From: Rickettsiales bacterium
Lineage (GTDB): Bacteria; Pseudomonadota; Alphaproteobacteria; Rs-D84
Assembly (NCBI GenBank): GCA_031256175.1
Contig: JAIRRC010000032.1
Coordinates: forward strand, 347-64,346
Direction of reading: 5' to 3'
DNA length: 64,000 nt
Part shown: one piece after another, positions 1 through 64,000 of the stretch
Position numbering within the stretch: the first letter of the stretch is position 1
Layout of the letters: the number at the start of each line of letters is the position of its first letter
Notes under the pieces: generated by a model
Seen by the model: the letters and a program-made list of their open reading frames with translations, nothing else
What the model was told of the DNA's origin: nothing
The model's database searches: none
Made by a program: the position numbers and the translations under genes

Positions 1-27
1 AGAGGGCAGACAAAAAAGGCACGGACT

Positions 28-426
28 ATGAGCGTTTCGATAACGTTATATAAAGAAGAACGCAGCGCGCGCGGTTTCAACGAAATATTAGGGGAACTGC
101 CCGAGGCCGAAGCAGAAGCCCTTCTGCAATCCTTCAACCAGCCAATCGCCGGAAGGTGCATATCGCAATTCCAAATACAGGCGATTTACGAGCATTACGA
201 GCGCGAAGACGGACCGCACAAAGCATTGCGGGAAATAAGATTGTCCGAAATCCCAAGCCATGGCTTCATGTGCCACGCGGACGCTGAAAAATACCCGTTC
301 GACGCGAACGCCAACGCCTATGAACGCATAAAATACTGCCACGGGCGGCTGGTCGCAGGAAAATGCGAATGCACGACGATGATTGGGATTATAGGCAAAA
401 AACTCTTCCCCGGACTTTATAAATAA
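28..426 (+). CDS. hypothetical protein
   Basis: 132-aa ORF in same orientation as following genes; no recognisable motif. Confidence 0.35.
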   Translation: MSVSITLYKEERSARGFNEILGELPEAEAEALLQSFNQPIAGRCISQFQIQAIYEHYEREDGPHKALREIRLSEIPSHGFMCHADAEKYPFDANANAYERIKYCHGRLVAGKCECTTMIGIIGKKLFPGLYK

Positions 427-446
427 AACCAAAAAAGGACGATAAG

Positions 447-1199
447 ATGAAGGGCGTTTTCTTCGATTTCGACTTCACCGCTTCGCCGATAGGCTGGTGC
501 AAGAAAAACATGGTGCAGTTCGACTATAACGGGCGCCAGGGCGATTTCTGGTTTTCCAACCAGAACTGCGGCGCTTTCGACGACATGACCGAAGAAAAAA
601 GCTTCCGCGAAAAATGCCCGCTGGCAAAGCGCATCGCAGAAACCCATCCGGACTGGAAGACCAGCTACAATTTCAACGACGAATACCACGAATACGACGA
701 CATTCCGATGGATTCCATACACTTCAATATCGCCGCGCCGCATTTCGAAAAAAGGTTCCAGCTTGACAGGAGGAACGGCAACGCCGCCAAATGGCGCGCC
801 CAGGGCGAATTCGTCGATTTTTGCCATGACTGCGCGCACTGCACCGCCCGGACCGACCATCGCTTGAAAATTTTGGGGCAATTCATCAAATACATCAAAT
901 CGCACAGCCCGGACACTTACAAACAAACCTGGACAGACACGCCGCTTATGACGCCGGGACGCATCATGCACTTCCTTATATGGCTTGGCATGGAGCCCAG
1001 AATCAAGGAAGACGAAAAGACGGACACTTATACCTTGGACTCTGACAATATAAAAATCACCGCAAAGGCCGGGACATATCTCAAAATCAGCGTCAATATC
1101 GTCGGGAGATATTTATATTCGGACAATTACCCCGAAAGCGGCTGGGCCCGGCCGTTTTACAGCACGTTAAGAAGGCTTAGCCACATCGAGCGCGGGTAA
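447..1199 (+). CDS. hypothetical Cys/His-rich protein
   Basis: 250-aa ORF; several Cys/His clusters (HDCAHC); no family recognised. Confidence 0.4.
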   Translation: MKGVFFDFDFTASPIGWCKKNMVQFDYNGRQGDFWFSNQNCGAFDDMTEEKSFREKCPLAKRIAETHPDWKTSYNFNDEYHEYDDIPMDSIHFNIAAPHFEKRFQLDRRNGNAAKWRAQGEFVDFCHDCAHCTARTDHRLKILGQFIKYIKSHSPDTYKQTWTDTPLMTPGRIMHFLIWLGMEPRIKEDEKTDTYTLDSDNIKITAKAGTYLKISVNIVGRYLYSDNYPESGWARPFYSTLRRLSHIERG

Positions 1200-1246
1200 A
1201 ATTTTCCTGTTGCCATCGGGCGGCGGTTTTTTCTATAATCTTCATT

Positions 1247-1579
1247 ATGAGAAGAATGTTGTTCGCTTTTTTATTCGCCACAGCGGCGTTGCCCGCGCGG
1301 GCGCTTGACTATTGCCACATACCGCAGGGCGGCTATGCGCCGTGCGGCGGGCAAGTTCCCTATTCGTATGTTCCGTGCGGAACCATGCCCAGCGGCGACC
1401 CGATGTTCTGCCCGCAAAGCGCCGGTTTGCCCGGCAAGAACAACAACAGCAAGGCCGACACCATGAACACCCTGCTTTATGTCGCGGGCGGCGTCGCTTT
1501 CATCGGGCTGATGTGGTATCTTTTCAACACGCCGCAATCTTCGAACAATCCCGGACAGGTTCGTTTGGTGGAATTTTAA
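1247..1579 (+). CDS. small secreted cysteine-rich protein with C-terminal TM helix
   Basis: N-terminal signal peptide MRRMLFAFLFATAALPARA, multiple Cys, hydrophobic C-terminal segment. Confidence 0.4.
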   Translation: MRRMLFAFLFATAALPARALDYCHIPQGGYAPCGGQVPYSYVPCGTMPSGDPMFCPQSAGLPGKNNNSKADTMNTLLYVAGGVAFIGLMWYLFNTPQSSNNPGQVRLVEF

Positions 1580-1618
1580 TATTGTGATATAATTCCTGCT
1601 GACAAAAGGGAGTTATAT

Positions 1619-2815
1619 ATGAAACTAAGGCTGAATTCCGAAGCGAAGATTCTGATTTTACTCAATGCGATACATTCAATCGTCGGAACGTTTTTCGGAA
1701 CCTTCCTTATCGCATACATCATGCAGATTTCGGACAACGAAGCCGTGGCGCTGTCCGTCTACAACATCGCCTTCTTCACCGCCGTCGCTTTCGGATTCCT
1801 TATCCTGGCCGACTATGTGAAGCGCCGCGAAAAAATGTTCGTCTATCGGTTCAGCGTAATAATCCAATTCCTTCTGCTGGCCGCGATTGCGCGCCTGGGC
1901 GACTCCATCTCGCCCTACATCGCGATTTTCGGCGCGGTCTACGGGCTTGCGATGGCGTTCAGGCACTGCCCGCTGAACATCATAACGGGGGAAAAAATCA
2001 AAAAGAAAATCATGGCGCCGTTCATCGGATACAGGGCCACCATCGGCGGAGTCGTCGCCGTCATGACGCCCGCGCTTTTGGGCTTGTTCATAACCGCGGG
2101 CTCATACGAAGAGATGGCGATAGCCATGTGCGTTTTCCTTGTCGTCGAATTCTTCCTTTCGTTCTTTCTGCACAGCAAGGGCGCAAGCGACCAGAAATTC
2201 GGGCTGGCGTGCTTCGTGTCCAGCGCCAAGCGAAGCATACTTATCCGCCGCGTCTATCTGATAGAATTTTTGGGCGGGTTTTCGCTTTACGGGCCGCTTG
2301 GCGTCGTGCTTACCATGTTCACCATATATTTATTCCACACCAATTTATTGCTGGGTATCCTGTCGTCAAGCTTCGCCGCCGTCGCCATCGCCGCGAATTT
2401 CCTGTTCGGGCGATTCGGGAAGCCCGCCGCGTTTCCGAAGATGCTTCTGTTTTCCAACATCCTTATCGGCGCCGCGGCGCTTGCGTTCGTCGGATTCTCG
2501 GGCGCCATAACTTTCGTCATATATCAGCTTGCAGTCGCGACCGCGCTGAAATTCATCGACAATGTCCAGGCGACCAACTTTATGAACGCCTCGAATTCCG
2601 CCTGCGTCGGCAAGGACAGCCGCGCGGAGTTTTTCGTCGCGGGCGAAATGGTGCTGAACATGGGAAGGATTCTAAGCTTTCTTATCCTGTTCACAATCGG
2701 GTTTTCGGGGCATATCGAATGGCTGAAATATTATCTGGCCTTGATGACAATGTGCATAATCGCGGCGGGCTTAATCGGCGTCAAAATCTGCCGCCACGGC
2801 CTGTGCAACCGGTAA
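1619..2815 (+). CDS. polytopic membrane protein, MFS-like transporter
   Basis: 398 aa, ~12 hydrophobic segments; RBS-like GGGAG upstream of ATG. Confidence 0.5.
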   Translation: MKLRLNSEAKILILLNAIHSIVGTFFGTFLIAYIMQISDNEAVALSVYNIAFFTAVAFGFLILADYVKRREKMFVYRFSVIIQFLLLAAIARLGDSISPYIAIFGAVYGLAMAFRHCPLNIITGEKIKKKIMAPFIGYRATIGGVVAVMTPALLGLFITAGSYEEMAIAMCVFLVVEFFLSFFLHSKGASDQKFGLACFVSSAKRSILIRRVYLIEFLGGFSLYGPLGVVLTMFTIYLFHTNLLLGILSSSFAAVAIAANFLFGRFGKPAAFPKMLLFSNILIGAAALAFVGFSGAITFVIYQLAVATALKFIDNVQATNFMNASNSACVGKDSRAEFFVAGEMVLNMGRILSFLILFTIGFSGHIEWLKYYLALMTMCIIAAGLIGVKICRHGLCNR

Positions 2816-2824
2816 TTTTAAGAA

Positions 2825-3688
2825 TTGACAAACCAGCTTTTGTGTAATAGCATTGCCCTTATGAAAAAGATTAAGCGCATCGAAATCGAAGAAATCACGC
2901 CGAACATAAAAACCGGCGACTTAATCGAGCTGGCGAAAAAATTCCCGGACCTTGACATGGTTTTCAGCGTCGTGCTTTACGGCAGCCCCGAAAACGGAAA
3001 CGCCGCGGGTATCGACGACGCGCCGCGGATAGAGCTTTTGAAGGCGATGAATTCCATGAAGGATGCCGCGCATTATGAAACCGCCGTCCATCTGAACCAC
3101 GGATACTGCAACGTTTTCGCATACGGACAAAAGTTCGAGGACTGCACGATATGGGACACCATCGGCAAGGACACCGACAGGGTCGTCTACAACCTGATAA
3201 GTCTAAGCGAAGAACAAAAACAGAACTGGGACCCGGCGAACTTCAACCGCATGCTGGCCACGCGCGCGAATCCCGATTCCGACCTGTTCACGAATTCAGA
3301 ATATTACATCGTGCTCAATACCAAGCTAACCTATTCCTTCGTCTATCGCAAGATATGGAAATTTGAAAACGAGAAGCTGCTAAGAAACCTTAAATCGCTT
3401 GTGAACGACAATCTTCCCGAGAACTGGATTGTCGGCTCGCGCAACATCATGAACGAACACGACGTCGTAGCCGCCGCCATAAAACCGGCCGCGTGGAGCG
3501 GCGGCATAAACCCGGGCAATATCGGATTCGCGCTTACCAACCTTTGCATGAAGCTGGGCGGCGACGTCGAAAAAATCGACATTTGCGCGCGCAGCGGCGT
3601 CATGACCGGCGGCGTGGCCGACATGGATAAAATCGAGATGCTGATGGCGACCGCCAACGAGTGGCAGGAAAGGTTCAACGGAAGATAA
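2825..3688 (+). CDS. hypothetical protein
   Basis: 287-aa ORF, probable start at MKKIKR (~2861); no family recognised. Confidence 0.4.
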   Translation: MTNQLLCNSIALMKKIKRIEIEEITPNIKTGDLIELAKKFPDLDMVFSVVLYGSPENGNAAGIDDAPRIELLKAMNSMKDAAHYETAVHLNHGYCNVFAYGQKFEDCTIWDTIGKDTDRVVYNLISLSEEQKQNWDPANFNRMLATRANPDSDLFTNSEYYIVLNTKLTYSFVYRKIWKFENEKLLRNLKSLVNDNLPENWIVGSRNIMNEHDVVAAAIKPAAWSGGINPGNIGFALTNLCMKLGGDVEKIDICARSGVMTGGVADMDKIEMLMATANEWQERFNGR

Positions 3689-3741
3689 CAAGGATGATGT
3701 CCCGGGCGCCCCGCCTGCGGCGCGGTTACCGGGGATGACAA

Positions 3742-4251
3742 CTAGGATAGTTCGGGGAACCAGAGGGAAATTTCGAACGCGGCTTCGTCCGCCGTTCCGC
3801 TCGCGTGCATAAGGTTGTGGCACGCGCGTTTCTCGGCGTTCGACAAGTCGTAGGAATCCATGCAATATTTCCCGCGTATCGTCGCCGGGTCCGCCGCCGC
3901 GGGATTCGTCGTGCCGCAAAGCTTGCGCACTATCGCGACCGCTTCGTTGCCCGAAAGAACCATCGCCATAACGCCGCCCGTTATATAATCCATCAATCTG
4001 TCGTAGACGATTTGCCCCTGCTTCATGCATGCGGCTTTGTCCGCGGACGCGCCCAAGTTTTTGCGGCCCAAACTTTCTATATATTCCGGCGCGCAGGAAT
4101 AATGCTTGTTCAGCAATTCTTTCGGCGGGGTGAAAAATTTCGCCGCGATTATATCCAGACCGGCGTCCTCGAACACAGATATTATTTTCCCGCAAAGCTT
4201 CCGCTTCACCGCGTCGGGTTTCAGGATTATCAGGGTGCGTTCGATTGGCAT
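3742..4251 (-). CDS. ndk: nucleoside diphosphate kinase
   Basis: ERTLIILKPDAV N-terminal NDK signature; start trimmed to MPIERTL. Confidence 0.8.
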   Translation of the reverse strand: MPIERTLIILKPDAVKRKLCGKIISVFEDAGLDIIAAKFFTPPKELLNKHYSCAPEYIESLGRKNLGASADKAACMKQGQIVYDRLMDYITGGVMAMVLSGNEAVAIVRKLCGTTNPAAADPATIRGKYCMDSYDLSNAEKRACHNLMHASGTADEAAFEISLWFPELS

Positions 4252-4309
4252 CGCGGGCTCCTTACGAATTGATGCGGTCCCCGGCAAAGCCGGGGACGAC
4301 ATTTTGCTT

Positions 4310-5899
4310 TTACTCTTTTCTAACCGGATAATGGCCGGATTCAAGGCGGTTCTTCACTTCGTGGTGTTTCACTTTCGTCGTCGAAGTCATCGGCAAGTCG
4401 TCTTCGGTCATCGCGAAATGGCTGCACCATTTATAGGAAGCGACTTTCGAATTCTGCTTCCTTATGCCTTTCTCCAATTCCGCAATCTGCGTGCCGGGCT
4501 CGACCTGGAACACGCCGTAGACAATCGTTTTGTCGTTTATCCTATGCTCGAAAACCGCGACGTTCTTCACGCCGGGAATCTGCATGAACAGGCCTTCCAG
4601 CTCGTCCGGATAAACATTCTTGCCGCTGTCCAGAACGATGACCAGCTTCTTTCTTCCTTGGAAGTGAAGCTCGCCATTCCTATCCAGGACAACCATGTCG
4701 CCCGTATCGAAGAAGCCCTTGTCGTCGAACGCTTCCTTATTAGCCGCGTCGTTGTCCAAATAGCCGCCGAACACCGAATGGCCTTTCAGCCACAGAACGC
4801 CCACGCCGTCCGCGTTCTTGCCGCGGATTTCGAACGTGTTGTTCGTAAGCGGCGCGCCTATCGCGAACGGAAGGCGCTTGTCGTTCGGCATGCTGATACA
4901 GATGGGGCCGACGGTTTCCGTAAGGCCGTAGCCCTGTATGAAGTTGAAGCCGAATCTTTTATAGAACAGCTCGACCTCGGGCTTGGTCGCCGCGCCGCCG
5001 CCGATAAGCAGCTTCACGCGGCCGCCGAATTTTTCCTGCACCGGGCCCTGTATCGCCTTTACCAGGAACCCAAGGCCGAACATTTTCAGCGTCTTCTGGC
5101 GGCGAAGCACGAAGCCCGCGAACCACCACAGGCGCTTGGCCTTGAAGTTGTCGATTATCTTGTTGCGGAAGACTTCGAACAGGCGCGGCACCGCGGGAAT
5201 CACGTGCGGCTTGAAATTTTCCAAGTCCGCGGCGATTTCCTTCGGATTGACGGTCGGCTGCAACAAGATGGAGCACTGAAAGTGCAGCGCCGCCAAAAGC
5301 TCGACCGCGAAGCCATACACGTGATACATCGGCAGAAAGCCGTATAGCATATCGCCGTTCGAAATGTAATCCCGCATATCGTTGATGGAGCGCGCAGTCT
5401 GCACCAGATTGAAGTGCGTAAGCGGCACGATTTTCGGCGTGCCCGTGCTGCCGCTTGTGAACGAAAGCGTCGCGATTTCGCAGTCGGCCACTTCGACCGG
5501 CTCGAATTCATACGTTTCCTTGTTCACGACTTCCGGCGTTTTGATGTCGTAGAACACGACGCCCTTGTCCGAATTGAATATGTAATTCTTTTCGCACACG
5601 ACGAATTTCGCGCCCGCGCGTTCCAGCATATTCTCATACTCGAACCGCGTCAGGTTCGTGTCCATCAAAAGCGCGCGCGCGCCAAGGCCCCACAACGCGA
5701 AAAGCGTTTGCGGGAATTCCTTTATATTGTGCGATAAAACCCCGACATTGTCGCCAGATTCCACGCCCAATTTGCGAAGAGCCACGGCGCGCGCCTTTAT
5801 ATCTTCAAGAAACCGCGCGTAGGCGATGCCTTCGCGGGCGATGAAGGTATTGTTCGGCGCTTTCGCGACCGCGTCTTCATATAGTTGCCACATGTTCAT
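4310..5899 (-). CDS. AMP-dependent acyl-CoA synthetase/ligase (long-chain-fatty-acid CoA ligase-like)
   Basis: AMP-binding motif SFTSGSTGTPK; start MNMWQLY with AAGGAAG RBS. Confidence 0.85.
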   Translation of the reverse strand: MNMWQLYEDAVAKAPNNTFIAREGIAYARFLEDIKARAVALRKLGVESGDNVGVLSHNIKEFPQTLFALWGLGARALLMDTNLTRFEYENMLERAGAKFVVCEKNYIFNSDKGVVFYDIKTPEVVNKETYEFEPVEVADCEIATLSFTSGSTGTPKIVPLTHFNLVQTARSINDMRDYISNGDMLYGFLPMYHVYGFAVELLAALHFQCSILLQPTVNPKEIAADLENFKPHVIPAVPRLFEVFRNKIIDNFKAKRLWWFAGFVLRRQKTLKMFGLGFLVKAIQGPVQEKFGGRVKLLIGGGAATKPEVELFYKRFGFNFIQGYGLTETVGPICISMPNDKRLPFAIGAPLTNNTFEIRGKNADGVGVLWLKGHSVFGGYLDNDAANKEAFDDKGFFDTGDMVVLDRNGELHFQGRKKLVIVLDSGKNVYPDELEGLFMQIPGVKNVAVFEHRINDKTIVYGVFQVEPGTQIAELEKGIRKQNSKVASYKWCSHFAMTEDDLPMTSTTKVKHHEVKNRLESGHYPVRKE

Positions 5900-6114
5900 C
5901 TCTGCTTCCTTTTTGTTAAACGACAATGCGCGCCTTCCGACGGCATCTCGCGACGCGCACATCAATTCGCGCCTAATAACGGCGCTTATTGTGCGCTTAT
6001 TCGCTCGCTGTCATCTGTCTTTGCCAGACCATGCGTTTGTCATTTCCTTTATGTTTATAGCTAGACCGGATGATTTTACAATGCTATAATCCGTTTGTCA
6101 AATGGAGCCGAAAA

Positions 6115-6888
6115 ATGAAAATCGCAACTTTCAACATCAATTCAATCAGGGCGCACGCGCAGAATTTCCTGGACTTTCTGGCCGCCGCCAAGCCCGACGT
6201 GGTTCTGCTTCAAGAAACCAAGGCGACGGACGAGCAATTCCCCCACATCCTATTCGACCACCTTGGCTACAACGTCAAGACCTTCGGCCAAAAATCATGG
6301 AACGGCGTCGCGGTTCTTGCCAAGCCTTCGATAGAGGATTTTTCGCGCGGCCTGCCCACCCTGCCCCATGCCGCCGACGCGCGCATGGCGGAGTGCGTCG
6401 TCGACGGGCGCGTTCGCGTCGTCAATGCCTATATGCCGAACGGCGAGGCCGAAGACAGCCCGAAATTTCCTTATAAAATAGAATGGATGAAAAAGTTCAC
6501 CGAACACATCGCGCCGCTTTTGGACGACGAATTGCCGACGATTCTGGCGGGCGATTTCAATGTCGCAATACAAGACATCGATGTTTGGAATCCCAAAGCC
6601 TATGAAGGTTCCAGCATTTCCGCGCCGGCCGCGCGGCGCATAATGCAGGAATGGCTGGACAGCGGCTGGACGGACGCTTGGCGCGAAATTCACGGAAAGG
6701 ACAAAGTCGGATACACTTGGATTGGTTATCGCGGCGGAAGTTTGGAAAAGGGCCACGGGTTGCGGCTTGATTATTTTCTGCTGAACAAGGCGGCGCGGCA
6801 TATGGCGAAAAACATCGAAATCGACCTGGCGCCGCGGCGCGCCGCGGGCGCGTCCGACCACGCGCCTTTGGTTCTTGATATAAAATAA
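6115..6888 (+). CDS. xth: exodeoxyribonuclease III
   Basis: MKIATFNINSIRAH..LQETK..DHAPL: ExoIII/AP endonuclease family signature. Confidence 0.85.
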   Translation: MKIATFNINSIRAHAQNFLDFLAAAKPDVVLLQETKATDEQFPHILFDHLGYNVKTFGQKSWNGVAVLAKPSIEDFSRGLPTLPHAADARMAECVVDGRVRVVNAYMPNGEAEDSPKFPYKIEWMKKFTEHIAPLLDDELPTILAGDFNVAIQDIDVWNPKAYEGSSISAPAARRIMQEWLDSGWTDAWREIHGKDKVGYTWIGYRGGSLEKGHGLRLDYFLLNKAARHMAKNIEIDLAPRRAAGASDHAPLVLDIK

Positions 6889-6924
6889 TGTTGACAAATT
6901 ATTATTTCCATTTATAATGGATTT

Positions 6925-8412
6925 ATGCCCGAAAAATTCGACATTTTGATGATTCAGCCGCCCGTTTGCAAAAAGCAGGACACCGAGCACCCCGTCATAG
7001 CCGAATATTTCAAGGCAGTCGAGGACAAGCTTGGCGCGCTTATCGGCGACTCGCCCTATGAAATCAACCAGGGCCTTAAAAGAATCGCCGAGCATGTCCT
7101 ACACAAAAATCCGAACGTAAAAATCAAGATGCTGGACCTTAACTTCATCGACCGCGACAAGCGCGCCGCGGGCCGCGGCTATCTGACCGAGGAAGACATC
7201 GCCGCAGAACTTTCAAAATACGAATCCAAACTGACCCTGATTTCGTTCATGACGCAATCCTTCGCGGAATGGAGCTGGCCCCTGGTGCGCGCCGCGAAAA
7301 AAATATCCGGCAACATATTGCTGGGCGGAATTCAGCCGAGCGTCGCCCCGCTGTATGCCATGCAGGCCCATATGCCATACATATCCGGCGTCGTAATAGG
7401 CGAAGGCGAAAAGGTCGTGTCCGACCTGGCGGCGGACATCGACAACCTCGATTCCGCAATCGCGGAAAATCCGCTTGTGTATTCGCCGCACATATCCGCG
7501 CGCGGATACTTCAAGGAAATACATTCGCAGACGCGCGCCACTACGACCCAAAAAGAATTCGCAGAGGAAATCCCCGCGCGATACGATTTGTTCGGCGATT
7601 ATATGGACAAGATTTCGATACGTATAAACACTTCGTGGGGATGTTCGAACCGATGCAGTTTCTGCTCGGTCGGCTCGTTCTTCGACAAGTGCGGAAACCG
7701 GCGCAAGACGACGGACCAGGTCATAAACGAAATCCGCGCATTGGACAAGCTGCCCCTTCGGAAAAAACAATTCGTATTCGGCGACCTTTGCATGTTCGAC
7801 GACATGACGCTTTCAAACGAACTATTGGACAGAATGATTGAAATCAATACGCCATACGAATGGTGGTGCCAAACGCGCGCCGACAAAATCGACGCCGCGC
7901 TTTGCGCGAAAATGAAAAAGGCGGGATGCCGGCAGGTCGCCATCGGGTGCGAATCCGGATGCGACGAGCAGCTGCGGAAAATATCGAAGGGCGTCAGCGT
8001 GGCGACTATAAAAAATTCATTGAAGACAATCCGCGACGCGGGGATGGAAACGCAGTGCTATTGGATTATCGGGCTGCCCGGCGAAAGTTTGGAGACCGCG
8101 CGCAAGTCCCAGGACAAAATCATCGAATATTTGGAACAAGGGCTTTGCAGCGTTCCGCACATCAGCATTCTCGTGCCGTATCCGGGAACGCCGATTTACA
8201 AGGCGGCGATGCGCACGCCGAACAAATCCGGAATCCAGATAGCGGATTACGATTTCGAAAATTACTGGATGAACTGCGACATGCACGGCTGCGGGACGGC
8301 GGTTCATCATACGCAGGACAAGGACGGCAATATCCTTTTGGAAAGCGGTCAGATTTACGACATTTGGCTTGAAACCTTGCGGCGCGTCAGCCGCTTCGCG
8401 AACGGCAAATAA
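6925..8412 (+). CDS. B12-binding domain radical SAM protein
   Basis: N-terminal cobalamin-binding-like domain plus CxxxCxxC (CSNRCSFCSV) radical SAM cluster motif. Confidence 0.75.
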   Translation: MPEKFDILMIQPPVCKKQDTEHPVIAEYFKAVEDKLGALIGDSPYEINQGLKRIAEHVLHKNPNVKIKMLDLNFIDRDKRAAGRGYLTEEDIAAELSKYESKLTLISFMTQSFAEWSWPLVRAAKKISGNILLGGIQPSVAPLYAMQAHMPYISGVVIGEGEKVVSDLAADIDNLDSAIAENPLVYSPHISARGYFKEIHSQTRATTTQKEFAEEIPARYDLFGDYMDKISIRINTSWGCSNRCSFCSVGSFFDKCGNRRKTTDQVINEIRALDKLPLRKKQFVFGDLCMFDDMTLSNELLDRMIEINTPYEWWCQTRADKIDAALCAKMKKAGCRQVAIGCESGCDEQLRKISKGVSVATIKNSLKTIRDAGMETQCYWIIGLPGESLETARKSQDKIIEYLEQGLCSVPHISILVPYPGTPIYKAAMRTPNKSGIQIADYDFENYWMNCDMHGCGTAVHHTQDKDGNILLESGQIYDIWLETLRRVSRFANGK

Positions 8413-8426
8413 GCTGCCGAAAAAAA

Positions 8427-8448
8427 GCGCCCGGAAGGGCGCTTTCCG
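8427..8448 (+). terminator. rho-independent terminator of radical SAM gene
   Basis: GCGCCC-GGAA-GGGCGC hairpin followed by TTTCCGTAT. Confidence 0.55.
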
Positions 8449-8451
8449 TAT

Positions 8452-8485
8452 AAAAAAACCGCCCCGGCGCTTAGCGCCGGAGCGG
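8452..8485 (-). terminator. rho-independent terminator of metG
   Basis: 12-bp GC-rich stem (1 mismatch) with TTA loop followed on minus strand by TTTTTTT. Confidence 0.65.
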
Positions 8486-8505
8486 TTCCGCAGGAGGGGG
8501 ACTTT

Positions 8506-9909
8506 TTAGCCTTCCAGTTTCGGGAAGAGGACGACCGGGTTTTTCGTTTTGAAAGATTCGATTATATTCGCGGACGCCGCCGGCATAATCGGCCGGGCCA
8601 TATAAGCCAATTCCAAGACTCCCTGCCCCAATGTTTTCAAGACCGACAGCAATTCTTCGCGTTTCGCCCCGTCTTTCGCAAGCGACCAGGGCTGCGTTTT
8701 ATCTATATATAGATTAAGTTCCGAGCTTTTATTCAAGATATTTTCCGCAAGCGATTTGATGTCCGAAAGGTTTTCTATTCCTGGCGCCTTGGGCTGGACG
8801 GACAATTCCATATCCGGCGAATATTTCTCCATCATCTTGAATGTGCGAAGATAAAGATTGCCGAAGTTGTTCGCAAGCACGCCGTATTCTTTTTTCAGCA
8901 AATCTTCCGATATGACGGAATCCTTCGCAATCGCCGCGTTATGCGCGAAGTAAAACCTTAACGCGTCCGCGCCAAGCTCGCCTATAACTTTGAACGGGTC
9001 GATGGTATTGCCCAGGCTTTTCGACATTTTGACGCCGCCTTCGCCCGTCCAGAAGGCATGGACACAAGTCCGATGCGCGGGCGGCAGGCCGAAGCTTCGC
9101 AGCATTATCGGCCAATAGATGCAATGCGCCTTCAGTATGTCTTTGCCTATGACGTGGATGGAGTTTTTCCAAAGCGAGTCGAATTTGTTTATGCGAAGCG
9201 AAGTTATATAATTTATCAGGGCGTCATACCAGACATAGGCGACTTGGTCCGTATCGAACGGGAATTCTATGCCGGCGGACACGCGCTTTTTCGGGCGCGA
9301 AATCGACAAGTCGTCAAGCGGTTCTTTAAGCATGTTCAAGACTTCGGCGCGGTAGCTTTCAGGCTGAATCCATTCGGGATTTTCATTTATATACCCGACC
9401 AGCCATTCGCGGTGCGGCTCCAATGGAAGCAAATAATTTTCCTCCTCCATCTCGGTCGGCGCCTTCTGGTGGTCGGCGCATAAGCCGCGCGCGTCCAGGT
9501 CGGATTCCTTTTTGAACTGCTCGCACCCGACGCAGTAAAGTCCCTTGTATTTTTTCTTCACAAGAATTTTTTTCGCGTGCGCGTCCGCCAGCCATTCCTG
9601 GACTATCTTTTTATGCTCCGGCATAGTGGTTCGAATGAAAAAATCCGGCGTCGCGCCAAGCTCGTCCGCAAGCTGTTTGAAACGCGCGCTTTGCTTCGCC
9701 GCGAATTCTTCGAAGGGCAATCCGGCGGCGGCTGCGGCGTCCTGCATTTTCTGCCCGTGCTCGTCCGTGCCTGTCGTGAAGAAGACGTTGTCGCCTTGCA
9801 GCTTGAAGGCGCGGCGCAGGATGTCGCACATCGCGGTGGTATAGGCGCTGCCCAGATGCGGCGCGCCGTTCGGATAATAAATCGGGGTAGTTATGTATTT
9901 TTCAGCCAT
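8506..9909 (-). CDS. metG: methionine--tRNA ligase (short form)
   Basis: TTPIYYPNGAPHLGSAYTT N-terminus, KMSKS motif, Zn knuckle CVGCEQF..CADH. Confidence 0.8.
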   Translation of the reverse strand: MAEKYITTPIYYPNGAPHLGSAYTTAMCDILRRAFKLQGDNVFFTTGTDEHGQKMQDAAAAAGLPFEEFAAKQSARFKQLADELGATPDFFIRTTMPEHKKIVQEWLADAHAKKILVKKKYKGLYCVGCEQFKKESDLDARGLCADHQKAPTEMEEENYLLPLEPHREWLVGYINENPEWIQPESYRAEVLNMLKEPLDDLSISRPKKRVSAGIEFPFDTDQVAYVWYDALINYITSLRINKFDSLWKNSIHVIGKDILKAHCIYWPIMLRSFGLPPAHRTCVHAFWTGEGGVKMSKSLGNTIDPFKVIGELGADALRFYFAHNAAIAKDSVISEDLLKKEYGVLANNFGNLYLRTFKMMEKYSPDMELSVQPKAPGIENLSDIKSLAENILNKSSELNLYIDKTQPWSLAKDGAKREELLSVLKTLGQGVLELAYMARPIMPAASANIIESFKTKNPVVLFPKLEG

Positions 9910-9946
9910 GCCGGATTTTATAACGGCCGCGGAGTTTTTGCAACTT

Positions 9947-10687
9947 TTATTTAGCGTTATAGGACAGGGTCTGTTTCCGAAGGAGGTTGTGGATTTTCAC
10001 TTCGAAACCCAGCTCGGGCGAATAGGACATTATCGTGTCGATTCTATCCTGAACCGCCTTGTTGAATTCCGCGACCTTTTCATACGGCTTTTTGAATATT
10101 TCCAGCCTTTCGTCCGCGCATGAAAGCGTGCCCGAGAACAAGATTCTCATGCCGAGGATTTTCTCCATATATTCCAATTCCATGCGCGCGCCTTCCATTA
10201 TCGGCGCGAAAGCCGGATAGTTCTTGCCGCATTTCGCGCGTATTTCATCGAAGCGGGCAATCGTGTCGGGGCCGCACACCCTTAAATGCCCGCCGGGCGC
10301 AAGATACAGCATCGACTTCAAATAAAATAATTTCGCGGCGGCGCGGCTGACCGCATACACCGGCAACACGTAATTCGCCCAAATTTCGTGGAACTGGCCG
10401 GGCTTGAATCCCGCGTATGTTATATAATCCGCCTGTATATTCGCAAATTGGGAGTTGTGCATGCAAAGCGGGTCGATGTGCAAATCTATGTTCGTGAATG
10501 TGAAGCTGCCGAGAATTCTGTCGGTGGCGAAACCTTCGCCATAACACCCGTATCCGCCGCCGACAAGAAGGGTGTTGCCGCCGTTCGCCGGATACCAGCA
10601 CAAGACAAGGTCTTCGGCATAATCTTCGGCGGCCCGCTGGCGATGCTGATTGTCCAGATAGTTTATGATTTGCTTTTTCGCGGGCAT
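9947..10687 (-). CDS. hypothetical protein, possible class I SAM-dependent methyltransferase fold
   Basis: 246 aa; Gly-rich LLVGGGYGCYGEGF motif; weak assignment. Confidence 0.35.
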   Translation of the reverse strand: MPAKKQIINYLDNQHRQRAAEDYAEDLVLCWYPANGGNTLLVGGGYGCYGEGFATDRILGSFTFTNIDLHIDPLCMHNSQFANIQADYITYAGFKPGQFHEIWANYVLPVYAVSRAAAKLFYLKSMLYLAPGGHLRVCGPDTIARFDEIRAKCGKNYPAFAPIMEGARMELEYMEKILGMRILFSGTLSCADERLEIFKKPYEKVAEFNKAVQDRIDTIMSYSPELGFEVKIHNLLRKQTLSYNAK

Positions 10688-10752
10688 TCTCGCCTCCTGT
10701 TCGGTTTATTATATGACAATCTATGAATTCGTCAAGTATTAATATTTATATG

Positions 10753-10781
10753 TTGAAAATGGGCGGCGCGTGCTTTATAGT
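10753..10781 (+). promoter_or_regulatory. putative sigma70 promoter of tRNA-Ala
   Basis: TTGAAA-17 nt-TATAGT, 11 nt upstream of tRNA 5' end. Confidence 0.45.
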
Positions 10782-10792
10782 TTGAAATCCGT

Positions 10793-10868
10793 GGGGCCGT
10801 AGCTCAGTTGGTAGAGCGCTTCGTTCGCAATGAAGAGGTCGGGAGTTCGAATCTCCTCGGTTCCACCA
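10793..10868 (+). tRNA. tRNA-Ala (anticodon CGC)
   Basis: 76-nt cloverleaf, G3:U70 Ala identity pair, anticodon loop TTCGCAA, encoded CCA. Confidence 0.9.
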
Positions 10869-10993
10869 TTAACTTGGTACCGCGCCATCCTTCGTTCCCT
10901 CGCGACGCGCACATCAACTCACGGCTAACAACGCCGCTCGTTGTGTGCTTATTCGCTCGTGCTCGAATCCGATTGGCTCCACCATTAACTTGG
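10869..10993 (+). repeat. tRNA-3'-associated structured element (family A, copy 2) ending in a direct repeat of the tRNA-Ala 3' end
   Basis: ~100-bp segment ~85% identical to 30574-30669 and to 5925-6020; 16-bp exact DR TCCACCATTAACTTGG at 10862-10877 and 10978-10993. Confidence 0.65.
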
Positions 10994-11003
10994 GACAAAG
11001 ATT

Positions 11004-11297
11004 ATGAAAGTAATAACTATCTGCGGTTCGCTTAAATTCCAACAAGAAATGATATATTGGTCCGAAAAACTGGAACTCGACGGAAACTGCGTTCTAAGCT
11101 GCATCTATCCGTCCGGGAAAAAAGAGGACTTGACGCCCGAACAGGAAGAAGTCTTGGACAGGGGGCACTTGAAGAAGATAGATTTGTCAGATGCGATTTT
11201 TGTTGTGAACAAGGGCGGATATACCGGATTCAGCACGAAAAACGAAATCGAATACGCCAAAGCCCACGGCAAGGAAATCATGTTCTTAGAGCAATGA
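11004..11297 (+). CDS. nucleoside 2-deoxyribosyltransferase-like small protein
   Basis: 97 aa; ICGSLKF..DAIFVVN..GGYTGFSTKNEIEYAKAHGKEI resembles NDT/Rcl-like fold. Confidence 0.5.
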   Translation: MKVITICGSLKFQQEMIYWSEKLELDGNCVLSCIYPSGKKEDLTPEQEEVLDRGHLKKIDLSDAIFVVNKGGYTGFSTKNEIEYAKAHGKEIMFLEQ

Positions 11298-11301
11298 AAT
11301 A

Positions 11302-12291
11302 ATGGCAAGACTCAAACTGCATATTTCCCATCTGTCGCCTTTGTTCAAGGACGCTTTGGCGCTTGTTCAAAACGACAAGTTCCAACTAACCTTCCAAGAC
11401 CATCTTATCAATAATCCGGCCGCGCTGGCCGACACCATCCGCGACGCGGATATTCTTTACCTTGGCGGCGACGATTATTATTCGCGGGAAGTTTTAAGCC
11501 AGGCGAAAAACTTGAAACTGATTTCCTTCGGCGGCACCGGATACGAATCCTACATCGACGCCGCGGCGGCGACAGAACTCGGCATCGCCATAACGAACAC
11601 GCCCGGCGCGAACAGCGACTCCGTCGCGAACCACAAGCGCGATTTCATACGCGCGGCCATAAACCAAATAATCGCGCCGGACAAGGCGGGCGTCTATATG
11701 CCGAACCCGCGGGACGTCAAAATCGGCCTTATCGGCTTCGGGAACATTCATCAGGCGTTATATGAAAAGCTGAGGGGCAAATACGACGTCCATTTTTGGA
11801 ACAGGACCAAAATCGACAATCCGGATTACAGGGATTTGGACACTTTGCTTGGCGAGAGCAATCTTCTCAGCATATCGATAACCGCGAACGATTCGACGAA
11901 GGGTTTCCTTGGGCCGGAAGAATTCCGCAAGATGAAAAACAATTCCTTCGGCATCGTGAATTCCTGCCGGCACAATCTTGTGGACGAGCGCGCGCCCGTC
12001 CAGTTCCTTAACGAGAACTGGCCGCGGTCGTATCATGTCGACCAGGACGTCCGCATCGACGGGGTCATCCCCTGCCCGCGCAATCCGAACAAGGTCGCGA
12101 CCACGCCAAGCAGCGGCTGCCGCACCGCGGAAGCATGGAACAAGACCGACATGATGGCGTTCCAGAACATCGCCCTTTTCGCGAACGCCGGGACTTCGAA
12201 ATATATCGTGAATCCCGAATATAAAAAGGCCGCGGTCAATTCGGCCGTCAACACCGCCTTTATTATGGACAGGATGGCGCGAAGGAATTAA
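11302..12291 (+). CDS. D-isomer-specific 2-hydroxyacid dehydrogenase family protein
   Basis: NAD-binding GLIGFGNIHQA (GxGxxG) and overall 2-HADH architecture. Confidence 0.75.
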   Translation: MARLKLHISHLSPLFKDALALVQNDKFQLTFQDHLINNPAALADTIRDADILYLGGDDYYSREVLSQAKNLKLISFGGTGYESYIDAAAATELGIAITNTPGANSDSVANHKRDFIRAAINQIIAPDKAGVYMPNPRDVKIGLIGFGNIHQALYEKLRGKYDVHFWNRTKIDNPDYRDLDTLLGESNLLSISITANDSTKGFLGPEEFRKMKNNSFGIVNSCRHNLVDERAPVQFLNENWPRSYHVDQDVRIDGVIPCPRNPNKVATTPSSGCRTAEAWNKTDMMAFQNIALFANAGTSKYIVNPEYKKAAVNSAVNTAFIMDRMARRN

Positions 12292-12312
12292 GATATAAAA
12301 AAGGAGTCGGCA

Positions 12313-12771
12313 ATGTTTTGGAAAATCGGATTTTTCATCCAGCTTATTCTTATCATCGCGATGGTATGGGTCTTCATCAAGGCGAATCCCATGAAGAACG
12401 AGGGCGCAGCCAGCTGGATTGACATATATTCGAAAGACCCGGCCGCCACAATCAAATTCCTGAACGATGTTTTCGGCACCCAGGTTGTCGAAACAAAAGC
12501 CAGCGAAACGCCCGGCATGGACTATAAAGTTCTGAAAGCGAAAGGCCAGATGTGGCCGTTCGCGGGAATCATGGAATGGCCGGAAAAGGATTTTCCTTCG
12601 CACACCATGATTTATCTGACGACCAAAGATTATGCCGCGACCCATAAGAAGATGATAGAGCTTGGCGCGACCCCCGTCATGACCGACAAATACGCGGGCG
12701 GCATGAAGTTCGGGATATACGGAATACCGGGCCGCGTCTATATCGGCATCGCCGAATGGAAAGAGCGCTAA
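12313..12771 (+). CDS. VOC (glyoxalase/bleomycin-resistance) family protein
   Basis: 152 aa; VOC-like beta-alpha-beta pattern; hydrophobic N-terminus may mean the true start is internal. Confidence 0.5.
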   Translation: MFWKIGFFIQLILIIAMVWVFIKANPMKNEGAASWIDIYSKDPAATIKFLNDVFGTQVVETKASETPGMDYKVLKAKGQMWPFAGIMEWPEKDFPSHTMIYLTTKDYAATHKKMIELGATPVMTDKYAGGMKFGIYGIPGRVYIGIAEWKER

Positions 12772-13088
12772 TCATGAAACAGACAATCTACGCAGAAGTT
12801 TTCCGCGCTTCGCAGAACGAGCTGTGGATGGAACAGATTCTTCCGATGCAGGGAATCGGCCCAGCGGATTATATTTACGGCTCGAATATATTCATGCCCA
12901 GGGAACTGGTCGTCAAGGAAGGCCCGTATTTTAACAAGAACGTTTTTATCGAGGAAGGAAGCCGGATAAAAATCGAATATAACGCGAAAGAAAAACACGA
13001 ACACAGCGGCGCGCTCGGCATTCTTCGCCTGAAACAAAGGCAAATCATCGCGGCCGAAGTCGTCGGACGGAAAGAACATATCATATGA
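12756..13088 (+). CDS. hypothetical protein
   Basis: 110-aa ORF overlapping preceding stop; no family recognised. Confidence 0.35.
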   Translation: MERALIMKQTIYAEVFRASQNELWMEQILPMQGIGPADYIYGSNIFMPRELVVKEGPYFNKNVFIEEGSRIKIEYNAKEKHEHSGALGILRLKQRQIIAAEVVGRKEHII

Positions 13089-13119
13089 TTAGCCTTTTTG
13101 TTTCAGGCGTTGTTTTTGG

Positions 13120-14025
13120 TTAGGACAGCCTCTTTTTCAAAGGCGCGATGTATTTGTCCATTATAGGGTCGTCAACTTCGTTCTGGTCGCAGATGTCGAA
13201 CGCTTCCCTTGTGTATTTCCTTATCCCGCCCGCCGCGCCGCCGCAGCCCGAACCGCGCGGCGCCCTTTTCGAATATTCCTCCCACGATTTGCAATGGTAA
13301 TGATTGCACCTTATCGCGAAGCCTTCTATCGGGCCTTCGTTCGACATGACGTTTTTCCCGGCGAACATATGGCGGCGGTGGATTCCGGGGCGCGCCGTGA
13401 AGCGCGGGTTCGCGATGGTCTTATACATGTCGCCCGGAAGTTTGAAATTGTTTTTCGCCGCGCGGGTTTTGAAATTCTCTATAACCAGGCCAGCCGGTTT
13501 CTTCTCGTGGCCGTTCGAACCATACATGACCCAGCCCGCCCAAACCTGCGAAGTATCTTTCGGAAGCGAATCCAGATATTCCGTTATGGTTTCATGTTCC
13601 GTCGGCACCAAGAATTCGTCCAAGTCTATAACCGCGAACCATTTCGCTTCGAATTTTTTCGTGTCGAAGGCGTGCTGATAAACGGCCAGCTGCTGCTTCT
13701 GGCCCGGCCAGAATTTATACTCGACCACGCCGGATTTTATATAAGGCGCCAAAACTTCCTTTATATCGTCCGTCGATTCATTGTCATAGATATAAAACTT
13801 TTCCACGCCAAGCATGCGATGGTATTCAATCCATTCGCGGAAATACGCGCCCTCGTTTTTCGCGATGGCGACTATCGCGAGCTTATAAGGAAATTCCAGC
13901 TTCGGTTCGGCAAGGCGCGCGCGTATGGATTTTATCAAACCGAAATGCAAAATGTTTCTTGCGCGGACGCGCCAAGGTCTGTAAGGAATCAATCCGCCGA
14001 TTATGTTTATTAGGGTTTTCTTCAT
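13120..14025 (-). CDS. glycosyltransferase family 92 (DUF23) protein, paralog 1
   Basis: AIAKNEGAYFREWIEYHRMLGVEKFYIYDNESTD..IDLDEFLVP signature; paralogous to 38734-39654 and 39651-40532. Confidence 0.75.
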   Translation of the reverse strand: MKKTLINIIGGLIPYRPWRVRARNILHFGLIKSIRARLAEPKLEFPYKLAIVAIAKNEGAYFREWIEYHRMLGVEKFYIYDNESTDDIKEVLAPYIKSGVVEYKFWPGQKQQLAVYQHAFDTKKFEAKWFAVIDLDEFLVPTEHETITEYLDSLPKDTSQVWAGWVMYGSNGHEKKPAGLVIENFKTRAAKNNFKLPGDMYKTIANPRFTARPGIHRRHMFAGKNVMSNEGPIEGFAIRCNHYHCKSWEEYSKRAPRGSGCGGAAGGIRKYTREAFDICDQNEVDDPIMDKYIAPLKKRLS

Positions 14026-14054
14026 TCTGGGGGCCTTTATTTTCTATCAGCCTA

Positions 14055-14063
14055 CCCCCCCCC
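14055..14063 (-). repeat. poly(G) homopolymeric tract (9 nt) upstream of GT92 paralog 1
   Basis: CCCCCCCCC on plus strand, 30-38 nt upstream of the 14025 start codon. Confidence 0.8.
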
Positions 14064-14212
14064 ATTCACAAAAATCAAGCGGAAAAGTTGTAAAAAAAGA
14101 GTCGGCCCAGGCCGACGATTTGTGAACAATTTGAGATTCCCGCCACCCCACCCACGGCCTGCGCGGCGCTTCGCTGGCTCGGCCGCGGGACCCGGGACGC
14201 GGGAATGACAAA

Positions 14213-14246
14213 GAATAAAAAGAGTCGCCGCAAAATGCGGCGACTT
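14213..14246 (-). terminator. rho-independent terminator of dnaK
   Basis: GTCGCCGC-AAAAT-GCGGCGAC hairpin followed on minus strand by CTCTTTTTATT. Confidence 0.7.
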
Positions 14247-14314
14247 AAAGACCACCCCGCCCGCCTTCGTCCTTTGGACTCCGGCGCGGCACCCCTCGCT
14301 ACGGGGGGAACTTT
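14247..14314 (-). repeat. 68-bp exact repeat R68 (copy 1), abutting the dnaK stop codon
   Basis: Identical to 44206-44273; GC-rich with internal CCCC..GGGG hairpin and complementary ends. Confidence 0.85.
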
Positions 14315-16206
14315 TTATTTAGTTTCGAAGTCGGCGTCGATTGTGCCGTCGTCGTTTTTCTTCGGCTGTTCCTGGGCCGCGCCGGTTTCGGCCTGGGCCT
14401 GTTTATAAATCATTTCGCCCAGCTTCATCGCGCGTTCCGACAATGCTTCGGTTTTCGATTTCAGGCTTTCCGCGGTCGCGTCCGATTTATCCATTTCCGA
14501 TTTCAAATCGGCCATGGCTTCGTCTATCGCCTTCTTCGTATCCGCGTCCAGCTTGTCGCCGTGCTCTTTAAGCGCTTTTTCCGTCGAATGGTAAAGCCCT
14601 TCGGCCGCGTTTTTCGCGTCCGCGAGCGCGCGTTTCTGTTTATCCGATTCGGCGTTCGCTTCGGCCTCCTTCACCATCTTTTTGATGTCGTCTTCCGACA
14701 GGCCGCCGTCCGATTTAATCGAAATCATCTGTTCCTTGCCCGTGCCTTTGTCCTTCGCCGACACGTGGACGATTCCGTTCGCGTCTATATCGAACGAAAC
14801 CTCTACCTGCGGAAGCCCGCGCGGCGCGGGCGCGATGCCTTCAAGATTGAACTGGCCAAGCAGCTTATTATCCGCGGCCATTTCGCGCTCGCCCTGGAAC
14901 ACGCGGATGGTGACGGCCGTCTGGTTGTCTTCGGCGGTCGAGAACACTTGCGATTTCTTCGTCGGTATCGTCGTATTGCGGTCGATAAGGCGCGTGAACA
15001 CGCCGCCGAGAGTTTCTATTCCAAGCGACAACGGGGTTACGTCGAGCAGCAGCACGTCTTTGACGTCGCCTTTCAAGACGCCGCCCTGCACCGCCGCGCC
15101 CATGCAGACGACTTCGTCAGGGTTCACGCCCTTGTGCGGTTCCTTGCCGAAGAAGTCTTTGACCGCCTGCTGGACCTTTGGCATTCTGGTTTGGCCGCCG
15201 ACCAAGATAACTTCGGATATTTGCGATTTTTCAAGGCCCGCGTCCTTCATCGCTTTTTTGCACGGCTCTATCGATTTCGAAATCAAATCGTCCACCAACG
15301 ATTCCAATTTAGCGCGCGTCAATTTCACCGCGAAATGTTTCGGGCCGCTCGCGTCCGCAGTGATGAACGGAAGATTGATTTCGGTTTCGGTTTTCGACGA
15401 CAATTCGATTTTCGCCTTTTCGGAAGCTTCCTTCAAGCGCTGCAACGCCAGCTTGTCCGACTTCAAATCTATGCCGTTCGATTTTTTGAATTCGGCCAGC
15501 AGGTATTCCATTATCCTTTTGTCGAAGTCGCCGCCGCCCAGCGCGGTGTCGCCGTTCGTCGATTTCACCTCGAACACCCCGTCGACGATTTCAAGAATCG
15601 ATATGTCGAAAGTTCCGCCGCCCAAGTCATAGACCGCGACTACGCCGTCCTTCTTCTTATCCATGCCATAGGCAAGCGCGGCCGCCGTCGGCTCGTTCAC
15701 TATGCGCAGCACGTTAAGGCCCGCGATGCGGCCCGCGTCTTTCGTGGCTTGCCTTTGTGAATCGTTGAAGTATGCGGGAACGGTTATCACGGCGTCGGAG
15801 ACTTTTTCGCCGAAATACGCTTCGGCGTCTTTTTTGAGTTTCGCCAAAATCATGGCCGAGATTTGCGACGGCGCGTATTTTTTGCCCTTTATCTCGACCC
15901 AGGCGTCGCCGTTGTCGCCCTTCACGATTTTATACGGGGAAAGCTTTTCGAATTCCTTTATTTCCGGGCTGTCGAATCGCATGCCCATCAGACGCTTGAT
16001 TTCATAAATGGTGTTGGTCGGGTTGGTGACGGCCTGGTTTTTCGCGGTAGTTCCGACGAATTGCTCGTCATTGTCGGCCCCGAAGGCGACGACCGAAGGG
16101 GTTGTGCGCTGACCTTCGGCGTTTTCGATTATCTTCGGCTTATCGCCGTCCATGAAGGCGACGCAGGAATTCGTCGTGCCCAAGTCAATGCCCAATACTT
16201 TCGCCA
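14315..16206 (-). CDS. dnaK: molecular chaperone DnaK (Hsp70)
   Basis: [17 protein letters not shown].. and full-length Hsp70 homology; AAGGAGA RBS. Confidence 0.95.
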
Positions 16207-16281
16207 TTTTTGTCTCCTTTTTTATTGTCAAAAAATCAATCTCAGTTTTTCGTTTTCGGATTAAATCGCCCGCTTGCTTGG

Positions 16282-16327
16282 AAAACCGACCCTCAGATAC
16301 GCTTCAGTATACGCTCGGGTCGGTTTT
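16282..16327. promoter_or_regulatory. long inverted repeat upstream of dnaK (candidate operator)
   Basis: Perfect 11-bp arms AAAACCGACCC / GGGTCGGTTTT separated by 24 nt, ~80-120 nt upstream of the dnaK start. Confidence 0.4.
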
Positions 16328-16414
16328 CCTTCACATCGGACGATTTTCTCTCGAAAACGCGACTCCGCTAAGATTTTTTGAATCTTATTTAATTGCTATT
16401 TTAATAATAATGAC

Positions 16415-16452
16415 GCCGCCCCCTTTTTCAAGGGGGCGGCGATTATTTTTTT
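16415..16452 (-). terminator. terminator hairpin downstream of hypothetical gene 16460-17053
   Basis: GCCGCCCCC-loop-GGGGGCGGC stem; T-tracts on both sides (possibly bidirectional). Confidence 0.5.
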
Positions 16453-16459
16453 ATTCCTA

Positions 16460-17053
16460 TTATTCAATACAACAATTCACGGCGTCTTTGACCCAGGTGC
16501 CCAGTTTGCCGACCATCGTTTTCGATTCTTTCGGGGAGGGGGCAGAGGGCAGACTGCAAGTGCCGGCGGCGGGGACTATGGCTTTTACCTGTTCGGAGAC
16601 TTCCGCCGCGATTCTTTGCACGCCCGACAAGTCCACAAGGCCCATATTAATGCCCCAGAAAAGAGAATACAATTCGTATGCCTTATTGAACAGATTATAA
16701 GCGTCGTCCTTGTTCCCGCGGCCCAGCTGCTTGGTGCCGACTTCCATAAGGCGCATACTGGCGGCCAGAAGGTGTTTCGATATGCACCATACTTCGCCGT
16801 TGTCGCCGCCGCTTTGCTTCACTATGCGGCCCATCAGGTCTTTGCGCATTTCGCGCACGATATTTATCAAGTCGTAAAATCCGGTTTTGCCCGTTTTGCC
16901 GCCGCTGAAAAAGAAGTGCTCTTCAAGGCTGGTCAGGTTCATCAATGCAATCGACAAGTCCTGGTCGGCGGAAAGGTCCAAGGGGTTGGCCTTCTTCGCG
17001 TCGTCCAGCTGCGCAATCATCTCGTCCAATGTGAGTTTTTTAGCTTTAACCAT
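16460..17053 (-). CDS. hypothetical protein
   Basis: 197-aa ORF upstream of dnaK; no family recognised (not GrpE-like). Confidence 0.45.
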   Translation of the reverse strand: MVKAKKLTLDEMIAQLDDAKKANPLDLSADQDLSIALMNLTSLEEHFFFSGGKTGKTGFYDLINIVREMRKDLMGRIVKQSGGDNGEVWCISKHLLAASMRLMEVGTKQLGRGNKDDAYNLFNKAYELYSLFWGINMGLVDLSGVQRIAAEVSEQVKAIVPAAGTCSLPSAPSPKESKTMVGKLGTWVKDAVNCCIE

Positions 17054-17548
17054 CTATTGCCTCGTTATCAGCCAGAATATTACAGAAGCGGCGCCCAGTA
17101 TCGCAATAGGCATGACTACCTTTTGGAAAGGGAACAGGGCGTGGCCGCCGTTGTTCTTCTTCATCTTGGAATACGAGAACGCCGACAGCCAGAACAGGAC
17201 GCTTCCGGTTATGATTCCAAGGAACAATTTGTCGATTCCCCACAAGGTATACGCGCCCCACTGGACGTCCGGCAGGAAATAAACCGAAAAGGTCAAGGCA
17301 TAGAATCCCACCAAGTCCAAGACATACGGCCATGATTTCGTAACGCCCCTGCGGCGCATATAATTCGCGAGCCACATCGCCATCGAAAGCGTAAGCGCGC
17401 CGAACCAAAGGCCCGTTATGACGTCGTCTATCCCGAATTCGCGCGCGAATATCAATCCGCCGCCCATCGCCACGGAACACACGGGGCACACCGCGTGCGC
17501 GTTAGTCGCCATCAGGAATGCGATTAAAGACAAAAACAATTTCTTCAT
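17054..17548 (-). CDS. integral membrane protein with N-terminal CxxC motif
   Basis: Signal/anchor then CPVCS motif, 4-5 TM segments. Confidence 0.5.
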   Translation of the reverse strand: MKKLFLSLIAFLMATNAHAVCPVCSVAMGGGLIFAREFGIDDVITGLWFGALTLSMAMWLANYMRRRGVTKSWPYVLDLVGFYALTFSVYFLPDVQWGAYTLWGIDKLFLGIITGSVLFWLSAFSYSKMKKNNGGHALFPFQKVVMPIAILGAASVIFWLITRQ

Positions 17549-17643
17549 CTCAATTCTCTTTGTAATGAATTTTTCAATTTGAGATTCCGACCTTCGTCGG
17601 AATGACAGGTTGATTATAGCCGGAAGGCGGGCGCGATGTCAAA

Positions 17644-18363
17644 CTACAATTTCATGGACGCGGCCAGCCATTCGGAATCCGGATAATTCACCCGCAGCAA
17701 TTCCTGGTGCACCGCCACCTGCTGCCGCATTCCAAGCGCCGAATACGCGACCGCCAGGCGATAGAGCGCTTCGGGCATCATGGCCGTGTCGTAGAACGCT
17801 ATTGTAAGCGCGTTCAGCCGCGTGATAGACGAAGTCCAATTCTTTTCCCTTTGGTCCTGGCGCGCCACGAACATCAATTTGCCCGCCAGATAATTCCGCA
17901 AAATCACGACTTTGTTCCTCGCATTTTCGGCGTATTCCGATTTCGGGAACCTTTCGATAAGATAATTGAACGCCGCCAGGGCTTCCTGGGTCATGCTTGC
18001 GTCGCGCTGCGCGTCGGACGCCTGGGCCATATAGCTTAGGCCTTTCAAATAAATCATATAGGCCGCGTAGGGATGGCCCGGCTGGAACCGCAGAAACCGG
18101 TCGATGTCCGCGATGGCGCCCGCATAGTCGTCGTCCATATAATAGGAATAAGCCGCAAGGACCAACGCGTCCGCGACCCAGGGGCTTGCCGGGTGAAGCT
18201 TGTCCACGTCTTCGAATCCCGATGCGGCCGCGGCGTAATCGCGCTTTTCGAGTTTCGCGTGCGCTTCGGCGTAGATTTGTGTGTCTGTCCGCTCGTCCAG
18301 CTTGTCGCCGCCGCAAGCCGCGACTGACAGGACGGCGATAAAAATTAAAAGTCGTTTCATCAT
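17644..18363 (-). CDS. bamD: outer membrane protein assembly factor BamD-like TPR lipoprotein
   Basis: Lipobox LSVAAC, TPR-like repeats, size and pattern consistent with BamD/ComL. Confidence 0.65.
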   Translation of the reverse strand: MMKRLLIFIAVLSVAACGGDKLDERTDTQIYAEAHAKLEKRDYAAAASGFEDVDKLHPASPWVADALVLAAYSYYMDDDYAGAIADIDRFLRFQPGHPYAAYMIYLKGLSYMAQASDAQRDASMTQEALAAFNYLIERFPKSEYAENARNKVVILRNYLAGKLMFVARQDQREKNWTSSITRLNALTIAFYDTAMMPEALYRLAVAYSALGMRQQVAVHQELLRVNYPDSEWLAASMKL

Positions 18364-18402
18364 TTGATTTTTCCGAATTCGTGGTGTATGTTAGGCTAAA
18401 CA

Positions 18403-19902
18403 ATGAGCATACGCAAACACTTTTTATCGGTAAGCGCCTGGACCGCGGCAAGCCGCGTGCTGGGCTTCGTCCGCGACGTTCTTATCGCGGGCATACTCGG
18501 CGCCGGGCGCGCGTCGGACATATTCTTCGCCGCGTTCAAGATTCCGAACATGTTCCGCAGCATCCTGGGCGAAGGCGCGCTTCAAGCCTCGTTCGTGCCG
18601 ATGTTCGTCGAACGCGACAAGGCCGACAAAACCGGCGCGGCCGATTTCGCAAGCATGGCTTTTTCGTGGCTGATGGCGATAACGCTTGGCATAACAATCG
18701 TCGCGCTTATCGCGATGCCGCTTATCATGTGGATTCTTGCGCCCGGTTTCAGCGCCGAGCCGGGCAAGCTGGAAGACGCGATTTATGTCGGGCGCCTGCT
18801 GTTCCCCTATATGATTCTTATAACTTCCGTCGCGTTCCTGTCCGGCATACTCAATGCCGCGAACAAGTTCGCCATGGTCGCCGCCATGCCGGCGCTTCTC
18901 AACATATTCATGATTGGCGGCCTGCTTGCCGCGGTCAAGTTCGGATGGCAGGCGGCTTATGCCCTTTCTTTCGCCATTCTGCTGTCCGGCGCCGTTCAGC
19001 TTTGGATTTTATGGCGGCGAATCCGCAAGGGGCAATTCGGCTTGCGTTTGGTCCGGCTTAAAAAATCGCCCGACATGAAGACGCTTTTCAAGCGCATGGT
19101 TCCGGGCATAGTCGGCAGCGGGGCTTACCACATCAATATCATGATTGGCACGATTATCGCAAGCCTTACGCCGGGCGCGGTATCCTGGCTTTATTACGCC
19201 GACCGGCTTGTCCAGCTGCCTTTCGCGATTATAGGATTGGCCATCGGGACGATTTTGCTTACATCGATTTCCAAGGCTTTGGCCGACGACAATGTCGCGG
19301 TCGCGCACGTCCAGCAGAACCGCGCGATACTGCATATCCTGTTCTGGACCCTGCCCGCCTTCGCCGGTTTGGCGGCGCTTGCCGGGCCAATCGTCAAAAT
19401 CCTGTTCCAGCGCGGCGAATTCACCGCCTTCGACACCGCCCAGACGGCCAGCGCAATCGCCCTGCTTTCAACCGCCCTGCCCGCCATGAGCCTGGCGCAG
19501 GTTTTCGAAAAGACGTTCTTCGCCGCGAAAGACACCAAGACGCCCGTCAAAATCAGCATGCAGGCCATATTGGGCGGAACCGCCATGGCGATAATACTTT
19601 ATCCGTTCATGGGCTTTCTTTCCGTCGCGCTTGGAACGGCGCTGTCAAGCTGGTCGCGCATGCTGATAATGGGCCGGATTGCTTATCGGCGCGGTTTATT
19701 CCGCCTGCGCGCCGGCACGCTTGGCACGGCGGCGGTGTTCGCGTTAGCTTCGGCGGCCATGTTCGCCGGCCTTAAATCGTTCGAAATATCGGATATTTTC
19801 GGTTTGGCGGCCGCAATCGCCGTTTCCGGCGGCGTTTATCTGGCGGCTATGAAAATATTCTTGAAAATCGCCAAAAAGTCGAATAATATGAATAGGAATT
19901 GA
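18403..19902 (+). CDS. murJ: lipid II flippase MurJ
   Basis: MviN/MurJ N-terminal signature VLGFVRDVLIAGILGAG..DIFFAAFKIPN, ~14 TM. Confidence 0.9.
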   Translation: MSIRKHFLSVSAWTAASRVLGFVRDVLIAGILGAGRASDIFFAAFKIPNMFRSILGEGALQASFVPMFVERDKADKTGAADFASMAFSWLMAITLGITIVALIAMPLIMWILAPGFSAEPGKLEDAIYVGRLLFPYMILITSVAFLSGILNAANKFAMVAAMPALLNIFMIGGLLAAVKFGWQAAYALSFAILLSGAVQLWILWRRIRKGQFGLRLVRLKKSPDMKTLFKRMVPGIVGSGAYHINIMIGTIIASLTPGAVSWLYYADRLVQLPFAIIGLAIGTILLTSISKALADDNVAVAHVQQNRAILHILFWTLPAFAGLAALAGPIVKILFQRGEFTAFDTAQTASAIALLSTALPAMSLAQVFEKTFFAAKDTKTPVKISMQAILGGTAMAIILYPFMGFLSVALGTALSSWSRMLIMGRIAYRRGLFRLRAGTLGTAAVFALASAAMFAGLKSFEISDIFGLAAAIAVSGGVYLAAMKIFLKIAKKSNNMNRN

Positions 19903-19918
19903 TACAAGGGACAAAATC

Positions 19919-21421
19919 ATGAAGAAAATACTAGCCTTGGCCGCTATTTTGGGATTCGCGATTCCCGCGGCGACGGCCCAGACCGCTTCGTCCATAGACT
20001 ATGGCAACGACAAGGTGTCCGTGGCCGAACAAGCCCAGGCAGCCAGCGCAAAGCACGCCTACGAGCGCGCCGACAAGACCTATGTAATCGATATAGACAT
20101 GACCGGCAGGAAACAGCCCGCGGCCGAGCCTGCGGCGGATGAAGAAGCCGCCACGGCCGAAGAAGACAACGCTTTCGCCGCCCTTGAAGACGCCTATATG
20201 AACGACGACGAGGAAGCCGACGAAGACGTCGCCAAATACAAGCCGAACCAGGACTATGACGACAACTGGCCCTACGGCCTGCAATTCGGCGCCGGATTCA
20301 CCATTATGCCCGGGCACAACTGGATGGTCGGATACGCCAACAAGGAACACAAAAGCTTCTGGTGGAAGCGAATCGGCGGGCGCCTTGACATGACGACGCC
20401 CATGACCATAAACGCCAAGGCCATCATGTCCGACACAGCCAACGGATACGAGCTTAAACCCGAAGTCAACCTTTGGTTCCACAAGCAGACTTTCCCTTCG
20501 TTCAAGATGGACCAGGTCGAAATCGACGATACGCCGCTCAGCTTCCAGGGCACCCAGGCCGCGCTGGATTTGCGGCACAAGAATTTCGGCGCTTTGCTCG
20601 ACATCTATCCGTTCGGCAACACATGGTTCCTTGGCGGATGGCGCCTTACCGGCGGATATTACACCGGGTCGCTGGAACTTGGCGCGAACGCATTCTTCCC
20701 GAACCATACGCCGACCGGCGGATTCGTCCAGGCAATCGACAACACCAACGACGAGCTTAAATTCCGCGTGAAGGGCGGCTCGAAATTCGGGACGAACATA
20801 AATTGGCGATATTCCGGGCCTTATGTCGGCCTTGGGTTCGACCTTGGGCTGTTGCTCGGCGCCAAAATCTATTTCGACGCGGGCGCCGTCTATACCAAGC
20901 CCCTGCGAATCCGCGAAAAGGACATCGACGACCGCAACCTTGTCATCGAAGCGTGCTACGCCTTCGACGGAAGCGCGAACTGCGACTGGACGACCCTTGC
21001 CCAGGGCATGAACACGCCCAATGTCGACAGCATAGTCCAGAATATCGTCGCGCGCGCCCTGGCCGCGCAAATCGAAGCCAACCTTAACGGCGGCGCATAC
21101 GGCGGATTCGGCGTCCCGGGCGACAGCGCCACAATCACGAGCGACTTGGCCGACTTCCTTATCAACGGCACGACGAATTCGTGGATAACGGACGTCGCAA
21201 GTTCCGACCCGGCAATCAACGACACGCTGAACCAAATCCGCGACGAAGTCATGGGGACCGCGGGCGGCGACACCATCCAGGACCAAATCGACAGCATTTG
21301 GGGCGACTACAACAACCAGAAGCGCGACGCCATCAACGACGCGAACAAGGCCTTGAACGACTGCGGCGACAAGTGCAAATTCATGCCGATGGTTCGTTTG
21401 GGCTTGATGTATCGCTTCTAA
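19919..21421 (+). CDS. putative outer-membrane beta-barrel protein with acidic N-terminal region
   Basis: Signal peptide, Asp/Glu-rich segment, C-terminal ..LGLMYRF aromatic terminus typical of OM barrels. Confidence 0.5.
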   Translation: MKKILALAAILGFAIPAATAQTASSIDYGNDKVSVAEQAQAASAKHAYERADKTYVIDIDMTGRKQPAAEPAADEEAATAEEDNAFAALEDAYMNDDEEADEDVAKYKPNQDYDDNWPYGLQFGAGFTIMPGHNWMVGYANKEHKSFWWKRIGGRLDMTTPMTINAKAIMSDTANGYELKPEVNLWFHKQTFPSFKMDQVEIDDTPLSFQGTQAALDLRHKNFGALLDIYPFGNTWFLGGWRLTGGYYTGSLELGANAFFPNHTPTGGFVQAIDNTNDELKFRVKGGSKFGTNINWRYSGPYVGLGFDLGLLLGAKIYFDAGAVYTKPLRIREKDIDDRNLVIEACYAFDGSANCDWTTLAQGMNTPNVDSIVQNIVARALAAQIEANLNGGAYGGFGVPGDSATITSDLADFLINGTTNSWITDVASSDPAINDTLNQIRDEVMGTAGGDTIQDQIDSIWGDYNNQKRDAINDANKALNDCGDKCKFMPMVRLGLMYRF

Positions 21422-21485
21422 TCAATATAATATAATGCTATGAACAATGGACCCCGGCCTCCGCCGGGGCGACGAGCGAGGATAC

Positions 21486-22541
21486 ATGGAAAAGAAAAAA
21501 CAAATCATTCTTACAGGGGAACGGCCGACCGGGCCGCTTCATATCGGGCACTATGCGGGCGCTTTGCAGAACCGCGTCGCTTTGCAGAACAGCGGAAAGT
21601 ATGACGAGATATTCGTAATAGTCGCCGACGCCCAGGGCCTTACCGACAACGCCGACAATCCCGATAAAATCCGAAACAATGTCCTGGAAGTCGCCCTGGA
21701 CAATATGGCCGTCGGAATCGACCCGAAAATATCCACCCTTTTCCTTCAATCCCAAGTCCATGAACTGCCCGAGCTTTCATTCTATTACAGCAACCTTGTC
21801 AGCGTGGCGCGGCTCGAACGCAATCCTACCATAAAATCCGAAATCGCCGAAAAGTCCAAATTCAACGAGGGGGTCCCGGTCGGCTTCTTCACTTATCCCA
21901 TTTCCCAGGCCGCGGACATAACCGCTTTCGACGCCACACTTGTCCCGGTCGGGCAAGACCAGAAGCCCGTCGTCGAGCAAACGAACGAAATCGTCCGAAA
22001 ATTCAACTCCCTTTATGGCGAAACCCTGGTCGAGCCGGAATGCCTTATAGTATCCGACAAGAACGCCGCGCGCTTGGTCGGGACAGATGGAAACGCAAAG
22101 ATGAGCAAGTCTTTGGGCAATACCATTTACCTTAAAGATTCGTCCGACGAAATCGCCGCCAAAATCAAGAATATGTTCACCGACCCATTGCACCTTCGCG
22201 TAGAAGACCCGGGACATACCGAGAACAATCCCGTGTTCATCTACCTTGACGTGTTTTCCCGCCCCGAACATTTCGCGGCCTTTCTGCCCGAATATGAAAA
22301 CATGGCCGCTTTGAAGGCTCATTATCAGCGCGGCGGTCTGGGCGACGGCGTCGTCAAAAAGTTTTTGAATTCGGTTTTGCAGGAAACTTTGCGCCCCATC
22401 CGCGAGCGCCGCGAATCGCTGGCGAAAGACCCGGCGGCGGTTATGGAAATTCTTCGGAAGGGAACGCTGAAAGCCAGGGAAAGGGCCGCCGCGACGCGCG
22501 ACCGCGTTATGAAAGCCATGAAATTGGATTATTTCAATTAA
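21486..22541 (+). CDS. trpS: tryptophan--tRNA ligase
   Basis: [14 protein letters not shown] (HIGH) and KMSKSLGN motifs; class Ic size. Confidence 0.85.
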
Positions 22542-22588
22542 ACTGCGTCCCGGTATATATCGCCGCATTTAGGAAGAAATTCACACAA

Positions 22589-23794
22589 TCATTTGCAATC
22601 TATCGGGCAGCCGGCGGCCGGCTTTTTCGGCGCCAGGAACAATGTGGTCAGGCCGACCAGCACGCAGGCCGCGCCAAGCAGCAGCAAGCTGTATTTATAG
22701 CTTCCGAACGCGACTCCGAACCCTATAATCGAATAGACGAATATGCTCATGAACTGCTGCAAGAAATCGTTTATGCAAAGGACCATCGTTCGGCAATTGC
22801 TTGAAATCGCATGCTGGAATTTCGAAAACGCCATAACCCCCAGCAAGCCTATAAGAAAATAGAACAGGCCGAAAAACCCCAGTCCCGGTATCGCGAACAC
22901 CGACGCCGCGCCGAAAAGCGCCCCGCCAAGCCCGATTATCCCGGCCCCAAGCCAGAAATTCCGCGCCTTTTCAAAGCGATAACCGACCATATTGCCCAGG
23001 CTGCGCGACAGGCCCGTTATCACCAGGGTCGCGCCGACAAATTCCTTGGGCAGGCCCATTTCCGTTCCGATAAGTCCCAGATAATCGTCCATAAACGAAA
23101 CCGCCGTAATGGCCGACACTATAAAAAGCAGCGCCGCCACGTATGACGACGAGCCCAAGACCCGCATGCTCATCTTTATAGTCTTCAAAAACCTGGCGCC
23201 CGCGCTTTTCGTGATTTTCACCGCCGATTTCAAGTTCGCCATGAACAGCACCGAAACCGCCAGCATCGCCAAGGACAGATACACGATGGGGCCATAGCCG
23301 AAAAAAAGCATCAGGGACCCGGTCGTGCTCAGCAAATACCCGGCCGTTTCGACCGCGGATTTCCGGCCGCAGATTTTCGCATATATTTTCTTCTGTTTAA
23401 GGCCTTTCAGCTCGTCATACACCATACTTTCGAACACGGCGTTATAAATTCCGCACATCACGCCCCACATCATGAAGCCTATGGCGAAGCCCAAGAACGT
23501 CGGATAGACATACCAAATGAAAAAGCCGCCCATTTTCATAAGCTGGCCGAAAATCACTATGTTTTTCAGCGGAATCTTGCTGGACGCTATGCCGATGGGA
23601 ATCTGCGCCGCCATTTGCGCGATAGTCCATATTATGAACAGAAGCGAAACCTGGCCGTCCGTCATGCCGTTATCGACGAAGAACAGCGCATAGACCGGAT
23701 ACAAGAACACCAATCCGTTGAAGAACGAAAAGCCGTAGATGCTGGTCAGGAAATTACGAAGGCCGGATTTGTTTTTAGACATGATAGGAATCAT
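22589..23794 (-). CDS. MFS transporter
   Basis: 401 aa, 12 predicted TM, MFS-like loop pattern. Confidence 0.65.
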   Translation of the reverse strand: MIPIMSKNKSGLRNFLTSIYGFSFFNGLVFLYPVYALFFVDNGMTDGQVSLLFIIWTIAQMAAQIPIGIASSKIPLKNIVIFGQLMKMGGFFIWYVYPTFLGFAIGFMMWGVMCGIYNAVFESMVYDELKGLKQKKIYAKICGRKSAVETAGYLLSTTGSLMLFFGYGPIVYLSLAMLAVSVLFMANLKSAVKITKSAGARFLKTIKMSMRVLGSSSYVAALLFIVSAITAVSFMDDYLGLIGTEMGLPKEFVGATLVITGLSRSLGNMVGYRFEKARNFWLGAGIIGLGGALFGAASVFAIPGLGFFGLFYFLIGLLGVMAFSKFQHAISSNCRTMVLCINDFLQQFMSIFVYSIIGFGVAFGSYKYSLLLLGAACVLVGLTTLFLAPKKPAAGCPIDCK

Positions 23795-23963
23795 ATCATA
23801 AAATACAGGGTTTTACAAATTACATGAAAACAACTCTCCCCCTGCGGGAGAGTCGCAGAGCCCGAAGGGCGATGCGACGAGGGGATAAATTCAGCATTGT
23901 CCCCCCACCAAAATTTATTCCATAAATTTTGATTCCCCCGCAAGGGGGGAGTCAATTCTATTA

Positions 23964-24146
23964 TTATTTATTGGCGGATTGGGCGATGGCCTGAACCGGG
24001 CAGAAGCCCGCGCAGGTGCCGCACTGGATGCACTTGTCCTTATCGATGACGAATTTGCCGTCCTTCATTTCAATCGCGCCGACCGGGCACGCCGCCGCGC
24101 AAGCGCCGCATTTCTGGCATTTTTCCTGGTTTATTTCGAACGACAT
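23964..24146 (-). CDS. 2x[4Fe-4S] ferredoxin
   Basis: Two CxxCxxCxxxCP motifs (CQKCGACAAACP, CIQCGTCAGFCP); AAGGAG RBS before MSFEI start. Confidence 0.75.
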   Translation of the reverse strand: MSFEINQEKCQKCGACAAACPVGAIEMKDGKFVIDKDKCIQCGTCAGFCPVQAIAQSANK

Positions 24147-24171
24147 TCCAGCTCCTTTTAGTTGATTAGAA

Positions 24172-25215
24172 TCATAGAATAGAAACAATCGAGTTTATAT
24201 TGGCAAGATATGGGTCTATTTGGCTTTGATTGATTTGTGTAGTATCATCATACACATCATATTTCTGATGTTTAAGTTTTGATGGCGCAATACCACAGAA
24301 ATTCAATACCGTAGGTATGGCATTAGCGTCTTTCATATTATAAACCCTTCCAGAACCTGTTGGGAGCGGCACAAACCGGCTAGGAAACTTAGTTTCAAGA
24401 AAATTGATTAACTTCTCTATCTCATTCACATGGGCCATGTAAGCTTTGGAAGCTTTCTTATCAAATGTTCTCGACTTATTCAAAATTAAAGAATGTATTC
24501 TAGGCAAGACATGCCCTGCTTCCTTTTCTGCCCGTTCGTGAAAAGTCGTGAATATCTCGGCATCTGATAAAAGCCCCTCGACCAGTTTTTCGCCATAAAC
24601 AAGCCTAAATAAATTATATAGCCCACGCAATGAAAAAGAGTCCGCCGTGCATGGAATTATAAATCTATTTGCCGCAAGTATACCAAGTTGCGTATAATTG
24701 GCGAAGCTTGGATTCGTGTCTATGAAGAAGCACGTATTGTCCTCGCCATATTCGTCATTGAAAACATCAATAAGGTCAGATACATATTTCCTGCTTTTGA
24801 ACCATGCGTTCTTTTCGGGAGCAGATGCGATATAGTCTATAAGTTGTGCGCACAAATCCAAGTCGGTATCACCAGGCAACAGATACATATTTTCGGGCAT
24901 ATTCCCATTAAAATCGTTTATTTTGACGAAATAACTTAATTCTCTGCCGATTTTACCAAAACGACTACTATCATATCTTTGCTTTATATATCCGGATACG
25001 GTCCTTTCCAAATTTGAAAGGGTGGTTAAATTATCCTCGCCCTTACCATCACCGCCAAGTAGCATCGCAGATATATTGGCTTGCGGGCACAAATCAAACA
25101 CAACCACTTTTTTCCCGGGGTTTCTTATGGCATATTCAACTGCCAAGCTATATGTCAAGAAACTCTTGCCAACCCCGCCTTTATTATTCCAAACACAATA
25201 TTTAACAGAAGCCAT
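24172..25215 (-). CDS. ParA/MinD-family P-loop ATPase (347 aa) in AT-rich island
   Basis: Deviant Walker A NNKGGVGKS at residues 10-18; gene ~40% GC versus ~58% background; AAAGGAG RBS. Confidence 0.75.
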   Translation of the reverse strand: MASVKYCVWNNKGGVGKSFLTYSLAVEYAIRNPGKKVVVFDLCPQANISAMLLGGDGKGEDNLTTLSNLERTVSGYIKQRYDSSRFGKIGRELSYFVKINDFNGNMPENMYLLPGDTDLDLCAQLIDYIASAPEKNAWFKSRKYVSDLIDVFNDEYGEDNTCFFIDTNPSFANYTQLGILAANRFIIPCTADSFSLRGLYNLFRLVYGEKLVEGLLSDAEIFTTFHERAEKEAGHVLPRIHSLILNKSRTFDKKASKAYMAHVNEIEKLINFLETKFPSRFVPLPTGSGRVYNMKDANAIPTVLNFCGIAPSKLKHQKYDVYDDTTQINQSQIDPYLANINSIVSIL

Positions 25216-25227
25216 ATTAAACTCCTT

Positions 25228-25953
25228 TTAATTTCTGGACAATGACATCAGGTTCAGCAGATACTGGAACATCGCTATGAAGCTGATATACATATGTATC
25301 GCGCCCATCACAACGAATTTATCCGCGTCTTCCGGCGACAGGCCGTTCGCTCCGAAAATCCGCTTCAAGGCCTGCATATCGTAAGCCGTGAACAAGGCGA
25401 ACACAAGGACGCCAATCGCGCTTACCGCCATCGCGAACGGCGCGCCGAACGGGAAGAATATGCTGGAAATTCCGACCAGTATCAGGCCTATCATTCCGGC
25501 CAGCAGGAACACGCGCAAAAACGAAAGGTCCTTTTCCGTCCGGTAGCCGAACATCGCCATGCTTGCCAGCATAAGCGCCGCCAGGAAGAACGCGCGGAAT
25601 ATCAAGGCCGGGTCGATGCTTAGCGCGGACATAATCAGCGGCATCATGGTTATGCCCATGATAACCGAATATGCGAACAGGAACGCAAGCGCCGCCATTT
25701 TCGACATGCTGAACAGGCGCGCCTGGGCAAAGATTATCATCCCAAGTCCGCCGAACACCAATATATAGTAAAGCGTCGAAAAGCCCGTGCCGGTATTGTT
25801 CAGAATCATCGGCCAGACCACCTGGGCCAGGCTTGTCAGCGACAGGTAAATCGTAAGCGCGGTGATACCGACCGCCGCCGCCATGGTTAGGAATACTTTC
25901 TTGAAGTATCCGGACAGCGATATATCGCTGGTTTTCGTGATTTTCGCGGGCAT
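25228..25953 (-). CDS. Bax inhibitor-1/YccA family membrane protein
   Basis: 7-TM protein with BI-1/YccA-like pattern. Confidence 0.65.
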   Translation of the reverse strand: MPAKITKTSDISLSGYFKKVFLTMAAAVGITALTIYLSLTSLAQVVWPMILNNTGTGFSTLYYILVFGGLGMIIFAQARLFSMSKMAALAFLFAYSVIMGITMMPLIMSALSIDPALIFRAFFLAALMLASMAMFGYRTEKDLSFLRVFLLAGMIGLILVGISSIFFPFGAPFAMAVSAIGVLVFALFTAYDMQALKRIFGANGLSPEDADKFVVMGAIHMYISFIAMFQYLLNLMSLSRN

Positions 25954-26021
25954 GATTTTTTCCTTTGATTAGGTCGCCTTTATTTTCGTATAATCGAACG
26001 GAATAATCAAGGAAAAATAAA

Positions 26022-26843
26022 ATGGCAATTCATATAGACCCGATTTCGCCCATCGCTTTCAGCATTTTCGGACTTGAAATCCGCTGGTATGCCCTGGCCT
26101 ATATCGCGGCCTTCATCCTGGGTTTCTGGCTTATGCGCCAACTGGCCGAAAAATACAAGGCGTTGGGCGACGTCAAGGACAAGAAGAAATTCTGGGACGA
26201 CATCATGGCCTATGGAATAATCGGCGTAATCGCGGGCGGGCGCCTGGGCTATGTCCTGTTCTACAACCTTGAATATTTCCTGTCGCATCCGCTGGAAATT
26301 TTCGCCCTATGGCACGGCGGGATGAGCTTCCACGGCGGGCTTCTGGGCGTCATAGCCGCGGCCGCATTTTTCGCGCGCGTCAAAAAGGTTTCGTTCCTGC
26401 GCCTTATGGATTTGGCGGCCGTTGCCGCGCCAATCGGATTATTCCTTGGGCGAATCGCGAACTTCATAAACATGGAAGTCATGGGCCGCGCGACCGAATC
26501 ATCCATCGGCGTCATATTCGACGGCACCGGCCAAGTTTTCGCCCGCCACGCCAGCCCTTTATATGAAGCGGCTTTGGAAGGCGCCGTCCTATTCGCAATC
26601 ATGTTCGCGATGTATCGCGTCAAATGGTTCCGCGCGCGCGCCGGCTTCATATGCGGCAGCTTCGTCGTCCTTTACGCCGTTTTCCGGATTTTCGCCGAAC
26701 AATTCCGCGAGCCGGATTCGCACATCGGATTTTTGACCAGCTGGGGCCTTACCATGGGCCAGCTGCTGTCCGCGATTATGGTCCTGGCCGGCGCGGCCGC
26801 GATATATAAAAGCTTCGCAAAAACAAAAAAGGAAAAGAAATGA
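26022..26843 (+). CDS. lgt: prolipoprotein diacylglyceryl transferase
   Basis: Lgt signature ..WHGGMSFHGGLLG.. and TM topology. Confidence 0.85.
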   Translation: MAIHIDPISPIAFSIFGLEIRWYALAYIAAFILGFWLMRQLAEKYKALGDVKDKKKFWDDIMAYGIIGVIAGGRLGYVLFYNLEYFLSHPLEIFALWHGGMSFHGGLLGVIAAAAFFARVKKVSFLRLMDLAAVAAPIGLFLGRIANFINMEVMGRATESSIGVIFDGTGQVFARHASPLYEAALEGAVLFAIMFAMYRVKWFRARAGFICGSFVVLYAVFRIFAEQFREPDSHIGFLTSWGLTMGQLLSAIMVLAGAAAIYKSFAKTKKEKK

Positions 26844-27037
26844 CACTATTGGAATTTTCGAAATCTTGGATAAACAATTTCGGGAGCATGGTCTACGACA
26901 AAGGCGGCGAAGACTACGCCGACATGAAGATGATGGGCGCCGCAACGCTGGTTCCGGTATTGTTCCGCATGGCCGTCGACAAGAACTACCGCGCCGAAAC
27001 GATTGCCGAGATTAAATTGGCGAAGCAAAGAATCTAG
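26840..27037 (+). CDS. hypothetical small protein (65 aa)
   Basis: ATGA overlap with lgt stop; hydrophobic segment; weak. Confidence 0.3.
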   Translation: MTLLEFSKSWINNFGSMVYDKGGEDYADMKMMGAATLVPVLFRMAVDKNYRAETIAEIKLAKQRI

Positions 27038-27507
27038 CGTCTGTGGCGGATTAGGCGGGCTTTGGTGCGGTTCCATTCGCGCTTCTTTATGCTTTCCCGC
27101 TTGTCGGTTTTCGTCTTTCCGAATCCGATTCCAAGAAGCACCTTCAAAATTCCTTTTGAATTAAAATAAAATTTAAGCGGAACTATTGTCGCGCCCTTTT
27201 CGGTCAGCAGGCCTTTCAAGCGGTTTATCTGCGCGCGGTGAAGCAGCAATTTGCGATAGCGGCGCTCCTGGAAGCCCGCGATTTTATTCGCGGTTTTAAG
27301 CGCCTGGATATTCACGTTCGCCAGAATCAATTCGCCGTCCTTGCCCTGGACGAAGCCGTCCGTTATGTTCACCATGCCAAAGCGAAGCGACTTCACTTCC
27401 GCGCCGGTCAGGGAAATTCCGGCTTCGATGGTGTCGTTGATTGCGTATTCGAACCGGGCCTTGCGGTTTTCGGCGACCTGGCCTGTCTTTATTATCTCAC
27501 GCGGCAT
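27034..27507 (-). CDS. smpB: SsrA-binding protein SmpB
   Basis: SmpB family pattern (..NRKARFEY..GAEVKSLR..). Confidence 0.85.
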   Translation of the reverse strand: MPREIIKTGQVAENRKARFEYAINDTIEAGISLTGAEVKSLRFGMVNITDGFVQGKDGELILANVNIQALKTANKIAGFQERRYRKLLLHRAQINRLKGLLTEKGATIVPLKFYFNSKGILKVLLGIGFGKTKTDKRESIKKREWNRTKARLIRHRR

Positions 27508-28255
27508 GGCCGCCCCGCATTTTCGGATAAAGGCTCAATGTGTTTTCATACAATATCTTTTCCATTTCATCGAACGGAACGTTGCGGAGCGCGGCCAAGG
27601 CGCGCGCGGTTTCCGCGACATAAGCCGGACGGCATTCCTTGCCGCGGTGCGGCACGGGCGCGCAGAACGGCGCGTCTGTTTCGACAACGATTCTATCGGC
27701 GGGAATTTTGGCGAATGTTTCGCGCAATGCGTCCGCGTTCTTGAACGTTATTATGCCGGAAGCAGAAATGAAGAATCCCCTGTCCAACATTTTCCGCGCG
27801 AAATCGTATGAGCTTGTGAAGCAGTGCATGACGCCCGGCCCGTCGAAAGTTTTCAAAATATCGTAAGTGTCTTCTTCCGCGTCGCGGGAATGTATGGCGA
27901 CCGGAAGTTTTTCACGCCGCGCGATTTCAAGCTGCTCCGCGAACAGATTTTTCTGCGCGGATTTGTCGATGCCTTCGTAATGGTAGTCCAGGCCGATTTC
28001 GCCGACGCCAAGGATTTTAGGACGCGACATCAAACGCCCTGCTTGCGGCATGACATTGCCTGCGTGTTCGGGATGGATGCCGATGGTGCCGAAGACGTTT
28101 TCGAATTTTTCCGTCGCCGCGATTACTTTTTCCGCGTCGTCCAATTCGGCGGTCGAAAAAACCAAAGCGCCGACGCCCGCCGCGCGCGCTTCCGCCACTG
28201 CGGCTTCCATATCGCCTTCCATCATGCTTAAATGGCAGTGGGTATCGACAAGCAT
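27497..28255 (-). CDS. tatD: TatD family deoxyribonuclease/hydrolase
   Basis: MLVDTHCHL metal-binding start and TatD fold. Confidence 0.85.
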   Translation of the reverse strand: MLVDTHCHLSMMEGDMEAAVAEARAAGVGALVFSTAELDDAEKVIAATEKFENVFGTIGIHPEHAGNVMPQAGRLMSRPKILGVGEIGLDYHYEGIDKSAQKNLFAEQLEIARREKLPVAIHSRDAEEDTYDILKTFDGPGVMHCFTSSYDFARKMLDRGFFISASGIITFKNADALRETFAKIPADRIVVETDAPFCAPVPHRGKECRPAYVAETARALAALRNVPFDEMEKILYENTLSLYPKMRGGHAA

Positions 28256-29220
28256 TTCCTGATGTCCCTTATGATTTTGAACGCGGCCGATTCCGGGTCG
28301 ATGTTCAACGCGTCCGCCGCCGACAATTCCGACGAAGCGCCCGAATAAAGTTCCGCCAGCGACGGGTTGTCCGACGATAAATAATGTATGACGTCCAGCA
28401 ATATCGCCATCGTTTCGTCGTTCGCCGACAATTGCTTCGCGGTTTCCATAAGCTTCGACACTTTCGCGTCCGGATTCGAAATTATATCGGCGACTTCGAA
28501 CATATCCGGGAAATCGTCGCCGCCGCCAAGGACCGAAACCGCCTTGGCCACGCTGCCGCCGCTTACGGCCGCCGCGCGGCCCAGCTTTTCCATATCCGCG
28601 TCCATACCGGCCGCTTCGATTAGGATTTTCCGGACGTCGGATTCGCTTAGAACGCCCATGCGCAAAACCTGCGCGCGCGATTTGATTGTCGGCAGGACGC
28701 CCGCCAATTTATGCGCGACTATAAGGAACAGGGTTTTCGCGGGCGGTTCCTCTAAAATTTTCAGCAGAGAATTAGCGGCGTTCCTGTTCATGTCGTCTAT
28801 CGAGTCGATTATAACCACGCGCCAGCCGTCGCCCGACGCGGACATGCGCAAACTTTCGGTCATCTTGCGGACGAAATCGACCGAGATTTCGGTTTTTTCC
28901 TCGGGGTCGGTTTCAAGCGACAAAATCGCCAGGTCCGCATAGCCGCCGTCGAGATACCTTTGGAAAGCCGCGGAATCCGGCGAAATTTCCAAGCTGTCGC
29001 CATCATTATCGGCGAAAATGAATTTAGCTATGCGGTGCGCAAGGGTTGCTTTGCCTATCCCCTTCGGGCCCGCCAGAATCCAGACGGGGTGCAGCGGGCG
29101 CAATGCGCGGTTCTTCCAAGCGTCCAGGAATATTTTTTCCGGCGCGGCGTGTCCCAGCAGATTCGCGCGGCGCATCGGGTGCAAAGTTTCGAAACTATTT
29201 TCCGCGGCCTTCTTCGCCAT
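28228..29220 (-). CDS. holB: DNA polymerase III subunit delta'
   Basis: AAA+ clamp-loader-like GPKGIGKATLAHRIAKFI, ~330 aa, genomic context with tatD. Confidence 0.7.
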   Translation of the reverse strand: MAKKAAENSFETLHPMRRANLLGHAAPEKIFLDAWKNRALRPLHPVWILAGPKGIGKATLAHRIAKFIFADNDGDSLEISPDSAAFQRYLDGGYADLAILSLETDPEEKTEISVDFVRKMTESLRMSASGDGWRVVIIDSIDDMNRNAANSLLKILEEPPAKTLFLIVAHKLAGVLPTIKSRAQVLRMGVLSESDVRKILIEAAGMDADMEKLGRAAAVSGGSVAKAVSVLGGGDDFPDMFEVADIISNPDAKVSKLMETAKQLSANDETMAILLDVIHYLSSDNPSLAELYSGASSELSAADALNIDPESAAFKIIRDIRKCLSIPTAI

Positions 29221-30404
29221 TATTTTTTCCCGCCGAATATGATTGAAACATTTTTGAACATGCGGCCGAAGTATCTCATCTTGTTCACGTCGCTTTTCGC
29301 GACAAGCGGTATGGTCGCGACAAGCTCGCCGTCGTCCTCTATTACGATTTCGCCGACCTTGTCGCCTGCGCGCACGGGCGCCGGGACCGGGTCTTCGAAT
29401 CTGGCCAGGATTCTGACTTTCGATATGCCCTGCCCGTTTTTCAAAGTCATGGCGACGTTCCGCGCCGGGGCCGCCTCGACTTTTTCCTGGCGGCCATACC
29501 AGACGGGGATTTTCGCGACGACCTCGCCTTCCTTGAAGAACATGCGCGTCGCCGTATTCGCGAAGCCGTATTCCAGCATGCGCTTCATTTCCGACGCCAA
29601 TGCGTTGTGGTCCTTGGCGCGAAGTCCGTTAATCACGCCGACCAATCTGCGGTTGCCCTTCTTCGCCGACGCGACCATGCCGTATCCGCCGGTAGTCGTA
29701 TGGCCGGTTTTCAATCCGTCCGCGCCCGGCATTATGAACAGCAGTTTATTATAGCTGACGCTGTGAAGGTCGCCCCATTGCTGGCACCAGCCGGATTTAT
29801 ATTCGCCGAACTCGAACCGGCGCGTGGAAAACATCGGATAATATTCCGGGTATGTCCTTATGATATAGTCCGCCAGGATTCCAAGCTCGCGCGTCGTCAT
29901 AAGATTATCCGGCGTCGGAAGGCCCGTGGAATTTCCGAAGCTTGACTGCGCCATGCCGATGGAGCGCGCCTTTTTCAGCATCATAGTCGCGAAGTCCGCT
30001 TCCGTCCCGGCCAACCTTTCGGCCACGACCACGCCCGCGTCGCCGCCCGACATGACAATCAGGCCCATGACGGCGTCCTGGACGGAAATATCATGACCCG
30101 CCGAAAGGCAGATTTTCGAGGCCGTATTCCAGACCGGATTCTTATAATCGGCGTTGTCCGAAACCTGCATGCGGTCCGTCATCTTCAGGCGGCCGTCTTT
30201 CAGCGCGTCGAACGCGAGCGCGAGCGTCATAAGCTTTATCATCGAGGACGGCGGCATAAGGACGTCGGCGTCTTTGGCGACTATGGCGCCGGCCGAGTCG
30301 AAGTCCATCAGGAAAGCCGACTTGGCGTTGGTTTCGAAATCCCTTGCCTGCGCCATAAGCGGCAGGTTAATCGCAAGGACAAGGAAAAATATAAGTTTCT
30401 TCAT
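29220..30404 (-). CDS. dacC: D-alanyl-D-alanine carboxypeptidase (serine-type, PBP5/6-like)
   Basis: Signal peptide, SMIK (SxxK) active-site motif, penicillin-binding fold plus C-terminal domain. Confidence 0.8.
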   Translation of the reverse strand: MKKLIFFLVLAINLPLMAQARDFETNAKSAFLMDFDSAGAIVAKDADVLMPPSSMIKLMTLALAFDALKDGRLKMTDRMQVSDNADYKNPVWNTASKICLSAGHDISVQDAVMGLIVMSGGDAGVVVAERLAGTEADFATMMLKKARSIGMAQSSFGNSTGLPTPDNLMTTRELGILADYIIRTYPEYYPMFSTRRFEFGEYKSGWCQQWGDLHSVSYNKLLFIMPGADGLKTGHTTTGGYGMVASAKKGNRRLVGVINGLRAKDHNALASEMKRMLEYGFANTATRMFFKEGEVVAKIPVWYGRQEKVEAAPARNVAMTLKNGQGISKVRILARFEDPVPAPVRAGDKVGEIVIEDDGELVATIPLVAKSDVNKMRYFGRMFKNVSIIFGGKK

Positions 30405-30459
30405 GCGGGCGCCTTCGTTCGTTCACGCGATTATAGACCAAAGGAATACGAAAATCAAC

Positions 30460-30487
30460 TTGATTTCAAGCCCATGGCGGCTATAAT
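30460..30487 (+). promoter_or_regulatory. putative sigma70 promoter of tRNA-Gln
   Basis: TTGATT-16 nt-TATAAT ending 12 nt before tRNA 5' end. Confidence 0.5.
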
Positions 30488-30499
30488 GACGCGTCTTAT

Positions 30500-30573
30500 T
30501 GGGGCGTCGTCTAACGGTAGGACAAGAGATTTTGGTTCTCTTTATCGCGGTTCGAATCCGTGCGCCCCAACCA
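30500..30573 (+). tRNA. tRNA-Gln (anticodon UUG)
   Basis: 74-nt cloverleaf, U1:A72, anticodon stem AGAGA/TCTCT, loop TTTTGGT, encoded CCA. Confidence 0.85.
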
Positions 30574-30688
30574 GAATGCAGGCGCGCGCCATCCTTCGTT
30601 CCCTCGCGACGCGCACATCAATTCGCCGCTAATAACGCGGCTCATTGTGTGCTTGTTTGCTCGTGCTCGAATCCGTGCGCCCCAACCA
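30574..30688 (+). repeat. tRNA-3'-associated structured element (family A, copy 3) ending in 19-bp direct repeat of tRNA-Gln 3' end
   Basis: 96-bp segment homologous to 10878-10977 and 5925-6020; DR AATCCGTGCGCCCCAACCA at 30555-30573 and 30670-30688. Confidence 0.7.
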
Positions 30689-30855
30689 GATTTTTATCAC
30701 GCCCCGAAGAGGCGGGATAAAAATATGTATTGGGTTGCCGGATGAAGAACCGCGAGGAAGCGGTTCGACAACCAGCGTTGCATTTTTAATGCAACGCGCA
30801 GGTGCGGCGAAGCAAGGACGCCAGTCCTTGCGAGTCAATCCGTGCGCCCCAACCA
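30689..30855 (+). repeat. second tandem tRNA-3'-associated element (family B) ending in third copy of the tRNA-Gln 3' direct repeat
   Basis: 148-bp segment with perfect hairpin GCGTTGCAT-TTTTA-ATGCAACGC; third DR at 30837-30855; weak similarity to the tRNA-Met associated segment. Confidence 0.65.
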
Positions 30856-30869
30856 AATAGAGGTGAGAA

Positions 30870-31736
30870 ATGTCGATATTCATAGACATCGGGTCCAGCA
30901 CTATCAAGACTTATGAATTATCCGCCGGTGGCGCTTTGGATTTGGTCGACGAGTTTTCAACTTTATTCAAAGACGGGTTCGCGCCGGACGCGGGCGTCGC
31001 GGAAGACAAGATAAATGCGCTGCTTACGCATCTCTCGAAATGGCGCGGGCAAGACGTCAAGACTTTCGCCACGGGAATTTGGCGAGAAATTCCGGCCGCG
31101 CAACTCGCATTCTTAAAATCAAATTCGCCCGTCGGTTTCGACGTCATTTCGCACGACGACGAGGCGCGCTACTTGAAACAAGCCGCAGCCCTGCCTTTCA
31201 ACGGCAAGAAGGCCTTGGTTATAAACATGGGCGGCAAAACGACCGAGCTTGTGTCCGTCGAACAGGGCGGCGCCGTTAAAACGCAGCTGCTTAAAATCGG
31301 CGTCGCGGATTTGCTGAACAAGTTCCCCGAAGTGAACGAAGAAAAATCCGGCGCGTCCATAAGCGACATGGAAAAATTCGTCGCCGAGAAACTCGCGTCG
31401 GAAGAATTCGACACGGACTACGACTTCGCGCTTTTCACGGGCGAGCTGCGGTTCGAAAAACTTTCCGGTTATCCCCTTGAACCGAACACTCAATTTTCGG
31501 AATCCAACCATCCGTTCCAAGTTTCCATCGAAGGTTTCGTCGCTGGCACGATGCGCATATTTTTCGACATGACTATGGCCGAACTTCGCGCGCTTATGCC
31601 CAAAAATCCGAACTGGATGACGGGCGCGCGGCCGGGCGCGGTCCTGCCGCTTGCCATCTTCAACCGGGCCGGTATAAAGGTCGTGGTGCCAAGCGATTTG
31701 AACCTTATAAACGGCGCCGTCCGCGACTTCATATAA
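30870..31736 (+). CDS. Ppx/GppA-family phosphatase-like (ASKHA fold) protein
   Basis: IDIGSSTIK..VISHDDEARYLKQAA..LVINMGGKTTELV match Ppx/GppA N-domain motifs. Confidence 0.6.
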   Translation: MSIFIDIGSSTIKTYELSAGGALDLVDEFSTLFKDGFAPDAGVAEDKINALLTHLSKWRGQDVKTFATGIWREIPAAQLAFLKSNSPVGFDVISHDDEARYLKQAAALPFNGKKALVINMGGKTTELVSVEQGGAVKTQLLKIGVADLLNKFPEVNEEKSGASISDMEKFVAEKLASEEFDTDYDFALFTGELRFEKLSGYPLEPNTQFSESNHPFQVSIEGFVAGTMRIFFDMTMAELRALMPKNPNWMTGARPGAVLPLAIFNRAGIKVVVPSDLNLINGAVRDFI

Positions 31737-31805
31737 AAGCTTGACAAAATAGGTTTTTACATTATAATAAGGGAAAGAAGTCATATAAACAGAGGGGTTT
31801 ATAAC

Positions 31806-32291
31806 ATGTCTTTCCTTAAAAGCGCCAATGTCAGCAAGGTTTTGGGCGAAAATCAATACGAGCTTAGCAATGGCGCAGTCGTCGACCTGACGCGCGCGCT
31901 GTCCTGCGGCGAAACCGGCAATCTTACGGCAAAGCTTGCGCAGGGCGACTCCATCTCATACCGGCATTCCCTTATGGGCGGGGTCCGCATAAAGGACGCC
32001 ATCATAACCTTGAACTACAAGGTCGACTATGCCGCGAAGGTAATTCACGCCGACCATCTTATGGTGAAAAACGAAACCGGCGGAAAGGACAGCTCGCGCG
32101 AGTCGCTACTGCGCTCGACCTTCACCCTTCCCGAACAAATCAAGCTGCTGGGCATTCGTAAAGACATTTTCACCAAGGCATACTATTGGAGCCAGCACGC
32201 CGCGAAGGCCTGGCAAAAAGGCGAGATGGACGACCACGAGCGTCTGATGGCCGCGCGTAGGCAAATCGCATTCTACGTCAATACCAAATAA
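31806..32291 (+). CDS. hypothetical protein
   Basis: 161-aa ORF, no family recognised. Confidence 0.4.
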   Translation: MSFLKSANVSKVLGENQYELSNGAVVDLTRALSCGETGNLTAKLAQGDSISYRHSLMGGVRIKDAIITLNYKVDYAAKVIHADHLMVKNETGGKDSSRESLLRSTFTLPEQIKLLGIRKDIFTKAYYWSQHAAKAWQKGEMDDHERLMAARRQIAFYVNTK

Positions 32292-32301
32292 AGGAGCAGA
32301 C

Positions 32302-32640
32302 ATGTCGAAACGCACGCAAAAACAGCAGGAACGCAGAAACAAGAGCCGCCAGGAAGCCGGGCACAAAAAGCACGAGAACAAATACAGCGCCGAAAAACAG
32401 GAAAAAGGAAAGAACGGGCTTATCATCATGACCGGCGGCGGAAGCGCGGTCGGCACGCCCTTCGACCGGCAGATGGAAGGAATGTCCATTACGGAAAAGG
32501 CGGAATATTTACAGAACAAACTTGACGCGGTCGGCGTGGAAAAACTTCAACCGAGCGACAAAATCTCGGTCATCGTAGAACTGAACAAGGTGAAGGCCGA
32601 AGCGCGCGACAGGGCGCGCAACCGCGGATGGGGATGGTAA
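32302..32640 (+). CDS. hypothetical basic protein
   Basis: 112 aa, Lys/Arg-rich N-terminus; AAAGGAG RBS. Confidence 0.4.
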   Translation: MSKRTQKQQERRNKSRQEAGHKKHENKYSAEKQEKGKNGLIIMTGGGSAVGTPFDRQMEGMSITEKAEYLQNKLDAVGVEKLQPSDKISVIVELNKVKAEARDRARNRGWGW

Positions 32641-32740
32641 AATCATGGGTATAAAGACCAAGATTATCGCGGACGGGAAAGAATCATGCCCGGACCTTAC
32701 AACGAGTCGTTTCTTGTTTTCAAAAACGGCGAGCCAATCG

Positions 32741-32769
32741 GCATAGAAGGGCGGGAATTTTCCCGCCCT
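32741..32769. terminator. bidirectional terminator hairpin between 32302-32640 gene and rpsU
   Basis: GGGCGGGAA-TT-TTCCCGCCC perfect stem followed by TTTCATTTT on plus strand. Confidence 0.6.
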
Positions 32770-32775
32770 TTCATT

Positions 32776-32982
32776 TTAGAAGCCGAAGACCATTTTCTGT
32801 TTGGACTGGCGCTTTTTTTCGCGGCGCACAGCCTCGCCCTTCAATCTTTTCTTGCGGGTGGTAGGCTTTTCGAATCTATCGCGTTCGCGCATTTCGCGGA
32901 ACAGGCCTTCCTTTTGGGACTTGCGCTTGGACACGCGGAGCGCCTGCTCCACATTATTATCGCGCACTAGGACTTTCACCAT
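32776..32982 (-). CDS. rpsU: 30S ribosomal protein S21
   Basis: [26 protein letters not shown] matches bS21 consensus. Confidence 0.85.
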
Positions 32983-33142
32983 GTTAAATCACCTCCCCGC
33001 GGGAATCTGGTTGTTCAGCACGGATGTTATATCAACCATCGGGAAAAATCAACAAAAAATTCGTTGAATGTTGGAATAAAGCAATTATAATATCGCAAAT
33101 ACGATTTCTTATTCCCGCCTCCGCGGGAATGACGAGGCAAAA

Positions 33143-34420
33143 ATGATAGACATAAACATAATCAGGAACAATCCCGAACTGGTCAAGAAAAACTGCGAGA
33201 ACAAGGGCTTCGTTTTCGACGTCGACGGCTTCGTTCTTCTGGACCGGGAATTCCGCGAATTCAAGACCAGGATGGAAGAGCTGGTCGCGCAGAAGAACGT
33301 CCTTTCGAAGCAGATGACGACCGCGGCCGACAAGGCGGCGGTAGTCCAAAAATCCAAGATGCTTGGCGACGAAATCGCGCAGCGCCAGGTTCGCCAGGCC
33401 GAAACAGAAAAGCAATTCGACGAGCTGCTGCTCAACGTCCCGCAAATCGCGTCGGAAGACTCGCCCGTCGGCAAGGACGATTCCGAAAACGTCGAAACGA
33501 AACGCGCGGGAAAAATCCGCGAGTTCGATTTCGCCCCGCTCGCGCAATACGAAATTCTTGACGCCAACAAATGGTGGGCGCCGGAAGCCGTCAGCCAAAT
33601 CTGCGGGCCGCGCGCTTACTGCCTTATGGGCGAAGCGGCCGAGCTGGAGCTTGTGGTTCAGACTTATGTGGTTCAGAAGCTTATCGCCAAAGGTTTCGTT
33701 TTCGCGAACGTTCCGTCCATCGTCAAACGCCAGGCGATTTTCGACGCCGGGCATTTTCCGGGAAGCGACGCCGCGATTATGGACAACGATGTTTTCGCGC
33801 TGAACGCGCCGGACAAGTTCCTGGCGGGCACGGCTGAAATCGTCTTGAATTCCTTACACAAGGATAAAATTTTAACGGAAGCCGAACTGCCCATCAAATA
33901 CGCGGGCTATTCGCCGTGCTTCCGCAAGGAAGCGGGCGCCGCGGGCAAGGACACGCGCGGGCTTATCCGCGTCCACCAATTCCACAAGGTCGAGCAATTC
34001 ATCTACTGCAAGCCCGAAGAAGCCGACGCGATGCACAAATATCTGCGCGAGATTCTGGAAGAAGTGATGAGCGACTTCGAACTTCCCTACCGCGTCCTTT
34101 CCGTCTGCACCGGCGACATGGGCTTCAACAAGGTGAAGCAGGACGACATCGAGGCCTGGATTCCTTCCGAGAAAAAATACCGCGAGCTTGGAAGCTGCTC
34201 CACCATCGGGGAATTCCAGGCGCGCCGCACCAACACGCGCTTCCGCGACAATGCGACAGGCAAAGTCCGTTTCTGCGCGACGCTCAACAACACCGGAATC
34301 GCCCTGCCCCGCGCATTGGTCGCGATTCTGGAAAACCACCAGAACAAGGACGGCAGCGTCGATGTTCCCAAAGTCTTGCAACCATTAATGGGCGGAAGAA
34401 AAGTCATAGGTAAAAAATGA
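33143..34420 (+). CDS. serS: serine--tRNA ligase
   Basis: N-terminal coiled-coil MIDINIIRNNPE.. plus class II catalytic core, 425 aa. Confidence 0.9.
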   Translation: MIDINIIRNNPELVKKNCENKGFVFDVDGFVLLDREFREFKTRMEELVAQKNVLSKQMTTAADKAAVVQKSKMLGDEIAQRQVRQAETEKQFDELLLNVPQIASEDSPVGKDDSENVETKRAGKIREFDFAPLAQYEILDANKWWAPEAVSQICGPRAYCLMGEAAELELVVQTYVVQKLIAKGFVFANVPSIVKRQAIFDAGHFPGSDAAIMDNDVFALNAPDKFLAGTAEIVLNSLHKDKILTEAELPIKYAGYSPCFRKEAGAAGKDTRGLIRVHQFHKVEQFIYCKPEEADAMHKYLREILEEVMSDFELPYRVLSVCTGDMGFNKVKQDDIEAWIPSEKKYRELGSCSTIGEFQARRTNTRFRDNATGKVRFCATLNNTGIALPRALVAILENHQNKDGSVDVPKVLQPLMGGRKVIGKK

Positions 34421-36255
34421 AAATAAGAAATATAGCAATCATCGCGCACGTCGACCATGGAAAGACGACGCTCGTCAACAACATGCTTAAATTCTCGGGC
34501 ACCTTCCGCGAGAATGAAAAAGTCGCCGAACGCGTCATGGACAGCGGCGACCTGGAACGCGAGCGCGGCATAACAATTTCGGCCAAGCCCACTTCCGTCA
34601 TTTGGAACGGATACAAAATCAACATCATCGACACGCCGGGACACGCCGATTTCGGCGGCGAGGTCGAGCGAATCCTGTCGATGGTCGACGGCGTCGTCCT
34701 GCTGGTCGATTCATCCGAAGGGCCGCTTCCGCAGACCAAGTTCGTCCTTAGCAAGGCGTTAAAACTCAACCTCCGCCCCATCGTCGTCCTTAACAAGGTC
34801 GACCGGTCCGACGCGCGCGCCGACGAAGTCCTCAACGAAGTTTTCGACTTGTTCGACAAGCTTGGCGCCACGAATTCGCAGCTGGATTTCCCGTTCCTTT
34901 ACGCCGTCGGGCGCGACGGATGGGCCGTCAGAAAAATGGACGACGAAAAGACGGGCTTAACGCCGCTGTTCCAACTTATCGTCGACCATGTGCCCGCGCC
35001 CGAATGCCGCGGAAGCGACAAGTGCGACATCGACGCGCCGTTCAAAATGCTCGCGACGACCCTGGAAGCCGACCCATACGTCGGGCGCATCTTGACCGGC
35101 CGCATAGAATCCGGGACCGCGCGCGTCAACCAGCAGGTGCACGCGCTGAACGCGCAGGGCCAGGTTGTGGAGCGCGCGAAAATCACGAAGATTCTGGAAC
35201 ACCGCGGCATAGAAAAAATCTCGCTCGATTCGGCCTCGGCCGGCGACATCGTCGTCATCGCGGGATTTTCGAAGGCGACCGTCGCCGACACTTTGTGCGA
35301 CACGAACGTAAGCGAACCGATTCCGGCGCTGCCCATCGACCCGCCGACGCTTACCATGACATTTTCCGTGAACACATCGCCGCTCGCCGGGCGCAGCGGC
35401 GGCAAGAAGCTTACCAGCCGCATGATTGGCGAACGCCTGTTCAAGGAAGCCGAAACCAACATCGCGCTTAAAGTTTCGCAATCCGCCAACAATGAATCGT
35501 TCGAAGTTTCGGGACGCGGCGAATTGCAGCTTGGAATCCTTATCGAAACCATGCGGCGCGAAGGATTCGAACTTTCCGTTTCGCGCCCGCGCGTCGTCAT
35601 GCACAAGGACGCGGACGGCAACATGCTCGAACCCGTCGAAGACATAACGATAGACGTCGACGACGAATTTTCCGGAAGCGTGGTCGAAAAACTTTCGAAA
35701 CGCCGCGCGACGCTGGTCGAGATGAAGCCGTCGGGCGCGGGAAAAACGCGCCTGGTTTTCTCGGCCCCAAGCCGCGGCATGATTGGATACCTTTCGGAAT
35801 TCCGCACCGACACGCGCGGCACCGGCGTCATGAACAGAATCTTTTCGGGCTACGAGGCATATCGCGGACCAATCGACCAATACCGCCCGGGCGTGCTGAT
35901 TTCCATGGAAAACGGGATGGCCGTCGCATACGCGCTCCATAATTTGGAGCCGCGCGGAACGCTGTTCATCGAGCACGGAACGAACGTCTACAACGGCATG
36001 ATTATAGGCGAGCATTCCAAAGAAAACGATTTGGAAGTGAATCCCGTCAAAGGAAAAGAGCTTACGAATATGCGCTCGGTCACGGCGGACGAAAAGCTTA
36101 CGCTCGCGCCGCCGCGCAAGATAGTTCTCGAAGAAGCCTTGTCATATATCCAGGACGACGAGCTTGTCGAAATCACGCCCGACATCATCCGCATGCGCAA
36201 GAAAGAACTGGACGCCAACGGGCGCCGGAAAGCCAAACGGGAAGTCAATCAATGA
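34417..36255 (+). CDS. typA: translational GTPase TypA/BipA
   Basis: RNIAIIAHVDHGKTTL G1 motif and full-length BipA architecture, 612 aa. Confidence 0.9.
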   Translation: MKIRNIAIIAHVDHGKTTLVNNMLKFSGTFRENEKVAERVMDSGDLERERGITISAKPTSVIWNGYKINIIDTPGHADFGGEVERILSMVDGVVLLVDSSEGPLPQTKFVLSKALKLNLRPIVVLNKVDRSDARADEVLNEVFDLFDKLGATNSQLDFPFLYAVGRDGWAVRKMDDEKTGLTPLFQLIVDHVPAPECRGSDKCDIDAPFKMLATTLEADPYVGRILTGRIESGTARVNQQVHALNAQGQVVERAKITKILEHRGIEKISLDSASAGDIVVIAGFSKATVADTLCDTNVSEPIPALPIDPPTLTMTFSVNTSPLAGRSGGKKLTSRMIGERLFKEAETNIALKVSQSANNESFEVSGRGELQLGILIETMRREGFELSVSRPRVVMHKDADGNMLEPVEDITIDVDDEFSGSVVEKLSKRRATLVEMKPSGAGKTRLVFSAPSRGMIGYLSEFRTDTRGTGVMNRIFSGYEAYRGPIDQYRPGVLISMENGMAVAYALHNLEPRGTLFIEHGTNVYNGMIIGEHSKENDLEVNPVKGKELTNMRSVTADEKLTLAPPRKIVLEEALSYIQDDELVEITPDIIRMRKKELDANGRRKAKREVNQ

Positions 36256-37187
36256 AGCTAAGCGTAATCGTTCCGGTTTATAACGGACAGGATTATCTGC
36301 GCGCGGCGCTGGATTCCATCGCGGCGCAGACCCTGGGCGATTTCGAGTGCATAATGGTCGACGACGGAAGCACCGACGATTCGCGCGCGATAATTTCGGA
36401 ATACGCGCGAAGGGATTCGCGCTTCAAGCCGGTTTTCCAAGAAAACGCCGGCGTTTCCGCGGCGCGCAACGCGGGCATCGACGCCGCGGGCGGCGAATAC
36501 ATCGCCTTCATGGACCAGGACGATTTGATGAATCCGCGCGCGATGGAGCTTTTATACAAAGCCGCGGAAAAATACGACGCCGACATGGTTTTCGGAAATT
36601 CCGTAGCGGTCGAGAACGATTTTTCAAGCGCGCCGGTCGTCGGGCTTTCGGGCATAAAAATCTTCACGCATCCGCAAAAGGATTTCACAAGGAAAATCTC
36701 GAAAATCAAAAAATCCAACTGGGTCTATGTCTGGACCAAAATTTTCCGGCGCGACGTCGTCGGCCCGCTTCGGTTCGCCCCCGGATTGCAGCCGTGCGAG
36801 GACACGGACTTCGTCCTGAAATCCGTTCCGCTTTGCGCCGCGATAGTCTATGCCGACGTTCCGGTCGTCTATTGGCGGAAATCCGCGACGGGCTTCTCGC
36901 ACAACGGCGGGCGCAAGACGGCCAAGGGAATCCACGCGGCGGTTTGTGCCCTGCTTTCCATCGACGCGGCGATTTCGGAAAACCCCGACTGGGAAAAGGA
37001 ATACAAAAACTTCGCCCGCGCGGGGCGCGAATACACCTGCGTCAAATGGCTTCTCAACGCCGAGGGGTTGGAAAACGATTTCGTGAAGTCCGAACTGGCG
37101 CGCCTTAGAAATTACCGCATGCGGACGCTGTCAATGCACAAGAAAATCGAATGGATTTTGTTCAAGTTGAAGTGGAGGTATAAATGA
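36252..37187 (+). CDS. glycosyltransferase family 2
   Basis: LSVIVPVYNGQDYL..DDGSTD GT2 signature; ATGA overlap with typA stop. Confidence 0.8.
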   Translation: MKLSVIVPVYNGQDYLRAALDSIAAQTLGDFECIMVDDGSTDDSRAIISEYARRDSRFKPVFQENAGVSAARNAGIDAAGGEYIAFMDQDDLMNPRAMELLYKAAEKYDADMVFGNSVAVENDFSSAPVVGLSGIKIFTHPQKDFTRKISKIKKSNWVYVWTKIFRRDVVGPLRFAPGLQPCEDTDFVLKSVPLCAAIVYADVPVVYWRKSATGFSHNGGRKTAKGIHAAVCALLSIDAAISENPDWEKEYKNFARAGREYTCVKWLLNAEGLENDFVKSELARLRNYRMRTLSMHKKIEWILFKLKWRYK

Positions 37188-38071
37188 TAAGGACCATCGA
37201 CATCGCCATGACCTTCGACGCGAACCGCTGGAAGACCGCGAGCATAACCATAATCTCGCTTTTGAAAAACCGCGGGATTTCGCACTATTCCATTCACTGC
37301 GTCATGACGCCCGAACTTTACAAGAACAAGGACGTCCAGCGCCAGATGAAGGAAATCGTCGCCAAGTTCGACAAGGAATCGTCCATCGAATTCATCCCGT
37401 TCGACTATAAGAACGCAAGCATCCCCTACAACAAGGACATGGCCTATGGCGGCGGCGTCTGCTATTACAAGATGGACCTTTGGCAGCTGCTGCCGAAGGT
37501 GGAAAAAGTCATTCAGCTTGACGACGACATAATCGTCCTGCGGCCTTTGGACAAGCTGATGTCAATCGACATGGGCGACAATTACATGATGGTTTTCGCG
37601 CCGGGCAACGCTTTCCGCCTTTCCGCCGACCGCAAGAAATACAAGAACACGACGACGTTCAACGCGGGCGTCGTCGTGATGAACCTTGCCGCCATCCGCG
37701 AATCCAAAGTCCATAAATCCTTCCCGAAAATTTTCGAGAACAAGGATTTGTTCTTCGAGCAGGGACTTCTGGCCGTCGCCTTCGCCGGAAAAATGCAGAT
37801 GTATCCGAACGACAAGATTCTTTACAACTACCGAATCCATTGCGACCGGGCGCGCGGCCGCGACATCGCCGTCATCCATTACACCGGCAAAAAACCCTGG
37901 TTTTTCCCGGTGCGGCGCCTGACGACTTGGTGGAAATACGCCAAGCTGTCGCCGTTCTACAAGGAATTCCGGCGCAACGCGATACACAATTTCTTCGTGT
38001 ATATCCTTGTCATGCCGATTCCGTTCAAGCGCTGGCGCCACAAGCTGCGGAACAAATTCAACAGGGTTTGA
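37184..38071 (+). CDS. glycosyltransferase family 8 (LPS glycosyltransferase-like)
   Basis: IDIAMTFD..YYKMDLW..LDDDIIV (DxD) GT8 pattern. Confidence 0.7.
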   Translation: MIRTIDIAMTFDANRWKTASITIISLLKNRGISHYSIHCVMTPELYKNKDVQRQMKEIVAKFDKESSIEFIPFDYKNASIPYNKDMAYGGGVCYYKMDLWQLLPKVEKVIQLDDDIIVLRPLDKLMSIDMGDNYMMVFAPGNAFRLSADRKKYKNTTTFNAGVVVMNLAAIRESKVHKSFPKIFENKDLFFEQGLLAVAFAGKMQMYPNDKILYNYRIHCDRARGRDIAVIHYTGKKPWFFPVRRLTTWWKYAKLSPFYKEFRRNAIHNFFVYILVMPIPFKRWRHKLRNKFNRV

Positions 38072-38104
38072 GAAAGGGGCGCGAACGCCCCTTCCGATAA
38101 AAAT

Positions 38105-38518
38105 CTACCTGCAATAAATGGTTTCAAGCATAATCGTCTGCCCGCCATTACCGACGCCGCAACATGCTGCGGTAACCCCCAACTGCAAAACAGCCACTAC
38201 CTTATCACGAGTATCGTTGCTGTTTTCATGGCGCATGCCCATATGTTCCTTGTATTCCGGCGTCAGCTTGCACTTATCGTCATCTTTTTCCTCTATATAT
38301 TCCTTGTATTTTTCCAAATCCAATTCGCCCGTTCGTTTTATAGTAGTGGTCACGTTCATGCCCGCGCCTTTGCCATATTCATTATCGACATATTCCACTT
38401 CCGTTTCGACTTCTATAATCCGTTTCGCTTCTTCTATAACTTCCTGTATATCAGCTTTCGCGGCATCCGCGACGAAAGCCATCGTTATGACGGCCGGTAT
38501 GATTAAAAGTTTTTTCAT
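38105..38518 (-). CDS. secreted acidic hypothetical protein (AT-rich gene)
   Basis: Signal peptide MKKLLIIPAVITMAFVADAAKA; gene visibly lower GC than surroundings. Confidence 0.45.
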   Translation of the reverse strand: MKKLLIIPAVITMAFVADAAKADIQEVIEEAKRIIEVETEVEYVDNEYGKGAGMNVTTTIKRTGELDLEKYKEYIEEKDDDKCKLTPEYKEHMGMRHENSNDTRDKVVAVLQLGVTAACCGVGNGGQTIMLETIYCR

Positions 38519-38619
38519 TGTTTTTTCCTTTTTTAAGTTATGTTTAATTTAGGCGTGGAACGCCTTATCCGCTTTCGCGAATCCGAGTTGGTTAAATCCG
38601 TAAAAATTAGCGGAAAGCT

Positions 38620-38635
38620 AGAGAGAGAGAGAGAG
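38620..38635. repeat. (AG)8 dinucleotide microsatellite
   Basis: agagagagagagagag in intergenic region upstream of secreted-protein gene. Confidence 0.8.
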
Positions 38636-38733
38636 TAAAGATGCGGTTATGTTTTTCATGATTACATCATACCAGAAAATGGGAATTGGTTCAATATAAA
38701 TTAATCAACTCACCCGCAAGGGGGAAGTTGTTT

Positions 38734-39654
38734 TTAACTCAGGCGTTTTTTAAGGGGTGCGATGAATTTATCCATTATGGGGTCGGACACTTCGTTATGG
38801 TCGCAATTGTCGAAGAATTCCCGCGTGTATTTTTTCGCCCCGTGCGCTATGCCGCCCCTGCCCGTTCCGCGCGGCGCGCGCTTCTGGTATTCTTCCCACG
38901 ATTTGCAATGGTAATGGTTGCACCGAATCCCCCAGTCCGAAATCTTCCCGTCGCATTCCCTGACCTGCACGCCGGCGTCCAAGGTCCCCTGGTCGTGGCA
39001 ACTGGTCGCGATGACCAGGCGCGGATTGAAAACGCTTTTATGCGCGGGCCCGGGAAGCTTGAAATTATTCTCGGCCGCGCGGGTTTTGAAATTCTCTATA
39101 ACCAGGCCCGATGGTTTGGTCAAATGCCCGCCGCTGCCATACATCGCCCAGCCGACCAAAACTTGCGAAGCGTTTTTCGGCAATTTATCCAGATATTCCG
39201 GAATCGTTCCATCCTTCGTCGGGACCAAGAATTCATCCAAGTCGATGATGGCCATCCATTTCGTAGCGTATTTATGTTTCTTTATCGAATCCCAGTAGGC
39301 CTGCAACTGCACCCTTTGGCCCGGCCAGAATTTGTATTCCACCAGGCCCGATTTCATATAAGGCGTAAGCACCGACCTTGTGTTGTCAGTGGATTCATTG
39401 TCGTAAATGTAAAACTTCTCGACGCCCAGCATGCGATGGTATTCAATCCATTCCTTGAAATACGCGCCTTCGTTTTTCGCAATCGCGGTTATGGAAAGCT
39501 TATAGCGGAACTTCAATTTATGCTCGGTTTTCCGGAACCGGCGCGCGGCCAGGCAATAATTCACAAGCCCGAACGTCAAAGCGTTCCTGACTTTATGGCG
39601 CCGCTGCGGGTTCTTGAAAAACGCCGAGATTATATTCGCGAAAAATTTCCTCAT
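38734..39654 (-). CDS. glycosyltransferase family 92 protein, paralog 2
   Basis: Same GT92 signature; true start MRKFF at 39654 (ATGA overlap with paralog 3 stop); the upstream ORF extension to 40173 is another frame of paralog 3. Confidence 0.75.
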   Translation of the reverse strand: MRKFFANIISAFFKNPQRRHKVRNALTFGLVNYCLAARRFRKTEHKLKFRYKLSITAIAKNEGAYFKEWIEYHRMLGVEKFYIYDNESTDNTRSVLTPYMKSGLVEYKFWPGQRVQLQAYWDSIKKHKYATKWMAIIDLDEFLVPTKDGTIPEYLDKLPKNASQVLVGWAMYGSGGHLTKPSGLVIENFKTRAAENNFKLPGPAHKSVFNPRLVIATSCHDQGTLDAGVQVRECDGKISDWGIRCNHYHCKSWEEYQKRAPRGTGRGGIAHGAKKYTREFFDNCDHNEVSDPIMDKFIAPLKKRLS

Positions 39655-40532
39655 GCCTTTTCCTTTATGTCGTTCAAGTCGAATTTTTCGAAATAGTCCA
39701 GGCCGCGCTTGGCCAAAGACCGCGTCGCGCGGCCGCGCGCGCGCTTGTCCAAGAATTCCTGCCAGCTTTTGACCGCGTAATGCTTTATAAAAATCACGTC
39801 GTGCTGAGGCACGCGGCCCGGATGTTGGCGCAATATCGCGTCGCCGTGGGAATCCGCCGCGCGGCCGGCCAAGCGCACGGCTTCGTGCGTGCCGACGAAG
39901 GACGAAACCATTCTTGGATTCACTATCGCTTTGACATGGCGGTTCACTTCGGCTTCCGGGCGCGCGTGGCAGCGGAAGCGCGCCATGACGCCCCCGGCCG
40001 TTTTCTTCTTCGCGCCGCCGCTGCCGTAGCACAGCCAGTTGATTTCGACCAATGCGAATTTTTCGAACCGGCGCAAAAACTTTGGGATGGTTTTGTCCGC
40101 GACCGGCGCGATGAATTCGTCCAAGTCTATGAACGCAATCCAGCGCGCGTCCAGCCTGCGGCGCGCAAGGCAATCGTTGTATGACGGAATCTGCTTCAAT
40201 CTGCCCGGCACAAAAGTATATTCGACCAGGCCGGATTTTATGTATGGAGCCAAAACTTTTTTGGTATCGTCCGTCGATTCATTGTCGTATATATAGAATT
40301 TCTCGACGCCGAGCGCGCGGTGCCATTCAATCCATTCCTTGAAATAAGCGCCCTCGTTCTTGGCAATCGCCGCGACGGCGAGATAGTATTTCGGGCGGGT
40401 TTTGTCCGCGCGCATTTTGCGGCGCAGAAGAAACGCGCGAATCAGGCCAAAATTCACAAGCCCGCGAACGCGGCTTCGCGCGACTTTGCCCGGGACGAAG
40501 GCGGCGACGATTTCAGCGAGGACTTTTTTCAT
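39651..40532 (-). CDS. glycosyltransferase family 92 protein, paralog 3
   Basis: AIAKNEGAYFKEWIEWHRALGVEKFYIYDNESTDD..IDLDEFIAP. Confidence 0.75.
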   Translation of the reverse strand: MKKVLAEIVAAFVPGKVARSRVRGLVNFGLIRAFLLRRKMRADKTRPKYYLAVAAIAKNEGAYFKEWIEWHRALGVEKFYIYDNESTDDTKKVLAPYIKSGLVEYTFVPGRLKQIPSYNDCLARRRLDARWIAFIDLDEFIAPVADKTIPKFLRRFEKFALVEINWLCYGSGGAKKKTAGGVMARFRCHARPEAEVNRHVKAIVNPRMVSSFVGTHEAVRLAGRAADSHGDAILRQHPGRVPQHDVIFIKHYAVKSWQEFLDKRARGRATRSLAKRGLDYFEKFDLNDIKEKA

Positions 40533-41427
40533 ACTTGCTCTTCTTCGGGAATAATTTTTCCAAAAACGCCTTATCCTTGGCGCCGCGGCCGGTATCGTTC
40601 AGCGTGAATGTCGCGGGATGTTTTTTCATGACTATATTATAGACATTCCAGCGCTTGTCATAATTATGGTATTCGGTTTTTCCGCGCAGCCAATTCCAAA
40701 AGCCGCCGTTATACCGCTGAAGTCTAAGCGTGTTTCGGCCCATCGCGTTATCGACCAGTGGAAAGACAATTCTTTGCACGTCGAGCCGGCTGCGGAAGGG
40801 CGACGTGTTCATATCGCGAATCGCAAACGCCGTTTCATACATATAGGATTTCCGCATCGGTTCGATGGAATGCGCGAAACCGATGCCGACGCTATTCCGC
40901 TTTCCGGTTATTCCCTGCGTAAAAATCCAGGCGTTCCATTGCGTTTTGCGCCAATAGCTTCTTGGCTCGCGGAGCGAAAAGCGCCGCTTTTTCTTCACTA
41001 TGACAATCGGGTCGCCTTTCTTATCGAAGAAGAAATCGGGCTGGACGGGCCGGCCGAAAAACATATCGTCGTTCGCGTAAAGGAAATGTTCCGAAAGGCC
41101 GGGGATTTTATAGATATTGGATTCAATCGTAACGGAATTAAAAGTCGGAAGATATTTTTCGTCGATGATTTCCTTATGGTCGACGATTGTGATTTTCGGA
41201 TTGTTCGCCAGCCATTTAGGACGCTGTCCGTCGGTTATAATAAATATATGATTTATCCAGGGCGCGAATTTTTCGACCGAGCGCAGGGAATATTTCAATT
41301 CGTCATTGTCGCGCCAGCGCCTGGCCGCGACGCCGCTGCCGCGCGCGACGCCAAGCGCGGCGTTCTTTTTCGCCAGCCATTTTTTATCGCTTCCATCCAC
41401 CCAGAGATATACAAGGTCAATCAGCAT
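40513..41427 (-). CDS. Stealth-family capsular polysaccharide phosphotransferase-like protein
   Basis: N-terminal VYLWVDGSD (Stealth CR1-like) and length ~300 aa. Confidence 0.6.
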   Translation of the reverse strand: MLIDLVYLWVDGSDKKWLAKKNAALGVARGSGVAARRWRDNDELKYSLRSVEKFAPWINHIFIITDGQRPKWLANNPKITIVDHKEIIDEKYLPTFNSVTIESNIYKIPGLSEHFLYANDDMFFGRPVQPDFFFDKKGDPIVIVKKKRRFSLREPRSYWRKTQWNAWIFTQGITGKRNSVGIGFAHSIEPMRKSYMYETAFAIRDMNTSPFRSRLDVQRIVFPLVDNAMGRNTLRLQRYNGGFWNWLRGKTEYHNYDKRWNVYNIVMKKHPATFTLNDTGRGAKDKAFLEKLFPKKSKYEKSPR

Positions 41428-42313
41428 TTTTATCTTTCAGCTTTTCCAATATGTCGGGATATTTTTCAAGAATCTTTTCCGTCGCGACAAGGTTCACGTC
41501 GGTTCCCGAATAAATATTCACCGACTTCAAGGTGATTTCCATCGGTTTGGTCATGTCCTCCAAATGCACGCTTCCGCGGCCGAAGGGAACCGGCGCGGTG
41601 CCGACGCCGTTCTTCACCGCCATCAGCCAGAACCAGACGTCGTCGACCGACGGCGCGATTTCCATGAATGTTTTCGAATCGAAGACTTCCTTTGGAAAAA
41701 TATGCGGCGGATAAAGCGCGCCCGCGACGCCGGTTATGTGGTTGACCAAGCGCGGCCGCGTCGACAGATAGAAAAAGCGCAGGCTTTTATAGACCTTCCA
41801 TTTAAGGTGCGGAATCAGGCGGCCGTCAGCGCCGAAGCGCGCGCGCCGAATCCGGTTGCCTATAACCGCGCGCGGATATTTTTTATGATGACGCAACAAC
41901 GCCGCAATGACGCCGCGCGGATATAAAATGTCGTCGTCGAAAGTTATGATTATATCGTCCGGGAAATCTTTCAGCGCGGGAATCAATTTCGTGTATGAGC
42001 GGATATTTTCTTCGTAGAAACGGACTTCGAAATTTTTGTATTCCTTTTTAAGCGCAGTAAGTTCGGCCGGGATTTTTCCGCCCGGGAACTGCGACGCGGT
42101 CAGATAAAGGACGACCTTGTCGGGTTTGACGCTTTGGTTCAGAACGGACCTTAGGGCGCGCGCCGCGAAGCCCACCGCCGCCGGAAACGAAGTCATGCTT
42201 GCTATGATTTTAGGTTCTTTCAACATACCGGGATTATAGATTGGCCGCGCGAATAAATCAAGATTTATTCCGCTGTTTGGTCGGGGGCGCAGCGGGCGCC
42301 GGACATCGCGCAA
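41417..42313 (-). CDS. putative GT-A fold glycosyltransferase
   Basis: IITFDDDILYP DxD-type motif; likely start at MLKEPK (~42226). Confidence 0.45.
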   Translation of the reverse strand: MRDVRRPLRPRPNSGINLDLFARPIYNPGMLKEPKIIASMTSFPAAVGFAARALRSVLNQSVKPDKVVLYLTASQFPGGKIPAELTALKKEYKNFEVRFYEENIRSYTKLIPALKDFPDDIIITFDDDILYPRGVIAALLRHHKKYPRAVIGNRIRRARFGADGRLIPHLKWKVYKSLRFFYLSTRPRLVNHITGVAGALYPPHIFPKEVFDSKTFMEIAPSVDDVWFWLMAVKNGVGTAPVPFGRGSVHLEDMTKPMEITLKSVNIYSGTDVNLVATEKILEKYPDILEKLKDKNAD

Positions 42314-44214
42314 TCCAGCATATTCTGCGGGACGGGAACCGGCATCGGAACCGGCATGCCGGTTTTATCGCCCCATTTAATAGCGTCCAGCAAATCTATA
42401 ACCCGGCCGTCTTCGAATATATTCTCGGACGCAACTTTGCGCCCGCCGAAATAATCGAAGCCCGGCAAATCTTCCGGCACCACCGGAATTTCGAATCCGT
42501 AATCGCCGCTCCAACCGATTTTCAGGCCGCCGTTCCAGCCGTTGTTTCCCGCGTTCTTCCTTATATCTATGTTCATATCTGCGACAAGCGGAATCTGGCC
42601 TTCGCGCGGGTTTATGCAATACGCGCAGCCGGACGGGTCGAGCACCATAAGCTGGCGCAATGCGCCGCAATAAATTCCCGCCGCGCCATTATCGCCAGCG
42701 CACCAGGCGGGGCTGCACGCCGCGGACCGGGCCGCGCGCGCGTATCCGGCGGGACATGGCGGAACAAGGCCGGGCTTTTCTTCCAAGCTGACGCATTCGC
42801 CCTTGTTGCCCGCGCCGCTTGGCACGAAAACCGCGTTCGCGCCGCAGACCGAGGAATGAGTTCCCGAGTATCTGCACGAAGCCACGAAAGGATGGAAGGC
42901 GCCGTTCGTATCGACCTTGAACGGCGAACAATCCAAGCAGTTGAATTTCCTGTTCATCGAATGGCCGGCGTCCAATGAAATGCCGACCGCCGCCAAGCCC
43001 GCGACATTATTCAACGCCGCCAAGTTATACGAAGGGTCGTTCGGGAATCCGAAATAGAACGCCTTATAATCGCCGCCGGAACATTCGGCCGCGTTCGGAT
43101 AGCAGCCTTTGAACGCAAGCCGCGACGCGTCCGGCACGCAGACAAGCGCGCAGGTAGCCGGGTCCTGCATTTCGGTTTCGCAGTCGCCGCACTGGCTGGC
43201 GGTCCGCATAACGCCGCCGCCGTAAGGCGACTTGCCCTTGGCGGGCGGCGGGCATTTGCCGACCTCTTCCGACGCCGCCATGAAGGGATTGCCTATGCAG
43301 ACCCATTCAAGTTTTTCATAATCATAACTTGCGACCTTGCCCTTCGGGCATTCTTTGGCCTCGGACGGCGGGCGGCAGGTCCAGACGCCGTCCATAAGCA
43401 CGGCCGTTTCAAGGCCGCCGCAAATCGGCCGCGCGGAAGCGTTCGCCACGCAGTCGCCGACTTCGGCGTCGAAAATCATGTCGCCCTGGCATAATTTTAC
43501 TTGGGTCGGCTGCTCGCACCGCCAAGTTCTGTATCTAAAAACCTTCACTTCGCCGGGCGCGCAGGAAAGGGTCGCAGCTTCGCGCCGGATTTGTTCGCTC
43601 CGCAATTCTTCCGCCGTGAATTGCGTCATATACGCCAAGTCGCCGGATTTCAGCGATGCGGCGCGGACCAGCGCATCGCTTAGCCAGACCGGGCGGGAGT
43701 TCGCCGATAGAATCGCGGTTTTCGATGCCGCTTCGCCCCCGTCGCCTTCGAATTCGGCGTTCATCACGATGCCGAGGCCGGGCGCGCCCTTATACTTGCG
43801 GCGCACGGCGTCCATTATGCGGCCGGAAGAATCAGCGCCCGCCCAAGGCGATTTCGTTATGACGAACCTTTGGATTTGCTCCGGATTTCGGGAATCGACG
43901 CGGCAGCTTCTGGACACTTCGCCGTCTTTAAGGCAGACGACCGACGACGACACCTTGTATTTATCGATACACGGACTTTCGGCCATGGCGTAGTTTTTAG
44001 CGCCGTCGTCTTCGGCCCGCGCCGATTCCAAAGCCGCGGCATGAAGCGCGACCACGCACGACACCGCCGCGAAGGCGTCGGACTTATCCAAGACTTCTTC
44101 GGATGTCTGGACATCGGTTCGCATGGAAGGGGCGCCCAGATAATAATATCCGGCCATGAACAGGAATACCAAGACGATTAGAAAAATGTTCATACATTCT
44201 CTCTCAAAGACCAC
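42265..44214 (-). CDS. large cysteine-rich secreted/anchored protein of unknown function
   Basis: 649 aa, N-terminal hydrophobic anchor, >40 Cys in CxxC/CG clusters, Pro-rich C-terminus (PVPMPVPVP); heads the minus-strand polysaccharide operon. Confidence 0.55.
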   Translation of the reverse strand: MVFERECMNIFLIVLVFLFMAGYYYLGAPSMRTDVQTSEEVLDKSDAFAAVSCVVALHAAALESARAEDDGAKNYAMAESPCIDKYKVSSSVVCLKDGEVSRSCRVDSRNPEQIQRFVITKSPWAGADSSGRIMDAVRRKYKGAPGLGIVMNAEFEGDGGEAASKTAILSANSRPVWLSDALVRAASLKSGDLAYMTQFTAEELRSEQIRREAATLSCAPGEVKVFRYRTWRCEQPTQVKLCQGDMIFDAEVGDCVANASARPICGGLETAVLMDGVWTCRPPSEAKECPKGKVASYDYEKLEWVCIGNPFMAASEEVGKCPPPAKGKSPYGGGVMRTASQCGDCETEMQDPATCALVCVPDASRLAFKGCYPNAAECSGGDYKAFYFGFPNDPSYNLAALNNVAGLAAVGISLDAGHSMNRKFNCLDCSPFKVDTNGAFHPFVASCRYSGTHSSVCGANAVFVPSGAGNKGECVSLEEKPGLVPPCPAGYARAARSAACSPAWCAGDNGAAGIYCGALRQLMVLDPSGCAYCINPREGQIPLVADMNIDIRKNAGNNGWNGGLKIGWSGDYGFEIPVVPEDLPGFDYFGGRKVASENIFEDGRVIDLLDAIKWGDKTGMPVPMPVPVPQNMLDCAMSGARCAPDQTAE

Positions 44215-44273
44215 CCCGCCCGCCTTCGTCCTTTGGACTCCGGCGCGGCACCCCTCGCTACGGGGGGAACTTT
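44206..44273 (-). repeat. 68-bp exact repeat R68 (copy 2), overlapping the stop codon of the MerR-family gene
   Basis: Identical to 14247-14314. Confidence 0.85.
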
Positions 44274-44649
44274 ATTCTTGTGCGGATTCAAGGGCCAGGC
44301 TGGCGGAAAGCAAAAGTTCCACCGCCTGGTCGATTTCGTCCGTTCCGACCGCGCGCGGCGCAGGCGCCGCCGTTTCCCTGGCCGCGCTTGACACCATAGC
44401 GCCGCCGCCCGCCGCCAATAATTTTTTGACGCCCCTTATCGTATAGCCCTGGCGATAAAGCAAGTCCTTTATCTTTTCCAATGTCGAAACATCGGAAGCG
44501 CGGTAGTATCTGCGGCCGCCGGCGCCGGTCGTGGGCTTTATGAAGGCCGGGAACTGACGCTCCCAGAATCTTAACACGTGCGACGGAAGGCCCAGCTTTT
44601 TCGCCACGTCGGAAATAGATGAAAAATATGCGTTGTCGCCGCCGGTCAT
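44272..44649 (-). CDS. MerR-family transcriptional regulator
   Basis: HTH ..[22 protein letters not shown].. MerR signature; conserved position next to ihfA. Confidence 0.8.
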
Positions 44650-44667
44650 TTCCCCCCTCGCCGTGGG

Positions 44668-44970
44668 TTAGACTTTCTTTTTAAGCTTGGCGGAGGGATG
44701 AAAGCTGATGGTGCGGCGGGCCGATATGACGGCAGGCGCGCCTGTTTTCGGGTTTCTGCCCATGCGCTCGCGCTTGTTCAATATCTTGAAGGTGCCGAAT
44801 CCGCTGATTTTGACTTCTTCGCCGCGAACAAGGCTTCCGGCTATCTCGGAAAAAATCAAGTCGGTCATGACATAGCCTTCGGCCTTGGAAAGCCCGACCA
44901 AGCGATGTATGATTTCCGCGAAATCCGACCTTGTTATGCTTGCCATAATCCGCACCTTTATTGGGTTCAA
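44668..44970 (-). CDS. ihfA: integration host factor subunit alpha
   Basis: GFGTF..RERMGRNPKTG arm motif, 100 aa. Confidence 0.85.
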   Translation of the reverse strand: MNPIKVRIMASITRSDFAEIIHRLVGLSKAEGYVMTDLIFSEIAGSLVRGEEVKISGFGTFKILNKRERMGRNPKTGAPAVISARRTISFHPSAKLKKKV

Positions 44971-45915
44971 CTACATCTTAATAACGGCCGCGCCCCAAGT
45001 CAAGCCCGCACCGAACGCCGTGTATAAAATCCTTTGGCCGGGTTTTATCAGACCCTGCTCGGCCGCATAGGCCAGCGCAAGGGCGCCCGACGCGCCGCTG
45101 GTATTCGCGAACTTGTCGACGTTCGTAATGACTTTATCCATAGGAAAGCCGATTTTTTCCGAAGCGCTTATGATAATCCGCATATTCGCCTGGTGCGGCA
45201 GCAGCCAGTCTATATCGTCCTTGGTCATGCCCGCGGATTCCAAGACGGCCAGGCCCGCCGCGCCCATATTGCGGACCGCGTGCTTATAGACTTCCTTGCC
45301 GTCCATGCAGACATGGCCCTTATCGTTCGAATAAAGAAGCCCGGCGTTCGCGCCGTCCGAGAAAATTTCCGAAGCAACTATCCCCTGGCCCGCTTCCTCG
45401 GTCCGCTCGAATATCATGGCGCCCGCGCCGTCGCCGAAAAGCACCGCAGTGTTCCTGTCGGTCCAATCGACCATCTGCGACATCTTTTCAGAACCCACAA
45501 TCAAAATGCGGCGATACATACCGGCCGCGAAAAACGCGCGCGCTATGTGCATTGCATAGACGAAGCCCGTGCAGGCGGCCTTGACGTCGAACGCGGGCGC
45601 ATTGTTCGTCATGCCCAGGCGCGAATACAGATACTCGGCCTCGGCCGGGAAATCGCGCTTGCCCGATATGGTCGCGAATATTATGCAATCGATGTCGTCC
45701 GGCTCCAATTTCGCCATGCCGAGCGAGCGGCGAACGGCGGCTTCGGCCATGTCGACGACGCCCTCGTCGTCGCGCGCGATATGGCGCTGCCTTATCCCGG
45801 TGCGGATTAGAATCCATTCGTCCGTCGTGTCCATAAGCTTTTCAAGCCCCGCGTTCGGCACGATTTTCTCGGGCGCGTAGTATCCGTATCCGACAAGTTT
45901 GCTTCCGAACATCAT
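44971..45915 (-). CDS. fabH: 3-oxoacyl-ACP synthase III
   Basis: FabH pattern with active-site Cys context AACTGF and C-terminal GAGLTWGAAVI. Confidence 0.9.
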   Translation of the reverse strand: MMFGSKLVGYGYYAPEKIVPNAGLEKLMDTTDEWILIRTGIRQRHIARDDEGVVDMAEAAVRRSLGMAKLEPDDIDCIIFATISGKRDFPAEAEYLYSRLGMTNNAPAFDVKAACTGFVYAMHIARAFFAAGMYRRILIVGSEKMSQMVDWTDRNTAVLFGDGAGAMIFERTEEAGQGIVASEIFSDGANAGLLYSNDKGHVCMDGKEVYKHAVRNMGAAGLAVLESAGMTKDDIDWLLPHQANMRIIISASEKIGFPMDKVITNVDKFANTSGASGALALAYAAEQGLIKPGQRILYTAFGAGLTWGAAVIKM

Positions 45916-46979
45916 TTTTTTAGCTCCCCTTTGACGCCGGCCATAAGCGCGACGTCCTGCTTAATCTGAGTGTTGTAATCGGCGCGCGACATCTGAACCG
46001 CATACTTCACCGCGTTGGAAAACGACAGCGCGTCCGAGTTGCCGTGCGTCTTCACCACAAAGCCGTTCAAACCCACGAAAGCCGCGCCCGCGTATGAGCG
46101 CGGGTCGATTTTCGACTTCAACCTTTTGAACACGTGGAACAAAAGGAACGAAACCGCCAGCGCGATTATAGACTTCATCATGACGTCTTTCAAAACATTT
46201 TTTATCAGGCGGGCGGTGCCCTCTATCGTCTTCAAAACTATGTTTCCGGTGAATCCGTCGGTAACGACCACGTCGACGTCGCCGCTTGGAATATCGTTGC
46301 CCTCGACAAAACCTATGTATTCGAACGGAAGCTTTTCGGCGTTCGCCTTGAAGATTTCGTTCACATGGCGAAGGCTTTCAAGGCCTTTCTGGTCTTCTTC
46401 GCCGATGTTCAGCAGGCCGACGCGCGGACGCGGCGAACCCACGATGGTCTTGTAATAAGCCGCGCCCAGAATCGCGAAATCCATCAGGTTTTCCTCGTCG
46501 CAAATGGCGTTCGCGCCAAGGTCAAGCAGGACCGCGCGGCGTTGCCCGTGGTCGCCCGCGGGCAGCATAGAAGTGATGGCCGGGCGCGAGATTCCGTCCA
46601 AAGTTTTCAGCGCCAATTTCGAAAGCGCCATCAGGACGCCGGTGTTTCCGGCGGAAATCACGCCGCAGGAATTGCCTTGCCTGACGTCGTCTATCGCCAT
46701 ATACATGCTGGTGTTCTTCGCGTTTCTGATGACTTCGCGGACCTTGTCGCCGCCCGCGACGACGTCCGGCGCGTGGATTACTTCCGACCGGGCCAAGACG
46801 CGCGGGTAAAGCGACATCAGCTGCCCGATTTTGGCGGAATCGCCGAATATCCTGAAATTGATTTTCTCGGCCAGCTCGGGCTCGGAAAACAGGAATTGAT
46901 TCAGGCCGCCTAAAACGGCCTTGGGGGCGTTATCGCCCCCGAATCCGTCAATCGCAAATGTGTTTTTTATCTTGGACAT
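45912..46979 (-). CDS. plsX: phosphate acyltransferase PlsX
   Basis: PlsX family, FAIDGFGGDNAP-type N-terminus, overlaps fabH start. Confidence 0.9.
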   Translation of the reverse strand: MSKIKNTFAIDGFGGDNAPKAVLGGLNQFLFSEPELAEKINFRIFGDSAKIGQLMSLYPRVLARSEVIHAPDVVAGGDKVREVIRNAKNTSMYMAIDDVRQGNSCGVISAGNTGVLMALSKLALKTLDGISRPAITSMLPAGDHGQRRAVLLDLGANAICDEENLMDFAILGAAYYKTIVGSPRPRVGLLNIGEEDQKGLESLRHVNEIFKANAEKLPFEYIGFVEGNDIPSGDVDVVVTDGFTGNIVLKTIEGTARLIKNVLKDVMMKSIIALAVSFLLFHVFKRLKSKIDPRSYAGAAFVGLNGFVVKTHGNSDALSFSNAVKYAVQMSRADYNTQIKQDVALMAGVKGELKK

Positions 46980-46991
46980 ATCGTCCCGGAA

Positions 46992-47165
46992 CTATTTCCC
47001 GACAACGGCCTTGCCGTCATAAGCGCCGCAGGCGCCGCAGACGTGGTGCGGGCGCTTTTTCTCGCCGCATTTGGCGCAGAGGGACGCCGGATTCGCTTTA
47101 AGCGAAAGGTGGGATTTGTGCATTGCGGAGCGTGATTTGCTCTTCTTTTTCTTTGGAACTGCCAT
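46992..47165 (-). CDS. rpmF: 50S ribosomal protein L32
   Basis: [12 protein letters not shown]..CxxC..CGAC zinc-ribbon L32; start trimmed to MAVPKK. Confidence 0.85.
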
Positions 47166-47297
47166 AGCCGTTTTTCCTTTGGTTGGTCGCCGCACATTCT
47201 ACACGCCCAAGGACATTTTTCAAGCGAAAAAAGAATTGCTTGAAATAAGGCGGGAATCGCTCCATAATCGCGTCGGATAAAACGAAGGGTAAAAGCA

Positions 47298-47594
47298 ATG
47301 ACTATGAAGCGTTCCGATTTGATACGCTCTATACAGGTCCGATTCGGCCGCATGAACAAGGCCGAGGCGGAGCGCGTGGTCAACACCTTCTTCGACACGC
47401 TGCGCTCGCAGGCGGGCGCGGGAAAACGCATAGAAATACGCCGCTTCGGCACGTTCGAGACGCGCCGCCGCACCACAAAAATCGGATACAACCCCTATTC
47501 GAAGGAAATGATTGCGGTGCCGGCGTCAGAACGGCTGCACTTTAAAATCAGCACCGATTTGTCGAAAGCCATGAACGGAAAGAAAACGGCCTGA
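47298..47594 (+). CDS. ihfB: integration host factor subunit beta
   Basis: RIEIRRFGTF motif and HU/IHF fold. Confidence 0.8.
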   Translation: MTMKRSDLIRSIQVRFGRMNKAEAERVVNTFFDTLRSQAGAGKRIEIRRFGTFETRRRTTKIGYNPYSKEMIAVPASERLHFKISTDLSKAMNGKKTA

Positions 47595-47595
47595 T

Positions 47596-49302
47596 ATGTT
47601 CTGGAAATCCAGGCGCACCGCCACTCTTATAAAAAACGAAATCTACAATTCGGTCAAGAAGTTCATGTGGCTGAAGTGCGAGCATTGCGGCAAGCTGGTT
47701 TTTTACAAGGACTATAAAAAGCTCCGCACCTGTCCTGAATGCAACCATCTTTTCGGCATGACGCCGTCGCACCGCTTCAAGATGCTGTTCGACGATTTGG
47801 ACTTCAAAAAGCTGGACATGCCTTCGTTCAACGACGACCCAATCGAATTCATCGACATCAAGCCCTATAAGGAAAAGCTTCTGGACGCGCGCAGCGAAAC
47901 CGGCATGAAGGAAGGCCTGGCCGCCGCCACGGGCGAGATTCAGGGCGTCCCTTCGACCATCGCGGTCATGAATATGGAATTCATCGGCGGGTCCATGGGC
48001 CGCGCGGTCGGCAGCGGAATCGTCGCCGCGGCGGAACACGCGCTGGCCAACAAGCAGCCGTTCATCATGGTAACCAGCAGCGGCGGCGCGCGCATGCAGG
48101 AGAATTTATTGTCCCTTATGCAGATGGCGCGCACGACCATCGCGATAAACAAGCTGAGGGACGCCGGCCTGCCCTATATCGTCATTCTGACCGACCCGAC
48201 TTACGGCGGCGTCACGGCTTCATTCGCGATGATTGGCGACATACACATCGCGGAATCCGGCGCGCGAATCGGATTCGCGGGGCGCAGGGTCATCGAACAG
48301 AACCTTCGCGAAAAGCTTCCGGCGAATTTCCAGACCGCCGAATATCTTCTGGAACACGGAATGGTCGACATAGTGTCCAAACGCAGCGACCTTAAAAACA
48401 CCCTGGGCACGATACTCAAAATCCTGACCAAGGCGCCGGGCCACGAATTCTTCAAGGAAAAACCGGTGAAGACGCCCGCCCTTGCCGCCGCGCAGGCCGC
48501 GGCCGCCGAAACCACCGAAGCTTATAAGAAAGTCCTGCTCGCGCGCAATGAAAACCGGCCGCATTTCCTCGACTATGTGAACGGGATGGTCGACGGCTTC
48601 GTGCCGCTGGCCGGGGATAGGCTTTATGGCGAAGACCCCGCCCTTATCGGCGGACTTGGATATTTCCAGGGGCGCCCGGTCGTAATCATGGGCCAGGAAA
48701 AAGGCCGCGACGCCGCGACGCGCACAAAGCATCGCTTCGGAATGCCGAATCCCGAAGGTTATCGCAAGGCCGCGCGCCTGATGAAACTGGCCGAGAAATT
48801 CAGGCTGCCCATCATAACGCTTGTCGACACCGCGGGCGCAAACGCGGGCAAGGAAGCCGAAGAACGCGGCCAATCGCAAGCCGTCGCGAATTCCATCCAG
48901 GCGGGCTTATCCGTCAAGACGCCTTTCGTATCGGCCATAGTCGGCGAAGGCGGGTCGGGCGGCGCTATCGCAATCGCGACCGGCGACCGCATAATCATGA
49001 TGGAAAACGCCGTCTATTCCGTCATCGCGCCGGAATCGTGCGCCAGCATCTGCTGGAAGGACAATAAATTCAAGGCGGACGCCGCGCAAGCCATGAAGCT
49101 TACCGCGCAGGACACGCTGACGCTGGGCATCATCGATGAAATCGTGGCCGAACCGGCCGGCGGCGCGCAAACCGACTGGCAGGCGTCAATCGACAATCTT
49201 TCAAAGGCCGTCGCGGCCGGGCTGGACGAACTTGCCAAGGAAAAGCCGGAAGACCTGCCCAAACTCCGCGGCGAGAAATTTATGAAAATGACCACTAAAT
49301 AA
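47596..49302 (+). CDS. accDA: acetyl-CoA carboxylase carboxyltransferase, fused beta-alpha subunits (AccD-AccA)
   Basis: N-terminal AccD Zn-finger CEHCGK..CPECNH and CT-beta domain (~280 aa) continuous in frame with AccA core (..IVGEGGSGGA..) without stop. Confidence 0.8.
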   Translation: MFWKSRRTATLIKNEIYNSVKKFMWLKCEHCGKLVFYKDYKKLRTCPECNHLFGMTPSHRFKMLFDDLDFKKLDMPSFNDDPIEFIDIKPYKEKLLDARSETGMKEGLAAATGEIQGVPSTIAVMNMEFIGGSMGRAVGSGIVAAAEHALANKQPFIMVTSSGGARMQENLLSLMQMARTTIAINKLRDAGLPYIVILTDPTYGGVTASFAMIGDIHIAESGARIGFAGRRVIEQNLREKLPANFQTAEYLLEHGMVDIVSKRSDLKNTLGTILKILTKAPGHEFFKEKPVKTPALAAAQAAAAETTEAYKKVLLARNENRPHFLDYVNGMVDGFVPLAGDRLYGEDPALIGGLGYFQGRPVVIMGQEKGRDAATRTKHRFGMPNPEGYRKAARLMKLAEKFRLPIITLVDTAGANAGKEAEERGQSQAVANSIQAGLSVKTPFVSAIVGEGGSGGAIAIATGDRIIMMENAVYSVIAPESCASICWKDNKFKADAAQAMKLTAQDTLTLGIIDEIVAEPAGGAQTDWQASIDNLSKAVAAGLDELAKEKPEDLPKLRGEKFMKMTTK

Positions 49303-49313
49303 AGGAGCCGAAA

Positions 49314-49670
49314 ATGGCAGTCTTGACCCAGCGCGCGCGGCGCTTCAACGAAATCAGCATATATCCGAAGATAACCAGCATGCTTATGAACGAATTCGGG
49401 GTAGAGTCCGAGCCCCTGCTTTACCGCAAGGACACGACCCTGCTGGACTGCGGAATCGTGCCGGGCAACATTCTGGCGCTTCAGAACGCGCTGATTAAGA
49501 AGTTCAATCTGCCGGCGAAATTCCTGATAAAGCATTCCGATTCATGGAACGAAATCATCGACAGGATTCTGGCCCAGCAGAACACCGGCGGCGACAACAG
49601 CCTCACTTCGAAGACGACCACCCTGTCCAAGCGCGCGATGGACACCTTTACGGGCCGCGCCCGCGCCTAG
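49314..49670 (+). CDS. hypothetical protein with ACP-like helix pattern
   Basis: LLDCGIVPGNILALQNALIKKF resembles carrier-protein DSL helix-II region but with Cys in place of Ser; weak. Confidence 0.35.
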   Translation: MAVLTQRARRFNEISIYPKITSMLMNEFGVESEPLLYRKDTTLLDCGIVPGNILALQNALIKKFNLPAKFLIKHSDSWNEIIDRILAQQNTGGDNSLTSKTTTLSKRAMDTFTGRARA

Positions 49671-49732
49671 TTGCAATTTCCCAAATTTGTGATATAATTC
49701 CTTCTGAGATAAAACAAAAAAAGAAGGAACAA

Positions 49733-49942
49733 ATGCAATTACACGAAATACACGCGACGCCGGCCGTCCAGCAAATGATTAAGGATAAAATCGACGAAAC
49801 CCACAAGCATTGCCAAGCCGGACTTGGCGAAAGGGACGCGCGGTGGGCGGAAATATACCTTGCTCTGACCAAGAAACAGGAATTCCTGTTCGACTGGCTG
49901 AAGCAAATGGCTCTCTCCAAACAGCGCCAAGTCGCCGCCTAA
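49733..49942 (+). CDS. hypothetical small protein (~69 aa)
   Basis: ATG preceded by AAGGAA RBS; no family. Confidence 0.3.
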   Translation: MQLHEIHATPAVQQMIKDKIDETHKHCQAGLGERDARWAEIYLALTKKQEFLFDWLKQMALSKQRQVAA

Positions 49943-49946
49943 CTTT

Positions 49947-51053
49947 CTATTTCACTATGCCGTGGAACTGGGCGAACAGCGCCGGGTTCATAATCGCGCC
50001 GCTTGCCGCGAAGGCCATATTCGCGCCTTCCTCGAACCGGCCGTCGAACTGGCGGCCGTGAACCACGCCGCCGCTGCTGCCGATTGAAAGCGTGTCGGCC
50101 TTCAAATGTTTCTTAATAAGCGCCATGTCGGAAAGCCATTTGGTCGCGAAGGACTCTATGCCCGCGCCGCAGACGCCCGAAACCGCGTTCGGGCTTCCGT
50201 CCGCTTTCGTGCGGCCCGGAAGCGCCGGCGCGCCGTCCGCGTCCACGACGTTCATGGAAATGGTATTGATTCCGACTATGCCGTCGACGCCGGCGCGCAG
50301 CGCTTCGTCCGCCACTATCATCATGCCGTGCATGTCGGATTCTTTCGGATTGTTCTTGCAGGCGTGCCAGCCGACTTTGATATGAACCGGAATGTTCCAT
50401 CCGATTTCGTTCCTGACAGCCGCGACTATGCCGGCGACGAAGTCCGCGTCGGCGTATATGATTCCAAGTTCCGGCTTCACGTTCGGGCATGAAAGGTTAA
50501 GCTCGATTTCCTTGGCGCCGGCTTCGACCGCAAGGCGCGCCGCGCGGGCGTAATCCTTGGCCAAGGCCAATTTCGCCTGGTCGGCGGAAAGGCCGCCCGC
50601 GTTCTTATCCGGGCTGCCGACGACCGAGACAATCATGCGGCGGTTGAATTTTTCGGCGTATTGCTGGGACGCGGCGACATCGGGCATCCAAACGTCGGGC
50701 GAATCGGACGGCATTCCGAATGAATTCGTCATGGTCCATGATTCGTTCGAAGACGACGCAAGCGCCGTTCCGCCCGGAATTATTTCGGCGTTCTTTTCGA
50801 CGAATATGCAGTTCGGATGCGGCAGGCACTGCCATCCTTGGGAACGGATGGTCTTATACACGACGATTCCGGCGCCCATGTCGACCGCGTATTTTATGAA
50901 GTTGTAATCCAGAAGCGGACCGGCGGCGACGCCGACCTGCGCCTTGGCCTGGGCCGGGGTCAGGATATAGGGCTTTTCGATTTTCGGGGGATTCTTGCGG
51001 TTGTCCGCATAGGATATTCCGGGATTGTATAGAGAGGACATGGCATGCTCCAT
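49947..51053 (-). CDS. dihydroorotate dehydrogenase-family (class 1-like) flavoprotein
   Basis: ELNLSCPN signature of DHOD/DHPD family, TIM-barrel length. Confidence 0.65.
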   Translation of the reverse strand: MEHAMSSLYNPGISYADNRKNPPKIEKPYILTPAQAKAQVGVAAGPLLDYNFIKYAVDMGAGIVVYKTIRSQGWQCLPHPNCIFVEKNAEIIPGGTALASSSNESWTMTNSFGMPSDSPDVWMPDVAASQQYAEKFNRRMIVSVVGSPDKNAGGLSADQAKLALAKDYARAARLAVEAGAKEIELNLSCPNVKPELGIIYADADFVAGIVAAVRNEIGWNIPVHIKVGWHACKNNPKESDMHGMMIVADEALRAGVDGIVGINTISMNVVDADGAPALPGRTKADGSPNAVSGVCGAGIESFATKWLSDMALIKKHLKADTLSIGSSGGVVHGRQFDGRFEEGANMAFAASGAIMNPALFAQFHGIVK

Positions 51054-51095
51054 TTTTTAGGTTTCGTTTCTGTATTCCCTCTCCGGCGCATAAAG

Positions 51096-51300
51096 TGGTG
51101 GGTTAGCACGGACTCGCTCGCCCTTGCGGGCTGCGCGGCATTCGTATTCGCCGCTTGCGCGGCTTCGTTCGAACTTCGCCTTACGGCTCGTTCTCACTAA
51201 CTCATTGTCGAACCGCCCGCCGCTTCGCGGCTCTTTGCGGATTCTCGTCCGCGCATAATTATCCAAAAATTTGCGACAGCCTTCGGCCGTCTTAAATTTT
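51096..51300 (-). repeat. tRNA-3'-associated element downstream of tRNA-Met ending in a 21-bp direct repeat of the tRNA 3' end
   Basis: 184-bp ORF-less segment; DR TGGTGGGTTAGCACGGACTCG at 51301-51321 and 51096-51116. Confidence 0.65.
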
Positions 51301-51377
51301 TGGTGGGTTAGCACGGACTCGAACCGCGGACCAAAGCGTTATGAGCGCTCCGCTCTAACCAACTGAGCTACTAACCC
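51301..51377 (-). tRNA. tRNA-Met (anticodon CAU; elongator or tRNA-Ile2)
   Basis: 77-nt cloverleaf, G1:C72 (not initiator), anticodon loop CTCATAA, encoded CCA. Confidence 0.85.
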
Positions 51378-51495
51378 GTTCCATATGCGTCGTCCAATTA
51401 TAGCGGCGGAATCGAAAAATGCAACGCCTTTTTTGCCTTTCTCAGGAATTCATACCGATAGCTATAATTTCCTCGGCCGCGCTATCCTTCCAGAC

Positions 51496-51966
51496 ATGAA
51501 GAAAGCTATATTTTTTATTTTGGCGGCGATAATGCACGCGAACCCCGTTCTGGCGGCGACAGCGACAGGAAACGCTTCGGTTGTAATACAGCCGACGATT
51601 ACGGCGACCCAGACCCAGGCGATGAATTTCGGGACCATAACGCCGACCGCAAGCGCCGGGACCGCCGTGCTTTCGACCGCGGGGGCCGTCACCAGCGGAA
51701 CGCTCGGGACATACGACACAACGACGCAGGGCATATTCACGATTACGGCCGCGGACAGCACCGCGCTTAACATAACGTTTTCCACCGGAACGCTGACGTC
51801 GGGCGGCAACAGCATGACCATCAACGCCTTCACCACAAGCCCGGCGACTTATACCACCAGCGCTTCGGGCACGCTGACGCTGGATGTCGGCGCGACGCTG
51901 AACGTCGCGGCGAACCAGGCCACGGGCTCTTACAGCGGGACCTATACGATGACGGTCAGTTATTGA
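51496..51966 (+). CDS. spore-coat-U (SCPU) domain pilin, Csu-type major subunit
   Basis: Signal peptide, Thr/Ser/Gly-rich, C-terminal TGSYSGTYTMTVSY motif. Confidence 0.6.
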   Translation: MKKAIFFILAAIMHANPVLAATATGNASVVIQPTITATQTQAMNFGTITPTASAGTAVLSTAGAVTSGTLGTYDTTTQGIFTITAADSTALNITFSTGTLTSGGNSMTINAFTTSPATYTTSASGTLTLDVGATLNVAANQATGSYSGTYTMTVSY

Positions 51967-52877
51967 AAAACGCCCTATCGGTTTTCGCCGCATTCGTATT
52001 ATTATTACGAAGCGCCGCAGCGTCGACCTTCGTAGTATCGCAGGACCTGTCGTTCGGGACGCTTGTTCCGATTTCAAGCTCGGGCAGCGTGGTCGTCGGA
52101 ATCAACAGCGCCATCACGACCAACGGCTCGGTAAGCGTCGCGCCAAGCGGCACCGCTTATTACGCGGGGCTGGGCGTCTTCACAGGAAGCGGTTTAAGCG
52201 TGGTCGCGGACGTCCTTACGATAACCATCCTGTCCAGCAGCGTCAATCTGTCGAACGGAAGCGGCGGGGTCGTGGTCGTGAACAATTTCACCGCGACGCC
52301 GAATTCGTCCATATCGCTTCTGTCGCCCAGCACGAACGTCTATGTCGGCGGAACGATGAACTTCACGTCGGCGTCGACGCCCGGGAACTATACCGGTTCC
52401 GTCCAGGTTCAGGGAAGCGGTTTGCTTAGCGGAACGGTTGTCATGACTTTGCCAATCATACTGACATTGTGGAATCCGCTGGGCATATCGCAGACGGCGG
52501 CGCTGTCGTTCGGCGGGCTTGAAATACTTGGCGGGAATTCGGTCGTGCAAATCGCGCCGCAGACCGGCGCGCGGACAATCGTTTCGGGAACGGGCGGCGT
52601 GAACCTTATATCCGGCAATCCGGGGAACGCGGGCGTTTTCCAGATAACCGGGAATCCGAACACAAGCGTCACGATAACCCTGCCAAGCACCGCAAGCCTG
52701 ACCGGGCCCGGAACCGCGATGAGCGTAAGCAATTTCACGGGGTATCCAAGCTCGACCGCGGCGACGCTTGGCGCAAGCGGAACGCTGACGCTGGACGTCG
52801 GCGCGCAGCTGAACGTGAACGCGGCCCAGGCGGCCGGGACATACAGCGGAACATATACGCTGACCGCAAGCTACTAA
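51963..52877 (+). CDS. SCPU-domain fimbrial subunit (larger, possibly tip or second subunit)
   Basis: Same composition and C-terminal AGTYSGTYTLTASY; overlaps previous stop. Confidence 0.55.
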   Translation: MKNALSVFAAFVLLLRSAAASTFVVSQDLSFGTLVPISSSGSVVVGINSAITTNGSVSVAPSGTAYYAGLGVFTGSGLSVVADVLTITILSSSVNLSNGSGGVVVVNNFTATPNSSISLLSPSTNVYVGGTMNFTSASTPGNYTGSVQVQGSGLLSGTVVMTLPIILTLWNPLGISQTAALSFGGLEILGGNSVVQIAPQTGARTIVSGTGGVNLISGNPGNAGVFQITGNPNTSVTITLPSTASLTGPGTAMSVSNFTGYPSSTAATLGASGTLTLDVGAQLNVNAAQAAGTYSGTYTLTASY

Positions 52878-52888
52878 AAGGACAAGAA

Positions 52889-53647
52889 ATGAAAAAAATC
52901 GCGCTGTTCGCCATGCTTCTTTCAATCATTCCCCTTCCGGTTTTTCCGAACATATCGCTATCGCCGTTCTTTCTGGAATTCGACGCCGATTCGAAAAACA
53001 AATCCGGCCAGGTGCGGTTCACCAACTCCACGAGCGAGACGCGCACATACAATATAAAGCTGGTGAATTTCAAACAGAACAAGGACGGGTCCTACACGAC
53101 CATAACGGCGCCCGTCGACGGGAATCCATCCGCCGATTATTATCTGGAATATTCGCCGCGGCAGGTTTCGCTTCCATCGATGAAATCCCAGGTCGTGCGC
53201 GTCCAGCGCCGCGGGATGGCGGGCGCCGCGCCGGGCGAATACGTTTCGCACCTGCTGGTCCAGGAAGTCCCGAAAGAGAAAAAATCCGAAAATAAAAAAC
53301 CCGAAGGCATAAGCATCGACCTGAAAGTCGTCTATGGAATTTCGATTCCCGTCATCATAACGAAGGGAAGCCTTTCGGCAAGCGCGCGAATCAAAAGCGC
53401 GAAGATTTCCAAAAAAGACCATGTCGCCGAAGTCGAAATCGAAAGGTCCGGGGACAGGTCGTTCTTCGGCTCGATAATAATAAAGGACAACGGAAGCGAA
53501 ATCGGAAAGATTTCGGACTTCCGGATTTTCACGACGACCAAATCGCGCGTCCTTAAAGTTCCGCTAAGCAAGAACCCGTCGGGCGAGGCTTCCGCCACGC
53601 TCATCGACGGGCGCACGGGCGAAATCGCCGGGATAAAAGGCATATAG
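52889..53647 (+). CDS. periplasmic pilus chaperone (PapD/CsuC-like)
   Basis: Signal peptide, Ig-like chaperone N-domain pattern, position between pilins and usher. Confidence 0.6.
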   Translation: MKKIALFAMLLSIIPLPVFPNISLSPFFLEFDADSKNKSGQVRFTNSTSETRTYNIKLVNFKQNKDGSYTTITAPVDGNPSADYYLEYSPRQVSLPSMKSQVVRVQRRGMAGAAPGEYVSHLLVQEVPKEKKSENKKPEGISIDLKVVYGISIPVIITKGSLSASARIKSAKISKKDHVAEVEIERSGDRSFFGSIIIKDNGSEIGKISDFRIFTTTKSRVLKVPLSKNPSGEASATLIDGRTGEIAGIKGI

Positions 53648-53649
53648 AT

Positions 53650-56139
53650 GTGTCCAGAAAACTCTGCGCCGCTTTATTCATATTCGCGACCGGCGGCGCC
53701 GCGGCGGAAACGACGCTTCTGGCGCCCAACATACAGGGATACAATTCCGAAGCGATAATCCATGCGTTCGATTCCGGCGGCAAATATTATCTGGACGCGC
53801 ATGACCTGTCGGAATCGCTTCGATTCCAATTCGACCCGGACACCGGAAAAGGCAGCTTTCTGGGCAAAGATTTTTACGCGGGCGCGAAATCCGGGCGCGT
53901 GAAAAAAAACGGGCGCGACTATTATCCATTGGATTTCTACGAAAGGATTCTTCCGGTGAAGCTGAAAGTGAACGCGCTTGAATCGCAACTGGAAGTCCGG
54001 TCGGAACAAACCCTTCCGACCACGCAGAACCATCGCAATGAAGCGCGCCGCCAGAACATGGCGCCCGCGCCCAAGGACGACCCCTTCGGCAACTATGAAT
54101 TCGACGAAAGGTTCTTCTCGGCCCCAGTATCCGACCTGATTTACAGGCGAAGCGAAACAAAAGCGCGCGGCGGCAGCTGGTCCGGCGGCGACTATTATCA
54201 GGCCAACCTGGGGATGCTGTTCGCCGGGCTTGACTCCACATCGACGATATTCGGCGACAACAGGGCGGACGCGCCGCGCGCGCGGATAATCGTCGGGCGC
54301 ACTTTTTTAGAGGAACCGCGCAACGCCGCGAACCTGGTCAAGTTCCAGGCCGGCGATATTTTCGGAAACCCGAACAGCATGTTCAACCGCAACGCTTCGG
54401 GGCGCGGCGTCTATGCGAATTCGTTCAAGGACCTGGTCATATCCGCCGACAAGACAATCGACATAAACGGCCTTATGCCCAGCGGATGGGAGGCCGAGCT
54501 TTACCTGAACGACCAGCTGATAGGATTCCGCCAGGGAAGCACCGACGGAAGATACGATTTCAGGAACATTCCCGTGAACTACGGCCTGAACAATTTCAAG
54601 GTCGTGCTATACGGGCCTTTCGGCGAAGTCCGCGAGGAAGAACGCAGGTATTATTCCGGAACCGCGCCCGTCAAATCAGGCGAATTCGGATACAGCGCCA
54701 GCGCGTATCAGGCGCGAAGATTTCTGATAGAAGCCAACGAGCCCAACGCCGACCGGCGCGAAAACATAACCGCCGACTCGCTTTTCTATTACGGCGCAAG
54801 CGACCACCTGGTTCTTATCGCGGGCGCCTCGAACGCGCCCAGCGCCACTGAAAAAGGCAAGGACCTGCAATTCGGGACCGCGGGCGCGCAGGTCGCGCTG
54901 AACGGGGTGTCGCTTCAATACAACCTCAACGGCGATTTCCAGAATGAAAAAATCGGGCACCATGCGGACGCGCAAGGCAACATCCATATCGGCGACGTTT
55001 TCGCGCGATACGAATACTACGGCGAAACCCGCGCGCCGATTTCGCACTACCAGGGAAAATATCTGAACGATTTGTTCGAAGGCCGCCTTACCGGATGGAT
55101 TCCATTCGCGAACATCCCGTATTACGCGTCGTATTTGCAGAACGATTTTCCGGTCCGCGAAGTCCGCGCGCGAATGTCGCCGAACTTTCTGCGCCATTAC
55201 AACCAGACGTTCGAGAATGTCTGGCGGGACAACGCCGGAAGCGTCGAGAACCACGTCGAATCCCTGACGCAGGCGACGTTCGGAAGGTTCAGAATCTTCG
55301 CGCGCGCAAGATACCAGACCCAGCCCGACAACTATTGGCGAAGCTACGGCGGCTTTTCGGAATACCGGTGGAACCGCAACACTTTCATAAACGCAAGCTG
55401 GAACCACGACTGCCGCTCGAACTATATGGACGCGCGCGATTTGGATTCCGGCACAATCGGAATCGGCCGCATATTTCCCTTCGGCGGGCTGCAAGCGTCG
55501 GCGACTATGGACACCGACCGGAACATTTCGTTCGGCCTGACTTACAACGCAAGCTTCGGCAAAGTTCCGGACAGATACGCGCCATTCATGAATTCGGAAA
55601 CGCAGATGGCGAACTATGGCGCCATATACGCGCGCGCGGTCGACGAAAGCGGCGCGCCCGTCAAAAACGCGAAGATAATCGTCGGCGGCGTCCAGCAGCC
55701 CGCGTCCACCGACGAGGACGGCGGCGCACTTATCGTGAATTTGGAGCCGTATCAAAAAACCATCATGACCATAGACGAGCAAGACGTGGACGACATCGCG
55801 CTTACGCCGGAATGGACGCAAAAGAAACTTGTCCTGCGGCCGGGCACCGCGCGCCTTGTCGAAATCCCGTTCCACCGCCTGGGCGGAATCGAAGGCATCC
55901 TGACCGGCACCGCGCCCGGCGTCAGATACAAGATTTACGTGAAGGACGAACTGGGCGCAAGCGCGGCCGTCAAAATCGCCGACGAAGACGGCGCGTTCCT
56001 GTTCGACGGACTGAAATACGGCGATTACAGATTGGAAATTTTCGTCGGGCAAGACAGGCTTGTCGCGACTCAGAACATAAAAATCGACAGAAGTTTCCGC
56101 TCCATCGAAACGCCAATCGATGTCCGGTTGAAAAACTAG
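53650..56139 (+). CDS. fimbrial usher outer-membrane protein (CsuD-like)
   Basis: 829 aa, signal peptide, beta-barrel-rich, operon context. Confidence 0.65.
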   Translation: MSRKLCAALFIFATGGAAAETTLLAPNIQGYNSEAIIHAFDSGGKYYLDAHDLSESLRFQFDPDTGKGSFLGKDFYAGAKSGRVKKNGRDYYPLDFYERILPVKLKVNALESQLEVRSEQTLPTTQNHRNEARRQNMAPAPKDDPFGNYEFDERFFSAPVSDLIYRRSETKARGGSWSGGDYYQANLGMLFAGLDSTSTIFGDNRADAPRARIIVGRTFLEEPRNAANLVKFQAGDIFGNPNSMFNRNASGRGVYANSFKDLVISADKTIDINGLMPSGWEAELYLNDQLIGFRQGSTDGRYDFRNIPVNYGLNNFKVVLYGPFGEVREEERRYYSGTAPVKSGEFGYSASAYQARRFLIEANEPNADRRENITADSLFYYGASDHLVLIAGASNAPSATEKGKDLQFGTAGAQVALNGVSLQYNLNGDFQNEKIGHHADAQGNIHIGDVFARYEYYGETRAPISHYQGKYLNDLFEGRLTGWIPFANIPYYASYLQNDFPVREVRARMSPNFLRHYNQTFENVWRDNAGSVENHVESLTQATFGRFRIFARARYQTQPDNYWRSYGGFSEYRWNRNTFINASWNHDCRSNYMDARDLDSGTIGIGRIFPFGGLQASATMDTDRNISFGLTYNASFGKVPDRYAPFMNSETQMANYGAIYARAVDESGAPVKNAKIIVGGVQQPASTDEDGGALIVNLEPYQKTIMTIDEQDVDDIALTPEWTQKKLVLRPGTARLVEIPFHRLGGIEGILTGTAPGVRYKIYVKDELGASAAVKIADEDGAFLFDGLKYGDYRLEIFVGQDRLVATQNIKIDRSFRSIETPIDVRLKN

Positions 56140-56209
56140 GGATAGCCTCCTAACGAAAAATCGCAAAAAGTGCGATACAATGACCGCATCAAACAAAAAG
56201 GAGAATGTC

Positions 56210-56785
56210 ATGAAAAACCATATCAAAAAACTTTCCATGCTGGCGCTTGTCGCGGCCTTTGCGGCGACGGCGGGCGGATGCGGCAAGTCGGGCAGCCTGG
56301 GCGACGACTACGGGTCCATCAATATGGAAGAGGAAAACACCTCGAAAATCCGGGCGCGCATGTTCATGAAGAGCGCGGAAAAACGGACCGAAATCGGAAC
56401 CATCGCTTTTTCCGAACGGGACACGGGGCTCCGCATGCACGTCAATCTGCGCGATTTGCGTCCCGGCAGCGACTTTGCGGTCGTGGTCTACGACCTGACC
56501 AACTGCGACGAAAAGAAAACCTGCGACGCGGCGGGCAAGGACGGAAAGACGAAAAAGGAACGGATGGCGAAACGCGCGGAATGGATTGCAAGCTGCGAGA
56601 AGGTGAACCAGAACGTGAACACCCCGACGCTTCAAACCGACAAGAAAGGCCAAGTCAGGATGAGCTTTCTTATAACAGGAATCACCGCGGACGAGATGAA
56701 CAATTCCAAAGTCGTCCTAACGCGCGAGAATCGCAACGGCGAGGAAGTGGCCGTCGGATGGGGCAAGCTTAGGGAAAAGAAATAA
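56210..56785 (+). CDS. SodC-like (Cu/Zn superoxide dismutase fold) lipoprotein lacking canonical His ligands
   Basis: Lipobox ATAGGC; region EIGTIAFSERDTGLRMHVNLRDLRPGSDFAVVVYD parallels the SodC beta-sandwich but lacks HxH. Confidence 0.45.
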   Translation: MKNHIKKLSMLALVAAFAATAGGCGKSGSLGDDYGSINMEEENTSKIRARMFMKSAEKRTEIGTIAFSERDTGLRMHVNLRDLRPGSDFAVVVYDLTNCDEKKTCDAAGKDGKTKKERMAKRAEWIASCEKVNQNVNTPTLQTDKKGQVRMSFLITGITADEMNNSKVVLTRENRNGEEVAVGWGKLREKK

Positions 56786-56786
56786 T

Positions 56787-57392
56787 TTAGAACAAAGTTC
56801 TGAATTTAAGATAGGCGCCGCCTTCCACCGGGTCGATTGAAACCTGGGTGGCGGCGTCATTGTATCGGCTTGTGAAAAGGCAATTGAAGCCTATGCCCAG
56901 CGCGGCGCCCGCGGCGACGTCGGTCCAGTTGTGCATTTTGGTCGCGACGCGCGAGTATCCGACAAACGAAGCCGCCGCATACATCGGCGCGCCGACATAC
57001 CAGCCGTATCTGCGCTGCCAATAGGCGGCGCCGGCGAAAGCGCTGGAAGTGTGGCCCGACGGGAACGAACGCCCGTGCGGCGCGCTGTCAAGCTGGCTTG
57101 GACGCTCTTCGTCGACATAGAATTTAAGGACCGACGTCGCGGCCCAAGTCGCGGTATAGGAAAGCGCCAGCTGGCCGTTGCCCTGCCAATCGCCGATTGC
57201 GGTCGAATACACCAGCGCCGAGCCCGGTATGATAAGCTGAACCCAGTCGCCGATTTCGCCGAAGGTCGCTTTCGTTCTATTGACGTAATGGCCGCGCGCG
57301 GTCGTCCGATGATATTTTCCATCGAACCAGAAAGCATGGCCGGAATTTATAAAGCACGCCGACATCAAAATGAACAATAAGAATTTTTTCAT
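56787..57392 (-). CDS. PAP2-family phosphatase (secreted/membrane)
   Basis: Motifs ERPSQLD..PSGHTS..SRVATKMHNWTD (KxxxxxxRP-PSGH-SRxxxxxHxxxD). Confidence 0.7.
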   Translation of the reverse strand: MKKFLLFILMSACFINSGHAFWFDGKYHRTTARGHYVNRTKATFGEIGDWVQLIIPGSALVYSTAIGDWQGNGQLALSYTATWAATSVLKFYVDEERPSQLDSAPHGRSFPSGHTSSAFAGAAYWQRRYGWYVGAPMYAAASFVGYSRVATKMHNWTDVAAGAALGIGFNCLFTSRYNDAATQVSIDPVEGGAYLKFRTLF

Positions 57393-57411
57393 ATGCGAAT
57401 CCTAAAAAAAT

Positions 57412-57488
57412 TGGTGGTTGTGATAAGACTCGAACTTACGACCCCTTCGATGTGAACGAAGTGCTCTAACCAACTGAGCTACACAACC
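57412..57488 (-). tRNA. tRNA-Val (anticodon CAC)
   Basis: 77-nt cloverleaf, anticodon stem CTTCG/CGAAG, loop TTCACAT, encoded CCA. Confidence 0.85.
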
Positions 57489-57509
57489 ATCGGACAGAAT
57501 ATTAACACA

Positions 57510-60500
57510 TCATTTTCTTATATCAATCGAAAATTTACGGCCTTCGATTTCGGTTTGATAAGCGCCGCCCTGCCCGCGCTTCATTTCTGTCGCAAGCGCG
57601 TCCTTTATGATTTTATCGCGATGGGTTTCGATGGCCGCGGCCAATTCGTCATCGGCCGAATATGTCAGAACTATCCTGTCGGACACGTCCAGGCCCGCGG
57701 CTTTGCGCGAATCCTGGATGAAGCGCAGCGCGTCGCGCATAAGGCCTTCGGCCGCAAGTTCCGGCGTGATGTCCGTGTCGATGACGACGACCGCCGTATT
57801 ATCCGGCAAAGCCGCGCCTGTGATTCCAGGCTTAACATTAAGACGCATTTCGAATTCGTCCGGAAGCAATCCGTTCGCCTTCGGGTCGAAGCCCGGCTCT
57901 TTCGAAGCCGCGATTATATCCTTCAATTTGGCGCCAAGACGCGCGCCGATTTTCGGAGTTATAAGATACACGAACGAATCCGCGACCGCCGCGACGTCTT
58001 TCCGCAAGGCGACTTCCTTGACGTTCAGTTCGTCCTTTATTATATCAAGATATTCCGGCGCGGCGCCCGCGATTGTGATTTTGTTCAAAGGCAATCTATT
58101 CCGCAGCCCGTATTTCTCGCGCAGATTTTTTCCGACCGAAACGATGTCGCGAACCATGTCCATTTCGCGCGCGCCGGCAAAGGCCGCCGCGGGCAATTCG
58201 GGCCAGCCGGAAAGATGGACTGATTCCTCGCCCGTAAGATTCCTGTATATATGGTCCGACGCGAAGGGCGCGAAGGGCGCGATTATGCGGCAGAAATTCT
58301 TCAATACGAAATGCAGGACGTCGAACGCGGACTTGTCCTCGTTCCAGAAACGCTCGCGCGACAGGCGCACATACCAGTTGTTAAGGGTTTCCATGAATTT
58401 CGCGGCTTCCCTGACGGCGACGTCGGCCTGGTATCCGTCCAAGGATTCGCGCACCACCTGTTCAAGCGACGCCAATTTGGAGATTATATATTCATCCAAA
58501 TCGTTCGCGGGCGCGGGCTTGGCCGCCGTTATATTCGCGGCGTTGGCGTATGTCGTGAAGAAATGGCAAGCGTTCCAAAGCGGCACCAGAATCGTTTTTA
58601 TCGGCTCCAAGAAAACATTCCCGTCGATGTCGATGCCGACCGGTTCGGTCTTCATGAAGTTCGAGCCAAGGATATAAAGCCGTATCGCGTCGGCGCCGTA
58701 TTTTTCTATCATGCTTTTCGGGTCGACATAATTGCCGACGGATTTCGAAAGCTTCTTCTTATGCTCGTCGACAATCATGCCGTTGACGCCGACGACCTTG
58801 AAGGCCGGCTCGCCGAACAGCGCGGTCGCCAAAACCATCAGGGTGTAAAACCATCCGCGCGTCTGGTCCTGGCCTTCGACGATATAGTCGGCCGGGAATT
58901 CGTTCTTGAACCTATCCGCGTTTTCGAACGGATAATGAAGCGACGCGAAGGGCATGCTGCCGCTTTCGACCCAGCAGTCCAGGACATCGGGGATTCTTTT
59001 CCATCCGTCCTTTTCAAGCTTGTCCAAGGTCGGGCGGTGAAGGTCGTCGATTTTTTTTCCGAAGAATTCCTCCATCTCGGCTATGCCGCCGAAAATCTTA
59101 TATTCTTTTCCCTTAACCCAAATCGGAAGCGGGGTGCCCCAGTAGCGGTTGCGCGAAATGCTCCACGGGCGCGCGTTCTCTATCCATTTGGCGAAGCGTT
59201 CGCCCGCGCTGGTCCAGCGGACTTTTTTATTGTTCTCTATCAGCTGCGCGCGGACTTTCGGCACGTCGATATACCAGGATTCGGTCGCGCGGTAAATCAG
59301 CTTTTCCTTCGACCGGTCGCCGTAGGGATAGGAATGAGAATAGGATTCGCGCTTGACCAAACGGCCGGAATCTTTCAGCGCGGAAATTATTTTCGGATTC
59401 GCTTCGAATATGTTCATGCCCGCAAAACCCTTGACGCTTTCGTCGAAATTTCCGAAGTCGTCGACATTAACTATAACCGGGAAATGCTGGTCGATATTTT
59501 TGACCGCCCAGAAATCGTCTTCGCCGAAAGCGGGCGCGATGTGCACTATTCCGGTTCCGTCGGAATCCGAAACATAATCCGCGGCGATAACGGCGAACGG
59601 AATCTTGTCCTTATAAAAATCGAACAACGGGGCATATTTTTGCCCGACCAAATCGGCGCCGGAAATTTCGCCCAAATTTTCCGCGGCGGCGAAAACTTTT
59701 TCATAAGCCTTGACGCGCGACGCCGCGACAACATATACATGGCCGTCAAGTTTCAGCTGCAAATATTTCATGCCTTTGTTCACGGCAAGCGCGGAATTCG
59801 CGGGCAATGTCCAGGGCGTCGTCGTCCAAGCGACCATGCGGCGGCCGTCAAGAAGTTCGAACCAGACGCTTACGGCCTCGTCCTGAATCGTCCGATAATC
59901 CTGCGAGGCTTCGGAATTGGAAAGCGTGGTGCCAAGCTTCCAGTCATACGGATTCACGCGGAAGTCGCGGTATAACAGGCCTTTGTCGTGAAGCGTTTTC
60001 ACCGCCCAGATTACGGACTCCATATAATTCCTGTCCAGGGTCATATAGCCCTTGCCGTTTCCGCTTTCGACCCAGCGGCCCATGCGGTCGATGTATTCCA
60101 GCCATTCGTTCGAATACTTCATGACGCCGCCGCGGCACATGTCGCAGAATTCCGCTATGCCTTTTTCGGCGACTATGGTTTTCGCGTCTTTCTTTTCGAT
60201 TTTTTCCACATAATTTTCGGCGGGCATGCCGTGGCAGTCCCAGCCCAGTTCGCGCACCACATGGCGCCCGCGCATGGTCTGATAGCGGCACACCATGTCT
60301 TTGACGGCGGACACGCCCATGTGGCCCCAGTGCGGAAGCGCGTTCGCGAACGGCGGCCCGTCGTAGAAATTGAAGGGCGCGCCCTTGGCCGTAGCGGCCA
60401 GGGATTTATGGAATGTGCCGTTATCGCGCCAGAGTTTCAGGATTTCCTGTTCCAGACGCGGGAAGTCGGCCTTTGGTTCGGTTTTCGGATACGCCATTTT

Positions 60501-60536
60501 CATGCCCTGATTTAATTCGCTGGAATTATAAATCAA
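57510..60536 (-). CDS. ileS: isoleucine--tRNA ligase, type 2 (eukaryote-like)
   Basis: PPFANALPHWGHM (HxGH), WTTTPWTLP, KLSKS; ~1000 aa; probable start MAYPK (~60497). Confidence 0.9.
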   Translation of the reverse strand: MIYNSSELNQGMKMAYPKTEPKADFPRLEQEILKLWRDNGTFHKSLAATAKGAPFNFYDGPPFANALPHWGHMGVSAVKDMVCRYQTMRGRHVVRELGWDCHGMPAENYVEKIEKKDAKTIVAEKGIAEFCDMCRGGVMKYSNEWLEYIDRMGRWVESGNGKGYMTLDRNYMESVIWAVKTLHDKGLLYRDFRVNPYDWKLGTTLSNSEASQDYRTIQDEAVSVWFELLDGRRMVAWTTTPWTLPANSALAVNKGMKYLQLKLDGHVYVVAASRVKAYEKVFAAAENLGEISGADLVGQKYAPLFDFYKDKIPFAVIAADYVSDSDGTGIVHIAPAFGEDDFWAVKNIDQHFPVIVNVDDFGNFDESVKGFAGMNIFEANPKIISALKDSGRLVKRESYSHSYPYGDRSKEKLIYRATESWYIDVPKVRAQLIENNKKVRWTSAGERFAKWIENARPWSISRNRYWGTPLPIWVKGKEYKIFGGIAEMEEFFGKKIDDLHRPTLDKLEKDGWKRIPDVLDCWVESGSMPFASLHYPFENADRFKNEFPADYIVEGQDQTRGWFYTLMVLATALFGEPAFKVVGVNGMIVDEHKKKLSKSVGNYVDPKSMIEKYGADAIRLYILGSNFMKTEPVGIDIDGNVFLEPIKTILVPLWNACHFFTTYANAANITAAKPAPANDLDEYIISKLASLEQVVRESLDGYQADVAVREAAKFMETLNNWYVRLSRERFWNEDKSAFDVLHFVLKNFCRIIAPFAPFASDHIYRNLTGEESVHLSGWPELPAAAFAGAREMDMVRDIVSVGKNLREKYGLRNRLPLNKITIAGAAPEYLDIIKDELNVKEVALRKDVAAVADSFVYLITPKIGARLGAKLKDIIAASKEPGFDPKANGLLPDEFEMRLNVKPGITGAALPDNTAVVVIDTDITPELAAEGLMRDALRFIQDSRKAAGLDVSDRIVLTYSADDELAAAIETHRDKIIKDALATEMKRGQGGAYQTEIEGRKFSIDIRK

Positions 60537-60554
60537 TTTCGTTAATATTCAAGC

Positions 60555-61028
60555 ATGAAAACTTCGATAATCGCTTTAATCGCATTGTTGACGACGGGAA
60601 CGGCGCAGGCGCTCAAAATAAAGCAGCCGAAGGCGGAACTGCCGCCGCTGCCCGCGCTGGTCGACTATATAATCGACGGCGACACGTTCTGGGCGTATGT
60701 AGAGCTTGCGAACGGCGCGGTTATCCGGACTAAAATCCGCTTCATGAACAACGACGCGCCGGAAATGTCCGGGGAATGCGAGCGGGAAAGAAAGCTGGCA
60801 ATCGCGTCGCGCGACAGGCTTGGCGAAATCATACCGGTCGGCGGCAAGGTCCGCCTTACCGACATAAAGGACGACAAATACCAAGGCCGAATCGACGCGT
60901 ATGTCCTGAACGAAGACGGCGATGTCGGCGAACAGATGATAAAGGAAGGACACGCCGTCCCTTACAGCGGCGGAAAGCGCAATCCCTGGTGCACAAAGGC
61001 CGAGATAGCCGCGGAAAACCGCCCCTAA
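60555..61028 (+). CDS. thermonuclease (staphylococcal nuclease-like) family protein
   Basis: Signal peptide, DGDTF and ..APE.. SNase motifs. Confidence 0.7.
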   Translation: MKTSIIALIALLTTGTAQALKIKQPKAELPPLPALVDYIIDGDTFWAYVELANGAVIRTKIRFMNNDAPEMSGECERERKLAIASRDRLGEIIPVGGKVRLTDIKDDKYQGRIDAYVLNEDGDVGEQMIKEGHAVPYSGGKRNPWCTKAEIAAENRP

Positions 61029-61054
61029 TTACGTATATACAGGTTGTCAATACA

Positions 61055-61717
61055 TTATTTGGCTTCGCGGCGCCAAAGCATGAAGGCCGTGATGTCGTTG
61101 TATGCGAATATGAAGGTCGCCGCCAGCATGACATAAGAACCGGTAAGCCAGAACAGCGCGGCATTGGTCATGCTTGTCGCCATCAACGCCGCCCAGCAGT
61201 CTATTTTCTTCCGCGTCAAAAGGAACAATCCGACCGCGCCGCCCGCGAAGGCGAAATAATCAAGCGCGCCGACCAGGCCGTTCATCACGGCCCCAACCGC
61301 GACGACCGCGCCCGCAAGGATTATTATCCCCGGCCACCAAAGCGGGTTTATGAAAGTCGGGCGGATTATCCTTTTCGTCTTCGGGTCCGGCACCAGCCAG
61401 AAATAAAGCGCGATGGAATTCAAGGTCAGGAAGACCACGTTAAGCGCCACAAGACCCAAAAGACCCATTCCCGCGAAATAAAACAGGAACGCGATGTTGG
61501 CGATTATGGACAGGACGATTCCCGCCGGGGACTCGCGCTTCAAAAGCGGCCGCGCCGCGACGGATACCAGCGCCGAGAAAAATTCCAAAGGCTGCACGTC
61601 CGCGGCGCCTGAAAAACGCAGGAACGCGGCAAGCGCGACTATCGCCGCCGAAAACAAAACCAATTCGAAATTCTTTTTAAGGAAATCAAACAACATAAAC
61701 ATATCCTTTTGTTCCAA
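61055..61717 (-). CDS. PnuC-like nicotinamide riboside transporter
   Basis: 7-8 TM, W/G-rich PnuC-like pattern; moderate. Confidence 0.5.
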   Translation of the reverse strand: MEQKDMFMLFDFLKKNFELVLFSAAIVALAAFLRFSGAADVQPLEFFSALVSVAARPLLKRESPAGIVLSIIANIAFLFYFAGMGLLGLVALNVVFLTLNSIALYFWLVPDPKTKRIIRPTFINPLWWPGIIILAGAVVAVGAVMNGLVGALDYFAFAGGAVGLFLLTRKKIDCWAALMATSMTNAALFWLTGSYVMLAATFIFAYNDITAFMLWRREAK

Positions 61718-61812
61718 ACGAACCTGCGGCCAAAAGGCCGCATTCAGGTCTGCGACGCACTGCCCGTGCGAAGCCCGGGCAGTGATTCCGGCCTCCGCCG
61801 GAATGACAGCGA

Positions 61813-62439
61813 TTAAAGGGCGGGGGAAATGCGGATTTCAACGCGCCTGTTCACGCGGCGGCCCGCTTCGGTATCCTGTTCGGCGATGGGCCTGCTGGCG
61901 CCGCGCCCCTGGACGAACATCCGATAGGTGTTCACCTTGTTCTGCGCCATGAAGACCGCCACACGCTCGGCCATGTCGAAGCTTAGCGACTGGTTAAGCT
62001 CCACATTGGGCGAATTGTCGGAATAGCCAGTTATTTCGATGAAGGTCATGTGATAGGCCTTCAAAACTTTCGACAGCTTGCTTAAAACCTCGGCGCCCCC
62101 AGCCGATATGTCCGGCGCGTCGTATTGGATGAAGACGTCGCGCATGACGACGACCAAAATATCGCGGCCGACGCGCTGGGTCTGGATGCCCGGCTGGCGC
62201 AAATTCTCGTTCAGTTCGAATTCGATTTTGGACATATAGTCGGCGGCCTTGTCCGGGTGAAGGACCTTTCCGCCGCTTTCGAGGTAAAGCGGGCGTTTCG
62301 CGACCTTGGCCGTTTCGGACATCATGCCGAACGACGCGCCGCGCAATAAACTATCCCACACGCTGCGCGGCGGGCTGGAATAATTGGCACCGCATCCCAT
62401 AACCGCCAGCGTCGTAAAAATCAGTGCAAGTCTTTTCAT
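61813..62439 (-). CDS. OmpA-family peptidoglycan-associated lipoprotein
   Basis: Lipobox LAVMGC; C-terminal OmpA domain TGYSDNSPN..NQSLSFDMAERV..GRRVNRRVEIRI; start trimmed to MKRLALIF. Confidence 0.75.
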   Translation of the reverse strand: MKRLALIFTTLAVMGCGANYSSPPRSVWDSLLRGASFGMMSETAKVAKRPLYLESGGKVLHPDKAADYMSKIEFELNENLRQPGIQTQRVGRDILVVVMRDVFIQYDAPDISAGGAEVLSKLSKVLKAYHMTFIEITGYSDNSPNVELNQSLSFDMAERVAVFMAQNKVNTYRMFVQGRGASRPIAEQDTEAGRRVNRRVEIRISPAL

Positions 62440-62455
62440 GCGTGCATTATAGATA

Positions 62456-62490
62456 AAAAAAAATCCCCCGTCAACGGGGGATTTTCGCAT
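62456..62490 (-). terminator. rho-independent terminator of OM beta-barrel gene
   Basis: ATCCCCCG-TCAA-CGGGGGAT hairpin followed on minus strand by TTTTTTTTT. Confidence 0.75.
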
Positions 62491-62503
62491 AGGCCAAAGC
62501 CTA

Positions 62504-63112
62504 TTAGAACGCATACCTTGCGCCAAGCGACACAACGTAGGATTCCATATACACTTTCGTCGTTACGAAGCCCAGGTCTTCCTCGTCGACAATCTGGTTG
62601 ACATAGCGCGCGCCAAGGTCGACGGACAGGTTCTTGTTCATGGCATAAGCCACGCCCAGACCGAAGTTGTAGTTCATGCCGCCCTGGTTGCTCCAATCAT
62701 AGCTGTCGTCGACATCGGCCATTTTCGTGCCCACGAAGCCATACGCCAATCCGGCGCCGACATAGGGGGTGATTTCCTTGGTCGCCTTCCAGTCAAGATA
62801 GACGTTTCCGCCGATGGTCGGATTCATGACATTGGCGTCGAAGCCCATGCCGCTTCCCATCTTGGAATAGTTCAGACCGGCTTCGGCTTCAACGCGGACC
62901 GCGAACATGTCGTTAAGTCCGACGCTGGCGCCGGCCGCGACCGAACCGCCGTATATCATCGCGCTGTCGCCTTTGGCGGTAAGCGGGCCCATTTCCGAAA
63001 CCATCTTCGCCGAGCCGAGATTCAGCTTGGCCGAAGCATACGGATTAACGTCGGCCGCATACGCGCCGGACGCAAGCACTACCATCATCGAAGTTGTTAT
63101 AAGTTTTTTCAT
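62504..63112 (-). CDS. small outer-membrane beta-barrel protein (OmpA-like TM domain/OmpW family)
   Basis: Signal peptide, alternating amphipathic strands, C-terminal ..GARYAF. Confidence 0.7.
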   Translation of the reverse strand: MKKLITTSMMVVLASGAYAADVNPYASAKLNLGSAKMVSEMGPLTAKGDSAMIYGGSVAAGASVGLNDMFAVRVEAEAGLNYSKMGSGMGFDANVMNPTIGGNVYLDWKATKEITPYVGAGLAYGFVGTKMADVDDSYDWSNQGGMNYNFGLGVAYAMNKNLSVDLGARYVNQIVDEEDLGFVTTKVYMESYVVSLGARYAF

Positions 63113-63217
63113 CAGGTGTCTCCTTTTTGAGTTTTACCTAAGTATATTCTAGGACCATATTCCATGAAAAAGCAAGTTAAATTATGAACCCTATCCTAGG
63201 GGAAAAATTCGCCGAAA

Positions 63218-63808
63218 ATGGTATCCTTTCTTATGTCCAAGAAAGCATTTCTGCTGTTCGCCGCCCTTGTCGCGCCGGGCGCAATCCGCGCGGAAAATCC
63301 AATGCTGGGCGGGTTTAGGAATTCAATCAAATTCGACGCCGTGGCCTTCATCGACCAATACGACCCGAAGGTCCAGAACTATATGGCAAGCTATTCGCAG
63401 CCGAATTCCTTCTTCCGGCTGCCCGGGCGGCGGAACATCCACGCCGGATACATAAACGGCAGGACGAATTACCAGGCGGTGCCGCAAAGCGGATACCACA
63501 GGTCCGTCAAAATCCGAAGGGAAGAAACGACGCAGGACATATCGCAGATGGTTTTGGGGCTTAGCCAGGACGTGTCCTTGCTCGACATCGGCGGGTTTTA
63601 TACCGGCCTTGGAATCGGGCCTTTCATAAAGGAGTTCGGACGCGGGTTCGTAGGCTCGCAATTCATGTTCGGCGAAAGGTTCTTCATCGGATACAGGTTC
63701 GAAAGGTTCGGCGCCGAACTGGTCGCGCTTCATTATTCGAACGGGCATTTGACCGAGATGAACAACGGCCTGGACGGATTCGGTCTTGGTATTCATTGGA
63801 ATTTCTAA
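63218..63808 (+). CDS. outer-membrane acyloxyacyl hydrolase (PagL-like lipid A deacylase) family protein
   Basis: Signal peptide, ..HYSNGH.. motif, C-terminal ..IHWNF OM-barrel terminus. Confidence 0.45.
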   Translation: MVSFLMSKKAFLLFAALVAPGAIRAENPMLGGFRNSIKFDAVAFIDQYDPKVQNYMASYSQPNSFFRLPGRRNIHAGYINGRTNYQAVPQSGYHRSVKIRREETTQDISQMVLGLSQDVSLLDIGGFYTGLGIGPFIKEFGRGFVGSQFMFGERFFIGYRFERFGAELVALHYSNGHLTEMNNGLDGFGLGIHWNF

Positions 63809-63829
63809 GGGGAAAATGAATGAAGAAAT

Positions 63830-64000
63830 ATTTGGTTTTGCTCTTTATGATTTTTATGGCGGCGCCGGCGGCGGCGACGGAAAATCCGTTCTTCCTGTGC
63901 TTCGACAACCAGGCCGGGTTCCAGTTCGGGCAAAGCACCGGCCCCGGAAATTTCTGGAACATCATCCCGGGGCATGAATGGAAGATAGAGCCGTTCCAAA
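63830..64000 (+). CDS. secreted hypothetical protein (5' partial at window end)
   Basis: ATG at 63830 after GGGGAAAATGAATG RBS region; signal peptide MKKYLVLLFMIFMAAPAAA; truncated by window. Confidence 0.4.

Follow-up and report, generated by a model that had tools for sequence, protein, structure and literature searches.

Does a short palindromic sequence that recurs beside tRNA genes of an uncultured Rickettsiales bacterium, and once away from any tRNA, represent an RNA gene, or is it better understood as a mobile piece of DNA? We addressed this question in a 64,000-nt stretch of DNA (hereafter the window), which lies within a 64,380-bp contig of a Rickettsiales metagenome-assembled genome (MAG; locus tag LBG89). 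An earlier note on the same DNA had described three copies of one core, here termed family A, whose hairpin stems differ by substitutions that preserve base pairing, and had taken this covariation as an argument for a functional RNA or a selected DNA hairpin.

Three copies of one hairpin-forming core

Three exact occurrences of the 18-mer TCGCGACGCGCACATCAA were present in the window (at 5948, 10900 and 30604, all on the + strand), compared to an expected count of 0.18 from shuffled sequences. The copies were alignable over ~84 nt, at 5929-6012 (c1, the orphan copy), 10881-10964 (c2) and 30585-30668 (c3), and a covariance model built from family A scored them at 103.4, 109.3 and 111.9 bits, respectively. 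The presence of three copies of one core is therefore confirmed by the 18-mer, the alignment and the covariance model, and no further family-A copy was detected in the window by the model with its filters off. The core measured ~85 nt, and the unit ~115 nt where a tail was included.

Each core holds a central hairpin (+ strand), located at 5957-5996 in c1 by folding and alignment, and at 10909-10948 in c2 and 30613-30652 in c3 by folding. It is built from an outer GCACA/TGTGC stem, a bulged T, a CAAN/NTTG segment, a small internal loop, a variable 5-bp inner stem and a TAAYAAC loop, which reads TAATAAC in two of the window copies and TAACAAC in c2. The inner stems reported previously (GCGCC/GGCGC at 5969-5985 in c1, CGGC/GCCG at 10922-10936 in c2, and GCCGC/GCGGC at 30625-30641 in c3) were correctly placed, but the hairpin had been drawn too short, as it extends outwards through the CAAN/NTTG segment and the bulged T to the outer stem. 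When folded as DNA, all five family-A copies available (these three and two from a sister genome, below) adopted the same hairpin (z -2.1 to -6.3; -4.5 for the c3 hairpin). Z-scores for whole units were modest (-1.4 to -3.2, the latter for c3 folded as RNA).

Distribution among relatives and in wider databases

Relatives were reached via xth homologues and their contigs. The closest was MAG LBH81 (JAIRUP01, Cyl330_bin36), in which xth is 83% identical to that of the window, and to which locus tags and neighbouring protein accessions assign loci L007, L051, L054/L055 and L059 as parts of one genome (hereafter the sister). Among farther relatives, xth identity was 79% for L047, 75% for L048-L050 and 64% for L052. 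Two family-A copies were found in the sister: one after tRNA-Lys(CTT), at the end of contig L007 where its tail is not visible, and one orthologous to c1, in the spacer that separates xth from the AMP-binding (acyl-CoA synthetase) gene (L051 1325-1409, equivalent to L059 9831-9915; 76.8 bits). Orthologous loci followed via a Ppx-like gene yielded no new copies, and tRNA-Gln synteny was not kept there. For the end of the contig that holds the window, one terminal ORF had no database record, and a query with xth led only to a Logan contig from this same organism. Horizontal transfer between distant genomes, suggested by identical 37-nt 5' parts, was considered and dropped once L007 and L051 were both recognised as LBH81.

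Beyond these relatives, a scan of 185,579 GTDB species genomes with conserved 18-/19-mers and hairpin patterns returned 38 matches, only one of which was true; the remaining 37 arose by chance, mostly from one conserved coding motif in genes of Actinobacteria and Chloroflexi. K-mer and hairpin-pattern scans of JGI metagenome contigs gave zero and then seven matches, all by chance, a scan of IMG/VR for family A returned nothing, and blastn of the c3 unit against plasmids and phages produced no match. Assemblies tended to break inside the family-A element. In these data, family A was found only in one pair of uncultured Rickettsiales genomes, and literature searches found no description of tRNA-tailed mini-inserts.

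A copy without a tRNA

The orphan c1 occupies the spacer between the acyl-CoA synthetase gene and xth and, as had been noted before, has no neighbouring tRNA. The accompanying statement that it lacks a tail is essentially right, the segment at 6013-6032 (+ strand, TCATCTGTCTTTGCCAGACCA) having only a weak, degenerate and uncertain likeness to a tRNA 3' tail that is partly kept in the sister ortholog. To the left of the core, a variable linker (TTAAACGACAATG, 5916-5928, + strand) has its TTAAAC start in common with the sister copy linked to tRNA-Lys. The flanks of c1 have drifted to ~85% identity with those of the ortholog, no flanking duplication was found around c1, and in L052 the synthetase gene and xth lie 95 bp apart with no family-A element between them. 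The insertion is older than the split between the window and its sister.

Two promoter-like sites stand face to face at 6054-6101, one for the AMP-binding gene (TTGACA-17-TAAAAT, 11/12, 6073-6101 on the - strand, conserved in the sister) and one for xth (TAGACC-17-TATAAT with an upstream TG). This block was nearly unchanged in the sister while the remaining spacer drifted. The AMP-binding-gene site lies past c1 as seen from that gene, and if it is used as predicted, c1 probably lies in antisense within the 5' leader of the synthetase gene.

Units bounded by tRNA 3' segments

The main context of the other copies was missed in the earlier reading, namely that the tRNA-linked copies are bounded by repeats of tRNA 3' segments and that a second family is arranged alike. 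Units at tRNA genes begin directly after the CCA, with the core 9-12 nt past it, and the core is followed by a second tRNA copy that runs from the T-loop to CCA. Such inserts were present at three of the four tRNAs of the window, and a direct repeat of the tRNA 3' segment stood at both ends of the unit at c3 (24 nt, exact), at c2 and at the family-B insert of tRNA-Met (20 nt, exact).

At tRNA-Ala(CGC) (10793-10868, + strand), the linker TTAACTTGGTAC (10869-10880, + strand) joins the CCA to the core of c2, and the tail, a tRNA-Ala 3' segment from T-loop to CCA (10963-10984, + strand), is followed by TTAACTTGG (10985-10993, + strand), a second occurrence of the 9 nt found directly past the CCA of tRNA-Ala. 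The repeat of the tRNA-Ala 3' region spans 31 nt with five mismatches. All 22 bases of the tail (22/22) matched the 3' end of the sister tRNA-Ala, whereas five clustered stem positions differed from the tRNA-Ala of the window itself, so the tail is a separate tRNA-Ala 3'-end allele and not a duplicate of the resident gene. An allele of this kind is what att-type recombination would leave when the element brings a tRNA segment with it, or what a 3'-end swap would produce. A simple target-site duplication at tRNA-Ala was rejected on the same comparison, as the tail matches the sister allele and not the resident tRNA. The two tRNA-Ala(CGC) genes (window 10793-10868 versus L059 14199-14274) differ at exactly 10 positions, all in acceptor/T-stem pairs and five per strand, with the other 66 positions all identical; these stem differences look like a 3'-segment swap followed by matching changes in the 5' strand, or like import of an allele.

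The tRNA-Ala site of the sister (L059) was empty of family A, suggesting that c2 is newer than the window/sister split, or that it was lost in the sister. The tRNA-Ala and tRNA-Gln genes of L047 and L048 likewise have neither a family-A element nor a tRNA 3' repeat. Compared to L047 (15939-16014) and L048 (12229-12304), both the window and the sister have tRNA-Ala(CGC) in reversed orientation with respect to MetRS and dnaK, and the genes downstream of it differ between window and sister; the tRNA 3' end is therefore a rearrangement point.

At tRNA-Gln(TTG) (30500-30573, + strand), the 3' segment occurs three times in all. The last 22 nt of the gene plus GA (30552-30575) constitute the first direct repeat, the second is an exact 24-nt copy (30667-30690, + strand), and the third is degenerate (83%; 30834-30857, + strand), so that the order reads repeat, A, exact repeat, B, degenerate repeat. 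The degenerate repeat is probably the original 3' end of tRNA-Gln. In the window, the Ppx-like gene follows this tRNA-Gln/A/B array. At L058 (~1400-1700), a distant relative, the region upstream of the same gene instead holds what looks like a two-piece (permuted) tmRNA gene, with an acceptor piece ending in GGTTCGATTCCCTCCGCCTCCACCA, then GGGGGCGACCGGCTTCGACAGG and a tag frame ending in LAA.

The first 37 nt were identical among c2, c3 and the sister tRNA-Lys copy. Given this identity in the tRNA-linked copies and the drift of the orphan, the former look constrained or young and the latter looks dead. The 7 nt ahead of the core matched the 5' acceptor strand of the cognate tRNA at 5/7 positions for Ala and Gln and 4/7 for Lys, compared to 3-4/7 for non-cognate tRNAs.

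A second family with the same layout

Family B repeats the layout of family A at three tRNAs (Gln(TTG), Met and the sister Gln(CTG)) in two genomes. Its insert at tRNA-Gln(TTG) is 143 nt long (30691-30833, + strand) and consists of a terminator-like hairpin and then a highly structured core. The insert after tRNA-Met(CAT) (tRNA at 51301-51377, insert at 51116-51300, both on the - strand) is homologous to the insert after the sister tRNA-Gln(CTG) (L059 3963-4140), and is followed by an exact 20-nt repeat of the tRNA-Met 3' segment (GAGTCCGTGCTAACCCACCA, 51096-51115, - strand). The terminator-like hairpin comes first in the family-B copies, which have in common the core GCGGTTCGACAATGAGTTAG...CCGCGCAGsCCGnAAGGsCGAGC with GNRA-type hairpins, and every copy ends at a T-loop-to-3'-end copy of its cognate tRNA. 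Fold z-scores were -7.7 (the insert at tRNA-Gln(TTG)) and -3.95, and the Rfam matches of family B were all sub-threshold (Betaproteobacteria-1, 20.9 bits; tmRNA_permuted, 18.4 bits). At its start, the tRNA-Gln copy is similar to the 5' end of tRNA-Gln itself (TATTGGGTTGCCG versus TATTGGGGCGTCG).

A third, GC-rich repeat was also observed, in 71-nt copies that are 99% identical, at 14244-14314 (beside the 3' end of dnaK) and 44203-44273 (beside a MerR gene). In the sister tRNA-Ala (L059 14275-14300) and in tRNA-Gln(CTG) of L047 (638-670), the CCA is immediately followed by a related motif, ATCCGCCTTCGC..CGGCGCGA, which also occurs downstream of efp (L059 ~3835-3880) and can be loosely aligned to the left part of family A (CCTTCG...CG.CGCG). 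Directly downstream of the L047 tRNA-Gln(CTG) and its GC-rich motif is a gene for a 79-aa GIY-YIG (T5orf172) protein (749-988), which may be a free-standing gene of homing-endonuclease type next to a tRNA. The longest direct repeats in the window are of another kind, namely diverged glycosyltransferase family 92 paralogues (13120-14025, 38734-40173 and 39651-40532) with 69-77% DNA identity. Right beside tRNA-Met, genes for two DUF4402 proteins, one weakly PapD-like protein and a protein of 829 aa are clustered at 51385-56139. They may form a surface fibre locus of the chaperone-usher type, an unusual feature for Rickettsiales if so.

Covariation and the evolution of the stem

Covariation was assessed on the five family-A copies, three from the window and two from LBH81. 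Pairing was kept in 89.6% of cells, five base pairs had changed on both sides (13 cells), and none of 500 shuffles reached the observed covariation (0/500), while controls with slid partners reduced pairing to 30-54%. The earlier observation that paired substitutions preserve the stem is thus upheld with the two extra copies included. The structural constraint on the hairpin is real.

The further step from covariation to a functional RNA goes beyond the evidence, for several reasons: the element is an insertion missing at orthologous sites in relatives; the type of stem tracks the genome rather than the locus; template-switch repair in a DNA palindrome yields the same pattern with no RNA involved; and there is no Rfam match, nor does the asymmetry of wobbles and mismatches settle the strand. 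In Rfam searches of the window at gathering thresholds only the four tRNAs matched, and a search at E<=10 over the c1, c2 and c3 regions gave nothing plausible. The asymmetry between G.U and A.C pairs favoured the minus strand in three cases and the plus strand in one, which is not significant.

The two sister copies, although at different loci, carry one common AT stem (AAAATTTTC/GAAAATTTT), whereas the stems of the three window copies are all GC and set apart from each other by single pair flips, and c1 differs from its sister ortholog at 7/8 positions on each arm. In the flanks, by contrast, c1 and its ortholog have substitutions in common that are absent from the tRNA-linked copies. Stems thus group by genome and flanks by locus, which points to short-tract gene conversion or hairpin replacement among copies within a genome. 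Stepwise compensated drift explains the pattern less well than gene conversion or a cassette-like replacement does. A DNA hairpin would also be expected to show two-sided pair changes, as would a palindrome that undergoes gene conversion.

Coding potential, terminators and mobility genes

The small open reading frames with the common peptide RDAHINSRL had been dismissed as artefacts of nucleotide conservation, a judgement that agrees with our results: three of the six reading frames are open across family A (the RDAHINS frame and two others), a search of their translations against 5.8 billion proteins gave nothing at E<=10, and stem swaps alter the encoded residues. Hidden copies mis-called as small ORFs were also sought with the three open-frame translations concatenated, and none was found.

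A loose terminator scan flagged the inner stem of c1 followed by TTATTGTG, a different, shifted stem in c2, and none in c3. No T-run directly follows the stem in c2 or c3, and the tail of c3 is followed by a separate, strong terminator-like hairpin. Readings of the hairpin as an anticodon-arm mimic, a dif/Xer site or attC were compared by eye against the consensus sequences, and none fits.

No integrase (including Phage_integrase), transposase or other mobilising gene was found among the ~30 ORFs of the window or in the annotated neighbour loci, no Cas1, HUH or Y1 gene in the loci examined, and no ORF within the 90-190 bp inserts. In the sister, genes for type IV secretion components (CagX/VirB9-like and TrbI/VirB10-like) are located at L054 1-3781, within a few kb of the Ppx-like gene, so the lineage has conjugation-type machinery that could move DNA.

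Origin of the inserts

Integrated elements usually leave tRNA gene fragments as their footprint (PMC9897764). With a probability that we would put at roughly 0.45, family A is a palindromic mobile element, non-autonomous, that entered the 3' ends of tRNA genes through att-type recombination. The repeated sequence would then be the core of a small, gene-less, lineage-restricted element that normally resides at such 3' ends. Incoming DNA would bring a tRNA 3' segment with it, and att-type site-specific integration would leave a second copy from T-loop to CCA; units could stack in tandem, such as A and then B at tRNA-Gln, and the enzyme that moves them would be encoded elsewhere. The hairpin, with its fixed loop, bulged T and outer stem and its free but paired inner stem, may serve as a structure-specific recognition or processing feature for propagation, and exchange between arms and between copies, through gene conversion or template switching, may in part keep it palindromic. 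The orphan c1 would be an old spacer insertion from before the split, with drifted flanks and no usable tail.

Several points sit uneasily with this account of a mobile element. To our knowledge, units of 115-190 bp are far below the size of known integrated elements, and circles that small are poor substrates for tyrosine recombinases. That one core is found with differing tRNA tails (Ala and Gln; for Lys the tail is not seen) is awkward for conservative recombination, and target duplication would fit it more naturally. Moreover, the 37-nt identity across species, despite xth being 83% identical, could mean purifying selection for a host function. The second occurrence of TTAACTTGG after the c2 tail does not follow from this account, the comparison covers five copies, and no mobilising gene was found among the ~30 window ORFs or the annotated neighbour loci.

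In an alternative that we regard as unlikely, family A is a functional structured RNA derived from the tRNA transcript, with tRNA, core and tail transcribed as one. The tail would pair with the linker into an acceptor-like stem ending in ACCA, giving an excised tRNA-like small RNA or a cis role in tRNA maturation. All tRNA-linked copies are indeed in the orientation of the tRNA with no intervening terminator, the strong terminator-like hairpin lies past the c3 tail, the covarying hairpin has a conserved loop, the 37-nt 5' part of the tRNA-linked copies is identical across species, linkers resemble the cognate 5' acceptor strand (5/7, 5/7 and 4/7), and predicted folds close the unit using the tail. 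However, the linker resemblance is weak and was spotted post hoc, whole-unit fold z-scores are modest, no Rfam family matches, and three mismatches that read A.C on the plus strand would form G.U pairs on the minus strand. The tail appears to have no T-stem partner and hence to form no tRNA-like minihelix, and transcription of the orphan copy would run the opposite way. The element is also dispensable, since it is missing at the sister tRNA-Ala and wholly from the other relatives.

Somewhat more doubtful is the proposal that the units are inert scars, the remnants of larger islands that integrated at tRNAs and were then deleted, with the palindrome kept by mutational template switching and not by selection. 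Tandem att-like tRNA repeats, the lack of mobilising genes nearby, the synteny breaks beside c1 and c2, the tRNA-Ala inversion relative to L047 and L048, and stem types that follow the genome, as mechanical homogenisation would produce, are all in keeping with scars. Independent deletions, however, would not yield the same 84-nt core and boundaries at three tRNAs and one non-tRNA site; conservation of the loop, of the bulge and of the 37-nt 5' part is too strong for neutral debris, and family B recurs with conserved boundaries as well.

A more speculative scheme, to which we give little weight, treats families A and B as an undescribed class of miniature elements targeted to tRNA 3' ends, where a cognate T-loop-to-CCA copy is in every case either brought along or newly made. 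Each unit would amount to a tRNA-ended minigene, with a linker able to pair with the tail, then a structured core and ACCA, perhaps spread via an RNA or single-strand intermediate, by recognition of a tRNA-like 3' end or by ruler-type target duplication and not by a classical integrase.

We consider it improbable that family A transposes either by duplicating a long target stretch through staggered cuts at the T-loop and just past the tRNA, as by a casposase- or CRISPR-integrase-like enzyme, or through a hairpin-binding HUH enzyme acting on single-stranded DNA. In favour of such a mechanism are the single core with different tRNA-specific tails, the exact repeats at tRNA-Gln and tRNA-Met, and the array at tRNA-Gln, which reads as repeat, insert, repeat, insert and degenerate repeat. 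Structure-specific single-strand DNA enzymes (IS200/IS605, REP/RAYT, attC) recognise hairpins with a conserved loop, a bulged base and free stems, features that family A would suit. Yet the c2 tail differs from the resident tRNA at five clustered positions and matches the sister allele, the loci examined hold no Cas1, HUH or Y1 gene, and the orphan has no flanking duplication.

Finally, it is very improbable that the hairpin is the intrinsic terminator of the upstream tRNA or that the sequence encodes a peptide: the flagged stems in c1 (with TTATTGTG) and c2 and the three of six open frames would allow it, but the c2 and c3 stems have no T-run, a separate and seemingly real terminator-like hairpin follows c3, 5.8 billion proteins contain nothing similar, and stem changes alter amino acids.

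Comparison with known systems

If the units are mobile, no smaller inserts between att-like repeats of tRNA origin would be known, and one core would be travelling with the 3' ends of different tRNAs in a manner not readily explained by current integrase models. In reduced Rickettsiales genomes, the units coincide with rearrangement points and with breaks in assemblies, and the 3' end of a tRNA gene can be exchanged through them. For RNA discovery they carry a caution, in that clean compensatory changes in repeats can stem from concerted evolution of palindromes and not from selection on RNA.

Among known systems, the att footprints of prophages, ICEs and genomic islands (tandem accretion, CIME type) likewise place an insert between a complete tRNA and a partial copy running from the T-loop to the 3' end, and further likenesses are the tandem inserts with a repeat between them and the tRNA-Ala copies that are different alleles, as if from a previous host. 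Unlike such elements, the inserts of families A and B measure 90-190 bp and not kilobases, are gene-less and have no integrase that we could find, the same family-A core occurs with the tails of different tRNAs, and one copy sits at a non-tRNA site.

Resemblance of another kind links family A to the Rickettsia palindromic elements (RPEs), MITEs, REP/BIME, Correia/NEMIS and ERIC sequences, which are also short, gene-less, multi-copy, hairpin-forming and lineage-restricted, and vary in presence between relatives. RPEs additionally match in their Rickettsiales host and their several open frames, a likeness of features and not of compared sequences. However, none of the five family-A copies (0/5) lies within a protein gene, where RPEs are often inserted in frame. 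In contrast to MITEs, the palindrome of family A is internal, the ends show no clear inverted repeats accompanied by a short duplication of the target, and the flanking tRNA repeats are 20-31 nt long. The link to tRNA 3' ends and the tRNA-derived tail set family A apart from RPEs and MITEs alike.

The hairpin itself recalls integron attC sites, IS200/IS605 and REP hairpins (Y1/HUH), which likewise combine short conserved sequence elements with a free-but-paired stem and a conserved unpaired base. Family A nevertheless lacks the RYYYAAC/GTTRRRY boxes, cassette array and intI that accompany attC, as well as a GTAG/CTAC foot, and no TnpA or RAYT gene occurs in the loci seen. In ending with T-loop-to-ACCA, and in having sequence before the core that can pair with the tail, the unit is also reminiscent of tmRNA, YrlA (bacterial Y-RNA-like) and viral tRNA-like structures. 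Unlike these RNAs, family A has no T-arm and no Rfam match, and only its family-B neighbour gives weak sub-threshold scores.

Overall, with its status as an RNA gene not proven, family A would best be regarded as an unusual variant of selfish bacterial repeats: it works most like the att-flanked elements at tRNA genes, looks most like bacterial palindromic repeats such as RPEs, and fails the defining features of each.

Follow-up and report, generated by a model that had tools for sequence, protein, structure and literature searches.

Behind the tRNA-Ala(CGC) gene of a Rickettsiales bacterium (Rs-D84), a second copy of the tRNA 3' end stands on the far side of a short palindrome, which raises the question of what process duplicates the end of a tRNA gene and leaves the gene itself intact. 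The window analysed here is the whole stretch of 64,000 nt taken from a metagenome-assembled contig (GCA_031256175.1, JAIRRC010000032.1, positions 347–64,346 of the forward strand). The exact 16-mer TCCACCATTAACTTGG occurs twice at this locus, at 10862–10877 and 10978–10993. A sequence-only reading of the same DNA had described the tRNA 3' end as duplicated together with 9 nt of flank beyond CCA, around this 16-bp core. Alignment confirms the duplication and extends it. The two copies are identical at 28 of 34 positions, are spaced 116 nt apart, and run from TCGAATC in the T-loop to 12 nt past CCA (TTAACTTGG[T/G]AC). The features of this and the related loci are collected in Table 1.

Table 1 Coordinates of the tRNA-linked inserts, their repeats and neighbouring features in the window.
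Feature	Position	Strand	Evidence or remark
sigma70-like promoter of tRNA-Ala	10753–10781	+	promoter scan
tRNA-Ala(CGC), intact	10793–10868	+	ARAGORN; Rfam tRNA 66.7 bits
Proximal repeat copy: T-loop (TCGAATC), T-stem 3', acceptor 3', CCA, then TTAACTTGGTAC	10847–10880	+	sequence alignment
Family-A core, 82 bp, imperfect palindrome; left arm CGCGCCATCCTTCG..., right arm ...GCTCGTGC	10881–10962	+	covariance model 99.1 bits, E=1e-22
Apex hairpin GCACATCAA-(stem)-CTAACAACG-(stem')-TTGTGTGC, conserved loop TAAYAAC	10909–10948	+	alignment fold, pair counts
Distal repeat copy	10963–10996	+	first 23 nt equal the tRNA-Ala 3' end of sister species L006
Downstream 97-aa ORF	11004–11297	+	starts 7 nt past distal repeat; no Pfam match
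Non-tRNA family-A copy, core 5929–6007, between AMP-binding gene and exoIII-like gene	5918–6045	+	covariance model 96.4 bits
tRNA-Gln(UUG) (30500–30573) plus 2 nt; last 24 nt (30552–30575) are repeat copy P	30500–30575	+	tRNA calls, repeat search
Second family-A copy, 91-bp insert, core 30585–30663	30576–30666	+	covariance model 98.5 bits
Repeat copy M, 24/24 identical to P	30667–30690	+	repeat alignment
B_Gln, 146-bp structured insert unrelated to family A; degenerate inverted T-arm copy and GCGGTTCGA-CAA	30691–30836	+	sequence, fold
Repeat copy D (AATCC...CCA), 19 nt, then ancestral-type flank AATAG and Ppx/GppA-like gene at 30870	30837–30855	+	repeat search, relatives
tRNA-Met(CAU)	51301–51377	-	tRNA call, Rfam
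B_Met, 184-bp structured insert downstream of tRNA-Met	51117–51300	-	sequence, fold
21-nt exact copy of tRNA-Met 3' end (CGAGTCCGTGCTAACCCACCA), upstream of gene starting 51053/51041	51096–51116	-	repeat search

That the Ala repeat is a chance resemblance or a product of assembly is extremely improbable. The contig is metagenome-assembled and short-read assemblers break at these repeats; however, recurrence of such a 16-mer at most 400 nt from a given site is expected about 1e-7 times, shuffled sequences gave no match, and four parallel cases are present at three tRNAs. The left junction, from tRNA-Ala into the core, is found in an independent Logan contig (L024, run SRR14710886), and the right junction, from the core through the distal copy into the downstream gene, in another (L005, SRR14710886). 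The junctions of the Gln and Met inserts were likewise recovered in independent Logan contigs. Because the junctions recur in independent assemblies, an artefact is unlikely. The first base of one Logan contig (L022) coincides with that of the distal Gln copy, the sole hint at excision, a circular intermediate or variation within the population; the ends of two others (L005, L025) lie off the repeat boundaries.

The layout was found four times at three of the four tRNAs of the window: once at tRNA-Ala, as two tandem inserts at tRNA-Gln, and once at tRNA-Met, leaving tRNA-Val as the only tRNA without an insert. All four duplications start inside the T-loop (at T55, C56 or A58) and end between CCA+0 and CCA+12. 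The copies agree at 28/34 positions at Ala, 24/24 and 19/19 at Gln, and 21/21 at Met, giving repeat lengths of 19, 21, 24 and 34 nt. Thus the inserts display two features of att-flanked elements, namely direct repeats of a tRNA 3' segment of which one copy completes an intact tRNA, and a repeat start at one of the canonical integrase sublocations (anticodon loop, T-loop or 3' end), here the T-loop. The inserts span 82–184 bp and contain no ORF or gene remnants. Each distal copy lies 7–55 nt upstream of the next same-strand gene. The gene at 11004 had earlier been called NDT-like, a label that stays unverified because the 97-aa ORF has no Pfam match; the Ppx/GppA-like label of the gene at 30870 is weakly supported by Pfam (31 bits).

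Two of the four inserts, B_Gln and B_Met, are unrelated in sequence to the palindrome at tRNA-Ala. Both hold extra T-arm half-sites (GCGGTTCGA-CAA, the hyphen here and below marking the junction; shared motif p=0.004), and B_Gln also holds an inverted T-arm copy (p=0.03). These half-sites and the inverted copy appear to indicate repeated recombination at T-arm sequence. A grouping of B_Gln and B_Met as one family was rejected, the global alignment being unconvincing and only a shared motif of ~30 nt ending in GCGGTTCGACAA being significant. No donor copy of either B insert was found in the window or in the fetched loci of relatives.

The other two inserts belong to a repeat family, designated family A. 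The Ala- and Gln-linked segments, previously put at ~85% identity, are in fact closer: 10881–10971 and 30585–30675 share 83 of 91 positions (91%), including a 37-nt exact block (blastn E=1e-28). The similarity also survives alignment over a longer stretch (87% over 104 nt), and no core matches arose in shuffles. The core is self-complementary over the whole unit and forms an imperfect palindrome. A covariance model detects six copies at 81–99 bits, of which half belong to the window and half to the relatives L001, L006 and L019. In the apex helix, 91.8% of cells across the six copies are paired and five pairs are changed on both sides; none of 500 shuffles reaches the observed pairing. The apex loop CTAAYAACG is conserved, and the stem variants CGGC/GCCG, CCGC/GCGG, GCGCC/GGCGC and AAAATTTTC/GAAAATTTT are paired substitutions. 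Family A therefore has two properties of MITE-, RPE- or ERIC-like repeats, being an imperfect palindrome with a long hairpin that is short, non-coding, dispersed and multi-copy. The stem type goes with the genome and not with the locus, since the three copies of the window have GC-rich stems and those of L006, L019 and L001 have AT-rich ones, which points to concerted evolution of the family, as judged from these sequences.

Family A is found both behind tRNAs and elsewhere. The non-tRNA copy of the window is conserved in position, since the orthologous spacer of L006 (9170–9300) also carries a copy, and another copy lies antisense in the rpsR-rplI spacer of the same sister species (L019). In a related MAG (L001, JAIRUP010000002.1), the first 68 nt of a copy follow tRNA-Lys, with a left arm identical to those of the window over 37–38 nt. 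Family A is linked only to tRNAs with the T-loop TTCGAAT (Ala, Gln and Lys) and is absent at Met and Val (TTCGAGT). The tRNA-linked copies end in GCTCGTGC-TCGAATCC followed by tRNA-specific sequence, and those at Ala and Gln share the right junction GCTCGTGC-TCGAATC (GTGC-TCGAATC). In the non-tRNA copies the right arm is of another type (GCTCG..TTCATC..) and the left arm differs to match it; their generic right arm (GTGTTCATC, GGTTTCATC) resembles the T-arm GGTTCGAATC. The tetranucleotide TTAA is found 7–10 nt left of the core in five of the six copies, with an inconsistent right side, and a 12-nt near-repeat flanks the non-tRNA copy of the window (TTCCTTTTTGTT at 5906–5917 and TTCCTTTATGTT at 6044–6055).

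Searches for the family beyond these six copies gave little. The covariance model found no further diverged copies in the window and 126 kb of relatives, and none in the more distant L008, L009 and L021. When the 19-nt invariant core was used to scan contigs from genomes, metagenomes and viruses, one true relative emerged, the tRNA-Lys copy of L001; the other hits were chance matches in coding sequence. BLAST against phages and plasmids gave no matches for the inserts, nor did patterns of the A junction, the B junction and the AT-type apex in viral contigs, so that no phage, plasmid or viral-contig relative of the inserts was found in these searches. Six-frame translations of the core scored nothing against a protein database. 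With Rfam 15, only the four tRNAs reach the gathering threshold, and permissive scans of three insert regions yielded sub-threshold noise. Three other identities for the core were considered and rejected: a fold-back palindrome with a left arm derived by inversion from the tRNA 3' end (alignments scored no better than those of shuffles, p>0.1), an integron attC site (no R''/R' core sites, RYYYAAC/GTTRRRY, by eye), and a tRNA-like minihelix (the core, read by eye, lacks a matching T-stem 5' or acceptor 5' strand).

Judged by homologues of MetRS and PBP5, the window falls within a clade of Rickettsiales-labelled MAGs, with L006 as the closest relative (MetRS 83% identical). The tRNA-Ala gene is uninterrupted in L006, L008 and L009, with flanks and neighbouring genes that differ from those of the window; in L006 the tRNA-Ala(CGC) gene has neither insert nor repeat. 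Because the flanking genes of L006 differ, the Ala site is not comparable and provides no precise empty site. The sequence-only reading had suggested looking for relatives with tRNA-Ala directly followed by TTAACTTGG; L006, L008 and L009 have none, and a near-precise empty site is found for Gln only. In L009, L010 and L011 tRNA-Gln is followed directly by AATAAATAG and the orthologous gene, and in the window the distal-most Gln copy is followed by AATAGAGG, the flank AATA being shared. The distal-most copy thus keeps the ancestral flank, since tRNA-Gln of the relatives has the same AATA. The orthologous tRNA-Gln locus of the closest relative was not found; the PBP5 neighbourhood there has rplI in the place of the tRNA.

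The distal Ala copy is unexpectedly the allele of a sister species rather than that of the adjacent tRNA. [quoted passage not shown] The tRNA-Ala of the window differs from this allele at five positions in the T-stem 3' and acceptor 3' strands, and its T-stem 5' strand is compensated (GGGAG/CTCCT versus GTCGG/CCGAT in the L006-type allele), such that the resident GGGAG pairs with the proximal copy only and not with the distal one.

No integrase, transposase, reverse transcriptase, Cas1 or other recombinase was found by Pfam among 60 of the 63 candidate ORFs of the window, where the Pfam content consists of housekeeping and envelope genes only. The inserts themselves neither encode an integrase nor show demonstrable loss of one from an ICE, IME or prophage, given their size and the lack of ORF remnants.

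The structure is real and reproducible. From the repeats, their T-loop start, the family and its structure, and the uninterrupted sites in relatives we infer a recombinase mechanism with mobilisation in trans; site-specific recombination is the most economical reading, held tentatively and at somewhat less than an even chance. The inserts would be non-autonomous att-flanked mini-inserts left by recombination at the T-loop and now residing in leader transcripts between tRNA and gene, a proposal that we favour with reserve. The 82-bp family-A member would have lodged in the 3' part of the tRNA gene, which would serve as an attB-like site, and the direct repeat would be a duplication of the attL/attR type. 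Recombination of the tyrosine-integrase type, over a block of identity extending from the 7-nt T-loop, would leave an intact tRNA and a displaced 3' fragment. As no recombinase was found encoded nearby, the enzyme would have to act, or to have acted, in trans. Recombination of this kind may have occurred twice at tRNA-Gln and once at tRNA-Met, and tRNA 3' ends would therefore be accreting small scars. Under site-specific recombination, the empty-site form would be tRNA-Gln (or the first insert) joined to ..CCAACCAAATAGAGG and tRNA-Ala joined to TTAACTTGGGAC, and the excised circle would read ..GCTCGTGC-TCGAATC joined to the proximal 3' segment.

The four independent inserts at three of four tRNAs, each ending in a copy of the 3' segment of its own tRNA, support this reading, as do the variable repeat lengths, which fit historical att identity blocks and not fixed staggered cuts. 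The T-loop is a canonical attB sublocation of tyrosine integrases, and related integrases use attB sites starting in the T-loop on different tDNAs (bioRxiv 10.1101/2020.11.02.365908), a class that the T-loop start of the repeats appears to match. The constant GCTCGTGC-TCGAATC followed by tRNA-specific sequence has the layout that would be expected of attR, and the restriction of tRNA-linked family A to TTCGAAT T-loops is likewise consistent with recombination at this loop. Further support may be drawn from the uninterrupted tRNA-Ala and tRNA-Gln genes of relatives, with AATA kept at Gln, and from the T-arm half-sites of the B inserts, the inverted copy in B_Gln and the junctions in independent assemblies, while the tandem Gln inserts seem to resemble an accretion of decayed att-flanked elements. 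Part of the earlier proposal of an integrase-mediated crossover at an att core therefore stands, namely the repeat that crosses the tRNA boundary, its T-loop start, its recurrence at Gln (twice) and Met, and the uninterrupted genes in relatives. The rest is not borne out: the recombinase was not found among the 60 of 63 candidate ORFs scanned, nor were phage, plasmid or viral relatives in the searches; the core is not tRNA-specific, family A being present also at non-tRNA sites without tRNA-like ends; and the Ala alleles do not fit a simple T-loop crossover. In such a crossover the distal copy would be host-derived, yet it is the L006 allele, and the resident T-stem 5' strand pairs only with the proximal copy; an extra event is therefore needed, for example that the resident tRNA allele was replaced or that the crossover took place near CCA. 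At 82–184 bp without gene remnants the inserts are also far smaller than known decayed islands, a T-loop crossover requires the element to carry the 3' end of each of the three tRNAs that share one core, with no evident route of acquisition, and Ala has no precise empty site.

Two other origins have to be weighed against site-specific recombination. The serious rival, which ranks second and is nevertheless rather unlikely, is replication-based templated insertion by microhomology-mediated template switching, which requires no recombinase. A nascent strand would leave its template after the tRNA, copy a family-A palindrome or other structured DNA from elsewhere, and re-anneal to the T-loop through microhomology (TTC(G)A(A)TC) with the donor end (..GYTC(G)A(A)TC..), so that the segment from T-loop to CCA is copied again. 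The missing recombinase (60/63 candidate ORFs) would be explained, and the resemblance of the non-tRNA right arms GTGTTCATC and GGTTTCATC to the T-arm GGTTCGAATC places microhomology exactly where the duplications start. Right ends that vary from CCA+0 to +12, the hairpin-prone nature of both palindrome and T-arm, and the inverted T-arm copy in B_Gln, which is typical of fold-back events, point the same way. However, copies made in this manner should be identical at birth, whereas 6 of the 34 positions differ between the Ala copies, of which the distal one carries the allele of another species. Ala and Gln share an identical GTGC-TCGAATC junction instead of independent microhomology junctions, the B inserts have no donor in the window or the fetched loci, and four events at three of four tRNAs would be a high rate for an untargeted error.

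More doubtful still is a miniature-transposon origin, in which family A, as a MITE- or casposon-like or a retro-mobilised element, would be directed to tRNA T-arms and make a true target-site duplication from T-loop to CCA, its long staggered cuts regenerating whichever tRNA is struck. Such an element would account for one core at Ala, Gln and Lys with the tRNAs intact; it is palindromic and multi-copy, has TTAA 7–10 nt to its left in five of six copies, and has the 12-nt near-repeat TTCCTTTTTGTT/TTCCTTTATGTT around its non-tRNA copy. Casposons insert at the 3' end of tRNA genes and duplicate their target while the gene stays intact, in which they are like the inserts described here; their target-site duplication is fixed at ~14–15 bp, and the elements are kilobases long and carry cas1 and polB, whereas the present duplications are variable (19–34 nt) and come without cas1. 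The unequal duplication lengths and the non-identical Ala copies argue against a transposon in general, as do the sequence-unrelated B_Gln and B_Met, which show the same duplication, the lack of a transposase, Cas1 or reverse transcriptase (60/63 candidate ORFs), and a TTAA that is not consistently present on both sides. A bolder form, that family A is an active recombinase-less mobile hairpin that homes to the T-loops of different tRNAs, regenerates each tRNA by duplication from T-loop to CCA and rewires tRNA promoters to downstream genes through a structured leader, appears to us equally doubtful; if true, it would be an insertion mechanism not previously described. Integration and target-duplication models alike predict a Lys-linked copy ending in ..GCTCGTGCTCGAATCCCCCAGCACCCACCA.

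Among known systems, family A is like RPE, ERIC and MITE-like repeats in its length (~80–130 bp), imperfect palindrome, copy number and occurrence in a Rickettsiales-labelled lineage, and also in its presumably transcribed intergenic sites, either orientation, and hairpin kept by compensatory changes. Unlike RPE and ERIC, which are not known to be bracketed by 20–34-nt copies of tRNA 3' ends, family A has such brackets, and no copy was seen inside an ORF; the RPE families were compared by description only. It is hard to class as a classical MITE, as neither a target-site duplication of constant length nor a parent IS is known for it. The closest att-flanked counterparts are CIMEs, decayed elements that accrete in tandem at tRNA genes and share with the present inserts the direct repeats of a tRNA 3' end and the absence of integration genes (PMC5704250; PMC9897764). 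However, known CIMEs span kilobases and can be recognised as derivatives of ICEs or IMEs, whereas the present inserts measure 82–184 bp without gene remnants, and one of them comes from a dispersed palindromic family found at three different tRNAs and at non-tRNA sites. They are not strict CIMEs because no descent from an ICE or IME is shown. In phage Ms6 the 26-nt attP core lies in the T-loop of tRNA-Ala (PMC1762012), and the identity block, as here (19–34 nt), extends from the 7-nt T-loop to or past the gene 3' end; unlike in Ms6, no integrase, phage or island body, or attP-bearing relative was found here, and the Ala alleles misfit a simple T-loop crossover. The element is best described as acting like an att-flanked non-autonomous integrative element (CIME) and looking like an RPE/ERIC/MITE repeat. 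New are its miniature size, the use of a single hairpin core at several kinds of tRNA as well as away from tRNAs, and the density at which the scars occur. The 3' ends of tRNA genes are classic landing sites of genomic islands, and in this uncultured lineage three of four tRNAs carry scars of ~100–200 bp amid housekeeping genes. If mobilised in trans, the inserts would be the smallest att-flanked passengers known and would show one element re-targeting different tRNAs. If template switching at the T-arm made them, tRNA genes would be intrinsic hotspots of templated insertion, and caution would be due in taking 'att repeats' as proof of integration.

By either mechanism, the inserts would reshape the leaders of genes read through from tRNA promoters, a co-transcription that we infer from the positions of predicted promoters. 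The scan places sigma70-like promoters upstream of tRNA-Ala and tRNA-Gln and finds promoter-like sites neither inside the inserts nor anywhere between the tRNA-Ala promoter and the ORF at 11004. The earlier suggestion that the elements donate a promoter or a 5' UTR is therefore divided: promoter donation is unsupported because the inserts have no promoter-like sites, and supply of 5' leader sequence is plausible. Since the inserts lie between a tRNA promoter and the next same-strand gene with no internal promoter, they are probably transcribed as structured leaders of tRNA-mRNA co-transcripts. Predicted folds of two tRNA-plus-insert transcripts are far better than those of shuffles (z = -5.3 and -5.2). 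In them the 5' strand of the tRNA is base-paired to the distal copy, for Gln in the minimum-energy structure and for Met in the centroid structure. The non-tRNA copy at 5918–6045 lies between a predicted minus-strand promoter and the start codon of the AMP-binding gene, and because of this position it would be transcribed antisense in a 5' UTR. In transcripts, family A would be in sense orientation after tRNAs and antisense in the rpsR-rplI spacer and the AMP-binding gene leader.

A separate proposal concerns retention, namely that the unit, whatever its origin, is kept for a role in RNA as a structured leader, processing or stability element of tRNA-mRNA co-transcripts, the retained tRNA 3' copy preserving the original processing context or the 5' end of the downstream mRNA. 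We regard this as unlikely. It agrees with promoter-like sites found only upstream of the tRNAs and genes that start 7–55 nt after the distal copies, with the transcript folds and the pairing of tRNA 5' strand and distal copy, and with the strong covariation of the apex hairpin and its conserved loop, although selfish palindromic repeats equally predict hairpin covariation. A non-tRNA copy that keeps its position in two species and falls within a predicted 5' UTR, and a distal Ala copy unchanged over 23 nt relative to the functional tRNA of L006, also fit a role in RNA, whereas the predicted transcription of the elements in both orientations, the lack of an Rfam match and the absence of the element at tRNA-Ala of the close relative L006 do not. 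Retention at the RNA level is compatible with any of the proposed origins.

[quoted passage not shown] In this sister species, the L006 positions are the 3′ end of the functional tRNA-Ala. This allele pattern is explained by no single-event model. Between tRNA-Ala and the conserved pair of a glycosyltransferase family 92 gene and dnaK, the genes of these two closest genomes are wholly different: window 11004-13088 carries four small genes, one of which encodes a 2-hydroxyacid dehydrogenase, versus a Gly_transporter-family gene and two small ORFs in L006 3320-4805. The 3′ flank of tRNA-Ala is therefore a variable islet.

The apex hairpins of the dispersed palindromic repeat, family A, combine a loop that is constant across all six copies, those of L006, L019 and L001 as well as the three of the window, with a stem whose sequence depends on the genome. 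The stem is rich in GC in the window and in AT in the other MAG(s), and the orthologous locus is no exception. This combination suggests concerted evolution or repeated replacement. The non-tRNA copy is bracketed by a 12-nt near-repeat, TTCCTTTTTGTT at window 5906-5917 and TTCCTTTATGTT at 6044-6055, and TTAA lies 7-10 nt to the left of the core in five of the six copies; this may be the remnant of a target-site duplication.

Repeat-bearing features of the window
Feature	Window position	Strand	Remarks
Family-A apex hairpin	5957-5996		
Family-A apex hairpin	10909-10948		
Family-A apex hairpin	30613-30652		
Second insert 3′ of tRNA-Gln	30691-30836		No relation to family A
Insert 3′ of tRNA-Met	51096-51300 (including closing copy)	minus	184 bp, highly structured
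Second-family unit	14244-14314		Directly 3′ of the dnaK stop
Second-family unit	44203-44273		Flanked by genes for a MerR-family protein and a 649-aa product
Glycosyltransferase family 92 gene	13126-13910		Diverged paralogue
Glycosyltransferase family 92 gene	38740-39527		Diverged paralogue
Glycosyltransferase family 92 gene	40188-40411		Diverged paralogue

The tRNA-Met insert opens on a terminator-like hairpin, GACGGCC-GAA-GGCTGTC, with a T-run behind it, contains several hairpins with GNRA-type tetraloops and closes with 21 nt that repeat the tRNA-Met 3′ end exactly. The motif AAGARCCGCGA..GCGGTTCGACAA is common to this insert and the second tRNA-Gln insert; inside the latter, the T-arm and acceptor 3′ strand of tRNA-Gln recur as a degenerate inverted copy. 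The shared motif is the 5′ strand of the T-stem plus half of the T-loop, fused to foreign DNA. Position 1 of an independent short-read contig (Logan) corresponds to window 30837, exactly where the distal tRNA-Gln repeat copy begins. A population variant without the second tRNA-Gln insert would create a graph branch, and hence such a contig start; this is only a hint, because other contig ends fall off the repeat boundaries.

The largest direct-repeat families of the window are the glycosyltransferase family 92 paralogues, which share 69-77% DNA identity. A second repeat family, distinct from family A, consists of a GC-rich 71-nt unit (..GACCACCCCGCCCGCCTTCGTCC..CCCCTCGCTACGGGGGG..). Its two window copies, both intergenic, are 99% identical, and partial matches to the unit occur in the sister species (locus L019, 2850-2924).

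Follow-up and report, generated by a model that had tools for sequence, protein, structure and literature searches.

Tyrosine integrases insert elements into tRNA genes in such a manner that the incoming element brings a tRNA 3′ end that restores the gene, displacing the original part (PMC4383910). Because the gene-regenerating 3′ end comes with the element, each element family is confined to one tRNA in classical integration (the Islander principle, PMC4383910). The T-stem region attP class is the commonest one, with 1836 of 3919 tRNA-integrated islands, and the islands share with the loci described below the arrangement of a tRNA gene, an insert and a displaced 3′ copy from the T-arm region in direct orientation, including tandem arrays (PMC4383910). 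Such islands are kilobases long, bear an integrase or are derived from elements that do, and carry their own tRNA end, each family being tied to one tRNA. CIMEs are integrase-less, cis-mobilisable derivatives of integrative elements.

Eukaryotic SINEs and LINEs multiply by target-primed reverse transcription, during which the 3′ tail anneals to the nicked target. To our knowledge, no SINE-type target-primed system has been described in bacteria, and we know of no established bacterial enzyme that makes a target duplication of 22-31 bp.

The casposase requires the TψC loop of tRNA-Pro, where it introduces staggered nicks and generates a 15-bp target site duplication (TSD) that overlaps tRNA-Pro by 5 bp and leaves the tRNA intact (PMC5137440). 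Casposons thus resemble the loci analyzed here in their TψC-loop-region target, the long duplication at the tRNA 3′ end and the preserved tRNA (PMC5137440), but they are large, encode Cas1 and PolB, possess terminal inverted repeats and produce a TSD of fixed length (15 bp) lying mostly downstream of the tRNA. Plant mitochondrial t-elements and acceptor-like stem-loops have been proposed or shown to direct cleavage by RNases P and Z, which creates mRNA ends (PMC1920247).

Repeats and inserts found behind tRNA genes in a 64-kb stretch of DNA (the window, i.e. the whole stretch analyzed) and in a related genome are best explained as two families of non-coding, strongly structured modules, type A and type B, located directly 3′ of tRNA genes. 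Their hosts form one clade of termite-gut ‘Rickettsiales’ MAGs. In comparison with tRNA islands, the modules are short (90-170 nt) and have host-derived tails and a variable left junction, and one core is present at four tRNAs; searches of the 64-kb window and of 41 kb of the related MAG LBH81 revealed no integrase. Unlike casposons, they are associated with a 19-31-bp duplication starting inside the T-loop, and no cas1 was found among the window genes. With SINEs they share the character of small, non-autonomous, presumably transcribed units with a duplication of variable length and a junction that is precise on the 3′ side and variable on the 5′ side; however, their 5′ end is not tRNA-derived, and the DNA covered yielded no reverse transcriptase. 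Type B, like the t-elements, places an acceptor/T-arm mimic between genes (a helix with CCA, 14 nt before a start codon), but t-elements are degenerate whole tRNAs, whereas type B is a module capped by an exact copy of the neighbouring tRNA tail. The modules differ from known tRNA-targeted insertions in that they are tiny, carry structured RNA as cargo, join precisely at the T-loop and have a duplication derived from the host: the classic landing pad of large islands is used here by units of about 100 nt that duplicate the host tRNA end. No equivalent bacterial phenomenon was found in the literature.

Organization of the tRNA-Gln locus

The 19-mer AATCCGTGCGCCCCAACCA occurs exactly at positions 30555-30573, 30670-30688 and 30837-30855, and has no further match with up to three mismatches in the 64-kb window. 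Its expected count is 0.04, and three matches were reached in none of 100 shuffled sequences. This confirms the preliminary description of the locus, according to which the last 19 nt of tRNA-Gln recur exactly at the second and third of these sites. The two segments delimited by the repeats, 96 nt (30574-30669) and 148 nt (30689-30836), were also correctly given there, as was a perfect hairpin in the second segment, located at 30775-30797. The stretch common to copies 1 and 2 is longer and comprises 24 nt, TCGAATCCGTGCGCCCCAACCAGA (30552-30575 and 30667-30690), copy 3 being limited to 19 nt. Features of this and the other loci are summarized in Table 1.

The Logan and JGI assemblies, which are independent, repeat the tRNA-to-A junction (contig L015), and the whole tRNA-Lys/A/tail unit of the relative is likewise present in independent assemblies (contigs L012 and L013). 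Since the same junctions were obtained independently, an assembly artefact is ruled out as the source of the repeats.

Between the upstream divergent gene and the ppx-like gene, the promoter scan identified a single promoter-like site, that at 30460-30487, and the Ppx/GppA-like gene probably shares a transcription unit with tRNA-Gln. The hairpin following copy 2 (30690-30724) fails the terminator criteria of the scan, because its GC stem is not followed by a T-run.

Table 1. Features of the module-bearing loci in the window (positions are those of the window)
Feature	Positions	Strand	Remarks
Type A core without tRNA and without tail	5929-6012	+	between divergent genes; 102.5 bits
tRNA-Ala(CGC), intact	10793-10868	+	ARAGORN, Rfam
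Type A at tRNA-Ala	10869-10962	+	trailer/spacer 10869-10880, core 10881-10962; 107.8 bits
tRNA-Ala distal tail	10963-10993	+	tRNA positions 55-69 like another Ala-type tRNA, CCGAUUGGC
Sigma-70-like promoter	30460-30487	+	TTGATT-16-TATAAT, 5′ of tRNA-Gln
tRNA-Gln(UUG), intact	30500-30573	+	ARAGORN and Rfam (58.4 bits)
Repeat copy 1 (tRNA-Gln positions 55-76)	30552-30573	+	inside the tRNA gene
Type A left spacer, unconserved	30574-30583	+	first two bases, GA, recur after copy 2
Type A core	30584-30666	+	ends in GCTCGTGC; 110 bits, covariance model
Covarying hairpin within the Gln type A core			GCACAUCAAUUCGCCGC-UAAUAAC-GCGGCUCAUUGUGUGC
Repeat copy 2 (tRNA-Gln positions 55-76 + GA)	30667-30690	+	fused to the A core exactly at T55
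Hairpin with AU-rich base and GC-rich top	30690-30724	+	AUUUUUAUCACGCC-CCGAAGA-GGCGGGAUAAAAAU; terminator-like placement
Type B 5′ arm, UUGGGUUGCCGGAU	30731-30744	+	predicted to pair with repeat copy 3
Type B body, multi-helix junction	30745-30836	+	predicted fold
Helices in the type B body			GAACCGC/GCGGUUC; GACAA junction; hairpin GCAAGGAC/GUCCUUGC (predicted)
Perfect hairpin in the type B body	30775-30797	+	GCGTTGCAT-TTTTA-ATGCAACGC
Repeat copy 3 (tRNA-Gln positions 58-76)	30837-30855	+	3′ strand of the predicted B closing helix, CCA free
Ppx/GppA-like gene, co-oriented	30870-31736	+	start 14 nt past copy 3; RBS GAGGTGAG
tRNA-Met 3′-end copy, exact, 21 nt	51096-51116	-	184 nt downstream of tRNA-Met
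Type B at tRNA-Met	51096-51300	-	terminator-like hairpin 51275-51291, 5′ arm, larger body
tRNA-Met(CAT), intact	51301-51377	-	ARAGORN, Rfam

Conservation and boundaries of the type A core

The type A core comprises approximately 83 nt. It was identified behind tRNA-Gln and tRNA-Ala in the window and behind tRNA-Lys(CTT) and tRNA-Glu(CTC) in LBH81, where the two units lie 3.8 kb apart; a fifth copy (5929-6012) is linked to no tRNA, which means that the core is able to exist without a tail. LBH81 was found by an exact 24-mer of the A core, which gave one locus in 185,579 species-representative genomes. The ppx-like proteins of LBH81 and the window are 78% identical, and syntenic DNA of the two is ~74% identical. 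A covariance model of type A scored the five copies at 102-110 bits and revealed no sixth in about 230 kb searched. The sample consists of five A and two B copies from two genomes, of which about 64 kb and about 55 kb were covered.

The Gln type A and the tRNA-Ala segment show 91% identity over 91 nt, and the cores of the four tRNA loci are 93-100% identical. Across the five copies from two genomes, the right boundary is equal to the base and the left boundary nearly equal. The core contains blocks of 30 and 37-38 nt that are exact between genomes of ~74% DNA identity; exact blocks of this length were otherwise found only in tRNA genes and in the most conserved coding stretches of the two-genome comparison. 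The A core, for which there is no Rfam family, is thus among the most conserved non-coding sequences common to the two genomes. Copies are more similar within a genome than between genomes, which could be explained by gene conversion instead of recent transposition.

The modules might be decayed leftovers of larger islands or prophages, formed by serial integration and then near-total deletion, as islands usually target tRNA genes and displaced fragments in tandem have been described (PMC4383910). However, deletions that occurred independently would not spare the same ~83-nt core in five places in two genomes, nor end to the base at one right boundary. This core is conserved far above background and contains a covarying hairpin, and no similarity to phages, plasmids or viral contigs was detected. 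We regard such decay as extremely improbable; with it falls the proposal, made in the preliminary description, of remnants of serial integration and deletion, given the boundaries shared by five copies and a core conserved above the ~74% background.

Junctions and tRNA-derived tails

The sequence CGCTCGTGC ends the core in all four tRNA-linked A copies, and the next base is T55 of the local T-loop; in the DNA examined, it lies directly 5′ of every complete tRNA tail outside tRNA genes. Each tail corresponds exactly to its own tRNA at three of these loci: TCGAATCCGTGCGCCCCAACCA + GA at tRNA-Gln (24 nt), TCGAATCCCCCAGCACCCACCA at tRNA-Lys (22 nt) and TCGATTCCCGGTGGGGTCGCCA + AAATT at tRNA-Glu (27 nt). 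The last of these carries the Glu-specific T-loop variant TCGATTCC, and the T-loop is therefore part of the copied piece and not of the core. The 3′ limit of the A repeat varies (CCA +0, +2, +5 or +9). Repeats of type A, which begin at T55, are 22-31 bp long and those of type B, which begin at tRNA positions 56-58, are 19-21 bp long, so that a direct repeat of 19-31 bp is present overall. The left spacer of type A, which separates the core from the proximal CCA, comprises 3-16 nt, and its sequence is unrelated among the copies. Comparison of the A ends by eye in the alignments revealed no inverted terminal repeats (left GCGCGCC..., right ...GCTCGTGC). In LBH81, the Glu distal tail is followed by a classical terminator and the Lys distal tail by a terminator-like hairpin, and it looks as if the A module had slipped in between the tRNA gene and its terminator at both loci.

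The distal tail at tRNA-Ala is a hybrid, composed of TCGAATCCGATTGGC followed by TCCACCATTAACTTGG. Positions 70-76 together with nine trailer bases match the local gene exactly over 16 nt (TCCACCATTAACTTGG; 16 exact of 31). The first 15 nt of the tail form a valid Ala-type T-stem/acceptor strand, in which a G3:U70 pair would form since U70 is retained, and find no pairing partner in the T stem (GGGAG/CUCCU) of the adjacent tRNA-Ala(CGC). The pattern that had been noticed at two other tRNA genes of the window is hence exact at tRNA-Met (21 nt) and imperfect at tRNA-Ala, where 16 nt are exact. For the fourth tRNA gene, tRNA-Val (57412-57488), the window contains no 3′-end copy. A search of the whole window with Rfam at gathering thresholds detected the four tRNAs and nothing else. 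The preliminary description had named a lack of other tRNA-linked copies as an observation that would speak against it; since such copies exist, namely type A at tRNA-Ala, tRNA-Lys and tRNA-Glu and type B at tRNA-Met, it withstands this comparison.

As one A core sits at four tRNAs with their own tails and with unconserved spacers, the tail must have been copied from the target. As far as can be read from the sequences, the tRNA stays intact and its own 3′ part, from the T-loop to CCA plus 0-9 trailer bases, is duplicated; by the same reading, the right junction is precise (A core GCTCGTGC fused to T55), the left junction is variable, and the cores are host-independent.

These junctions bear on the attL/attR architecture by classical site-specific integration that had been suggested for the locus. 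Elements of this kind would be CIME-like: bounded by attL and attR, mobilised in trans by a tyrosine integrase with a crossover in the T-loop, and regenerating the gene with their own tRNA 3′ end. The layout of a tRNA gene with a displaced 3′ fragment agrees with this, the tandem array at tRNA-Gln resembles accretion, and the repeat start is fixed in the T-loop, the T-stem region being the commonest attP class (PMC4383910). However, an A core 93-100% identical at tRNA-Ala, tRNA-Gln, tRNA-Lys and tRNA-Glu would need at least four attP sequences. Element DNA would be expected after the proximal CCA, yet the sequence there is unconserved and the left boundary variable; moreover, the hybrid tail at tRNA-Ala is the distal one, and its sequence does not suit the local T stem. 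The DNA covered yielded no integrase. The attL/attR interpretation accordingly lacks support in its classical form, given one A core at four tRNAs with local tails and unconserved spacers, and a CIME-like origin is in our opinion improbable.

Predicted RNA structures of types A and B

The type A core contains a hairpin with strong covariation: 96.2% pairing and 13 double-change cells, with none of 500 shuffled alignments as good and slid controls at 25-57%. Its apical stem (CCGC/GCGG, CGGC/GCCG or GCGCC/GGCGC) varies between lineages yet always pairs, the changes being compensated; both LBH81 copies share one stem (AAAAUUUUC/GAAAAUUUU), and the loop UAAYAAC is conserved. Signals for the transcribed strand conflict, as three A.C mismatches of the inner helix would be G.U pairs on the minus strand, whereas three G.U pairs of the outer helix favour the plus strand. 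Pairing of the left spacer with the tail was not significant (p = 0.06-0.78), and type A is devoid of an acceptor/T-stem-like helix. A tRNA-like cloverleaf was considered for type A and rejected, since there is no 5′ acceptor strand and the spacer-tail pairing is not significant.

Type B is 110-170 nt long and is predicted to be strongly folded (z = -6.8 at tRNA-Gln and -4.2 at tRNA-Met). The bodies of the two copies are homologous (local alignment, p = 0.004 against shuffles) and have the blocks AAGARCCGCGA, GCGGTTCGACAA, GCGGCGAA and GCGAG in common. In the predicted folds, the copied tail is paired with the 5′ arm between about position 59 and the discriminator (p about 0.02 per copy against shuffled arms). 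The resulting closing helix of 13-14 bp corresponds to acceptor and T stems stacked on each other and leaves CCA unpaired in both copies. This helix surrounds a multi-helix body with conserved junction bases, and a terminator-like hairpin stands 5′ of the arm. The 5′ arm and the hairpin between the tRNA and type B are both left unexplained by a simple duplication.

The B arms fit the Gln and the Met tail about equally well (both tails contain UCCGUGC...CCCA), and the Ala, Val, Lys and Glu tails less well. For this reason, the arm looks like a part of the element, and type B seems to be found only where it is able to close on the tail. By its resemblance to the t-elements and acceptor-like stem-loops of plant mitochondria, type B may be a substrate of RNases P and Z.

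Neither type reached the threshold of any Rfam family. At E ≤ 10, B-Gln gave a sub-threshold match to RF02932 (Betaproteobacteria-1), and the remaining matches (CRISPR-DR32, mir-232, twister-P5, ACAT and U4atac) were noise. The alignment of B-Gln with RF02932 covers the full model and includes a single-stranded GGUG(C)GGCGAAG, the next hairpin and CGRGU; however, at 20.9 bits it falls far short of the gathering threshold (49.4), the 5′ hairpin is not accommodated, and B-Met gave no match. A hammerhead-like core in type B was rejected, as U4 is replaced, an extra C is present and there is no Rfam match. Neither ARAGORN nor Rfam supported a tmRNA or a two-piece tmRNA.

Genomic context and probable co-transcription

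The window represents ordinary chromosomal DNA, with genes for aminoacyl-tRNA synthetases, DnaK, MurJ, SmpB, fatty-acid synthesis and glycosyltransferases. None of the window genes with Pfam matches encodes an integrase, transposase, reverse transcriptase, Cas1 or HUH enzyme; about a dozen ORFs of the window have no Pfam match. The inserts (96-205 nt) contain no credible ORF, which bears out the earlier statement that they are discrete, ORF-less and far too small for autonomy.

Near the loci, sigma-70-like promoters were found only upstream of the tRNAs, and each tRNA-module unit is followed after 14-50 nt by a co-oriented gene. Because promoters are confined to the tRNAs and a co-oriented gene adjoins, the modules appear to be co-transcribed with the tRNA and, at tRNA-Gln and tRNA-Ala, also with the downstream mRNA. 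From this arrangement, transcription of both module types along with the tRNA is very probable.

A transcribed, structured sequence at a fixed place could be a non-mobile, resident RNA module, an ancient component of tRNA transcription units with a role in processing, in termination or as a small RNA, its tails being held identical to the adjacent tRNA by local gene conversion and its cores homogenised by conversion between copies. Much of the above accords with this: a core conserved far above the 74% background, the covarying hairpin, the predicted tRNA-like closing helix of type B, promoters belonging only to tRNAs, and greater similarity of copies within a genome. On the other hand, the identity is exact even in non-functional trailer bases (GA, AAATT, TTAACTTGG), a sign of recent duplication rather than selection, and a duplicative insertion would still be required for the origin of the module at each tRNA. 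Furthermore, the modules are absent at the tRNAs seen in relatives of 67-68% protein identity, and a tRNA-less copy exists. A purely resident nature is therefore, in our estimate, rather unlikely, although it is an alternative of some weight. It would amount to an unreported mode of tagging, by which small RNAs or 5′ leaders receive a genuine tRNA 3′ end, and would be reminiscent of mitochondrial tRNA punctuation and t-element processing, here in a lineage that bears the annotation Rickettsiales.

Relatives, empty sites and rejected identities

A BLAST search of types A and B against phages and plasmids gave no match, and viral contigs contained no match to the module sequence searched. Two matches to a 20-mer were obtained in a metagenome collection, both due to chance and located in coding genes (metK-like). 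In six relatives (L005-L011, L017-L020), tRNA-Gln is not adjacent to the homologues of the ppx-like gene. The tRNA genes for Val, Arg-CCT and Lys-TTT in relatives at 67-68% protein identity are followed by neither tail repeats nor A copies. Within the DNA covered we saw no empty site, no excised form and no orthologous tRNA occupied in one genome and empty in another, and mobility is for this reason deduced from distribution only.

Several known types of repeat or element were compared with the loci and dismissed. Sequence reading revealed no R″ and R′ boxes of an integron attC site. Insertions of the IS91/Helitron type leave no duplication, and such rolling-circle insertion was rejected in view of the duplication present here. 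The locus is also not a CRISPR-like array: the repeats do not exceed three in number, the ‘spacers’ belong to conserved families that recur at other tRNAs, no cas genes were found, and the match to CRISPR-DR32 (18 bits) is noise.

Putative mechanism of insertion

On balance, we consider it probable, by a modest measure, that types A and B are miniature, non-autonomous insertion modules that are targeted to the tRNA T-loop and co-transcribed with the tRNA. Of the possibilities listed in the preliminary description, miniature elements and co-transcribed structured small RNAs both remain viable and are not mutually exclusive, and the recurrence at other tRNAs supports them.

For T-loop-targeted insertion modules, we propose that the repeat is a target-site duplication that would arise at insertion, and that the T-loop TCGAWTCC, common to the target tRNAs, may guide the joining. 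The insertion activity would act in trans. At tRNA-Ala, the module may have retained part of an older Ala-type tail and been joined further 3′, where the old tail equals the new target (TCCACCA); this copy supports a T-loop-guided target duplication. After insertion, the module would be transcribed from the tRNA promoter. The predicted B fold with its free CCA is a plausible substrate for the enzymes that process tRNAs, and could serve to detach the tRNA from the mRNA downstream. If the modules are mobile, their insertion chemistry, whether by long staggered cuts or by primed T-loop copying, is undescribed for small bacterial elements.

Three routes may be envisaged. A nuclease or integrase could make widely staggered cuts, in the way the casposase does at the tRNA TψC loop. 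Alternatively, a tRNA-element co-transcript could be copied by target-primed synthesis, its tail being annealed to the nicked T-loop, as for SINEs; of the three, this second route accounts best for the Ala junction and for the loosely defined 5′ side. The third would be template switching during replication on T-loop microhomology.

A bolder reading would make types A and B SINE-like retroposons, the first of their kind in bacteria: transcribed as tails of tRNA precursors and ending in a genuine tRNA 3′ end, they would be copied into new tRNA genes by target-primed synthesis, the nicked T-loop DNA annealing to the T-loop part of the RNA tail. In a variant, they would be the 90-170-nt cargo that a Cas1/casposase-like integrase moves into tRNA T-loops. 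We think this specific claim unlikely. If true, the SINE-like reading would explain the precise right junction, the host-derived tail, the loose left junction and the shifted Ala junction together, and in the casposase-like variant the inserted cargo with its duplication of repeat length would represent a present-day counterpart of the proto-CRISPR repeat-spacer unit.

The third route can also be conceived as a series of accidents, with no specialised machinery. Sporadic replication errors, in which the template is switched to an A or B copy and back through T-loop microhomology, could have produced the loci, with the useful ones selected. Such switching needs no enzyme gene. An 8-nt microhomology would account for the precise junction in the T-loop, and the variability on the left, the duplicated positions 55-76 + n and the shift at the Ala junction fit as well. 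However, at least six independent events with two donor sequences in two small genomes are many for an accident, and no like duplications with other inserts were seen behind any tRNA. We hold this explanation to be decidedly improbable.

Possible traces of a type B-less allele

Under the preferred reading of T-loop-targeted insertion modules, a B-less or empty allele would consist of tRNA-CCA or copy 2 fused directly to AATAGAGG. Logan contig L004 begins exactly at the third repeat (30837). The contig breaks are a non-specific hint of a B-less allele, since L015 ends at a 37-nt block common to two A copies and L016 ends inside B-Met.

Structured modules behind tRNA genes

Three hairpins located immediately 3′ of a CCA, either of a tRNA or of a tail, are built alike: AU-rich at the base and GC-rich at the top, with CGAAG in the loop. 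They may be terminators belonging to the tRNAs themselves, or may instead form the left ends of type B, the larger structured module found behind tRNA-Gln and tRNA-Met.

Positions of the post-CCA hairpins and of the type A core copy not linked to a tRNA
Feature	Location	Strand
Hairpin directly 3′ of tRNA or tail CCA	window 30690-30724	
Hairpin directly 3′ of tRNA or tail CCA	window 51266-51300	-
Hairpin directly 3′ of tRNA or tail CCA	L012 (contig of the relative carrying type A) 9685-9721	-
Type A core copy, no tRNA, no tRNA tail	window 5929-6012	+

The body of the tRNA-Gln type B module (window 30728-30835) can be aligned to the Rfam model RF02932 (Betaproteobacteria-1 RNA) along its entire length, but with a score of only 20.9 bits, against a threshold of 49.4. 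GGUG(C)GGCGAAG, one hairpin and CGRGU are common to both.

The type A copy without a tRNA is flanked by divergent AMP-binding-enzyme and exonuclease III-like genes. Compared with the copies linked to tRNAs it has a different 5′ third, and the compensated sequence of its apical stem (GCGCC/GGCGC) is its own.

A k-mer assembly made independently from this sample includes contig L004, which begins at window 30837, exactly the first base of the third copy of the 19-nt tRNA-Gln 3′ end, at the right end of type B. Such a start is the expected effect of a B-less allele in the population, but this hint is weak, because breaks within elements also occur in other contigs from different causes; L015 ends at window 30614 and L016 starts at window ~51141.

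tRNA genes and gene order in relatives

In contig L017, from a relative at 68% identity, two ~95-nt tandem-like units lie at about 430-690 (minus strand), 3′ of tRNA-Arg(CCT), and contain ...GTATGTTCAATACACTCCCTTCG... and ...GTATGTCTATATACACTCCCTCG.... A tRNA tail copy is absent from this region, and the units may constitute a different tRNA-linked repeat. At 16036-16060 of the same contig (plus strand), behind tRNA-Lys(TTT), the terminal 7 nt of this tRNA are repeated 6 nt 3′ (CCCACCA-CCAGTT-CCCACCA), probably by chance. The tRNA-Ala(ggc) and tRNA-Arg(tcg) predicted by ARAGORN in L018/L019 (5432-5515 and 10130-10207) are false positives, placed within coding sequence and devoid of CCA, and were left out of the tRNA count.

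The neighbourhood of the ppx-like gene (window 30870-31736) is ordered differently in each of the relatives covered (L005, L007, L010, L017, L018 and L020), including at 78% protein identity. Local synteny in the clade is therefore poor. In LBH81, virB8/9/10-type secretion genes are located near the ppx-like gene (L005 3166-7781).

Follow-up and report, generated by a model that had tools for sequence, protein, structure and literature searches.

A gene-less 205-bp insertion at the 3' end of a tRNA-Met gene in a Rickettsiales genome: a candidate miniature or decayed integrative element

Introduction

How does a tRNA gene come to be followed, after a short non-coding segment, by a second and exact copy of its own 3' end? 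The question is raised by a tRNA-Met(CAU) gene in the DNA of an uncultured Rickettsiales bacterium, within a stretch of 64,000 nucleotides that was analysed as a whole and is referred to here as the window. On the minus strand, this gene (51377-51301) – called by both ARAGORN and Rfam (RF00005, 68.8 bits) – is followed by 184 non-coding nt (51300-51117) and then by a perfect repeat of its last 21 nt, CGAGTCCGTGCTAACCCACCA (51116-51096). The original prediction described this arrangement from the sequence, and it proved to be real, being borne out by both tRNA callers, by repeat comparison and, at the distal junction, by an independent Logan assembly.

Architecture of the tRNA-Met locus

The features of the locus, in minus-strand order, are these:

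51397-51424, minus strand: promoter-like TTGCAT and TATAAT with a 16-nt spacer, upstream of tRNA-Met (read from the sequence; hexamers conserved in the relative's locus L148)
51301-51377, minus strand: intact tRNA-Met(CAU) (ARAGORN; Rfam RF00005)
51301-51321, minus strand: proximal 21-nt repeat copy, T-loop C56 to CCA, attL-like, inside the functional tRNA (100% identity)
51266-51300, minus strand: hairpin 1, starting at the first base past CCA (MFE fold; terminator-like score)
51117-51265, minus strand: GC-rich insert body with short hairpins, ending in GCGAG (fold; modest similarity to 30725-30836)
51096-51116, minus strand: distal exact 21-nt copy, a putatively displaced tDNA fragment, attR-like (junction confirmed by Logan contig L001)
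51054-51095, minus strand: 42-nt leader of the DHOD-like gene, aligning with the relative's 41-nt tRNA-to-gene spacer
49947-51053, minus strand: DHOD-like / Dus-like gene (PF01180), a neighbour outside the insert

The two copies of the 21-mer lie 205 nt apart from start to start, with the 184 nt between them, and the edges of the repeat are sharp, identity breaking off abruptly at both sides. The 21-mer does not occur a third time within the 64-kb window, and the chance expectation for an exact 21-mer within 1.5 kb is ~3e-10 (about 1500 x 4^-21). At the distal junction, the independent assembly (SRR14710886, contig L001) agrees base for base, from 27 nt before the end of the insert, across the 21-nt copy and on through the leader of the gene.

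The segment had been called ORF-less, which holds insofar as it contains no Pfam-supported gene, but not literally: a mechanical 85-aa ORF (51314-51057), with a GTG start inside tRNA-Met, spans it. Neither this ORF nor the one across the second insert downstream of tRNA-Gln, described below, has a Pfam match; the latter, the only ORF noted across that insert, lies on the strand opposite to tRNA-Gln, unlike the ORF of the Met insert. The acceptor stem of tRNA-Met carries a G1-C72 pair, and the tRNA is therefore not of the initiator type. The promoter-like TTGCAT/TATAAT pair upstream of it was not listed by the consensus scan. The DHOD-like gene starts at 51053 according to JGI, which gives a protein of 368 aa, and at 51041 according to NCBI and Logan, which gives one of 364 aa.

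An empty site in a relative

A sister MAG, to which protein MDR0319655.1 belongs, encodes a DHOD-like protein 78% identical to that of the source, the MAG with protein MDR0449415.1. In the relative's locus L148, promoter hexamers, tRNA-Met and gene leader each align with their counterparts in the window, and the sequence runs from the CCA of tRNA-Met directly into the leader, leaving a single clean gap of ~205 nt in the alignment. L148 thus lacks exactly the 205-bp unit, which is therefore a real, lineage-specific insertion. Compensatory changes in the T and acceptor stems set the tRNA-Met gene of the window apart from that of L148, and both window copies of the 21-mer have the window-type bases rather than those of L148.

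The comparison of orthologous loci, which finds the Met site empty, also bears on two earlier suggestions about the element. The first was that its position immediately upstream of a same-strand gene is one of its features; however, in L148, which has no unit, tRNA-Met and the DHOD-like gene lie 41 nt apart, so the two were neighbours before the insertion, and the placement reflects the target site rather than the element. The second – that the appendage is element-specific and not general to tRNA loci – is upheld, since L148 has the orthologous tRNA-Met/DHOD junction without the segment and tRNA-Val (57488-57412) is bare, no downstream copy of its end having been found. As a baseline, none of 18 tRNAs in unrelated loci has a terminus-anchored copy of its 3' end within 1.5 kb, a sample small enough to be indicative only.

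The other side of the tRNA also differs between the two genomes. A cluster of ~4.6 kb on the plus strand (51496-56139), lying 5' of tRNA-Met and encoding two DUF4402 proteins, a weak PapD-like chaperone and an 829-aa protein, is absent from L148, where a 115-aa gene stands in its place between a SOD-like gene and tRNA-Met. The right end of the Met insert (51119-51148) resembles the start of the second DUF4402 gene (51971-52000) at 24/30 positions (80% identity, with the exact run GCATTCGTATT), a 30-nt likeness that is probably due to chance.

Other tRNA-linked units in the window

The same insert architecture is found at tRNA-Gln and also at tRNA-Ala, where the distal copy is imperfect. At tRNA-Gln (30500-30573), two units follow in tandem, giving three copies of the tRNA's end:

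30574-30688: family-1 unit, a 93-nt segment and a 22-nt copy of the tRNA end
30689-30855, plus strand: second Gln unit, a 148-nt insert followed by 19 nt that repeat the 3' end of tRNA-Gln, last in the array

The repeats at tRNA-Gln (22 nt and 19 nt) and at tRNA-Met extend from within the T-loop to the terminus of the tRNA, and the Met, second Gln and Gln family-1 units measure 205, 167 and 115 bp. The segment behind tRNA-Ala (10793-10868) also belongs to family 1 and is 91% identical to the family-1 unit at tRNA-Gln over 91 nt; the two have a common right boundary and share most of the left end.

The tRNA-Ala locus has some peculiarities of its own. Its exact repeat comprises only 16 nt around CCA (TCCACCATTAACTTGG; 10862-10877 and 10978-10993), running 9 nt beyond CCA. 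The family-1 unit there ends in the T-loop-like CTCGAATC, and the distal copy, counted from CTCGAATC to CCACCA, has ~6 mismatches to the tRNA, could not pair with its T stem and looks as if it were derived from a different tRNA-Ala-like sequence.

Family-1 elements were found at 5925-6020 (+), 10878-10972 (+) and 30582-30676 (+) in the window and at 9195-9290 (-) in a relative's contig, L159. They form a conserved long hairpin of 24 predicted pairs, nine of them with compensatory changes; in the relative, the apical stem is wholly swapped, from CGGC/GCCG to TTTTC/GAAAA, with the loop TAAYAAC and both flanks kept. The element has no Rfam match. The first and last of these copies stand alone, with no tRNA fragment adjoining, and lie antisense, ~30-40 nt upstream of a start codon (that of an AMP-binding gene here and of rplI in the relative). 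The native 3' ends of these stand-alone elements (GTTCATCT / GTCATCTG) resemble a T-loop.

tRNA-Gln and its two inserts lie at a synteny break (29220-31736; relatives' loci L159 9314-11185 and L162 8561-10870). In the relative, rplI precedes the PBP5-like gene and an LPG-synthase gene precedes the Ppx-like gene, with tRNA-Gln at neither place; a site orthologous to that of tRNA-Gln was accordingly not found, neither flanking gene adjoining tRNA-Gln in the relatives examined.

Is the Met insert related to the second Gln insert?

The Met insert and the second Gln insert open alike, with a long hairpin that has an AU foot, a GC top and a GAAG-containing loop, and both terminate in GCGAG. In between, they share the collinear motifs GGAYGA, CCGCGA, GCGGTTCGACAA (12 nt, exact) and GGCGAAG; those cited earlier (CCGCGA..GAAGCGG..TTCGACAA and GGCGAAG) are indeed present and collinear in both inserts. 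The suggestion built on them, of a second related element type, fared less clearly. Neither single-sequence nhmmer (E limit 100) nor blastn (E limit 10) paired the two inserts in searches of the window, whereas pairwise alignment finds a modest similarity: the observed score was reached by 6/1000 dinucleotide shuffles in local and by 1-2/1000 in global alignment, and by 5/726 GC-matched genomic controls, giving a pair-specific p of about 0.001-0.007. The alignment z of 5.2 is inflated because both inserts consist of an AT-rich hairpin followed by a GC-rich body. On this sequence comparison, membership of the same family is plausible, but the family is not established.

A weak likeness to a known RNA family concerns only one of the two. 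The body of the second Gln insert (30728-30835, +) aligns end to end with RF02932, including GGCGAAGC and the 3' GCGRGU, at 20.9 bits (E 0.03-0.07), where the gathering score is 49.4; the Met insert has no RF02932 match. A true member of the family (104 bits) lies at 3981-4097 (+) of contig L169, a replicon of Burkholderia sp. THE68, and no tRNA occurs within 4 kb of it. With a sub-gathering score, an unmatched Met insert and a true member that is not linked to a tRNA, RF02932 was rejected as the identity of the Gln insert.

Proposed origin by integrase-type recombination into the tRNA

Of the ways in which the 205-bp unit may have arisen, we give somewhat better than even credence to its being DNA inserted into the 3' end of tRNA-Met by site-specific recombination of the integrase type – in other words, to its being a miniature or decayed integrative element. 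Foreign DNA would have entered the 3' end of the gene by a crossover in the T-loop, bringing along a duplicate of the final ~21 nt of the tRNA and so regenerating the gene (attL, 51301-51321), while the original 3' end would have been displaced to the far side of the insert (attR, 51096-51116). The insert might then be a miniature, CIME-like non-autonomous element that carries only cis-acting sequences and relies on a recombinase supplied from elsewhere, or else all that is left of a larger island.

Three features together favour the integrase-type reading: the repeat from the T-loop to CCA, the displaced 3' fragment and the empty site. Judged by the tests that Islander-type mapping applies, the Met unit consists of an intact tDNA with a cognate 3' fragment downstream in the same orientation; the fragment (C56 to CCA) starts in a known crossover subsite, the T-loop; and the unit is absent from the orthologous site in a related genome (L148). 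On the other hand, the 184-bp interval contains no integrase, and the 205-bp unit falls outside the length range of 2-200 kb. The subsites known to be used for crossover are the anticodon loop, the T-loop and the T/acceptor junction (PMC4383910). In such integrations, the tDNA fragment of the incoming attP – the size of which is quoted as ~250 bp – regenerates the gene while the original end is displaced, a signature used for island mapping (PMC4383910).

The unit sizes of 115-205 bp are at or below this attP size, which speaks for the integrase-type reading. Phage Ms6 offers a precedent for the target: the 26-bp core of its attP covers the T-loop and 3' end of tRNA-Ala, and editing the core redirects integration to other tRNA genes (PMC1762012), which shows how related elements could come to sit at tRNA-Met, tRNA-Gln and tRNA-Ala. 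The tandem units at tRNA-Gln, with their three copies of the tRNA end, fit tandem accretion and successive integrations, for which there are documented cases. The near-identity and mostly common boundaries of the family-1 units point to propagation of the small unit itself rather than to independent decay of large islands.

The main weakness of the integrase-type reading is that no recombinase was found in the window: the Pfam search returned no tyrosine or serine recombinase, transposase or reverse transcriptase among 48 window ORFs, which include nearly all the larger predicted genes. Nor did searches of viral, phage, plasmid and metagenome sequences find an autonomous relative. On the element side of the distal junction, we could read no T-stem-like inverted half-site, and the homology between the Met and Gln inserts is weak, so that the family is not secure for the Met insert. 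The family-1 copies without a tRNA fragment indicate, in addition, that the inserted sequences are not obligatorily tied to att sites.

As to what kind of integrated DNA the Met unit represents, the evidence fits a miniature non-autonomous element and a last remnant alike. Circles of 200 bp are poor recombination substrates, which favours a remnant over active mobility. We infer, rather than observe, the recombinase, which of the two copies arrived with the insert, any choice between miniature element and remnant, and any present-day mobility. A bolder form of the integrase-type reading, which we entertain only tentatively and think rather improbable, is that these units are the counterpart of MITEs in the world of integrases: gene-less, hairpin-rich cassettes of ~100-200 bp with cis sequences of attP size, moved in trans between tRNA genes by an unlinked T-loop-specific recombinase, stacking at tRNA 3' ends and still polymorphic.

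Template switching as an unlikely alternative

An unlikely alternative, though the best placed of the others, dispenses with a recombinase. Replication or repair at the end of a highly transcribed tRNA gene might copy an ectopic donor by template switching and then return to the tRNA through microhomology in the T-loop, so that the last ~20 nt would be copied again. Microhomology would give repeat starts that vary among units, and those observed do so (T-loop bases 55, 56 and 58); the stand-alone family-1 hairpins, with their T-loop-like ends, could serve as donors; and the lack of a recombinase in the window agrees with such a mechanism. However, neither the window nor the relatives' DNA examined holds a donor copy of the Met insert, and four events at three of four tRNAs in 64 kb exceed what would be expected of sporadic repair errors. 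Two of the four, moreover, have nearly identical boundaries, and the tandem array at tRNA-Gln is better explained by repeated site-specific events.

Predicted structure and possible RNA character of the Met insert

The Met insert has a pronounced predicted structure. Hairpin 1, of 35 nt, has an AU foot and a GC-rich top of 7 bp each, closes in a GAA(G) loop and is followed by a T run. The consensus scan rated it terminator-like (GC-rich stem and T run), and it probably serves as a new terminator or processing structure for tRNA-Met. The analogous 13-bp hairpin that opens the second Gln-linked insert does not conform to the terminator pattern. The body of the Met insert folds into several short hairpins with GNRA-like loop caps. 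Against shuffled sequences, the folding z is -4.6 for the whole Met unit and -7.7 for the second Gln unit.

Searches for a known RNA gave little. At the gathering score, Rfam finds only the four tRNAs in the window and no family for the Met insert; at permissive E-values, the Met unit yields only sub-threshold hits to permuted tmRNA and to the NiCo riboswitch. A permuted tmRNA or tRNA-like RNA was rejected, RF04321 scoring 15.4 bits against a gathering score of 47 and ARAGORN finding no tmRNA. A tRNA-like minihelix, a primer-binding site and terminal inverted repeats were likewise rejected, as the closing helix is no better than chance.

That the insert is, or became, a functional non-coding RNA co-transcribed with tRNA-Met strikes us as a shade less likely still than template switching. 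The copy of the tRNA end would pair with the insert's 5' arm to form a minihelix resembling the acceptor and T arms; this would let the RNA be processed like a tRNA, give it a stable CCA end and restore a processing site before the DHOD-like mRNA. The fold statistics speak for such an RNA, and in both MFE folds – that of the Met unit and that of the second Gln unit – the closing helix pairs the same 5' region with the tRNA copy. The consensus scan detected no outward-facing or internal promoter in the Met insert, and the downstream gene presumably still depends on read-through from the tRNA promoter. The end-to-end match between RF02932, an sRNA family, and the second Gln unit, weak as it is, points the same way. 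Yet the complementarity to the tRNA copy, on which the proposed minihelix depends, equals that of shuffled bodies (z about 0 and -0.55; 278/500 and 131/500 shuffles as good), the insert is missing from the close relative L148 and is therefore not a conserved gene, Rfam gives no match at the gathering score, and the genuine RF02932 member has no tRNA linkage. For covariation between copies of the RNA, only two are at hand, the Met and the second Gln units, and these have diverged.

Transposition and artefact as improbable alternatives

A transposon resembling a MITE, which would have made a long target-site duplication on insertion at tRNA ends, is very improbable. The units are small and gene-less, target sequence is directly repeated on either side of them and the site is empty in L148, all of which suits this reading; but the repeats, at 16, 19, 21 and 22 nt, differ in length while their ends all fall on or close to the tRNA terminus, a pattern that a fixed staggered cut would not produce. 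Terminal inverted repeats do not exceed chance either. We know of no bacterial transposase that makes duplications of ~20 bp.

The source being a metagenome-assembled genome, a chance repeat or an assembly artefact might be suspected, but this is already effectively refuted by the chance expectation given above, by the recurrence of the junctions in an independent assembly (Logan contigs of the same run) and by the same architecture at three tRNAs.

Relation to known systems

With the islands and prophages that integrate at tRNA genes (those bearing the Islander signature, and the T-loop class exemplified by Ms6), the window units share an intact tRNA with a same-orientation 3' fragment downstream, identity that spans T-loop to 3' end, a relative in which the site is empty, and tandem arrays at one tRNA. 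They differ in that the Met insert comprises 184 bp without an integrase or any other gene, and no cognate integrase was found. The Met insert is thus far below the size of the tRNA-integrating elements that are normally catalogued, and gene-less; Islander itself discards candidates without an integrase or shorter than 2 kb (PMC4383910).

CIMEs are closer in kind. By definition, a CIME is an integrated element still bounded by attL and attR but stripped of its genes for integration and transfer, and the Met unit answers this description with exact 21-nt repeats and neither class of gene. Common to both are the att-like direct repeats, the lack of recombination genes and – at tRNA-Gln – the tandem position with another unit. 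To our knowledge, the CIMEs described so far are kilobases long and derive from identified ICEs, whereas the Met unit measures ~0.2 kb, its parent element was not found in the viral or metagenome scans and any mobilisation of it is putative. The Met unit is best filed as CIME-like in its working, not as a demonstrated member of the class.

The tycheposon islands of Prochlorococcus offer another parallel, with successive integrations separated only by partial tRNA copies and with the persistence of degenerate remnants; these arrays carry an integrase and cargo, however, whereas the window units consist only of short structured non-coding segments. MITEs and the Rickettsia palindromic elements are likewise short, gene-less, hairpin-rich insertions, the latter in a Rickettsiales genome as here. 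Their duplications are short and of fixed length, unlike the 16-22 nt at the tRNA 3' ends of the window, and the terminal inverted repeats of MITEs have no equivalent in the Met unit, the tRNA-copy duplex being no better than with shuffled bodies. The RF02932 Betaproteobacteria-1 sRNA, finally, bears a likeness only to the body of the second Gln unit.

If the units are mobile as such, recombinases that target tRNA genes would have a class of miniature parasites of their own – one that island-mapping pipelines discard by design through their integrase and >2 kb filters. Three of the four tRNA genes in 64 kb carry a unit, which could mean that a significant and uncounted remodelling of tRNA loci takes place in reduced, endosymbiont-like genomes; its context here includes the synteny break at tRNA-Gln and the 4.6-kb indel beside tRNA-Met. 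If they are only scars, they would mark past integrations and show how thorough the erasure of an island can be while its att repeats stay intact.

Searches for further copies and population variants

Additional copies of the Met/second-Gln type did not turn up in the sequences covered. There is none elsewhere in the window and none in ~130 kb of relatives' DNA searched with nhmmer profiles (L148, L150, L159, L162, L164 and L166-L168). Pattern scans of viral contigs, including IMG/VR, gave no real copy or autonomous relative of the insert, and a stricter pattern gave seven matches in JGI metagenome contigs, all of them chance matches to the pattern only, with no tRNA nearby. Among the matches listed for a loose motif pattern in the genome collection, there were only chance ones; blastn found nothing with the Met insert in the phage collection or with the second Gln insert in the plasmid collection.

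The Logan contigs of the source run offer an indirect view of variation within the sample. They are graph contigs with k=31, and two of their six ends in the window fall exactly 30 nt into visible repeats, namely a family-1 block (30585-30614) and a block shared by GT92 paralogues (39074-39103). Contig ends are found at 30837, 51143, 30614 and 39103 (contigs L170, L001 and L161). Applied to the end at 51143, this rule implies that the 30-mer 51114-51143, which consists of the right end of the Met insert and CGA, the first 3 nt of the repeat, recurs in the sample. This is an indirect hint of a second occurrence, diverging at the next T-loop base, which could be a copy beside a tRNA with the T-loop CGAATCC or a strain SNP. 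The contig passes through the distal repeat of the Met unit without a fork at 51116, which argues against an empty-site haplotype there.

At tRNA-Gln, the Logan contig that carries the downstream gene starts at 30837, the first base of the third repeat, which would fit either a haplotype from which the second Gln unit is missing or a variant (SNP) at the junction. Contig ends at or near the boundaries of tRNA-end copies (30837 and 51143) suggest that the sample contains another haplotype or another copy. The sequences by which such variants would be recognised are, for the predicted empty-site junction, ...GTGCTAACCCACCA joined to CTTTATGCGCC and, for the predicted circle junction, ...GCAAGGGCGAG joined through CGAGTCCGTGCTAACCCACCA to AAAATTTAAGACGG.

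The two genes behind the second of the repeats mentioned above both encode glycosyltransferases of the GT92 family on the minus strand (13120-14025 and 38734-40173), and they share at least one exact 30-mer (at 13457 and 39074), which makes them recent paralogues.
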